A stretch of 63,164 nucleotides of DNA, the filler included, from Octopus bimaculoides (taxonomy: Eukaryota), in assembly GCF_001194135.2 (NCBI RefSeq). It is 5 parts of 4 records of this genome, joined end to end, with 100 filler letters (N's around TTAATTAATTAA, not from the genome) between each part and the next. Parts side by side here need not be neighbours in the genome. Positions count along the whole stretch, not along the records: positions 1 to 18,425 come from NC_068994.1; 4 more parts are not named here. One strand, given 5' to 3'. Position 1 is the stretch's first letter. Each line of letters opens with the position of its first letter. The position numbers were made by a program, and so were the translations under genes. The notes below the pieces were generated by a model. The model ran no database searches and was not told where the DNA came from. It was given only the letters and a program-made list of their open reading frames with translations. Below are positions 1 to 63,164 of the stretch, one piece after another.

Positions 1-13489: not shown

Positions 13490-13775
13490 TTGTTAATGTT
13501 CTTTTGAAGCTCATTCAGATTAACATCTACAGGAAAGACGTGAGTTGGGAAGAGATACCAGAAAATCGATGTTCTGGGGGAAGAAGGAATGGGCATAATG
13601 ACACGCACAGAGTTCGCTCTGTCGTCAATGAAGGTGATGAGAAGTAGAGGGATGAGTGAATTGGAGGTGGGTGGTGGAGTTATGTGACCAGACAGATCTA
13701 AAGAACATATGCCATTATGATAGCAATAGAGAAAACAGAAAGAGGAAACATGGACCAGGGGTTGAAACATGCTTG
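13490..13775 (-). mobile_element. 3' end fragment of a CR1/L2-group LINE ORF2
   Basis: ORF 13462-13770 FQPLVHVSSFCFLYCYHNGICSLDLSGHITPP...SPRTSIFWYLFPTHVFPVDVNLNELQKNINNI resembles, from recall, the CR1-group C-terminus (LFYRY..G.CS.EL...PP...FFPRT..LWN.LP..VFP...L..FK..IN). Confidence 0.6.
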
Positions 13776-14761
13776 TTAATATCTAAATGCTAACCAACCA
13801 AGTGTACTTCTACGATTTTTGTAGAGACTTTTATAATTTTCTTATATTAAATGTATCCTTTTTGTTTTTTCATTGTAGCTGTGCCATGAAGTTCACACCC
13901 ATGAAAATATTTGGGTAGGTGTCAAATTAATTTTCTAATAAATATATAGTTAATTTTTTTAACCAGTTTTGTTCTTATTGTATTTTCTTACTAATGTTGT
14001 TCTAAGCTGTATAGACTGTGTATTGCATGAGTTCATTTAAAGTAGTATCTCATTCTTGCTACTCTCTGTTTCTTATATTATCATCTTTACATAATAGCAT
14101 ATGTTTCTCATTGTCAATGAGTACAGATATCCCCCAGTGTGCATGTAATATTTCTCTAAGCATGAATATTCTTTAGAAAGAGAAAAAGTCATAAATGCCT
14201 GTGACAGTGAAACAGAACTGTCAAAACTTCAGTATTCTGAAGTCTTCATGAAAAATTCATAACTAGAGAATAATTATTTGCTAGAGAGAATATTTTGATG
14301 CTTCAGTATGACAGATAAGAGATTAAAAATGAGCAAATCCTTGCTGATTAAAAAAAATGAATTCCATATATGCAAATAAAAAAAAGGGGGTAACTACTGA
14401 TTTACAGATGCTATTATAGCATAAGCGTTGACTCAAACATTCTGCAGAAGGAAAGCAAATGTAATAGCAAGCTCTAACTGCAAGGACTTTACAACTACAT
14501 CTTCTTTTGTTTGTTAGTGAAGGGAAGCCAAAATGGAATCATTTTGGACCTTTGGATTTCAAACTACATTCGAAATGTAAATTATTCTGGGAAAGTAATT
14601 CAGTTCAGAGCATTTGATTGACAGAATTATTTGAGTATTGGACATGACTTTTTTTTCTTGAGCCCTTGGACTTTTAAAGCCAGTTACCCTGATTCCATGG
14701 TATATAAATAACTGAGATCAGGGGAAATATTTCCCCTGAATGGAACATCAATCCATTGCAG

Positions 14762-14871
14762 GGTTTTAGGCCAGCCATTTTGAGGGGAGAGAACAAGCTG
14801 ATTACATTGACCCACATATTTGACTGGTACTTCATTTTATTAACTTCAAAGGGATGAAAGGCAAAGTTGAT
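14762..14871 (-). mobile_element. SINE family A, partial
   Basis: gattacattgaccc...actggtacttcattttatt...gggatgaaaggcaaagttga is the reverse complement of the family A core. Confidence 0.7.
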
Positions 14872-17314
14872 ACCATCATGCTAATGATTCTGTCAACTCA
14901 CTACCTCACTGGACCTGATACCTTGCAGTATTTCTCCTTTGTAGACTGAGTTCTTTAATGGTAGACTTAGTCCATCTCTTAATTTCACACCACTGTGAAG
15001 TCCTTGGATGCTTTAAGCAATGTTCACCCTGTTGCAGACACCAGGATCAGGTTTCCATATTAAGGATACTTTTCTCCTTTTCACACCCATCTTAGAGGAT
15101 CATGGATGTTGCCTTTCTATCTCAGACTAAATGGTTAAAAACTAAAATCATGGAATCTCTGAGTAATTAAAGTTGCTGCTTTATTTTTCTAAATATCCTA
15201 GTTTTTCACACCTATTCAGGTTACATTACTTTAATTCTACGTACTGGCTTCCTTTAGCAAGTACTGTGAAATCTATGTTTCATGAAGGAAGTTAAATAAT
15301 ACCAACATATATCTAAAGTTTTTCACCATACTTGCTGAAATAATTAAAATAACATTAATCATTGAACCAATATTGTCTGTTGCTCACTGCATTAAAAGTT
15401 TTACATCAAGCATGTTCACCCCATACATAATCATCAGATTTTATGCATGTTGTATCACTCAACTACTGAATTCAGCATTCTTTTTTTAGTCAGCTTAGTT
15501 CCTAATTTAAGTATAGATGTAAGAACATCTTAAAATATCTAGTCTCACAGTTGACTCAGTGGAAAATCATATCACATTTGCCATTGACCATTCTTTTTAC
15601 ATGACAAACATATACCAATTTAAGCTTTCTCAGAATGTTGCTTTACTGCTGTAGGATGGTTTGTAATGTTTAATAGCCTGTTGGTGTATGTTATCTTGAG
15701 ATATGTTCTTCTAACAGACACACTCCTGACAGACACACTCTCTTTCTCAAAACAATACAATACTCTAGAAACATTTAAAACAGAGTTTAGATAGTGTTTA
15801 CACTTCTTATGTAATATTTACATTTCTAATCCAAGTAAAGCAAATAACTTGGGGAAATTAAGATTTAGTTATAATTTAATGTAAGTATTAATTTAAATGT
15901 ATAAAGTATATAAAAGAAATATTACTTACCATTGAATATTTATTAGTCTAGCTAAGATATTTTGTGTTCAAGTGATGAGTATTTTGCTTTTCTATGGTTG
16001 CCAGTGACATCAATGTTAAGCAGGTGTAATTTGTATTGTTATATCGCTAACAAGATGCCATTCATTATATCATAGCTTTCAAATGTCTGAAAACTAGAGT
16101 GACATAGCAGCTTTGAATTGAATAATTAGTTTGTAACAAAATGAATGAAACAAATATCTAAGACATAGAAAAAGGTTTCATCAAGATCTAAATGTTTGTA
16201 AACAATTTTTATTAATTACTTTGTTGCTGTGATACTTCTGTCTACACTTCAGCAATTATTATATTTTACTAATGACAAACCAACATGGAAATCCTTGTTT
16301 CTTTTGAAATAGTATGGAAGATAATAATTACTGTTACATTTGTAATATGTGTAAGCATGTTGATATTACAAATGAACTGCAATATTTGCACCTGTTGTTG
16401 AGAAGCAATCCGTAGGAAAGTTTAACAGGATTCCTATAAACTTTTTGGCGTGTTTTTTTTTTATATTTTGATAAATTGTTTGCAAATTTGTTGTTGGAAT
16501 GTTAAGCAAATATTACAATTGCAGATAATTTTAAGACCAATGTAGCAAAATAAAATAGATAGAATTGTTTATTTACAACTAAGGATTTATATACAATAAG
16601 TCTTTGTGAATATATTTATATCTTTATATAGCTTTTGGCCTTTGTACTCATGCCACTTTGTACTTAAACTTCACAGTACTTGTTTTAGATAAAAAAAAAC
16701 CCACAAAACAATAATAATAAAAAGATGATGGTATTGTCTCAATAGTACAAATCAATCAATTTGCAATAAACTTGAAAGAATTATCCTGGTTTGTGATTTT
16801 TTGCTTTTGTTTCATTTTGTTTTTAATATTTCCTTCTTTTCTCAGTTTAAACTCAGATAAATACTGTTTGCAAAGATGAAGGGAATTACTGGAATATTTC
16901 TGTAATAATTAGCTGGCTTTGAAAATATATAGGGCATCATATTTGAAGATTTAGTAAACTATAGTGCTATAGCTTATTAAAGACTCTGTTTGTTTAAAAT
17001 ACCTTATTTTTTTATTAGACTAGAAAAACATCAACAACATGAAGCAAAATACAACTGTCAGTAATTACACAGAAGCTAAGTTAATGTTTTTCCTAGAAGA
17101 ATTATGTAGAAATTATATATAAAATATATTCTGATTTATGCAATATCTTTCTGTAGCATAGCAGTCATGCTTATTTACAATAATTAGAATAATTATAGAG
17201 GGGGTTAAACATGTTTACTGTTAATTATATTGACGTTTTACATTTGAAAAGAACCTATGTGTAACATTGGTAGTTCTCGTTAGAAAAGACTTAATGAATG
17301 GAATAAAGTTATTT

Positions 17315-17580
17315 TTATGGTTTTGGTACTTTAGGTACCGATGGCAGGGGTTTGGGGAAAGAAGAGAAGCTATTTTTTATTGGTAAATTCCAAGGTTCTG
17401 GGAGATTAGCAGTTTTTATTCTTAAGGATTTAAGATCAATAACATCATTGCAGACAGTTTTTTTATCAACAATAGCTTGACTGGAAGGTTTTGTAGAAAT
17501 ATCCTTGGGTTTGTGTGATGTCCATGGTAAAGAACTCCTACTTTTGTGTTGCTGTTGATCCTCTTGACTGTGCTTGAAAC
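17315..17580 (-). CDS. Terminal coding exon, probably the cytoplasmic tail of an upstream protocadherin
   Basis: After a long T-rich tract and ...ttacgAG|, GT then 87 open codons: FKHSQEDQQQHKSRSSLPWTSHKPKDISTKPSSQAIVDKKTVCNDVIDLKSLRIKTANLPEPWNLPIKNSFSSFPKPLPSVPKVPKP* (TAA 17317-17315). Non-repetitive, higher GC than its flanks, same strand as the downstream protocadherin. The LPEPWNLP..NSF..KPLP ending resembles octopus protocadherin tails from recall only. AATAAA on the minus strand at 17011-17016. Confidence 0.65.
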
Positions 17581-18200
17581 CTCGTAAAAATAAACAAAGA
17601 AAACAAAATGTTCATCATGAGCTGAAATTACACTGTATGAACATTCTATTTATTGAATTCTAATTATTGTTATGCTATATTTTTGTAACTAGTTATATTC
17701 CCTGTCTTTACATAAACATCATTATATTTATATCACATTGAATATTATTAATATCCATGGTGTAATTTTTTAAGAAATTAAACTTGTCTTGAGCATTAAT
17801 TTTAGTTATATTCCTCAATATATTAATCTATAGAAATATAAAAGGAAATATTTATTCATTTAATAGTAATTAAGAGAAATTTACTATTGATATCTATTGT
17901 TGAGGATAATATTACATCCAAAATATTGAATGCATAAAAAAAATATGTAAAAGCAGTGAAGAGCAAGCACGTCCTTCTGAGTTTTGTATAAGTAACAAAT
18001 ATTTGTTAATAAAACATTGAAATAGTGAAAATTATTAAAATAAGGTAAATTTTACTATTGTTTAATAAAATGAATAGTCTATTTTTCAATGAAACTATTC
18101 TCTAGTTAGTGCTCAAATAATTTTCAAAGCAATCCAAAATATATACACCCCAAGAACTATGTGTATACGTGTGTGTGTGTGTATTTATATATATATATAT

Positions 18201-18425
18201 CATCATCATCATCGTTTAACATCCGCTTTCCATGCTAGCATGGGTTGGACGATTTGACTGAGGACTGGTGAAACCGGATGGCAACACCAGGCTCCAATCT
18301 AATTTGGCAGAGTTTCTACAGCTGGATGCCCTTCCTAACGCCAACCACTCAGAGAGTGTAGTGGGTGCTTTTACGTGTCACCCGCACGAAAACGGCCATG
18401 CTCGAAATGGTGTCTTTTATGTGCC
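18201..18425. mobile_element. Young interspersed repeat with (CAT)n end; carries the ggatgcccttcctaacgccaacc motif (reverse ggttggcgttaggaagggcatcc), probably RTE-associated
   Basis: Paralog at 10547; motif recalled from RTE-clade-linked elements (not verified); truncated by a linker gap. Confidence 0.6.
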
Positions 18426-18525
18426 NNNNNNNNNNNNNNNNNNNNNNNNNNNNNNNNNNNNNNNNNNNNTTAATTAATTAANNNNNNNNNNNNNNNNNNN
18501 NNNNNNNNNNNNNNNNNNNNNNNNN
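18426..18525. other. Artificial scaffold-join linker N44-TTAATTAATTAA-N44
   Basis: Exactly 100 bp; the 12-mer has stops in all six frames; identical structure at four places. Confidence 0.95.
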
Positions 18526-19059
18526 TATATATATATATATATTTCGAAACGCCCAGTTTAGAATAGAGGCAGCTGGTGAAGGAAAAGTTCCATAAGTAGC
18601 TCGTCTGTTTTCCTATATGTTCGTTCTTTTGTCCGTAAAAAACAGTCCGTTTTTGTGCTTTGTTTATGTTCCCGTTCCTTTTTCTGACGTCCTGTACCCG
18701 GATATGCATCTATATATACACATGTAGATGTAGGTATGTACATATATGTATGTATACATGCATATGCTCATATATCATTTGTATTATTATATATATATAC
18801 ATACATACTTACATATGCGTGTGCGTGCGCGCGCCTGCTTATTTTGAAGGCAGAAATAAATTCAATATTCCGAGTGTAGTTCTAAATAAAATTATCAAAT
18901 GATTACCGTTTTGCGAACACGTTTAAATCATTACTTGCATTTAGTTTCTATTTTTCTCTAACACTTAAAAAAAAATCTATGATCCTCTACTTCATGTCAT
19001 TCCTTTGGAATGCACCATCATATTTTGCACACATCTCAATAAACATAGGTTTGAAATTC

Positions 19060-19229
19060 GGTCACATGGCCAGCAATTTCAGGAAAGGTGTATGTCAATT
19101 ATATCAACATCAGTTCTGAACTGGCCTTATTTTCGTGACCCCGAAGGATAACAGGTAATGTTGACCTCGGACGAAATGCTGCGTAGCATCTTGAATGCCT
19201 TGTTAGCGATTCTTCCAGCTTACCGCCTT
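19060..19229 (-). mobile_element. SINE family A, degenerate
   Basis: Ends ...gttagcgattcttccagcttaccgcctt (reverse of aaggcggtaagctggaagaatcgctaac); internal gaccccgaaggat...gttgacctcgg. Confidence 0.7.
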
Positions 19230-19943
19230 ACAGTCACGATATATATGTTTCTAAGCTATATATTCTAAAGCTATAGATAGATACATAGACAGGTATATAG
19301 ATATACAAGCGTATACACATGCTTGCATAGTCATGCGTGTGTTTGTGTGTGTGTATGTTTCTTTAGGTTAACATGTTTTATATAAAATGTCGGTAACTCT
19401 ATTCGCAGTTTCCATAAACAAGGAAGTGAGAATGTACTTTAATTCTTCATAGTTTCGCGTTCAAAGTTGTTGATAGCTATTATATATGTATATGTATGTT
19501 TGAATCAGTCAGATTAGTTTTACTATATCTGAAATCCATCGAAATGTTATACTAGCTGATATACTAAACGGAAATTATATACTAACTGATATAGTAAACG
19601 GAAATATTTTTTACAAGTATAAGCAAGATAAAGCTATAACTTTAACAGAATAAGTTGTATTTCATCCTACGTGATATCTGAAATCGGGTGCTAAAATGAC
19701 CGTACTACACATGTGAAATTTTAATGAGAACATCGCTCGGAATAGTATATTAGGTGTTTCTATATGTATATGTTTATTTGTCAAAACAACGATTGTTTAA
19801 TTGACTACTTATGATTGTGAAATTTCGTGATCAAAGTATTGTCAGGTGAATATCGAAAAAGCTCTCATTTGTGTATAATAAATGTACCACTGCAACGTAC
19901 ACAAAGAACTGTGTTCGTCATAAGATACTGTGTAGTATGTAAG

Positions 19944-19990
<47 letters not shown>

Positions 19991-21550
19991 AGTAAAAATA
20001 AATACAAAAAAAAAGGGTTTTGTATGATTGTGTATAGAGGAATATATTATTTTGTTTAAAAGAGTTCCAACACGGTCTGTTTTTTTATGTTTTATTTATA
20101 TTCCTGCAAAACCAATGTGGGATATAGAATATGGAATATACAATATATAATATAAAATAAAAATGGATGGTACTATGAAATAAAGTATTGAATGTCTTAT
20201 TGAATATATGGAATATGTCTTATTGAATAGATAAAATACTGAGTGTTCAAAATAAAGGATTAAATATATAAAGGCGAATACGTATTGTCTATACCTTGTG
20301 GTATTTCATCATGCCTGGTATGACAGACTTTATATATCATGAGCGTAGGGAATGGCAATATGTGTACGAAGTGCTTCCATATGAGATAGAGAGGGAGAGA
20401 GAGGGGGGAGAGAAAGAGACAGAGAGAGGGGGGAGAGAAAGAGACAGAGAGAGGGGGGATTACTAGAAGCCTGAAGTAGGAAAATACTTCAAAAAGATAA
20501 AATACCTTTCTGCCGTACTACATCTAGAACGCTTTAAGAGCTTCAATATCTTTATATATCATTTGTTCATTCGTTGTCTCTGTAATGTTCCAGGCCTTTG
20601 CGTTTCTCAGTTTCTGCAAGGTTCGCCCACCTAGCCTTCAAAGGATTATCTAAGAAATGCTACATGGCTGAAATTTGAAAGTAAAAAGTAAAGTGAGTGG
20701 TGTTTGACTGAGACAGAGAATGACAGAGAGAGCGAGAGGGGGAAAGGAGTGAGAAATTATATAATTTTGAAGAAAGCGTGACAAATTTGCATAAAACTAA
20801 ATTCATAATCATATATGGTTGTTTAAATTTCATCGCTTGGTAATCCCTCTCTGTTCTAACCACTCACATTTGAAACACTTTTAATTCAAGTGATCTACTA
20901 CGATAAGTTCCATGATCTGAATGTTTTTAACTATTCAATCAATATAATAATCAGCGTGTTCGTTCGCCCGTTATACTTTAGTTAGTTAGAGAGTTGGACG
21001 CGGAGTGAGTGAGAAGTGGCGTAAAAGTGTGTGAGTGTGAGAGAGAGATGGAAAGAAAGCGAGGAGGAGTGTGAGTAGAGAAGAACGAAGTGAGGAAGAA
21101 GTAGAGAAAGACGTATAATAAGGCCAAACGTGTCACGTGGTTAGTTGAAGGTAGAGGCGAAGAAGCGAGGGGAAAAGACAATAAAAGAAAGTGGGAGAGA
21201 AGTGTTGACGACCTGTTGTAGGATGGAGAGAGAAAAGTAAAGAGAAAGCGATACGTATATATTTAGAATACAATGTATAGCAGAGGGTTATGTTCTGGTG
21301 GCGAGGTTATAGAAAGGCAGATAAAAAGAGATGGGAAGAGGAAGCAGTTACATTAAGAGAAGGATAGGGAGAGAGTTAGAGGAAGTGAGAGGTGAAGAAA
21401 AAGAGAGAAATGTTAAAGACATGAAGACGGGAATTACATAGTTGAAATGTTTGTCGAAGAGGAAGAGAGAAAGAGAGCAATATAAAGTGCATAGTAGAGG
21501 AATATTTTAAAATATAACATTATTGTGACTGGAAGTGAAATACCTAAGTC

Positions 21551-21725
21551 GGCGAGCTGGCAGAATCCTTACCATGCCGGGCGAAATGCTTAACGGCATA
21601 TCGTCTGCCGCTACGTTCTGACTTCAAATTTCACCGCGGTTGACCTTGCCTTTCATCCTTTCTGGGTAGATAAATTAATCGACTATCCACATCCCACCAA
21701 TTTCAGGCGTTCTGCCTATAGTATA
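21551..21725 (+). mobile_element. SINE family A
   Basis: ggcgagctggcagaa...ccgggcgaaatgcttaacggcat.tcgtctgccgctacgttctgacttcaaattt...gccttttcatcc matches 41698 and 50343 copies. Confidence 0.85.
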
Positions 21726-22286
21726 ATGGAAATGAAATACCGAGAAAAATCAAAATGCTAATCATACTTTCTTTCTTAAATAGCTTCTCTTACTTTTTTC
21801 GTTCTGTGGGATTTCCACAGGCCCCACTCGTATATTATATTGCTTCCAGGCCAGAAATTAACAATCCTACTTATAGGAAGCGATATCAGCACTTGTGTCT
21901 AAGCATTACAGTATTTAATGCGGAGAACCTCGTGAACATTAGAATGTATTGTTACATACTACGTGTAAGTTGAAAGCTGTATCTTTTCACCCTAATATTT
22001 CTTATTCTACAGTGAATATAACATTTTTGCCTCTTTCTATTTTACTATAAAAACAAAGAAAAAAGTGGACTAGTTAAGCACAATTTCCTATCAGACATAT
22101 TTTGAACCCAGAAATTATTAACAGGGATCGGCACAGCAAGAAAACTTTATCCTCTCCCANNNNNNNNNNNNNNNNNNNNNNNNNNNNNNNNNNNNNNNNN
22201 NNNNNNNNNNNNNNNNNNNNNNNNNNNNNNNNNNNNNNNNNNNNNNNNNNNNNNNNNNNNNNNNNNNNNNNNNNNNNNNNNNNNNN

Positions 22287-22323
<37 letters not shown>

Positions 22324-22339
22324 TTTTAATTTTTTCAAG

Positions 22340-22536
22340 CATTTGACTTCGGCCATGCTGGTGTACCACCTAAAATGCTTCTAGTCGAAGAAATCGACCC
22401 CCGAACTTATTCTTTGCATGCCTAGTTTCCGTCTAGCAAAATCAATCGCTAGGATTTGGTCAGCCCGAGGCTATAGTAGAAGACAGTATCTCAAAGTGCC
22501 ACGCAAGCTTCTTAACACACAGCCACGCCTGCGCCT
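22340..22536 (-). mobile_element. Composite of two SINE fragments (family C tail plus family B head)
   Basis: tttgacttcggccatgctgg...aatcgacccc.gaacttattcttt matches 49885-50090; cagcccgaggctatagtagaagac...acacagccacgcctgcgcct is the reverse of the family B head. Confidence 0.7.
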
Positions 22537-22823
22537 ATATATGTGTATATATATATATGTGTATGTGTGCGTGTGTGTGTCTACATATTGAGCAATGAGA
22601 ATGAGTGCTCAACACTGCATTAGTGGTTAAACATTATTTATTTGTGCATTAAGGCTGCCATTGGTTTCATTTAAAGGAATACTTCAAAAATGATCAAATC
22701 TCTCACATAGAAGAACTTCTTATACATCGCTGGTCACAATATGGTTCACAATTTTCTAACCTTCGAATGATATCACTCTGCTGGTTAGGTGAGAAGACCA
22801 ACATAATCCCTGCTTCGAATAAT

Positions 22824-22979
22824 ATTCCGTCGCAGGATTCTCTATTTACGGATGAGTTGTTTGGAGCAACGTGGACTGATGTATTTTACTGAAGAAGACA
22901 ACACATGGCCCGGTCTGGGAGTCGAAACCACGATCTCACAATCGTAAATGCAATACCCTTGCCACTAGAGAACGCACCG
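22824..22979 (-). mobile_element. tRNA-derived SINE (family D)
   Basis: Reverse complement has A-box-like tagtggcaagggt and B-box gtggtttcgactcccagaccggg, as in 59678-59916. Confidence 0.7.
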
Positions 22980-23062
22980 TTGTATACACGCCCCCCCCCA
23001 CACACAGACACACACTCGCACGCACACCCACACACCCACAAACACACACACACCCACCCACC

Positions 23063-23138
<76 letters not shown>

Positions 23139-24104
23139 CATACATACATACATACATATACACACACACACACAAACACGTTATTCGAGATTCACATCTG
23201 CATTTCTGCCATCATTTTGATAGTCTAACACATGTAATATATACATATATGTGTGTGCGTGCCCGCGCATGCGTGTGTGCGTGCCCGCGCATGCGTGTGT
23301 GCGTGTGTGCGTGTGTGTATCAATGCGGAAAACGTAATATTTCTGAGTATTCTTGTGGATTTATACTTTTGAACCAACAATGAAATAATAGCATTGTAAG
23401 AAATTGTCAGCCGTAAGACTGCTTTTTTATGTGAATTTTAGAGAATGCGTAATAAAAAAAATATAATGTAGTGTCAACTGCATCGAGTTGATCCAATGAA
23501 ATCTCATTTGCAAATCAGAGCTAGAAATATTGCAATAACAGCAGAAAAATAATTCAGCTTTCCGTCACCATCAGTAAAAAATGTTGTCACATTTATCCAT
23601 ATAGACAAATAAATATAGTTGACAGCTTTATTTGTTGTTGCTTAAAAACAATTCTTTATGTCTACGTTATATTATTTCCAAGAATTGATGTGCTATTCAA
23701 TAATGTAAGAGTCAGTATGAAGTGTCAAAGCCTGCGCCAGACGGGAGTGGTATGGTTTAGGAACATTCGTTTTTATTAGAACTCTCATAGGTATAAAAAC
23801 AATGCAGAAGATACCAGAGCGCAATAAAAAATACACTACATCAAGTAATACATTAAAACTGGAACCAAATTGTTTAATCGACGTAAGATACTTTAATAGC
23901 TTGGTACTTCAATAAAACGTTACCGCATTAATTTCTACCAAAAAGCAATCTCGGAATTATTCTTATAACCTCAGTAGACAGAAAAAACATTGCAAATATT
24001 TCCACCGAATTAAATTAATACTTTTTGATTGTTGTTATATTGATAAAGGCAAAATACTTAAGAGACAAAAAAAAAATGATATTGTTGTTTTTTTGTACGA
24101 TTTC

Positions 24105-24143
<39 letters not shown>

Positions 24144-27100
24144 ACACACGCATACACACACACACAAATAAATAAAATACAAAAAATAATAGCAATATTC
24201 AAAATAAATGTTAGTGATAGTATTGAAGTATTTAGAACATTTCTTTGAAGTGATAGAATTTCTAGTGGTTCATTCAGTGCTTAGAAATATATGCTTTTAA
24301 TGAAATGTATGTTATATTGTCATTTACAAATTATAGTTTCTCCTAATACACAGACAGATACTAGATTACGATGTACATTACCTGGTTTTCATTCATCACT
24401 ATACGACACGAATTAAATGATGGACAATTTACAGCTGTCATTTTACAAAGCTACAAAAACTAATAGCTTAGAATGTTTTGAAATAATGGTAACACGTGAT
24501 ATTATCCTGTTCATGACACATACAAAATCATCTGGTAAAATTTCGAAAAATGAACTTTAAAAATATAATCAAATGGCAAGGATTGATTAAGGAAATAATT
24601 ATATATTTTATTCATAAAGACTTAAGGTTGCTGAGAATAACAATGCCTGTTATAAATGTTGCTAATTTCTGACATTGTATATTACTATATCGCTAATATT
24701 ATAACAATCCGTCACTACCTGAAACGACTTAAATTTTCATCAATTGAATCAGTTGAACACCAGAGACGGGAATGTATTCATCTTTATCCTCATCGAACTA
24801 ACGTGACGAAAACTGATAATTACTTTATTGAAAGAGACCGGACAGAATAATTTTCTAGAAAACTGTTTCACCATCACAATGTGTGTTTGTAGATGTGTGT
24901 GTGTATACAAATATATGTGTGTATATNNNNNNNNNNNNNNNNNNNNNNNNNNNNNNNNNNNNNNNNNNNNNNNNNNNNNNNNNNNNNNNNNNNNNNNNNN
25001 NNNNNNNNNNNNNNNNNNNNNNNNNNNNNNNNNNNNNNNNNNNNNNNNNNNNNNNNNNNNNNNNNNNNNNNNNNNNNNNNNNNNNNNNNNNNNNNNNNNN
25101 NNNNNNNNNNNNNNNNNNNNNNNNNNNNNNNNNNNNNNNNNNNNNNNNNNNNNNNNNNNNNNNNNNNNNNNNNNNNNNNNNNNNNNNNNNNNNNNNNNNN
25201 NNNNNNNNNNNNNNNNNNNNNNNNNNNNNNNNNTATATATATATATATATGTACGTTCACACGGGTATGCAGATTCTTAAATAACGTGTTTATGTGCGTC
25301 TATAGACAGAGTTGTATAAAAGGGAGATTGAAGTCCAGTCTTTCTGGCGATATTTCGGTAAATGTAGACAGCGAGAAATCTGTAGTTACTTTGAATCTGA
25401 GGAGTTGTACCGATGTGCTGCATTTCACTTGCATGCGATTCATATAATAAAAAGGTGCGTAACATTATTTCGCGATATATCTATGACAATACACATATCG
25501 AATAACTATCTACCTCGTTATAAACATTACACTATATATGATGTAGCGATGGAGTTCATTAACAACTGTTAAACATTCGCGACTGAGGATTAACTCCATC
25601 GCTTCTCAGATTCTTGCGTTTGGTACAATACTCAAGCGAACAAAGCTTTGTCGCCTGGATAATTTAAACATGCGGATGAACTGGTTTGTACGAGTAATCT
25701 TATACATGCGCATGTGAGCACATGTGTATAGGTAAGTATATACATATATGTGTATGCTAGCTCTTCAGTGAATGTGATGAAGATTTGTGGATGTGACTTA
25801 CATATTTGGTGACGTAGTGGGGAAAATACCTTTAGGCTTTATTTGTTTATAACTATAAATTCTACGCTGAAATCGTTTTCATATTTTCCGTAAAACAAAG
25901 ATAATTTAAATAGTTTGGGTCCGATTTAAGTAATTATGATAAACAGTGGGATCCACATGCAAATTGATATTGCATGTGTAACATGGTATCTATATGAGAA
26001 ACCGAATATATGGACATGGTCATGCGATTGTTAGAAGAAATCATCTTTACAAGCGCCGTGATTTCTGTTTCTAGAGTGAATTTGTATAACAGAGTGTGCG
26101 CTGAAGCGCATGGGATGTATATGTGTGTAGGTGTGAGTGTGTGCTGTAGCGCATCAGATGTGCATGTGTGTAGTTGTGTGTGTGTGTATAAGGTTGCCTG
26201 CTCCTGTGTATGTGTATGAGGTAGAGATACCAATATGCATTCTTACCGATTGAAAATGCTTATTGGTTTAGCTTCGTCACTCCTACTTGTCGGTCTTGCC
26301 GCAGTTCGATAAAATAAATACAAAACCTAAAATCACCACTGGAACCACATTGATAAATTACATTTGTAGCCGTGCTTTCTATTGAGTGGGATCACTAAAC
26401 TAACAGGAGATAAAGAAAAGGGATATCTAATTAAAATCCTACTCGTAAGCTCACATATCGACGAACCTCGAATTGCTGTTATTGTTGGAAGTGTGTGAAT
26501 GCTTGGTTGTGAGCATGGGTTTCTACCCCTCGAGAAAAGCAGAATTGACAGTGCATGTGCTGGGTGAACGTATATTGCGTTGGGTGCAATTACAGTGGAA
26601 GTCAATTAGTTTAAGGGATGAGTGATTGATAAAATTCATTGGTCTTTCTCGAAGAGATTTAGCTTCATGAGTTTTAAATCTGCTCAAATGTAAGATAACG
26701 ACTCATTCAATGTTTATGTACAAGAGCTCACTGCTGAATGAGAATAGAAAGTGCATCGCTAGTAGATCCGGTATCAAAAAGCCGTACCATTTGTTAGGAA
26801 ATACGATTTGATATACTGCAGAATGTTATTGTAACCTGATCTCTCCTACGCATTTCAGGAGCTGCAAAGGAATATAGTTGAGTGACGCGTTTCAGACTCA
26901 GATACTCTCCTTATAAATGTTACACTGCCCCATTTTCCAAATATTAAGATATATCACTGGAGAGAGCGCCAAACGCAATCATCAAACATTTCAAATTTGT
27001 AATGAAAAAACAATCTAGTTCCGGCCCACAATGATTAAGTTTACTGAGATGGATATCATCTGAATCAATGCGAATTTTGTTTCTAGCGACTAGACGTCTC

Positions 27101-27558
27101 GTCCCTCGTGGTATGTATGTAAGCATGTTTCTGATAGTATTATAGTTGAAATAGATATTTAGGAATAGATTGTCTTAATGTGTGCAACGTGAAATCAGAT
27201 AGAAAATGCGAAGAAGGTATGGAAGCTTTCCGTGTCAAATTTCGACTCACAGTTTGAGTAAATGAACCAGTGTAGGATTCTGATGACTTAGTCAAAGGTG
27301 TGATAATTTTTTTTTTATCATGGGCATACCTAGTGACAGTGAGTGTCCGAGTACCCTTGTGCATGTCTAAGAGGGCTATTACGAGCAGTAGATGTCCCAG
27401 AACAGTTTTCTACGGGACGGCACGTAGGATTTGAGTTTCCTCAGAAAGGTCACATTGTCTGCAACTACCTGACTTCTGCCTTTAAGGAAGTCATGCAGCC
27501 ACTCTCCCATTATATATGAATACATACATATATATACATACGTATATATATGTGTGAG

Positions 27559-27595
<37 letters not shown>

Positions 27596-29264
27596 NNNNN
27601 NNNNNNNNNNNNNNNNNNNNNNNNNNNNNNNNNNNNNNNNNNNNNNNNNNNNNNNNNNNNNNNNNNNNNNNNNNNNNNNNNNNNNNNNNNNNNNNNNNNN
27701 NNNNNNNNNNNNNNNNNNNNNNNNNNNNNNNNNNNNNNNNNNNNNNNNNNNNNNNNNNNNNNNNNNNNNNNNNNNNNNNNNNATATATATATATATATAC
27801 ATGTAGATATATGTTTTTATATGTGTGTGTTTTGCATCTGTGCTTGTGTCCTACCACTACTTCACAACCAGTGTTGGTTGTCGGTTCGGAAAAAGTGACT
27901 TTTAAAGTTTGTACTGGACTTTAAGATCTAAATCTTTAGTTTGATTTGTTCGACTAAAATCTTTGAAGATGGTGCATCGGTATGCCTACAGTCAAGTGAC
28001 TGAAACACATAAATAAGAGATAAACGATATACACTTATATTCATTCATACTTACATGCATATACATATATGCACACATACATACATGCATACATACATAC
28101 ATACATACATACATAGAACTTATATAAACCTTTTCCCCGGAGTATAGGGTGGGTGACGTGCTGGGAAAGCTACTCACATTTATGCGGGCTGACACTCACA
28201 CCGACAGCAGTGAGTATGGAAATAGTCAGAGGACAAAGAAAATTGGAAATTTCCACTGGTACAGGCTCGACTACAAATCTCTCAATGCAGCTGTCTACAA
28301 TCGTTAAATAGATTATGAAATGCTAGTAGTATTAATTTTATAACAATTTTAAAATGACTATTATATTACAAGAGATGAATGGAAGCATAATAATTCCAGA
28401 TCATAGAATGCGAAATATTGAAACAGTGATGCTTATCATAAGTGTTTTTGAATCTACTACATTTAGGTAAACTTAGGTTCTGCAATTCGTTTATAGTATC
28501 ACAAATACGTAGATGTTAAGTGTAGAATTGTTGTCTAAACTCGATTCAGTCCTTATCAATTAGAAGCATGATGAAGATATGTGAATGTTCATCCCCGGGT
28601 TATATCGTCGTATCCAAGCATATTTTATCCAGTATCACATTAACCAATACGTCTTGCTTATTCTAATAAGTAGGAGTGGAGTGAGATTTGACAGCTAGTT
28701 CTCACACTGAAAATTACAGCTTTGGCATTCTATGATGTCCTCAGTACTTACTTTGCATCGTCATAGCGTGTGGAATTTTATGTGTGAATACATTTCTGCA
28801 ATGGCCAGAGATAGCGGTAAATCATGTGAAGAAAATAATGAAAGAAAAAAATAGTCATCAAAGACAGAAAAGACAGAGTAAAAGAGAGGAGTAGGGGAGA
28901 GCCCTTATTCGTTACATTTATATCTCAAACTAAACACTAAAATAAACAGCTTCATAGTGATGCAAATATTCAAACGCAAGTGTTTTCGTATCCGAACGTG
29001 GGAAACATAATCATAGTGTTAAGTTTTACACATAATTAGAAAAAGAGATGAAAACGCGTGTTGATTAGCAAAAGTGAGTGGCAAACAAATAACTAAATAG
29101 TAAATACATAAATATGTCAACAGAGAAAGAATGAACGAAGCAAGAAGGTTTCTGTATAATTATGGGCTTTCAAACAACATTTTAAGGTAACCATGAAACG
29201 TAACATTTTTTTTTTTTCACAATCAACCGAACTTAGAAATTTGATAATGAGAGAGCTGACAAAA

Positions 29265-29348
29265 AATATTTGTCATCATCATCGTCGTCGCCAGCATCAT
29301 TTTCAGTAAGATCATAATCATCGTCATCATCGCCATCATCATCATCAA

Positions 29349-29398
<50 letters not shown>

Positions 29399-30093
29399 CT
29401 ATATTCATTATAATTATTATTACCATCAAAATCATGATGATCATTATCGTCGTTGTCGTCATCTTCATCGCCGTCGTCGTCGTCACCTCCATCATCATCG
29501 TCATCATCCTCATTATTACATTCAATATAATTAATAACATCAGCATCATGACCTTCACCAACATCATGACCTTCATCATCATCGTCATCATCATTGTCGT
29601 TGTCGTCGCCGTCATCATCATCATCCGTCATTTCATAGATAAAATAGTTAAGAACACCTTAGCAACCATCATCATACAAACCGTCATAAACTCATCCTCA
29701 TCGTCGTCATAATCACCATCATCTTTGACATCAATATATCATAACGCACTAAACTTCGTTAGCATTAAAAACTGCATCAACAACATCACCATCCGTATCA
29801 GATATGATATCTTCTTCTACATGTCGCTCTTTCTATTTCTTCTGATCTTTCTGCAATATTTCAGATATTTGATAGAGTTTCTTGAAATCATTTAATATAA
29901 TCTTTATCATTTCATGTCTTCCATTTTCCCCGTATCGTTCCCTTCAATAACCTTCTTGATCCGTTGGTGCGTTCATCTGTTCTTTTCTTCGCTTTCTTCT
30001 TGCATATTCTGTTGTCGTAGTTTTTCTTTCCCTCATCTTCAAAATTAAAATCATTCATCCTCCACCTTCTTCTCATCATCATCATCGTTGTTT

Positions 30094-30125
<32 letters not shown>

Positions 30126-30182
30126 GCCATCATCATCATCATCGTCGTCATTATCATCATCATCATCATCATCATCATCATG
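29265..30182. repeat. Long degenerate (CAT/CGT)n trinucleotide field with a less repetitive interior at ~29720-30060
   Basis: Read directly; yields poly-Asp, poly-Met and poly-Ile ORFs. Confidence 0.85.
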
Positions 30183-30242
30183 GCATTTTCTCATGTTTTC
30201 TTTTTTTTATGCATTCATTTATGAATTCTCACGATAAATACT

Positions 30243-30996
30243 TGTGCCGCTCGAATTGAACGACAACAAAATAAAACGCCATTTTGAAGTGTAGCCTTTT
30301 ACGCAACAAGAACGATCTGTTTCTCGACCGGATTGTGACTTGCGATGAAAATTGGATTCTTTACGACAACCGGCAAACGCTCAGCTCAGTGGTTGGACAC
30401 CGACAAAGCTCCACGGCACTTCCCGAAGCCGAAGTTGCACCAAAAAAAGGTCATGGTGATATGTTTGGTGGTCTGCGGCCGTTCACATCCATCACAGTTT
30501 TTTGGATCCAGGCAAAACCATTAAGATGGAGAAGTACTCTCAGCAAATAGATAAAATGCATAAGTAACTTTGACAACAACAGCCAGCATTGGTCAATAGA
30601 GAAGGACCAATTCTTCTACACAACAACCCTCGGCCGCACGTCACACAACTGATCCTGCAGAAGTTGAACGAATTGGGCTACGAAACTCTGCCTCATCCGC
30701 CATACTCACCAGGCTTCTTGCCTACCGACTACCACTTTTTAAAGCATCTCGACAACTTCCTGCGTGAGAAATACTTCAAAAACCAAGACGATGCCAAACA
30801 TGCCTTCAACTACTTCATCGCCACCAGAACGAAGGATGTTTACGCTACTGGCATAAACAAACTTGTTTCACTTTGGCAAAAGTGTCTTGATTCTGAGGGT
30901 GTTCTTTTTTCAATTAATAAAGGTTTGTTTGAGCCGAGATATGTGCATCTGAATTTAAAGGTTAAAAACCGCAAGAAGTTTCTTGACAGCCAAATA
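30243..30996 (+). mobile_element. Decayed mariner (DD34D) transposase, 5'-truncated, with 3' TIR
   Basis: RIVTCDENWILYDN (first D); after a frameshift RSAQWLD...PKPKLHQKKVMV; ILLHNNPRPH...LPHPPYSPGFLPTDYH (second D changed to N, 34 residues to third D); 3' TIR-like aaaaaccgcaagaagtttcttgacagccaaa|ta. Stops and frameshifts present. Confidence 0.92.
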
Positions 30997-32408
30997 ATAA
31001 TAATAATAAAATATACATAATTCATTTATAACGTTAATACTTTCAGATGTGATTTAAAAATAACGAAGCTCGAGACACTGATTATAATTTTCTATTATAT
31101 AACGTGATGTTACAATTTAAAAAAAACCCACTATATTCTATTTCTCAGAGCGGTTGTTCCTCACATGTATTGACTCACTTCAGCCAATTCAATGAATATA
31201 ATTAATTGAAGTAAACTCGCAGTTGGTAGTTATTTTTTTTTTTTTTTTGCATGGGAGTCTTTACCAGAATCAAAATACATGGAAACTGAAGTACTTCTGC
31301 ATATGAGGTCAAAATAGAGTTACCTTCTTCCATTAAAGGAGCAACTGGAGAGACGTCTACACTATATTTAGAAGGATTTATGAACCCGTGAGTGCAGTAG
31401 TGCTTGAGGCAGCGTGCGCTTTGTTTTGTCTGAAAACTTAATAAAGATGCTAGTAAAAAAAAACCCTGTGATTCTCGTCTCTTCACCATTTAATGATTCA
31501 GTACCTAAGTCTCAGAAGATAGCAACTGATCTATATTTCTTTTTCCAATCTCCTCTAAGGTCCTATCACGTTGTTGCTAAACTTATTTCTCCAAACAGCG
31601 TTGTCTTTGGTTCTACATATCTCAATGTCTAACGAGATTTCTTTTCTTCAAACGTTTATGACACTTTCCCCTCTTCTCTGTTGAGCTCTATAAATTTTGT
31701 CGCTAACCTTTCATTTATCCTTTATAATGACAGCTGTATACTTTAGTTCCTGATAGAAACCTAGAATTGTTTTCGCTCCTGTGTTTAATGTTTATTGACA
31801 ACGAGGTTCATTGTGATTATAGTTGTTATCATAGACGTAAATATATTGTCATTTTCAAAGTTGTCGTTGTCGTGGACGCTGTGGCCCTTATCGTCGTTGT
31901 AGTCGTGGTCTTCGTCGTCATCGTCATCGTCATCATCATAACCATCATCTTTTTACCGTTTCTCTTTTAAAATATTACTGTCAGTCACATTTCCATTTAG
32001 CAATATTTATTGTATAATATACGTATGGATGTTGTTGGTTCTTTGTTTTCTGATAATAAATTCTCTTTAATGAATATTCGTGGGGAGGAAAAATCATAGC
32101 ACTTTTTAACACATGTAGCGAAAGAAGTGTATATTCGTGTGACGAAGCAGTGTATCATATATAAAAGTTTCGCATATGTGGGAGAAACAAATATATATTT
32201 GTGATGGGCTATGTGTACGCATTAGAGTTACATGTGTATATCTGTTAACGATGTGTTTGATATAAAGAAATATAATATTTAGAAAATATGTATGGACGAA
32301 ACAAACAAGACATAACTTTATAATTTTTATGATTTAAACTAGACAGAAAGAAATTAAATCAGAAAAAATAGCCAAGATTATAAGCGACACAAGATGGAGA
32401 AAGATTCA

Positions 32409-32464
<56 letters not shown>

Positions 32465-32941
32465 NNNNNNNNNNNNNNNNNNNNNNNNNNNNNNTATATA
32501 TATATATATATTTGAGTGTGTGTAGACAGAATTATGCATACATTTATACAAGCACAGACACACAAAATCACACAAGCATACAGAATAGACACACACGCGC
32601 ATACTCAAACACACACACCACACATATGTATATAGACATGAGTGTTTGTGTATAGTGTGTATTTTATATGTATAATCTAAAAACACACACATTACGTACA
32701 ACAGCATACACAAAAAATATTATAAGCGATTGACGTGCAGGATAAGGACGCATAACAACAATAAAAATAATATAAACACAATTACAACAGCTTTAGCAGC
32801 TGAAGTAATATTAATATGATGATATAAAATTAGAATTGTAAATTTTGATGGCATTAATTAAAACATTATTTTTGATAATCTAGAGACAACATTGGAACGA
32901 GGAAAAGCTACTTAGAAATCAATTAGCAGTCTCACTACTGA

Positions 32942-33078
<137 letters not shown>

Positions 33079-33769
33079 GAGTAGACAAAATTATGAAGAA
33101 AGCTGAACGTAAAACTAAAGAATGGATAAAAAACAAGAAGTATTATTGAATGCTTGATTCGAAGAATTAACAAAGAAAACAATTATGACGATAGTAACAG
33201 CAGTAACTACACAAAGTAAACAAAAACAAACAAAAAACGGTACAAAAACATAATAAATAAAAATACACGAATTAAATGAATGTAATAAGAAGATAAAGAC
33301 CCGAAAAGATAATCCAACAAAATGGTAACGAAAATCGAACAAAAAATTCTTGAACACAAAAGAAAAATTGACTGCAGTGATGGCCGTATGGATATTGCAG
33401 CTCGTAAAATGTTGACCCTAATGACTAATGAGGAGCTGCTGTAATTTCGGCTGTTGTTGCTGTTACTGTTCTTGTTATCGTGGTGATTATTGTTGGGGTA
33501 GTGGTGGTGGTCGTGTTGTTGTTGTGTGTGTTATTGTTGATGTTCATGCTATTTGTGCTGTTCAGGGTGTAATGTGCATGTAGTCTTAGAGTGATTCAGG
33601 AGGAAGCAGATTTAGCAAAGAACGATAATAAAGTTAATAGAATAATAGCAATGGTGTTAATGGCTTATGGAGTATTTATTTATATATATATTTTGTCTAT
33701 TTATCTGTTTATTCATTCATTTATTTATGGTCGTCGTTACTTACTTTAAAAAAAATTTGATTGTATTGA

Positions 33770-34140
33770 AGGCGACGATGATGGTCCTGAAGAAAATGAT
33801 TAGTTGAGGATGAGAATAATTATGATGAAGGCGATAATGACGACGACAATCACAACAACAGTGACGGTAACTACGAGGATGATGATGATGACGACGACAA
33901 CGACGACGATGATGATGATGATAGTGACAATGGTGAAACAGATGATGGTAATCAACTTCTAGTTAACGGTCGTGATAACTGTGTTGATTATGGTGTTTAT
34001 AATGTTGCTACTGTCATTATTTACTAGGAACATACTGTTTCCCCTGCTCTTGCTACTGTTGTTGACGACGATGACAACGATGACGAAGAGGACATCGACA
34101 ATGAAGGTAATGTTGAAGAAGAGGAAGAGGTGGAAATGGT
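33770..34140. repeat. Degenerate (GAT/GAC)n low-complexity tract
   Basis: Read directly. Confidence 0.75.
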
Positions 34141-34466
34141 GAAGCGGAGGCTAATGTTTCTGTTGGTTGTGAAAGTTTAACGTCATATCATTAAAAAATG
34201 AATTTAATTGTGTCGAGCATTATGATTATTTACAACTAAATCAGTAAAATATGAGAGCTTCATAGGACAAAAGATTGCTGAGTGGTAAGACAACATAATC
34301 TCATTCACATTTATTAAAGAAAAATCTCTCATGTCGCCTAGATGAGTCTATATCAAGAACACTCCGCAGAATGTTTGGTAGTATATTCTTCCGGTGCCTC
34401 TCTTGACCAATGGCCTGCAAGTGGAATTTGGTATGCTACAGCATCGCAGATGTAAATGCATATGTT

Positions 34467-34620
34467 AGGCGTGGGTGTGCGGTAAGAATTTGCTATCACA
34501 TTGTTCCGGGATCTGTCTCTCTGCATGGCACCTTGGGTAAATGTCTTCTAATATGACTTCGTGCTGACGAAAGCCTTATGAGTTGATTTGGCAGACGAAA
34601 ACTGAAAGAAACTCGCCGTA
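34467..34620 (+). mobile_element. tRNA-derived SINE family B with a CORE-like central motif
   Basis: ggcgtgggtgtgcggtaag...gttccgggatc...gcatggcaccttgggtaaatgtcttcta...agccttatgagttgatttggcagacgaaaactgaaagaa followed by a (TA)n tail; ggcaccttggg.aa.tg resembles the CORE-SINE motif. Confidence 0.75.
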
Positions 34621-34635
34621 TATATATATACATAG

Positions 34636-34703
<68 letters not shown>

Positions 34704-35399
34704 GTATGTATTTATGTGTGTATGTATGTAGGTATATGTGCATGTTTGTATGCATGCATGCGTATATGTATATGTGTGTTGTGTTTGTGTTGAGGTTGTC
34801 ATAATTTAACGGTTCGGTTAAAACAGCGATAGAATATATATCATGCTTAAAAAAAACATAAGTATATTCATTCAACCAAAATTCTTTAAAGCGGCACCTG
34901 CATTGCCACTGTCTGGTGGCTGAAACAAGTAAAAGCTACAGGGTAAAAGTGAGTGATAACTAGATTGTAGCTCCTGATAGTGAAGCATTCGGAGAACCAT
35001 ACCGTGATGCTTCTTAAGATATTTTATAAGAAATGGAAACAGAGTTGCTGCTATCATGTATTAGTGAATTTTAAAAAGAACTCTATTTGAACTCGTGGGA
35101 AAATTGTATTACCATAAAACAAAATACATATTTGAAAATGGTCCAGTACATTCAAACTCGGAGAGTGTCTTACAGAATACAAATGTAAAGAGTGGCTTGC
35201 TTAATCAAAGATCAATGCATGTTTCATACATATGAGATACACAAAACAAACGTGAGAAACTGATAAAATGACCGGGTGAGAATTGCGAATGTTAGAGAAT
35301 TCTCAATTGTTTTAAAGATTGCATTGATGACCACCTCTTTCGGTCACAAATAGCCATGGGATTGCATGTAGAAATTACCCTCCGAGGCACAATCCAGGG

Positions 35400-35630
35400 A
35401 AGGTTGTTTGCGCAAGACCAGCAGTCATCCATGTATACCAGTCTTAACTTTCCACGCTACCAATGTTGTCCTAGGGGAAGGCAAAGGCCAATACAGCTTG
35501 GCATGGAGTAATATGAAATAAAATGTCTTGCGCAAGAACAAAGCACAACATACAGCTCGTTCCAGGAATCGAACTAACAACCCCACGGTTCTAAGACCGA
35601 TTCTCTAGCTATTGAGTCATGCACATTCAC
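35400..35630 (-). mobile_element. tRNA-derived SINE, degenerate
   Basis: Reverse complement starts gtgaatgtgcatgactcaatagctagagaatcgg...gttagttcgattcctgga (A and B box-like). Confidence 0.6.
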
Positions 35631-35814
35631 CAGAAAAGAAGAGTTTGCATTATTCCTAATGGAATTTTAATGGAATCGATTGTACAGAGAACCAGTTTGT
35701 TACGCCCAATAAGGATAATACGAATAGTTGCAAAATACCTAAATTGCAGTGTGTAGCTTGATAAAAAGCTGTCTTATACGGGGATGAATAAGAGTGAACT
35801 GCTAAGTGGACAAC

Positions 35815-35977
35815 GTAGCAGCAGTAGCAGCAGCAGCAGCAGTAAGTAATAGTAGTGGTAGTAGTAGTAGTAGTAGTAGTAGTAGTGACAGCTCCGGTGG
35901 CCCCACTGGTGGTGGTGGTTATACTACTACTACTAGTGCTAATACAACCACTGCTACTATTAATGCTGCTGCTGCTG

Positions 35978-36037
<60 letters not shown>

Positions 36038-36070
36038 GTAGCAGCAACAGTAGTAATAGTAGTAGTATTT
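35815..36070. repeat. Compound (GCA/GTA/CTA/GCT)n trinucleotide array
   Basis: Read directly. Confidence 0.92.
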
Positions 36071-37519
36071 ATAGTCAAGGTGAGAACTAAGTGTTCAGGA
36101 AAAGATGATAGCACAATACGATACAATGTAGGGCCACACTTTTAAAATGGGGAAAATTCTAATAAAGAAATAATTTTTAACCAAAGAATAATTTTCGAAT
36201 ACTCGTGGAAATCTCACTGAGCCACATTCATTTCTCTCCTCCACAGGCAACTGCCCACTCTAACTTGTCAGTATTTTGTCAACAAGCACATTCTCTGAGA
36301 ATACCAATTCTTTCGGTCCATCTTTTTCACTCTCATCTATATTTCAACAAATTTTCTGGAGACGTCATTTCCCTGTCAACGCATATTTTTCACCGAAAAT
36401 CTTGATGAGAACTTGGTGAAAATGGAGGATATTAATCTTCAGCATTTTCAATCTGGCCTAGCACATAAGCATTTTCTCAAAAGCCTGCAGATTAATAAAA
36501 AATATGTATCTTACCCAGACAAAGGCACGAAAATATCACCGATGCCCGATACACGAGACACTTGTTGTTCAACATAATTCCACAAGTCAGCAATGGTATT
36601 GCACTGGCAAATGCGTGCAGAACAATTCAATTGCATTGTGTGCATCTCAAACGGGAATGGCTATTGAATCTATATGGAAAAGGCAATAGCTCATGATAGC
36701 ACTGTTACGCCAGAGATTTCTGGAATCTGCCCCGAAAATCCTCCAGAACAAACCAGCCTGATTTTTTTTAACGAAGCCCAGAAGCTGCTCCTCACAGGTG
36801 CAAGCTGATTACTCACTATTCGGAAGCCAATATAATAAAGGCAAGTTAGCGCTTTGTTCAAATGATAGAATGTAATGAAACCCTAATAATATTCTAGATT
36901 GCAACGCTGTCAAAAGATATATTGTGGAAAAGCGAATCTCACAAACTGTGACCACACCTCTCAGAGTCAATGAACCACTGGAGGTCTCGTAACATCGGTG
37001 TATGTCAGCATACTATCAACCACAGCNNNNNNNNNNNNNNNNNNNNNNNNNNNNNNNNNNNNNNNNNNNNNNNNNNNNNNNNNNNNNNNNNNNNNNNNNN
37101 NNNNNNNNNNNNNNNNNNNNNNNNNNNNNNNNNNNNNNNNNNNNNNNNNNNNNNNNNNNNNNNNNNNNNNNNNNNNNNNNNNNNNNNNNNNNNNNNNNNN
37201 NNNNNNNNNNNNNNNNNNNNNNNNNNNNNNNNNNNNNNNNNNNNNNNNNNNNNNNNNNNNNNNNNNNNNNNNNNNNNNNNNNNNNNNNNNNNNNNNNNNN
37301 NNNNNNNNNNNNNNNNNNNNNNNNNNNNNNNNNNNNNNNNNNNNNNNNNNNNNNNNNNNNNNNNNNNNGGCACAAAATCTTAAAGGGGAGTTAAAACGAA
37401 AGTTACCAGCAACACGAAGAGATATGGTGCTGACATATCAACGTGCACAACAACGGAGGCAACAACAAATATTGTGAATAATAATGATGATGGTGATGAT
37501 AATAAAAACAACAATAACA

Positions 37520-38052
37520 ACAGGATTTCATGGCTTTTGATCTTAACTGATTGAAAGTGTCATCATGAATATTGTTTCATCTTGGTATAAAAGTTAGTCT
37601 ACAGCAAATATTCTTCTCAATATCAGAGATTTGCTTGTCAGTTGCTTAACCGTAAGCAGTTGAGCATGTCCCTTAGTGGCTGGTGATAGGTGTTTCGTTG
37701 ATTATGAGCAGAAGTAGTGAGGGGTCATCAGAGCCATATGTTGAAAGGAATTATTTGGAGTTTGAATAGTCCACCTATGGAAACTTAGGTGTTTTGTTCA
37801 TCATCTTTAAACAACCCTTATTCAGGGTATTTTGAGCAGGTTCGGCTACTCAACCTGAAGAAAATTCTCACAGGGTTTCATCTGCAAGCTCATGCGCTGT
37901 TTATCTTGGTATGAGATCACCATGTGACGCAGATATGAATGTAATGCATGTTCCTGGTATACTCTTATCAGATGGGTAGTAATGATGGGTATATTAGGCT
38001 TCAACTGCTTGTACCCCGGTGTACCTTTGATGGTGTGCCCTGCCATCTCACT
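37520..38052 (-). mobile_element. Unclassified ~530 bp interspersed repeat between two degenerate (AAT)n arrays
   Basis: GC-richer segment bracketed by AAT-type runs; resembles a frequent Octopus repeat from recall; no credible ORF. Confidence 0.4.
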
Positions 38053-38519
38053 CAATAATAATCATAATAATAATAATAATAGTAATAACAACACGATAAC
38101 AATAATTTCATTTATTTACCACAGTGTGAGGGTTCACATATAAAGTAATGATAGAAAAAAAAAGAAAGTATACACGGTATACATGGGAAAAAAGGGGCAT
38201 ATGGATAGCTGAGAAAGGTTGTTTTTTTTTTAATATTTCAGGGAGAATGAGAGAGATGTGACCCTTCTGATACAGGAAGGCCTCTAGGGATAATCGAGGA
38301 GCCCCACTGTACGAGATTTCCCTGAAACCCCAGGAGCAAGTGCCCTCTCCAATGCCTTCTCTCCCACTACAGTTAGAGAAGTAGCATCTGGTTTATTAGC
38401 TTTGATGGTCCTGTCTACCAACAATTGGGTTCATTTTTCTTGACTTTCCTCTTTCTCTTCTCTCTTTCTCTCTCCCACTCTCTGTCTAGCTGTCTATTTA
38501 GCCATCCATCCACCCATCT

Positions 38520-38534
38520 ATTTATCTATCTATA

Positions 38535-38577
<43 letters not shown>

Positions 38578-38697
38578 GTACCTACCTACCTACCTACTTA
38601 CCTGTCTCCCTACCTACCTGTCTACCTACCTGTCTACCTACCTACCTACCTACCTACCTACCTACCTACCTACCTACCTACCTACCTACCTACCTAT
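38520..38697. repeat. (TATC)n-(CTAC)n tetranucleotide array
   Basis: Read directly. Confidence 0.95.
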
Positions 38698-39849
38698 ATG
38701 TCTATCTCTATGGGACATTGGCTCACTTCGGACCTGGAAAGGAACGGTTGCAGCTAAGATGAGAAAAACTCATAATGCGTCATATTACGTTTTAAAATTT
38801 ATTAGTAAATTTTAGGATATAATGTTCGAAATTTGAAGCTTCTGTAGTAACAGTTCAATGTTTTTTTTTACAATGGCCATTGTGTCACTATGTCTTTTCT
38901 TTTTCACATATGTTATAATATTTTATTTTGGTCAAGTTTATGACAAGATTTTGCAGCAGTATTTATAGAGATAACAGTTTTGATGTTATAAACGATGACC
39001 GATCTGAAAACTACTGCTGATATCGTTCTATTATCATTTCACTGAGGAGTTTAGTAGAATATCACATATAAAAAAGAAAACTATTAAAAATTACTTTAAC
39101 AACATTATAATTATGGCATTCTATGATTGCTAATAGTCACCAAGAAACAAAGAAAAATGCGAAAGAAAAAATTACTAAAGGCGAATTATTAGTACTAGTT
39201 TCACTTAAAGAATCTAATAAATATTCTTGTCTCATTCATTTACCCTAAAACAAAACTGTAAACAAGAGACACTGAAAATAATAATTGAATCAGTTGATTA
39301 ATGAGGAAATTATTAAACGCAATCACACACAATCAGACACACACACAATAAAATATACATGCACATACACTCGTATGTATAGTAATGCATATTACTATAT
39401 TAAAGTGTCGGTGCGCGTGTGTCTAACACAAATAGTATACGTTTCCTCTTAAAAAAAATCTTACGAGTTTAAACTTGCATGTAAATTGAAGCAGTGGTTA
39501 CATCATATGCTTTGTTCTTTCTAGGAGCAGAAAAGTAAAACCAGTCTGATAACGTACAACTGATATTATACTGTCATCAGGGAAACGAATAGCTATATTC
39601 ATTTCGTGAAGAGGTTCTTAGATAATTGCTATGCGCTGCATAAACAATCTGCGGTTGACCTAAACTGATCAGCCTAATTTGTATAACAGTAAGTACTCGC
39701 AAAAGCTGGATTAATTAATCCATTTATAATGCACTACAGAAAATTGTCGATAACTTTGAAATGAAAGATATACGGTTTTCATACTCCTATAAGTTTAACG
39801 TCACTGTCAAAAGTGCATCATAAAGTTTGTACGTCCGTTGAAAAAAATT

Positions 39850-40062
39850 CTTTCTGCTATAGGCACAAGGCTTAGAATTTTGGAGGAGGACGTAAGTCGA
39901 TTACATCGACCCCAGTACTCAAATGGTACTTAATTTGTCGACCTCGAAAGTATGAAAGGCAAAGTCGACCTCGGCGGAATTTGAAATCGGAACGTAGCGG
40001 CAGACAAAATATTGCTTAGCATTTCGCCCGGCCTGCTAGCAACTCTGCCAGCTCACCGCCTT
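39850..40062 (-). mobile_element. SINE family A, full length
   Basis: tttctgctataggcacaagg...aaaggcaaagtcgacctcggcggaatttgaa...gcatttcgcccgg...ctctgccagctcaccgcctt. Confidence 0.9.
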
Positions 40063-41697
40063 ACGTCTGTTGAAAATAACATCTTATCTCTCAATGCATT
40101 TCTATTCTGCTGAAGTCTTATAATTATTCCATCTAATGATTAAAATATGCTTAACTATGTTCCATGTAGTAACTTACAGGTATTTATAGAGTGGGTAAAC
40201 GATTCGGCTAAAGTGGTCACTGCTGATAGCATAAGAAACATGAATTAACATCAGGAATTAGTTAAAACGCTCATCATATAGTATGTATCCGCTAACGGAA
40301 AATGTAAATTAGGAGATGAATAAACGCATAGATACAAAAATATCCTTTATTACGTGCAGCGCGACACTTGTAACATAGACTTCTACCAGTAGACCCGAAT
40401 GAGTAAACTTGATGACTTGAATGCACTGACAAAATACGCTTGTGAATGCGTCAGCATGCATATTCAAACACCAATTTACGAAACCCCACATTAAAATCTA
40501 CCGACAATTTACAACCAAAATTAGATAAATAAACATATAAATAAGCAAATACAATATGTATATGTGTATCTCTGCTAACAGAAAGTGTGGTCTTCTGTAA
40601 ATGACAGCCGATACCACATCGCTAAGAGATGTCAGATAAAGGATTGAAGTGTGCTAGGCATTCTACATCCGGATAACCAATAAACACCATAAACGACATA
40701 CTAGTGACACACACACTCATGTGGGTGCGCGTATGTGTGTCTGTGTGTGCGTGTGTGCGTGCGTGTGTACGTGTGTGTATATGTGCGAGGGTGTTTGTAC
40801 GCCTGTATATGTGTTTATGTCCAATAGACATAGACTCCTACCCATTAATGTTAATATAATCATTTTTGGCATTTTTACTCTCTTGCATGATTCTGTGTCT
40901 TTAATTTATGCTGTTCGGCGAGTATGGGTGTGTATGTGTGTTTGTGTATGTGTGCATGTATCTCTGTATGCTTAACTGAGTGTTTATGCATGACCGGGTA
41001 TGCACATCCCACCGCTTTAGCCTAAATGCAATCTTTCTTTGATAGGCTATACTTTATATTTTATGATTATATGATTTTCATTTTATGCTGAATACCCTCA
41101 GACAACTGTACCTGATCATAACCAAATACAGCAGGCACGAACAACAATCCTTGGACATATCAGTATATCTAGCAGGACATCCCCATTTTTATGCATGTAC
41201 CTGATGTGACACAAACTGCACAGATTGATAAAACACAATTAGATGCAGACAGCAGTAGGACGGATTGAAACGTCCTACGTTCGTTTTCCTTCATCAATTA
41301 TATATATATATATATNNNNNNNNNNNNNNNNNNNNNNNNNNNNNNNNNNNNNNNNNNNNNNNNNNNNNNNNNNNNNNNNNNNNNNNNNNNNNNNNNNNNN
41401 NNNNNNNNNNNNNNNNNNNNNNNNNNNNNNNNNNNNNNNNNNNNTATATATGCACACACAGAGAAATGAGTCTTAAATGTCATGGTCTTATGTAATATGA
41501 AGAAATGTCTTTTCTATTTTGAGCACTTTCAATTCGCAATATTTTCCAAAATAAATTAAAGCATTGGATTCAAGCATATTGGTTGAAAATTATATTCATG
41601 GAAAATGATATCTGCTGGAATAGTTTTTTTTTTTAATGTATGACAATGAAAATAATTTTGAAACCAATTATTTCGTCATTAATATTTCATAGACTTG

Positions 41698-42125
41698 AAG
41701 GCGGTGAGGCGGCAGAGACGTTAGCACGCCGGGCGAAATGCTCAGCGATGTTTCGTCTGCCGTTACGTTCTGAGTTCCGCCGAGGTCGACTTTGCCTTTC
41801 ATCCTTTCGGGGTCGATAAATTAAGTACCAGTTACGCACTGGAGTCGATGTAATCGTCTTAATCCCTTTGTTTGTCCTTGTTCGTCCCCTCTGTGTTTGT
41901 CCCCTTGTGGGCAATAAAGAAATAAGAAACATTAGCACGCCGGGCGAGATGCTTATCGGTGTTTCGTTTGACTTTATGTTCTGAGTTCAAATCCTGCCGA
42001 AGTCGACTTTACCTTTCATCCTTTCGGGGTCGAAAAATAAAGTACCAGTTGCGTACTGGGGTTGATGTAATCGACTGGCTCTCTCCCCTAAAATTTCGGT
42101 CCTTGTGCCTAAAGTAGAAAACAAT
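41698..42125 (+). mobile_element. Head-to-tail dimer of SINE family A (41698-41930 and 41925-42125)
   Basis: Two consecutive copies of ttagcacgccgggcga.atgct...gttctgagtt...gtcgacttt.cctttcatcctttcggggtcga...aagtaccagtt.cg.actgg with different 3' tails. Confidence 0.92.
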
Positions 42126-44361
42126 ATTTTATAGACTTGAATTTTACGAAAAATTTTAAATAAAAGAGCTTTAAATGAAATGTTATTGGGTATTGTATTG
42201 TCTGCATATTTGTTATTTATTATAATGATTTTTACAAATATGTTGTGAGTAGCGAATGGAAAACCGAGGTAAATGGTGTGAAACATTCTCACCTACGACA
42301 CTACTAGCACCATCCTGACCATGGCTGTCTTTCATTTAAAACCTTAGGGACCCAGATTTGAACTGAAAATAAACTCTTGATAATCTGACGATAAATTTGA
42401 AAGCCCTAAAAAAGACCGTGGTCTCTGGCTATTGTCCATTCCGACTTAACAGGGAGGATACAATATTTTTTTCTAAATTAATAAACCTAAAACAATTGAA
42501 GGATCAGCGCAATGAAATGTTAGAGAAAATGCATTATAAAATAGTATAACGAAAGCATTTATTATATTTCTTTGCTGTGAGTTTACGACTATCTTTCGAG
42601 ACTAATGTGATATGCGATTTAATTGATTATGCTCGAAAACATTTATGAGTTAATGTTTAGTGAATTTAAACGCTAGTTCCTATTATTATTTTCTTGCTCT
42701 TGCGGAAAATGTAAAACAAAATATTTAAGAATATCTAAAATCTACAAAATATGTATTCTATCAACACCCTTTGTTGAATCTATAATTATTCTGTTAACAA
42801 TCCATGTAATTGATTTATTTCCCTTTCATAATTAATTATGTTCGTTTTGAACGGATATGTAAAGTGATACCAATTACGTGCAGTATTTTTCAGTATTTAC
42901 AATCCGTATTTATATGTTTCCTTTACATTGAAAGATAAGAGCAGCCGGATCAACGCGAACATTCAAATCAGGGTTGACATGGCCTGCAGACTTCTAAATA
43001 GATGATACGTTCAGAAATGTAAAAGGTATTAATGACCGAGTCAAAATTACTATGTCGTTAATACCTTTTAAATGTGCAAATGACGCAGATACCCATCTTT
43101 GATATGGAATGCATAGTCAGTGAGAAATGCATTAGCTGCGTACTATTACTAAAGTGGATTTTGCGCATCGCCTGCAGCTACTATTTCTATAGCACAACGA
43201 AGAGAGCCGATGAATTCGCCAGTCCAGCATTATGACTATGTCTTATTTTTTTCTTCCTTAAGGTCAGTATTATTCCGACAACGAAGTTCACATTTCCGAT
43301 GGCCATATCTGAGATGTAAGAGGAATTAATGAAAGAATATGGAAGGAAGGTCATGTCACATCGACTTGTTTTATTTATTTCCTTTAGCTAATTATATTAT
43401 CAAACTTATCCTAAAGGATATATTGCATATGAATGAAGGTGGACAAGAAGCATCTGCTTAACTATTGCCTATAATGGCACATAATAAACGCATTAATGCA
43501 ATTCTATTTCCAACAAAGAACACTGTTTTTCCTGAGAAAATATTCATAAATACAGCCTTATACTATTTCAAGAAAGGATGTAAGTGAAATATCATCCATC
43601 TTCTTGAGATTCCAAGAGAACTAAACCTTTCTGTTCTAAAAGACTTACATATGTTATTTTCCATTTTATTATTCAATACACTTTTCAAACTCAGTAAAAG
43701 ATATATAATAAACACGTGAGTTAAATATCGAACCATATTCAGTTACTGGTTCAAATAAATGTTAATTTTTATTTGCTATTTATGTCATTAGGGATTTCAA
43801 AAACGCTTCTACCAGTGCTTTATCCCTTTTGCATATCGCAATGCATTTGTTAAGTGTAATTAGAGAGAAATTTCATTTTGTACACAGAGTACTAAAGAAG
43901 AGAAAAAGACATGAGCTGCCAACATCAACCTCGGAACACTTTATGCCATGAAATAAATATTCTCCTCGTCAGCATTGCGATTGATCTTGAAGAATGCTGG
44001 AGAATCACATTTTACTTTATTCTTTTCTTTCTATCACAAGCTTCATGTATATATGTGAAAACTAATTAATTAGCCTCCTATTCCGTTTAACCAGGAAGTG
44101 GGTACTGACTGAAGGGTTAGCATCGGGAAAATGCATTGTGTTTCTTTGCATTGTGATTTCAAATCCCACCGTGGTGCGCTTTTCCTTTCAAACTACCAGG
44201 TTCGATTTTATCCAATAATCCTTTACTAAACACTCTTAATTTTGGACATAAATTAGAAATCATTATTATATAATGCCAACTGTAAGTTTCCAAATATCAA
44301 ACGCTTATATTAAATCATTCACTGTGTATTCAGCAGATATCAATAGTGTATATATAAGTTT

Positions 44362-44540
44362 AAGGCGACAAGTTGACATAGTCGTTAGCACGTCCATCAT
44401 TGCGTTATAGGTTGAAATTCTACCGGGGTTGGCTTTGCCCTTCATCTTCTCGGGGTAGAAAAAATAAGTACCTGTGGTCTCGATGTATTCGATTTGCGCC
44501 TCCCCCATATTGCTGGTCTTGGGCCAAAACCCGCAACCAG
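44362..44540 (+). mobile_element. SINE family A, degenerate with internal deletion
   Basis: aaggcgacaagttgacatagtcgttagcacg...ggctttgcccttcatcttctcggggt.gaaaaaataagtacc. Confidence 0.7.
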
Positions 44541-45702
44541 TAATGCATATTTAAATGGGGACTAATATCTTTAATCTGGTGCGCAAAATTAAAAGCTTAA
44601 TTTATTAAAAGGCACATAAAATACAATCATTAGAGTTAATGACAATTATTGACACAAATATGCAGAACACAACTGATAACAATTGATTTAGGATATATAT
44701 AATGTGCATAGAGTTTGTTCTCAAATAATTACACGGTCAACGTCAGACATATTTCAGAACACCTAAACAAAGTATAAAGTTACTCATGCTTAGAATCGCT
44801 GAGATAATATCTAACTCTTCATTGTAAAACAATTCACTGATTTATGGGGAAATACGTTTATTGTGGCTTGCTGATGTCATTGTGAGCTCAATGCAATTGT
44901 TTTTAATTTTTATACTTAGAATATATTGAACGTAATTGCTATCGAGATGGGATTGGATGTGCTTGTCTTCCAGGTTCTGGTGCATAGGAGAGGTTCAGAA
45001 ACAAACAAACACATCCTTATATTCACCCAGATTGTTGTGTATGCTTTTACGAAATTGACTCAAGCAGAGCATACCTTAGAATGACACCACCATATATATC
45101 GTCTGCTCTTTCTTCTGTATGAGAACAAAGGACTTAGCTGAAGATATCTGAGGCAGTTCCTATCACAAAGCAGGAAAGTATACTGAACGACCGTGTCTAG
45201 TAATTTGCTCAGTTAGCATGCAGATTTGTTAGTGCATTAGAATGACATTTTTTTGTTCATGGTATGCCACTGTGAGCAAGTTTTATGTCTCAGTGTGTAT
45301 GCATGTATGCGTATGTACCTGTGTATGTATATGTGTGTTTATATATATATTCACGCACACACACACATATGTGTAAACACCCACCCACATACACGCATGC
45401 ATATATATATATATATATATATATATAACGTGAGAGAGTTAGGGGTTGGGGGTACAGCCCACTAAGGGATAGTATCTATCCAGTATACTGCTGGGAGGGT
45501 ACCCAATTATTGCTACGCTAGTGCTATACTAGGTGCAATCAATGGGAGCGGGTAAAAGTGGAGGTTTTACCCAAAATTTGTGTAACAATTAGAAAATGGA
45601 GGATAATATGCTGAACCCAACTACTTGCAGACGGTGTATCCCGTTGAATTCATTAATTTAATTCATAGCAAAAGTGACAAAGGGAGGAAGAAAAGATAAA
45701 GA

Positions 45703-45802
45703 NNNNNNNNNNNNNNNNNNNNNNNNNNNNNNNNNNNNNNNNNNNNTTAATTAATTAANNNNNNNNNNNNNNNNNNNNNNNNNNNNNNNNNNNNNNNNNN
45801 NN
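45703..45802. other. Artificial scaffold-join linker N44-TTAATTAATTAA-N44
   Basis: Same 100-bp structure; 12-mer at 45747-45758. Confidence 0.95.
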
Positions 45803-45989
45803 GCATGTCAGTCGTCAGGTATGTATGCGTAGACCTGTGAGTGTTTAATAACGTACCGTGATAATATGTCTGTATTTTTGTATGCAGTGTAAATTAATCC
45901 CCCCAAAATTACAGTATCGAAAAGTTTCAGTTTTGATACTGAAATAGTGGAAAAGTTTCATTTTTAAAGTGAAAGTATTTGACATGAGT

Positions 45990-46200
45990 GTTTTTGTTTC
46001 ACTTTTGACACGTAATACTTAAATAGTGGAGGAGATATTATGTTGCTGTGGGCTCGAACTATGCAAGAAGTTAAAAAAAAAATTTCGACTAAAACACAAC
46101 CTAAGTAAGGCATGTGTAAAATTTGAATGAGATTGGTTGTGTAGTTCTGGAGTTTTAGGGATTCACACACACACAGACACACAGACACACAGACATACAT
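45990..46200. mobile_element. Possible Helitron/DINE-like non-autonomous repeat fragment
   Basis: tgtaaaatttgaatgagattggttgtgtagttctggagtttt followed by an acacacagac microsatellite, an arrangement recalled from such elements; not verifiable here. Confidence 0.3.
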
Positions 46201-46508
46201 TCTCATTTTTATATATATATATAGATGTGCGTGTGTGTGTGTGTGAGNNNNNNNNNNNNNNNNNNNNNNNNNNNNNNNNNNNNNNNNNNNNNNNNNNNNN
46301 NNNNNNNNNNNNNNNNNNNNNNNNNNNNNNNNNNNNNNNNNNNNNNNNNNNNNNNNNNNNNNNNNNNNNNNNNNNNNNNNNNNNNNNNNNNNNNNNNNNN
46401 NNNNNNNNNNNNNNNNNNNNNNNNNNNNNNNNNTATATATATATACGTATATATATGTATATATACATGTATATATATATGTCTGTTTATGTATGTATGC
46501 ATATGTAT

Positions 46509-46546
<38 letters not shown>

Positions 46547-46770
46547 GTAATTCTCGGGTGACCATCTGTAGGAATTTTCTCATTAACTTTTAGCTTTCAG
46601 AGCTATTCAAATAAAACTCTGCATATTTCATTTGCAGCAATTCTCGCATTTCATTCTGAAACTAAAAAGTCTCCGAATGCCTCCTACCGTGACCCAGCCA
46701 AACAATTCAACGCCACATATTCTGTAATTTTCTATTGAAATCTTTATACGCCATGCACTCACACTTTTAT

Positions 46771-46828
<58 letters not shown>

Positions 46829-46851
46829 CAGCAGCAGCAGCAGCAGTAGTG

Positions 46852-46946
<95 letters not shown>

Positions 46947-46951
46947 TGTGA

Positions 46952-46984
<33 letters not shown>

Positions 46985-47000
46985 CAGCAGTAGTAGCAGC
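46771..47000. repeat. (GTA)n/(GCA)n trinucleotide array
   Basis: Read directly. Confidence 0.97.
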
Positions 47001-48257
47001 ATGCTACTCTCGCAGTTTAGCTTTTCCATTATTTTCTCATTTCTATTATCACAAATTAAGTTCAACCACATTTGNNNNNNNNNNNNNNNNNNNNNNNNNN
47101 NNNNNNNNNNNNNNNNNNNNNNNNNNNNNNNNNNNNNNNNNNNNNNNNNNNNNNNNNNNNNNNNNNNNNNNNNNNNNNNNNNNNNNNNNNNNNNNNNNNN
47201 NNNNNNNNNNNNNNNNNNNNNNNNNNNNNNNNNNNNNNNNNNNNNNNNNNNNNNNNNNNNNNNNNNNNNNNNNNNNNNNNNNNNNNNNNNNNNNNNNNNN
47301 NNNNNNNNNNNNNNNNNNNNNNNNNNNNNNNNNNNNNNNNNNNNNNNNNNNNNNNNNNNNNNNNNNNNNNNNNNNNNNNNNNNNNNNNNNNNNNNNNNNN
47401 NNNNNNNNNNNNNNNNNNNNNNNNNNNNNNNNNNNNNNNNNNNNNNNNNNNNNNNNNNNNNNNNNNNNNNNNNNNNNNNNNNNNNNNNNNNNNNNNNNNN
47501 NNNNNNNNNNNNNNNNNNNNNNNNNNNNNNNNNNNNNNNNNNNNNNNNNNNNNNNNNNNNNNNNNNNNNNNNNNNNNNNNNNNNNNNNNNNNNNNNNNNN
47601 NNNNNNNNNNNNNNNNNNNNNNNNNNNNNNNNNNNNNNNNNNNNNNNNNNNNNNNNNNNNNNNNNNNNNNNNNNNNNNNNNNNNNNNNNNNNNNNNNNNN
47701 NNNNNNNNNNNNNNNNNNNNNNNNNNNNNNNNNNNNNNNNNNNNNNNNNNNNNNNNNNNNNNNNNNNNNNNNNNNNNAAAAAAAAAAAAAAGACGGGAAA
47801 AGAAAGAAAAAATTTCTATTCCACAAGGGATATATAAATCTAATCCAATAATCCAATACAAATATATTAATAAACCGTTCGGTCTTCGGGTAAATAGATA
47901 TGTTTGTAACACTTGAACATTTAATCTTTATCGATGTCTAAAACTACTTACAATTCCGACTTTTTGAACAGCAAAATTTTTGATAATATAAATACAATTA
48001 TCTTTTCTAAAACATTTCATATTTTAGGAACTGTAGAATGGATGTAGATAATTTTGATGTGTTGTTTACACTTTCGTGATATCCCATAAAAAAAACAACA
48101 CATTCATCTTTGTTTAACTATATCTTTATTCTTATTGGTTCAATGTACTTTATACATAAAATTTTCCCAGAAGTAGAAAGCTAGAATCGAACTTAGCTAT
48201 AATTAAATTACGAACAGAAAAAGTCAGTAACGTTTGAGAGGCAGAAACAGTGTTTGT

Positions 48258-48448
48258 TAGTGCCGGGTTTACCATTGTGCTTAGGTATGCTTAAGTACAG
48301 GGCCCCGTTTCACCGGCAGGTGGGGACCCATCTTCTTATCCAAAAATGCTTTTTACGATGAATTTCCTGAGCATGTATGCCCGACTGTCCAAGTAAAGGG
48401 CCTCATAACTTTACTAGCAGGGCCTCATTTGTCCTAAATCCGGCACTG
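48258..48448. mobile_element. MITE, hAT-like (191 bp)
   Basis: Terminal inverted repeats tagtgccgggttta / taaatccggcactg; 8-bp flanks gtgtttgt and ctatttgt (6/8 identical) as a decayed TSD. Confidence 0.6.
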
Positions 48449-48541
48449 CTATTTGTTCATCATAACTGAAGAAGTCCTTGTTGATCGGCAAAGGAGAACT
48501 TGACATTGTTAAGGCTCGTTGCTTATACTTCGAAGGAATAT

Positions 48542-48598
<57 letters not shown>

Positions 48599-49884
48599 NN
48601 NNNNNNNNNNNNNNNNNNNNNNNNNNNNNNNNNNNNNNNNNNNNNNNNNNNNNNNNNNNNNNNNNNNNNNNNNNNNNNNNNNNNNNNNNNNNNNNNNNNN
48701 NNNNNNNNNNNNNNNNNNNNNNNNNNNNNNNNNNNNNNNNNNNNNNNNNNNNNNNNNNNNNNNNNNNNNNNNNNNNNNNNNNNNNNNNNNNNNNNNNNNN
48801 NNNNNNNNNNNNNNNNNNNNNNNNNNNNNNNNNNNNNNNNNNNNNNNNNNNNNNNNNNNNNNNNNNNNNNNNNNNNNNNNNNNNNNNNNNNNNNNNNNNN
48901 NNNNNNNNNNNNNNNNNNNNNNNNNNNNNNNNNNNNNNNNNNNNNNNNNNNNNNNNNNNNNNNNNNNNNNNNNNNNNNNNNNNNNNNNNNNNNNNNNNNN
49001 NNNNNNNNNNNNNNNNNNNNNNNNNNNNNNNNNNNNNNNNNNNNNNNNNNNNNNNNNNNNNNNNNNNNNNNNNNNNNNNNNNNNNNNNNNNNNNNNNNNN
49101 NNNNNNNNNNNNNNNNNNNNNNNNNNNNNNNNNNNNNNNNNNNNNNNNNNNNNNNNNNNNNNNNNNNNNNNNNNNNNNNNNNNNNNNNNNNNNNNNNNNN
49201 NNNNNNNNNNNNNNNNNNNNNNNNNNNNNNNNNNNNNNNNNNNNNNNNNNNNNNNNNNNNNNNNNNNNNNNNNNNNNNNNNNNNNNNNNNNNNNNNNNNN
49301 NNNNNNNNNNNNNNNNNNNNNNNNNNNNNNNNNNNNNNNNNNNNNNNNNNNNNNNNNNNNNNNNNNNNNNNNNNNNNNNNNNNNNNNNNNNNNNNNNNNN
49401 NNNNNNNNNNNNNNNNNNNNNNNNNNNNNNNNNNNNNNNNNNNNNNNNNNNNNNNNNNNNNNNNNNNNNNNNNNNNNNNNNNNNAATAGGCGTCACTTAA
49501 TTCTTTTTCCGTGTTTTTAGCATAAAATTACATTTACATCAGACAGGACTGTTCACGTGACATGCATTTTTCATCTCAGTTCAGAATCAATACAATAAGA
49601 ATGATAAAGAAAGAAAAAAAGAAGAAAAATAAAACATTCAAATTGACTCTCATTCATTTTTCAAATGGAAATATAAATAGAATAATTAAATATAAAAATA
49701 TAAATAATGAACTCGTGACTTATTTCTTTTTTATACAAAGCAAATATTCTTTGTTACAACAACAATAGATTTCATATTGTTTCTGAAAGAAAACGTAGCT
49801 GACTTCATTTCAGAATTTCTCTACCATTAAACGCTCTCTAAAAACTCACATTTTCATTTCTATCTTCTTTTATCTGGTACCTTT

Positions 49885-50090
49885 TGTTTGTTTGAGTCAT
49901 TAGACTGTGGCTGTGCTGGCGCATAGCCTTGAAGAATTCCTGGGGGTCGGGCGAATCGACTCCAATACTTATTAGGTTTATTTTTAACGCCCCGTCCTTA
50001 TTCTATCGGTTACTTGTGCCGAACTGCTAGATTACTGGGGCGTAAAAACCCCAACACCGGTTGTCAAGCGTTTGTGGGATACAGACACAC
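49885..50090. mobile_element. SINE family C fragment with (CA)n end
   Basis: cttattctatcgg...tgccgaactgcta...cgtaaa...caccggttgtcaagcg; paralogs at 22340 and 54967. Confidence 0.7.
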
Positions 50091-50342
50091 ACACACACAT
50101 ATATACACATACTACACATACACAAAAACACACACACACAGACATACATATATACTACATTCACACACACATACATATATTGAATTGAATTGAACCAGTT
50201 TCAGCTCATGTGCAGTGGCCATGCTGGGGCACCACCATCAGTTCGTCCTATGCTCTCGAGTAAGTTGATGGTTATCTCTGCATCCTGATATGTGATACTG
50301 TCTCTCCCCCCCCCCCCCGGCCTCACATCTGTTATAAATTAT

Positions 50343-50543
50343 CCTTTCTATTGAAGGCACAAGGCCTTGAAATTTTGCGGGAGGAGACTAGTCGATTATA
50401 TCAACCCCAGTGTTCCACTGGTACTTAATTTATCGACTCCGAAACGATGAAAGGTAAAGTCGACCTCGGCGGAATTTGAACTCAGAACGTAAATACCGCT
50501 AAGCATTTCGCCCGGCGTGCTAACGTTTCTGCCAGCTCGCCGC
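50343..50543 (-). mobile_element. SINE family A, full length
   Basis: Closely matches 39850-40062. Confidence 0.9.
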
Positions 50544-51766
50544 TTTCAAATGGAATACGCATTGCCGTCACTGATAGAATTTTATTTAATTTTTCTAGTT
50601 TTAAAAAGAACTTTAGCTCTTATAATGTAATTTGTTGTACGAGATAAGCACGAATGGGCCAGCGGAGCATAGCATTTGTGATGAGTTTAAGAATTGTCAT
50701 AAGTTGTATGTTAATCGTTGCCTCGATAAACCTCTCCAATGAATCAGTCATCGGAGAAAGACCATGACGAAAACCCTTTCCACTGTTACAAAGACCAGCT
50801 AAAAACAACCTTCAAGATGGTTGGAAGTGATGTAAAAAAAAAAACGAGCGAAAGCTGAAGCCGAGAACCACCCCAATTGGAGTCACATTATCATCACCAC
50901 CGCAAAGAACGCAAGCTGCAACAACAATAATAATCATGACCTCTGCCTCGTCTTGCCATTTATTTTCTCCCAATTTTACACGAGAATTGTCTTCGCAGTC
51001 ATCAACACCATCACCATAATGGACTCACTTAATCCGGAAGAAATTAAAATTCTTGAAAATTGGGAACAGCCATCGGCGACAACGACGGCGGTGACGGTAG
51101 TTGGTGTGAACATGTGAAGAACGAATAAAGTGCAGAAATGTTTCCCTGAAAAGTATAGTGATTGTGTTCTTGTACTGCTGAAATATGTTCCTATTGAAGG
51201 GTATTTATCAAGGTCTCTGTTCAGTGATGTAATGTGGTGCGGTGTAATTCAATGTGTTCTGAACCTTAGTTCTCAGATTTTCCCAGTCCAGAACCACGGC
51301 CTAATGTATCTCCATGAAGGGAAATATGTCACTATAAAAGGAATGAACGCCTGCATGAATATGATTCAACTAGTCAGCGCTTGCTGACTTATCGTTGACG
51401 CAGTAAACTTCACAGGAGATTTGCGAGTTTTCCCGGTAAACAGTTTGGCGGAAGAATCTAGAAGGATGGCTTACAGCTATAAAAGCTGGCAAATTCATTC
51501 TCAGGCCAGAGAGATACTCAACCGTCTACAGGAATCTACGTCACGCAGTGATTTGGTCTCCCCCCCTCTCTTTCACTTTTCTTATGTAACATGCTTATGT
51601 CGTACTCTACAAAAGGCTCCAACCGTAACTATCCAGCAGATTTTCCACATCAGGCACGGTCGAATGCTTGATTTATTAAAGACAAGTGCAATAAAATTGT
51701 TTTCACTTATGTTCTTAAACTAGGAAGTATCACTAGTGAGTGATACAGTAAAGGAAAAAATGTCTA

Positions 51767-51837
51767 ATCTCTCTCTTCCTCCCCCTTTCTCTCTCTTCCT
51801 CCCCCTTTCTCTCTCTTCCTCCCCCTTTCTCTCTCTT
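51767..51837. repeat. 20-bp minisatellite (ctctcttcctccccctttct) x ~3.5
   Basis: Read directly. Confidence 0.9.
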
Positions 51838-51918
51838 CGAAGCTTTTAAGATTTCTGATAAAGTGCCTTCCTTGGGCTAAAGAAGTATCAAATGCACAGG
51901 TGCCGCTGTATGGTAAAC

Positions 51919-52018
51919 NNNNNNNNNNNNNNNNNNNNNNNNNNNNNNNNNNNNNNNNNNNNTTAATTAATTAANNNNNNNNNNNNNNNNNNNNNNNNNN
52001 NNNNNNNNNNNNNNNNNN
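51919..52018. other. Artificial scaffold-join linker N44-TTAATTAATTAA-N44
   Basis: 12-mer at 51963-51974. Confidence 0.95.
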
Positions 52019-52275
52019 CAAGCGCTTAGCTTTTTCTGCGGGTGTTTCTAGTTCGTCTAATTCTTGAATTTGTTGTAATTGGAATTCACTTAGATATTCC
52101 TTTGCCTGTTTTGTTACTGAGTAAGATGCTTTCTTGCTTTCATCTTTTGAGACAAGTTTTAGCATCCAGTCCTCAGAGTTTTTCAGATAGGTGTCTAGGC
52201 CAATTGTGGCTACCTTCATTGTTAATGCCAGCTGTAGAAGTCCACGGCCTCCCTCTTTTCTTGGCAGATAAAGAC

Positions 52276-52276
<1 letters not shown>
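52019..52276 (-). mobile_element. 5'-truncated non-LTR retrotransposon fragment, R4/Dong-like
   Basis: GLYLPRKEGGRGLLQLALTMKVATIGLDTYLKNSEDWMLKLV...PAEKAKRL, open up to the gap; LYLPRxEGGRGL is a post-RT motif of R4/Dong-type LINEs; 5' end abuts a (TAA)n array. Confidence 0.72.
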
Positions 52277-52333
<57 letters not shown>

Positions 52334-52349
52334 GTTATTATTACTACTA
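52277..52349. repeat. (ATT)n microsatellite
   Basis: Read directly. Confidence 0.97.
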
Positions 52350-53048
52350 TCTCGGTATTTTGGTAAATAAAATACTGAGATAAGTTGTAAAGAAATTCCC
52401 TTGTGTTCATTTTATGAATATGAAACTAGTCTTGTTGTGCAAATAGGCTCTGTGAGCTTTCTCTACAGAACAAACTAAGAACAACTCAATTAGTTTCACC
52501 TGGTTGTTAGTAACTCATCAAGAGTGTTTATTTCACCTCATCTAGAGAGGGAGAGAGAGAGAAAATGAGAGAGGAGAGAGAGACAGAAAATGAGAGAGGA
52601 GAGAGAGAAAATGAGAGAGGAGAGACAGAAAGGTGTATGAATAACCTACACTGCTTTTACTCATTTGCATATCAGTACATTGGTTGAAAACACACAATAA
52701 TTAGATTTAGAGCTGTGACAAGTATGTCTCTGCATAATTTGTAAATAAAACTGTGTGTACATTTTATAAAGATGCATTTAGCCCTGCAGTGTAAATAAGT
52801 CCTGGGCTATACAACATAACTATCTTTGAATTAATTATTAAATTGTCAAGAATATGGAAGTGTTTAATAAAATAACTAAATTTTGTTTGGAATATTACTT
52901 CACAAAAGGTTTTTTTTTACACTGAATTATCATAAAACTAATAAAATTATAATGTATATTCAATATAAACATAGACATGTTAAAACAGACAGTTTTATAT
53001 CACAGAACCAGGAGACAGTCCAAGTCAGACTACTACCAAACTGGTTAA

Positions 53049-53268
53049 CCCTTTACCATTCAGATTACTCCAACAAATGTTCTGCTTATTTATTCACACT
53101 GTTTTGAATTAATCATGCATTATCTTGTAGCTTTGAGAATTTGATGATGTGATTGCTTATTCTGAGGATGTCATTGTAGGGTAAGTATGAGAGGCTGGAT
53201 CTGGATGGTTTGAACATAAAACAGGTAGAATATTTGGGCCAGATGTGGCCAATTTAAATGCTAAAGGA
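53049..53268. mobile_element. piggyBac-type MITE (220 bp)
   Basis: TTAA|ccctttaccatt...aaatgctaaagga|TTAA: TTAA duplication at 53045-53048 and 53269-53272 with CCCTTTA-type inverted ends. Confidence 0.75.
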
Positions 53269-54966
53269 TTAATGATCTTCACTCTGTAACATATGTCTAA
53301 GATCAAGTCTTATGAGGTCTGACTGAATTTCTTCTTCCTAGGTTTTCCAAGGATTACTTCTGTCACAAGTACACTCATCTCAAAGGACCTTTTCACCCAT
53401 CAATCCACCACCACCAAGAATTATTCATTTCCACTACACAGCCATATCCATGTGTAGTCATACCTCCTTTATATACTAAACAATAAACTTGGTCAATAAT
53501 AACTTTCTCTTCTACTTTTTATTGCAGAGTTGCACATACAGCATATCCACTGGTATACACATGTATATATGTATACACACAGAGACCTAGTGGCTTTTAT
53601 ATATATAACACATCCAGTGGGCTATACATGTATACATATATAGCACATCTTGTGATCTATATCTGTACACATATGTGGCACATCTACTGGTTTATACATG
53701 TACTCATATATAGCGCATTGAAGGAATCATATATATGCATAAATTTCATATCGAATGGATAACATACATATGCACATATAATACATCTAGTCAATAGTGG
53801 AGCTGGGGTGTCCACCCCAGATGATGCTTTTATGCAGGTGGCACTTCTGGATTTGCTATATAAGCCTGTATAGGTGTGGGGGACTAGGGATTGGGCATCA
53901 AACTCAAGGGCTGCCCTGGTTAGCACACAATCTACGTATGCCACTGCATGCATGCATAGATAGACAGATAGATAGACAGATAGATGGATAAACAGACAGA
54001 CAGACAGACAGACAGATAAACACATACACATATAGCTAATGCGCCTATGATGTAAGTATTTATGTATGCATGTATGCATATATAAACACATATACATATA
54101 TATGTATGCATACATAAATACATACATATTTATGTATTCATAGAAAACAAGCAAAAGAAACTGATGCAGATTCTCCAAGTCCAATCCATTAGTGGCACAG
54201 TGAAGATTTGTAAGACATTCCAAACATTCTCCATGTGAGATTCTTATGTGAATAGATGCACACACTTGGGTGTATGCATCGACAGTGCAACCAACACACC
54301 AACTCAACCACATATTTACAAACACCAGGAACTCTCATAACTCAAAAGGTTTTGTCGCTATGTTAGCAACATGCTTGAAATCTCTCAAGAAGAGCTTAAA
54401 TTGAACTCAAAGAAAAATCATATGTATAGATATGTTTGTGTGTGTGTGTATGTATTTAATTTATACATGAGAGATAGACAGATAAATAGATAGAAAGATA
54501 GAAAGACAGACAGACAGACAGCTAGATAGATAGATAATCAGCTCATCTACCTATTCTCACACAAAGTCACAAAATGTATGTTTCTCTCCCTGTCTAACTT
54601 TCATGCTTAATGCCATGTTTTGAGCAAGATAAACATATCAGGTATGAATGGAAAACTCTTGACACAGAAAATATTTGAGGATGAATATTTCTATCACTCT
54701 TCTACCATCTGTAGATATACTTCCAGCCTGGGGCTAATTAGTTAAGCAGTTCTGAAGTGTCTTCTATCTAAGACAAGCATTGGTGTATGATGCCTGGTGT
54801 GTGCGAATGTAGCTGTGGTTATATATAGTTGTCATGGACGTATAAAAGCTCTCAGATTCCCCGAAATATAAATATGCTTGCATCAATGTATCCATGTATC
54901 TTTCTTTTTTTAATTGTTTTAGTCAAACAAATCAACCCCAATACTTATGTGTTTTTAAATCTGTTA

Positions 54967-55070
54967 CTTATTCTATCAACCTCTTTTGCCCAACTGCTAA
55001 GTTAGGGAATGTAAACAAACCAGCACCAATTATCAAGTGGTAGGAGACAAACAAAAACACAAAGGTGCAA
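54967..55070. mobile_element. SINE family C fragment, CpG-depleted
   Basis: Aligns to 49997-50070 with all 5 CpGs lost. Confidence 0.7.
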
Positions 55071-55113
55071 GCATATGCACACACACACACGCACACACAC
55101 ACACATGCACACA

Positions 55114-55159
<46 letters not shown>

Positions 55160-55194
55160 AACACACATCATCGTCATCATCATCATCATCATCA

Positions 55195-55430
55195 TCACCA
55201 TTATCATTATTGTTAAACATCTACTTTTCCATGGTTGCATGGGTCAGATAGAATTTGTTGAGGTGTATTTTTCTATGGTTGGAAGTCCTTTCTGTCACCA
55301 ACCCTCACATGTTTCCAAGTATGGTAATACATTTTCATGACCAGAAATGCTTTCACAAAATACTGGAAACAAAGGACATTGCTTGCATTATGGTAGCACT
55401 TGCTTATAACTATTATGCAATGTCACGGTA
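55195..55430. mobile_element. Interspersed repeat, paralog of 9840-10060
   Basis: Shared blocks listed under 9840-10060. Confidence 0.6.
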
Positions 55431-55468
55431 GGAGACAATAAAACACACATGTAAATATATATGTGTGC

Positions 55469-55520
<52 letters not shown>

Positions 55521-56705
55521 ACATATAAGTTAGAAACATAAATGCACAAACAAACGGAAAACAGACACAGAGGGTCAACAACGCCTCATCAGTTATCAGC
55601 CAGAGGGTCAAATGCAATTTCACACCTTACAATAATATTGATTCCTTTCTGGTGATGCCAGTAACAAGAAGCTATTGGGAAATGGGACCAAAACATAAAA
55701 GAACTAGAACGAAGAAACGAAAAATGGATAAACATGCAATACAGAAGTGGAAATATGAACATGAATGTGATTCAAGACAAGTGGATGGACAAGGGACAAG
55801 GACAGAATAAAATAAACAGAATACAGCCTTAGGGCCACACAGGGTCAAAAGCATGGATAATACTAAGAGGAAATCCTAAAGGATTAGAAACATGGACAAC
55901 AGACAGATATATATATAAAAAATTAACAGTATGAGATACAGAATCCAAGGCTCTGAATAGTTTTCAGAGCATTTAAAAAGAGATGGTCTTACAGCTGTTT
56001 CTGGGATATTTTGTATATCCCTTCAGCAGAGACAGTGCGAGAAAATGTTTAAGTAATAGTTATTATAGAGAAGATATGAAATACAGAATAAAGTGGAGGA
56101 ATGAAAACAGACGTGAGATATGTAAGGATATTGTATTTGCAGTTCCATTATTTAAGCAGAATGGTGTATATATAAGTTTCCTATATATGAAATTCAATTG
56201 GAGGTTATGTTAACCTCATGAAAGGATGGTTTTATCCAAGGATATACTGGTTCAATACCTACTAGTTTTGGGAGAATTAATTTCCTTAAAATAATAGGTG
56301 TATGTGTAATACATATAGTTTATATTCATATAAAACACAAAAAAGAAAATAGAGATTGGGAAGTTAATAATTGTATATTATTAACAGCAAATTAATCATC
56401 TTCACTTACAGCTGTTTCAATTAATACTCAGTAAATATTAAGTAAATATTAAATTTATATTCATATAAATTTATATTCACGGTGGAGCACCAGCATGACC
56501 GCAGCCACTTGGCTGAAACACATAAATAAATAAATATGACCTGAACATAATATCTTCAGAGCGGAAAAAAAATATACACTTGGATGTTTTATATGTGTTT
56601 ATGGATTCATTAGAGCTGATGGATATCCATTTTCTTTTCCTTCTTTTATATGAATATAAACTATATATATATGCATATATATTTATATATGTTTCTTTAT
56701 ATATA

Positions 56706-57953
56706 TTGGGTTGGCAACTAAGTTCCCACCGTTTTTTAAAATTTGAATTTTTTAAAAGGTTTAATAAAAAAAATAACAACTAATTAATCAATAATGTATT
56801 CCCCCTTGTTGTTTACAACTTCTTTCCAACGTTCAACAAGATTTTCAATACCTCATTGGTATAAATCACCCGATTTTGACTTGAAAAATTGATCTAATCA
56901 AGCTCTCAATTCTGCATCAGTATTGAATGAAACTCTGCGCGTAGCATTTGAAAGAGATCAAAAGAGGTGGAAATCCATTGGAGCCAAATCAGGAGAATAC
57001 AGTGAGTGTGGCAGCACTTCCCAGCTATGCATTTGAATGGCTTCCTTGGTCATATTGGCGATATGAGGGCGGGTGTTGTCATGCAGCAGAAGAACTCCAT
57101 GCTGCCGATTAGGTCTTTTCTCTTGAATAGCCGTATTGAATCGTTCCATCTGTTGAACATAGAGTTCCACATTGACCGTTTGGTTCCGTTCAAGCAATTC
57201 GTAATGGATAATCCCTTCCCAGTCCCACCATATGCACAACATCATTTTACGCAGATGAAGATCTTGTTTCATGCACGGTGTCACTTGTTTACTGGGGCTA
57301 AGCCATTCCTTACGCTGCTTCATATTGATGTACAGGCACCATTTTTTGTCGCCAGTAATGATTCAGTAAAGAAATCGTTTCTTGTGTCCATAAGTTGAGC
57401 AGTGACGAGCAAGTAAACCAGCGGAGATTGTGGTTCGTTGATTTTTGTTGTTGTTTTCACTTAAAGCATGCGGTACCCCATGCTCCATACTTCTGAACCT
57501 TTCCCATCGAGTGAAGATGCTTCTCTATAGCAGTGTGGGAGCATTCCATTTTCTCTGCCATTTCCTTTGTTGTTTGACGAGAATTTTCATGCAAAATTGG
57601 TTTAATCGCTCTTCATCGAACTCATTTTTGAACTTGGCATACCAATCACGAACAGTTCTTTCAGCTATGGCACCCTCTCCATACACAGCACAAATGTCGC
57701 GAGCAGTTTTTGTGGCCTTAGAACCTTGATTAAAAGCAAAAGGAAGGAAGTGTCGAAAATGCTCGTTTTTCTCAACTTGACATTCCATTTTAATGATCAG
57801 AAAATAAACAAAAATTAGCTAAAATTAACTAGAAAAAACAAAATAGATTCCAAAATGATTCAAAAATAGAATTCTCAGAAAAAATAGATTCCAAAATTTA
57901 AAAACGCAATAAATTCCAAAATTTAAAAAAACAGTGGGAACTTGCCAACCCAA
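56706..57953 (-). mobile_element. Full-length decayed mariner (DD34D), 1248 bp, both TIRs and TA flanks
   Basis: TA|ttgggttggcaactaagttcccaccgttttt...aaaaacagtgggaacttgccaacccaa|TA. Transposase from ATG 57788 (MECQVEKNEHFRH...); ITGDKKW; LLLHDNTRPH...YSPDLAPMDFHLF with 34 residues between D2 and D3; internal deletion and frameshifts. Confidence 0.95.
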
Positions 57954-58043
57954 TATATGTATGTAAAGGCAGTTCTCCAGCATGGCCACAGTCAAATGAC
58001 TGATGATGATGAATATGATATATATATATATATNNNNNNNNNN

Positions 58044-58186
58044 TCTCAGAAAAAATAGATTCCAAAATTTAAAAACGCAATAAATTCCAAAATTTAAAAA
58101 AACAGTGGGAACTTGCCAACCCAATATATGTATGTAAAGGCAGTTCTCCAGCATGGCCACAGTCAAATGACTGATGATGATGAATA

Positions 58187-58204
<18 letters not shown>
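58044..58204. repeat. Direct duplicate of 57873-58033 across a 10-N gap (includes a second copy of the mariner TIR); probable uncollapsed contig overlap
   Basis: The two stretches read identically by eye, offset 171 bp. Confidence 0.85.
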
Positions 58205-58238
<34 letters not shown>

Positions 58239-58255
58239 GTATGTATATACACAAA

Positions 58256-59498
58256 CAGGGTGTGATGGGTAAATAGTTGCCATTTTATACTTTTAATTTT
58301 ATGTATGTGCATTGTTTGTTTTTGATTTTATCAACTACACAGTATAGTAGGGCACCATCTGTGAGAAAAACAACTCCTTGACCCAATTCACTCAGCCAGA
58401 AATTTGGAAATGACATGCTGTACTGTGCGGCACTCACACCAGACGCTCCATTACAAACATTTCAGGGTGTTTGGGTATCAATCTGAGGTCAGTGGAGAGG
58501 ATTCGGAAAGAGTTGGATGAGTCTAATGGTGATTACGAAAGTACAGCAGCTCACTCTGATCGTTTTAATGAGAAAAGAACTCTTGAATTTGTTGGTGAGA
58601 TCCAGGTAATGATTGACAACAATCCCTCCAAGACAATCAGGTCCATCGCCAGGGACATGGAAGTGTATGAGTTTCTTATTAGGCAGGTAGTGCATGAAGA
58701 CATTCAGTATTCCTCGTACAAGATAAGAAAGGGCCAATTTTTATCCCAAACCACCAAGGACAAGAGGAAAGACTGCGCTATGAAGCTATTGAACAAACTC
58801 AAGCATCCCCTCCAATTGAACATGCTTTAGTTTTTCTCAGACGAGAAAAAATTCTGTCAGGATCAGGTGGTGAACCCGTTGACTTGCTGTGTCCCCAAAA
58901 CATGTACCAAGAGTGATAAGAATCAAACATCCAGTCAACATCATGATACTTGGAGTGATCCATTCGTCTTCCCACATGGCCACAGAATCAACACGGAGGC
59001 CTACATCATGTGCCTGCAGGAGATACTGCTGCCCTCGGTCAAGAGGATGGCTGCTGGAAGACCCTATGTCTAGCAACAGGACTCTGCACCATGCCACACA
59101 AGCAGGAGAACCCAGTCATGGCTGTCAGACAATTTCTGTGACCACATCACCCCTAACATCTGGCCACCTAATTCCCCAGACTACAACAACCCCATTGATT
59201 ATTACGTGTGGTGCACAGTTGAGCAAGAGACCAACAAAACGCCTTGTAACACCAAAGTTGAATTGAAGGCAAGGATGATGGCAGCATTTAGCAACAAGGA
59301 GATCGTCCAGAAGAGCTGCAGGAGATTTCAAAGTCGTATGGAACCTGTGGTTGAAGCCAATGGCAGTTTTATTGAATAAATTTACTCTCTAGTATTTCAA
59401 GATATTTTAATGTAATTTTGATAACTATATCTCTTAAAATAAAATGTTAGTGTTATTTTCCTTTTTGCGTAATTTAGACAACAATTTATTCACAGCAC

Positions 59499-59502
<4 letters not shown>
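58256..59502 (+). mobile_element. Decayed maT-type (DD37D-like) Tc1/mariner element with both TIRs
   Basis: TIRs cagggtgtgatgggtaaatagttgcc / gacaacaatttattcacagcaccctg; FFSDEKKF; QQDSAPCH...WPPNSPDYNNPIDYYVW gives 38 residues between D2 and D3, or 37 without one duplicated AAC codon; in-frame stops at 58828-58830 and 59071-59073. Confidence 0.9.
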
Positions 59503-59549
<47 letters not shown>

Positions 59550-59677
59550 NNNNNNNNNNNNNNNNNNNNNNNNNNNNNNNNNNNNNNNNNNNNNNNNNNN
59601 NNNNNNNNNNNNNNNNNNNNNNNNNNNNNNNNNNNNNNNNNNNNNNNNNNNNNNNNNNNNNNNAGTGTAAATGAAAT

Positions 59678-59916
59678 GGAGGCGCAATGGCCCAATGGTT
59701 AGGGCAGCGGACTTGCAGTCAGAGGATTGCAGTTTTGATTCCCAGACCGGGCGTTGTGTGTGTTTATTGAACGAAAACACCTAAACCTCCACGAGGCTCC
59801 GGCAGGGGGTGGTGGTGACCCCTGTTGTACTCTTTCACCCCAACTTTCTCTCACTCTTTCTTCCTGTTTCTTGAGTAATGCGATGGAGTGGTGTCCCGTC
59901 CAGCTGGGGGGAACAC
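59678..59916 (+). mobile_element. tRNA-derived SINE (family D)
   Basis: A-box tggcccaatggttagg, B-box-like gcagttttgattccc, then gatggagtggtgtcccgtccag; paralog at 22824-22979. Confidence 0.75.
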
Positions 59917-60632
59917 TTTCCAACAAAGATTGTGTGGAATGATGAGTTCACATTCAAATTAAATGGTTCAATTAACCGCTACAGTTGCACCTACTGGGGA
60001 CATGAGAATTTGTATGTTATGGGGGAACAACATCTTAATTTGCCAGGAATTACAGTGTGGTGTGGCTTATCATCAAGAGGATCAATTGGACCATTCTTTT
60101 TTGCTGCTACTGTGACTGGTCCTGTTTACTTGAACTTGCTGCAACAGTCTGTCATGTCAAGCATTAGAGAAGACTTTGAAGATGAGGAGTTTTATTTTCT
60201 GCAAGATTGGGCATCCCCACGCTACCATCATGGTGTGAGACACTTCCTTGATGAGATCTTGCCAAACAGGTGGATTGGAAGAAGGGGTTTTGTTGGACAC
60301 ACTCTACATTCACCAGACCTCACACCACTAAACTTTTTTTATGGAGATACCTAAAAGACATATCTGCACTATGAAACCTGCAACAGATCCTGATTTGAGA
60401 GCAGCCACTGAACGAGAATGCACACAAATACCAAACAAATTGTTTCGTGATGTTTGCAATTCCATTGCTTCGTGTTGTCAGTAGTGCCTGGACCAGAACG
60501 GATGTCAGTTTGAAAACAAGCATTGATAAAACAATAAAATAATGTCTGTAGATTCTATTAAATTTTGAAAATGAAATGTATTTTAATAAACACCTACTTT
60601 ACAATTATTTAAGCACTTTTGGGGACACCCTG
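59917..60632 (+). mobile_element. 5'-truncated DD41D (rosa-type) Tc1/mariner fragment with 3' TIR
   Basis: [17 protein letters not shown]...[16 protein letters not shown]...LQDWASPRY...RWIGRRG...SPDLTPLN: 41 residues from D2 to the third position (D changed to N); ends cacttttggggacaccctg|TA. Confidence 0.88.
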
Positions 60633-60650
60633 TAAATATATATATATATA

Positions 60651-60750
60651 NNNNNNNNNNNNNNNNNNNNNNNNNNNNNNNNNNNNNNNNNNNNTTAATT
60701 AATTAANNNNNNNNNNNNNNNNNNNNNNNNNNNNNNNNNNNNNNNNNNNN
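60651..60750. other. Artificial scaffold-join linker N44-TTAATTAATTAA-N44
   Basis: 12-mer at 60695-60706. Confidence 0.95.
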
Positions 60751-61346
60751 ATATATATATATATATATACATACATAAATACACATTTTACCTTACATAT
60801 TACAACACGCACATATATGTATATACACATACATTTGTGTGTGCATTTTGTGTGTGTGTATATGAGTGTGTATGTGTGTGTGCGTGTGTGTTGTAATATG
60901 TGAGATAAAATGTAAGTGAACGTCTAAGACGAGTGAAAGACGTACTCTAAAATAAAGACATAATACATTTATGCTTATTTGTGTGACTGTGTGTGTAACT
61001 GCGTGTGTGTCTGTATCTGTGTGTGCATACACATGTTTGTGTGTTTGGGTTTGTGTGTGTGTGTGTATTTATGTGTATTTATGTGTATGTGTGTGTATGC
61101 CTCTGTATGTGTGTGTATGCCTCTGTGTGTGTGTGTGTGTGTGATTTATATCCTACTGCACCCAATAATTTTCCAGGACAGCTTTACGAGATGGCAATTG
61201 AACGTTCACCTTTTCTTTTCCTCCCTCATTTCTCAGAAAAATACATCAGACAAATCTATTAGTGTTGTTGTCTTTATTATTTGTTTTTCCTGATTTTTTT
61301 TTCTTTTTTTTTTTTGGTCGTGATGTTGGGAATTTAAGTGGAATTG

Positions 61347-61379
<33 letters not shown>

Positions 61380-63164
61380 CACTAAAAATAACCACCAACC
61401 ACCAACCACTGAACTAATCAATCTTTCACTCAAATATTGGATCGATTATTCAGTAAATCAATCAATAGATTGGTATACAATTAGCATTTTTCGACTTTAC
61501 ATAGAAGCACCACGGGCAAATGTCTTCTAGTAGAATATTAAGTCTATCAAAACCACGTGTCGATACCATTCGGCGGATCGATGTCTATTCTGGAGTAATT
61601 GACGTACATTGTGTACGATTTAACATCAATACCTGGTTCTTGAATTCCTATATACTAGTTTTATTTTTTGCAAGCCTGTGAATTAGGTTTTAGGTTTGTG
61701 GCAAAGTTGTTAATAGTTTTTATCAATTCTTAAATCTCAGTTTTGTGTCTGTTACACATTTTATTGACTTTACGTGAATAAACTATGAGTAAGTTAAGGA
61801 CTCACTCCATGGAAACCCGGTAGCGGACCCAGCTCTTGCAATTATCAGATGCGCACTCTACTTATATGAAATATATGTTAAGATGCAGAAAATATTTACT
61901 AGTGTGTGATACGTGGGTTGTCACTATCACAGTTAATGTGGCAGCTCTAAAATATGAATGCAACAACGGTATTAGCATGAACTGCTCCAGGGATAAAGGA
62001 AACGTGCAAATTGATGGACCGAGTAATGAAAGTAATCGAGAGTTGAAACACATCTAATTAGGAAAGAAATTATCTGAGAATTTGCTGAAGTTTCGCGTTG
62101 TTTCAAGAAAGTGTACCAGTTTCTAATTTCATTTGTTTTGCCATAGGACACGTTCATATATTCAATAGGCTTACTAGAAATGGGATGGGATATAAGCAGG
62201 GTGTGATATGAAAATGAGGGGAAGGGCAATGATGTTACACAATCAATATTAAATATTTTAAATTTACACCAAGCAATTACATGATTAGAAAACTAAATAC
62301 CAAACAGATATAATTACAAAGAAGATAAGGTATAATTTAAAGAGAAAAGAGAAATGTTATAATATAATGAGAAAACGTAAGAGTCAATAAATGCGAAATG
62401 TTATGCAGCGCCATCTCTTAACATTAACAAAAGTATTCACACACTGAAATATAAGTATACTTATTGTTACGTTATTTCAAACGACAAACATTTTATGTGC
62501 ACATAACAATTTTGTGAGCAGTTTGCGTGTGAAATCGGTCCCACACACCTGATAATGAATAGAACGACACAGTTGATAATGAATATATATATGCGTTCAG
62601 ATCTGAACTGCCATCAAATTTAACCAGTTTCTACTTTCGTGTACACATCATGATACTCCATATGCCTTTTCCTGAAATTTTTAGAAACTATTTCACTACT
62701 GATACGGTTTTCAAAAAATATTTAGCCGTCCACTATTTGTTACGTACACTATTTTTTACGTAAACCAGCAGCTTTGCTCGCCTATTGTTTAATGCCGGAC
62801 AGAGGACAACTGCCTTCCCACCCGGCCACAAGGAGTCAGGTGGGCTCGACTCGACTGGTAACTTTATCCGACTTACACGTGACAAGAGCTGGCAGAGAAT
62901 GCTCTACATATCAATAAGTATATATTGTTTCGGAAGCTAAATGTTATGGGCGGTCATAGAGTATAGCAGTATAAGCCACTCCAGTATAGGGAATCGGTTA
63001 TACTGTTCAGCGCTTATAAGTGCGAAACTGATGGTCGCTCTATGACGGGCTATAACATTTAACTTTATGAATAATATATTGCGATTCTAATACTTTTGAA
63101 TCTGCTCCTTCTGAAATACGAACTACTGAGGATAATATATACATATGTATATATATATATATAT

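What the first reader, a model, noticed from the sequence alone, without database searches (positions are those of the whole stretch)
17315..17580. Orphan terminal exon: a likely protocadherin tail with no ectodomain exon in the 45 kb upstream
Seen: an 87-codon non-repetitive minus-strand frame with a stop and a downstream AATAAA, about 11.3 kb upstream of the next promoter; no cadherin-coding sequence was found by eye from 17.6 to 63.2 kb, and a scaffold linker lies about 850 bp upstream. Inference: either a very long intron, a missing or misplaced scaffold, or a tail exon shared by several distant ectodomain exons (like the vertebrate variable/constant design). The last is the exciting but unproven option.
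Basis: partly seen in the sequence, partly recalled or inferred. Interest (0 to 1): 0.7.

Follow-up and report, generated by a model that had tools for sequence, protein, structure and literature searches.

The report
Last exon of an octopus protocadherin
The 87-codon frame is a real coding exon, the private last exon of an ordinary three-exon octopus protocadherin gene; it only looked orphaned because the sequence piece ends 845 bases upstream of it.

Summary
The frame exists as described. Minus strand 17580->17315 has a poly-pyrimidine tract, an AG acceptor, 87 codons and a TAA stop.

ORF length alone is not significant, since about one such ORF is expected by chance in this AT-rich piece. 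Homology is decisive:
- Against 1.84 billion proteins the peptide hits ten octopod proteins, all at their extreme C-terminus (best E 1.7e-14).
- One hit belongs to the same cluster as the 939-aa Octopus vulgaris protocadherin QBA31102.1.
- A profile of 13 other tails hits only this frame in the window (82 bits, E 8.7e-25).

All relatives share the same phase-1 intron inside a Gly codon. Six O. vulgaris and Argonauta hians loci, taken together, show a three-exon gene, complete in two of them:
- a large ectodomain/TM exon;
- a small exon ending ...HYEELPG;
- this tail exon.

Introns range from 0.4 kb to over 35 kb. Each gene has its own diverged tail (28-56% identity between paralogues). One orthologous pair gives dN/dS 0.13.

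"No ectodomain in the 45 kb upstream" is an artefact, because the piece ends at 18425. A shared, vertebrate-style constant exon is not supported by the data or the literature. The finding is ordinary. The one mildly new point is an undescribed conserved tail motif with an SH3-ligand-like KPLPxVP.

The parts
17315..17580 (-). Terminal coding exon (exon 3 of the three-exon design) of an octopod protocadherin gene. It carries two bases of a split Gly codon, 87 codons and a TAA stop (17317-17315). Peptide: (G)FKHSQEDQQQHKSRSSLPWTSHKPKDISTKPSSQAIVDKKTVCNDVIDLKSLRIKTANLPEPWNLPIKNSFSSFPKPLPSVPKVPKP*
   Evidence: Translation. phmmer against 1.84 billion representatives gives 10 octopod hits, all C-terminal, best E 1.7e-14. 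An HMM of 13 other tails scores 82 bits, E 8.7e-25, on this frame only. GC is 36.8% against 22-26% in the flanks.
17581..17608 (-). 3' splice site: poly-pyrimidine tract (about 17608-17586) and acceptor AG (17582-17581). The intron is phase 1, inside a Gly codon.
   Evidence: Sequence. The same intron position and phase occur in L001-L005 tail exons, matched by exon-2 donors ...CCNG|gt. The cDNA P0012 and the genomic ORF P0006 diverge exactly at this Gly.
17426..17452 (-). Conserved block 1 of the tail: CNDVIDLKS (residues 44-52).
   Evidence: Alignments A1. I48 and K51 are invariant; D46 and L50 are conserved in at least 90% of sequences.
17330..17395 (-). Conserved block 2: PWNLPIKNSFSSFPKPLPSVPK (residues 63-84). 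It includes KPLPSVP, which fits the class-I SH3-ligand consensus [RK]xxPxxP.
   Evidence: W64, N65, P67, N70, S71, F72, P78, L79 and P83 are invariant in A1. The motif reading is inference from the published SH3-ligand consensus, not tested.
17011..17016 (-). Nearest downstream AATAAA, a candidate poly(A) signal. Weak.
   Evidence: The hexamer occurs once per ~508 nt on this strand, so it is not significant.
1..351 (-). Start of the next protocadherin gene, head-to-tail with the tail exon's gene. ATG at 351-349, then signal peptide and EC1. Cut off by the piece edge at base 1.
   Evidence: Pfam Cadherin_2 scores 26.3 bits, above the cut-off of 23. PDB Protocadherin-17 matches at E 8e-7. Identity to O. 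vulgaris protocadherin P0012 residues 8-124 is 48%. The octopus EC1 motifs TLVGNIAAD and DAELLC match Table S2 of PMC6339937.

Best explanation
The segment 17580->17315 (minus strand) is the last coding exon of a conventional, privately spliced octopod protocadherin gene.

Gene design. These genes have three coding exons:
- a large first exon encoding the signal peptide, cadherin repeats, transmembrane helix and juxtamembrane region;
- a small second exon of about 40-65 codons ending ...HYEELPG;
- this third exon, joined through a phase-1 intron inside a Gly codon.

Exons 1 and 2 of this gene lie upstream, beyond the edge of the piece at 18425.

Product. The exon supplies the extreme C-terminus of the cytoplasmic domain. 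It carries two conserved blocks, (C)xDVIDLKS and PWNLPxxNSF(T/S)(S/T)(Y/F)xKPLPxVPK. The second contains a class-I SH3-ligand consensus. The likely role is therefore a docking site that links each adhesion receptor to a common cytoplasmic partner.

Context. About 17 kb further downstream on the same strand the next protocadherin gene begins, which is the head-to-tail layout of octopus protocadherin clusters.

What is shown and what is inferred:
- Shown: the homology, the splice position and phase, the terminal position, the one-ectodomain-one-tail layout in relatives, and purifying selection in an orthologous pair.
- Inferred: that this copy is transcribed and joined to a single upstream gene, and that the motif binds SH3 proteins.
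For: Homology:
- phmmer of the 87-aa peptide against 1.84 billion proteins gives 10 real hits (E 1.7e-14 to 3e-4), each matching at its last residues.
- The sources are O. bimaculoides, O. vulgaris, Argonauta hians and Logan assemblies. The cluster of P0006 contains QBA31102.1, 'protocadherin [Octopus vulgaris]', 939 aa.
- QBA31102.1 has the full cadherin ectodomain, the TM helix and this tail.
- The genomic ORF P0006 is identical to that cDNA from 'GFCPRE' to the stop and differs upstream. The tail is therefore a separate spliced exon in an expressed transcript.
- An HMM built from 13 tails without the window hits only this frame (82 bits, E 8.7e-25; the next best is 5 bits).
- All invariant residues of the family are present in the window copy.

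Gene structure in relatives:
- All tail exons share the phase-1 acceptor at the same Gly.
- L002 (A. hians) is a compact gene: ectodomain exon 7826-10255, exon 2 at 10699-10896, tail at 11684-11929.
- L003 (A. hians): ectodomain exon 7763-10162, exon 2 at 45948-46145, tail at 58511-58810, with no other ectodomain exon in between.
- In L001, L004, L005 and L006, exon 2 plus tail are present, with 10 to 35 kb of ectodomain-free sequence upstream.

Divergence and selection:
- Tails of paralogues are 28-56% identical. Orthologues are 76% and 89% identical.
- The orthologous tail exons in A. hians and O. vulgaris give dN/dS 0.13, and their introns are unalignable.

Context:
- A protocadherin EC1 exon lies on the same strand at 351-1.
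- Literature: PCDH genes in the squid D. pealeii sub-arrays are described there as multi-exonic and in one transcriptional orientation; cephalopods in general have no shared final exons and diversify by whole-gene duplication (PMC9068888). The octopus PCDH genes are 168 multi-exonic genes arranged head-to-tail (PMC6339937).
Against: - No transcript evidence exists for this particular copy.
- Its own exon 1 and exon 2 are not in the piece, so physical linkage to one ectodomain exon is unproven.
- No orthologue of this copy was found in the protein collections. The closest relative is about 49-56% identical.
- Ser-Ser-Phe replaces the usual Thr-Ser-Tyr (Y75 is conserved in at least 90% of sequences).
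- Only about 14 distinct tails surfaced in the databases, against 168 protocadherin genes reported for O. bimaculoides. I cannot show that every gene carries one. Truncated gene models and ORF callers that need a start codon are the likely reason.
- The SH3-docking function rests on a short consensus only.
Confidence: 0.85

Rival explanations
1. Relic exon. This would be the surviving last exon of a protocadherin gene whose upstream exons are dead, deleted or rearranged, so that it is no longer part of a functional mRNA.
For: Albertin et al. 2022 report fragmentary protocadherin-like reading frames, possible pseudogenes, throughout these clusters. The upstream exons cannot be seen. The near-invariant Tyr is replaced by Phe.
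Against: In a genome of ~27% GC, a neutral 87-codon frame would quickly acquire stops; the expected stop frequency is about 8% per codon. The frame, the acceptor, the stop position and all 11 invariant residues are intact.
Confidence: 0.08
2. Shared constant-type exon. Several distant ectodomain exons, each with its own promoter, would be alternatively spliced to this one tail, as in the vertebrate Pcdh alpha and gamma clusters.
For: This cannot be excluded for this locus, because the upstream region is missing. Introns of tens of kb are common in relatives. In mammals a constant exon can also be followed by further ectodomain exons, as at the alpha-to-beta boundary (own knowledge).
Against: One ectodomain exon is paired with one tail in L002 and L003, with no extra ectodomain exon in the 36-kb and 12-kb introns of L003. 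Many diverged tail paralogues exist, 28-56% identical, as diverged as the ectodomains (50-57%). Distinct tails are kept as orthologous pairs between Octopus and Argonauta. There is no homology to the vertebrate constant region (no Pfam hit). The literature explicitly states that cephalopods do not use shared final exons (PMC9068888).
Confidence: 0.04
3. Stand-alone small gene. This would be a tail-only product of about 130-200 aa made from an internal promoter, as the public 'hypothetical protein' models of O. vulgaris and A. hians suggest.
For: Tail-only models exist: CAI9732395.1, GAB1604377.1, GAB1604420.1 and others.
Against: The O. vulgaris models start with a one-codon 'ATG|GT' exon, which is a predictor artefact. 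The A. hians models start at an internal Met, in frame within an intact 2.4-kb ectodomain ORF. The O. vulgaris cDNA QBA31102.1 joins the ectodomain and the tail.
Confidence: 0.02
4. Chance open frame in AT-rich intergenic DNA.
For: About one ORF of 98 or more codons is expected by chance in the piece. AATAAA is common.
Against: E 1.7e-14 against 1.84 billion proteins. HMM E 8.7e-25 with a unique hit. The splice phase is conserved.
Confidence: 0.01

Closest known systems
C-terminal exon of Octopus vulgaris protocadherin QBA31102.1 (UniRef A0A411DYX6; Styfhals et al. 2019) and its Argonauta hians orthologue (P0015)
   Same: The length is similar (about 88-93 aa). The phase-1 intron sits in the same Gly codon. 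The DVIDLKS and PWNLPxxNSFxxYxKPLPxVPK blocks are shared. The stop comes 3-4 codons after the ...VPK that ends block 2. The gene lies in a protocadherin cluster.
   Different: Overall identity is only about 40%, so this is a paralogue and not an orthologue. The window copy has SSF in place of TTY. Its upstream exons are not visible.
Constant exons of the vertebrate clustered protocadherins (Pcdh alpha and gamma; Pfam Cadherin_tail)
   Same: Both encode the distal cytoplasmic tail of clustered protocadherins as small 3' exons separated from a large ectodomain exon by long introns. The conserved tail plausibly gives many different ectodomains a common intracellular output.
   Different: There is no sequence similarity (no Pfam hit). 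Vertebrates have one set of three constant exons per cluster, shared by all variable exons through alternative promoter choice and splicing. Here every gene carries its own diverged copy, so conservation arises by descent and not by sharing (PMC9068888).
Cytoplasmic motifs of vertebrate delta-protocadherins (CM1-CM3, the PP1-binding RRVTF, the WIRS motif)
   Same: These are short conserved linear motifs in an otherwise variable cytoplasmic domain. They are thought to dock cytoskeletal or signalling partners.
   Different: CM1-3 are reported absent from octopus protocadherins (PMC6339937). The NSF(T/S) stretch lacks the bulky hydrophobic residue at position -3 that WIRS requires (read from the alignment; own knowledge of the consensus). 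The octopod motif is not in the published list of octopus-specific motifs (EC1, EC5, EC6, TM, PP1).

Membership tests
Octopod protocadherin terminal (tail) exon | Protein homology to the C-terminus of a bona fide protocadherin | tested here: met
   P0012 (QBA31102.1) matches at 46.6% over 58 aa, E 9e-8. The family HMM scores 82 bits, E 8.7e-25. phmmer gives E 1.7e-14.
Octopod protocadherin terminal (tail) exon | Phase-1 intron inside the Gly codon that follows ...LP, with a poly-pyrimidine tract and AG | tested here: met
   AG at 17582-17581. The position and phase are the same in L001-L005.
Octopod protocadherin terminal (tail) exon | Family-invariant residues, and a stop a few codons after ...VPK | tested here: met
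   I48, K51, W64, N65, P67, N70, S71, F72, P78, L79 and P83 are all present. The stop comes 4 codons after K84.
Octopod protocadherin terminal (tail) exon | Lies in a protocadherin cluster, on the same strand as neighbouring protocadherin genes | tested here: met
   A protocadherin EC1 exon lies at 351-1 on the minus strand.
Octopod protocadherin terminal (tail) exon | Spliced in an mRNA to its own exon 2 and ectodomain exon | not testable with these tools
   The piece ends 845 bp upstream, and no exon-2-like sequence lies in 17612-18425. No transcript data for the source species are available.
Vertebrate-type constant exon of a variable/constant protocadherin cluster | Homology to the vertebrate constant region (Pfam Cadherin_tail and related) | tested here: not met
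   No Pfam hit for the window peptide or for any of the 10 aligned tails.
Vertebrate-type constant exon of a variable/constant protocadherin cluster | A single tail shared by many ectodomain exons; the tail is identical among cluster members | tested here: not met
   This was tested in relatives, not at this locus. Layout is one-to-one in L002 and L003. At least 14 distinct tails are 28-56% identical.
Vertebrate-type constant exon of a variable/constant protocadherin cluster | Several different first exons joined to this acceptor in cDNA | not testable with these tools
   This needs long-read cDNA of the source species.
Class-I SH3 ligand ([RK]xxPxxP) | Consensus present and conserved across paralogues | tested here: met
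   KPLPSVP in the window. The consensus is present in 12 of 13 other tails; P0008 has KPLSKVP (alignment).
Class-I SH3 ligand ([RK]xxPxxP) | Binds an SH3 domain | not testable with these tools
   A biochemical assay is needed.

The most novel reading that the evidence does not exclude
The upstream DNA is missing, so the evidence does not exclude that this particular tail exon is spliced to more than one upstream ectodomain exon. That would be a local, vertebrate-like variable/constant arrangement inside an octopus cluster.

A tamer and more likely novelty is also open. The octopod-specific tail motif DVIDLKS...PWNLPxxNSFTSYxKPLPxVPK, absent from Pfam and from the published octopus motif list, may be the common intracellular docking module of a subfamily of the expanded protocadherins. 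It would then do by sequence conservation what vertebrates do by exon sharing.
Probability: 0.04. Interest if true: 0.7.

Novelty: new member of a known kind. Interest (0 to 1): 0.15.

Why it matters
For the scan, the apparent orphan is explained. It is an ordinary terminal exon cut from its gene by the edge of the piece, and it should not be pursued as a constant exon.

Two small points are useful for annotation:
- Octopod protocadherin genes of this subfamily have a conserved three-exon design with introns that can exceed 35 kb. Public gene models therefore often split the tail off as a 'hypothetical protein', or drop it.
- The tail carries a strongly conserved, undescribed motif with an SH3-ligand consensus. 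This is a testable handle on what the expanded octopus protocadherins signal to inside the cell, which is currently unknown (PMC6339937).

Tried and rejected
- Word-indexed protein search with the single peptide and with the EC1 fragment found nothing. This is uninformative, because the same index missed P0001 and P0004, which share five or more exact 5-mers with the peptide. The exhaustive phmmer search found the family.
- Pfam on the peptide and on 10 tails found no family.
- Rfam on the whole piece gave no hit.
- The supplement of Styfhals et al. was searched for tail words (PEPW, WNLP, NSFT, VIDLK, KPLP and others), with no occurrence. Its motif table stops at TM and PP1.
- Albertin et al. 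2015 is not held in the library.
- I searched the piece for an exon-2-like sequence (...HYEELPG) by tblastn at E 50 and by regular expression. Nothing was found.
- Other long ORFs in the piece (8592-8834, 10283-10875, 12268-12510, 13275-13782, 14326-14538) gave no credible Pfam hit. Most long ORFs are microsatellite translations.
- ORF length and the AATAAA were rejected as evidence for an exon.
- The repeat finder output was dominated by N runs and microsatellites.
- The source species could not be identified. No orthologue of either the tail or the EC1 exon was retrievable.

Full report
**What is in the sequence**

On the minus strand the frame is open from 17611 to 17318 (98 codons stop-to-stop). 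A pyrimidine-rich run (about 17608-17586) ends in ...acgAG at 17582-17581. The exon therefore starts at 17580 with two bases of a split codon. It then runs through 87 whole codons to a TAA at 17317-17315.

The stretch is non-repetitive. It has no tandem array and no DNA-level match within the window or to six octopod loci.

**Is it more than chance?**

ORF length is not evidence by itself. First-order Markov shuffles of the piece give about one ORF of 98 or more codons. AATAAA occurs once per ~508 nt on this strand, including twice inside the exon, so the copy at 17016-17011 means little.

Three things do set the frame apart:
- Its GC content is 36.8%, against 22-26% in the flanks.
- A phmmer search of the 87-aa peptide against 1.84 billion proteins returned ten real hits (E 1.7e-14 to 3e-4). 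Each matched at its extreme C-terminus.
- A profile built from 13 other tails, without the window, hits only this frame in a six-frame translation of the piece (82 bits, E 8.7e-25; next best 5 bits).

**What the relatives are**

The hits come from Octopus bimaculoides (A0A0L8GV70, A0A0L8H751), O. vulgaris (CAI9732395.1 and two more on chromosome OX597827.1), Argonauta hians (four proteins, one named 'protocadherin beta-12-like') and Logan assemblies.

The 90% cluster of the genomic ORF P0006 also contains QBA31102.1, 'protocadherin [Octopus vulgaris]', 939 aa. That cDNA-derived protein has a signal peptide, the cadherin ectodomain, a TM helix and a cytoplasmic domain ending ...HYEELAG|FCPRELAK...CTDVIDLKSFRV...QSWNLPTGNSFTTYSKPLPAVPKVTHT.

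P0006 is identical to it from GFCPRE to the stop. Upstream it reads intron-like FLFVFLFK instead. In an expressed protocadherin, this tail is therefore a separately spliced terminal exon.

The window peptide aligns over its full length and keeps every invariant residue of the family: I48, K51, W64, N65, P67, N70, S71, F72, P78, L79 and P83.

**Gene design in relatives**

I fetched six loci and mapped the proteins with tblastn.

| Locus | Species | Ectodomain exon | Exon 2 | Tail exon | Exon 2-to-tail intron |
|---|---|---|---|---|---|
| L002 | A. hians | 7826-10255 | 10699-10896 | 11684-11929 | ~0.8 kb |
| L003 | A. hians | 7763-10162 | 45948-46145 | 58511-58810 | ~12 kb |
| L001 | O. vulgaris | none in ~18 kb upstream | 17879-17998 | 37907-38179 | ~20 kb |
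| L004 | O. vulgaris | none in ~35 kb upstream | 35349-35507 | 39718-40023 | ~4.2 kb |
| L005 | O. vulgaris | none in ~10 kb upstream | 10001-10120 | 14910-15194 | ~4.8 kb |
| L006 | A. hians | none in ~10 kb upstream | ~9932-10117 | 10791-11093 | ~0.7 kb |

- L002 is a compact gene.
- In L003 the intron after the ectodomain exon is 36 kb. No other ectodomain exon lies between that exon and the tail.
- One A. hians model (P0015) spans 144 kb.

In every locus the tail exon begins after a poly-pyrimidine tract and an AG, in phase 1 inside the same Gly/Ala codon. The exon-2 donors read ...CCNG|gt. The window's acceptor is the same.

The design is therefore three coding exons with very variable intron lengths, and each gene has its own tail.

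**Selection and divergence**

Tails of paralogues are 28-56% identical. The window copy is 32-49% identical to the others. The Octopus/Argonauta orthologous pairs are 76% and 89% identical.

For the pair L006/L004, dN is 0.14, dS is 1.08 and dN/dS is 0.13, while the adjacent introns do not align. Ectodomains of the same genes are 50-57% identical to QBA31102.1.

The tail is thus not 'constant'. It diverges with its gene, apart from the two motif blocks.

**Why it looked orphaned**

The 'linker about 850 bp upstream' is the artificial joint at 18426.

Within the piece, 17612-18425 is AT-rich intron-like sequence plus a SINE-like repeat. It holds no exon-2-like or cadherin-like coding. With introns of 0.4 to over 35 kb in relatives, exons 1 and 2 are simply expected beyond the edge.

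Downstream on the same strand, a protocadherin start exon begins at ATG 351-349 and runs off the piece at base 1. It encodes a signal peptide and EC1. Pfam Cadherin_2 scores above its cut-off, PDB Pcdh17 matches at E 8e-7, and the exon is 48% identical to QBA31102.1. That is 16,964 bp from the stop, with 2,164 N in four gaps. This is the head-to-tail arrangement described for octopus (PMC6339937; PMC9068888).

**Mechanism**

- Shown: this is the terminal cytoplasmic exon of a protocadherin paralogue.
- Inferred: it is spliced to one upstream gene and supplies the distal tail.
- Inferred: the conserved KPLPxVP fits the class-I SH3-ligand consensus [RK]xxPxxP. It is present in 12 of 13 other tails and in the window. 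The tail probably docks a common cytoplasmic partner.
- NSF(T/S) does not fit the WIRS consensus (own knowledge of that consensus).
- The last three residues are not conserved, so a PDZ ligand is unlikely.
- No Pfam family covers the tail. It is not among the published octopus-specific motifs.

**Comparison with the known**

The exon works like the cytoplasmic 3' exons of vertebrate clustered protocadherins, in that small tail exons lie far from a big ectodomain exon. It fails both testable membership criteria of a constant exon: there is no homology, and it is not shared in relatives.

Albertin et al. 2022 state that cephalopods do not splice multiple first exons to shared final exons, and that they diversify by full gene duplication. 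My locus comparison agrees.

**Verdict**

The 'orphan' and 'shared exon' readings are not supported.

| Reading | Probability |
|---|---|
| Ordinary private terminal exon | 0.85 |
| Relic exon | 0.08 |
| Shared exon | 0.04 |
| Stand-alone tail gene | 0.02 |
| Chance ORF | 0.01 or less |

Interest is low. The only mildly new item is the conserved octopod tail motif.

Noticed in passing
window 1-351 (minus strand), and 413-418: This is the start exon of the next protocadherin gene: ATG at 351-349, signal peptide, and EC1 with the octopus motifs TLVGNIAAD and DAELLC. It is cut off by the piece edge. An acceptor-like 'tttcag' sits about 60 nt upstream of the ATG, so the ATG exon may be preceded by a 5'-UTR intron and the promoter may lie further upstream.
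   Followed up: partly
window 18182-18387: A SINE-like interspersed repeat lies in the intron upstream of the tail exon. Copies 84-86% identical occur several times in the O. vulgaris loci L001 and L005. Further dispersed repeats lie at 10065-10234 and 10533-10724.
   Followed up: partly
L001 10001-10003, L004 10001-10003; L002 7826-10255, L003 7763-10162: Public tail-only 'hypothetical protein' models look like annotation artefacts. The O. vulgaris models begin with a one-codon ATG|GT exon. The A. hians models begin at an internal Met, in frame inside an intact 2.4-kb ectodomain ORF. That ORF is not listed as a called gene.
   Followed up: partly
L006 10791-11093 vs L004 39721-40023: The orthologous tail exons of Argonauta hians and Octopus vulgaris give dN 0.14, dS 1.08 and dN/dS 0.13, with unalignable flanking introns. 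The intron before the tail is 0.7 kb in Argonauta and 4.2 kb in Octopus.
   Followed up: yes
window 1488-2455, 3175-3958, 6161-6180, 7140-7531: There are four N gaps totalling 2,164 bases, each bordered by TA/TG microsatellites. This is a short-read scaffold, so the 17-kb distance between the tail exon and the next gene is only approximate.
   Followed up: no
The word-indexed protein search returned nothing for the tail peptide, although P0001 and P0004 share the exact run CNDVIDLKS with it. Single-sequence negatives from that tool were not reliable here.
   Followed up: partly
window 9311-9410 and 9727-9826: A ~100-bp direct repeat, 82.5% identical, flanks a GA/TG-rich low-complexity stretch. 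Its nature is unknown.
   Followed up: no
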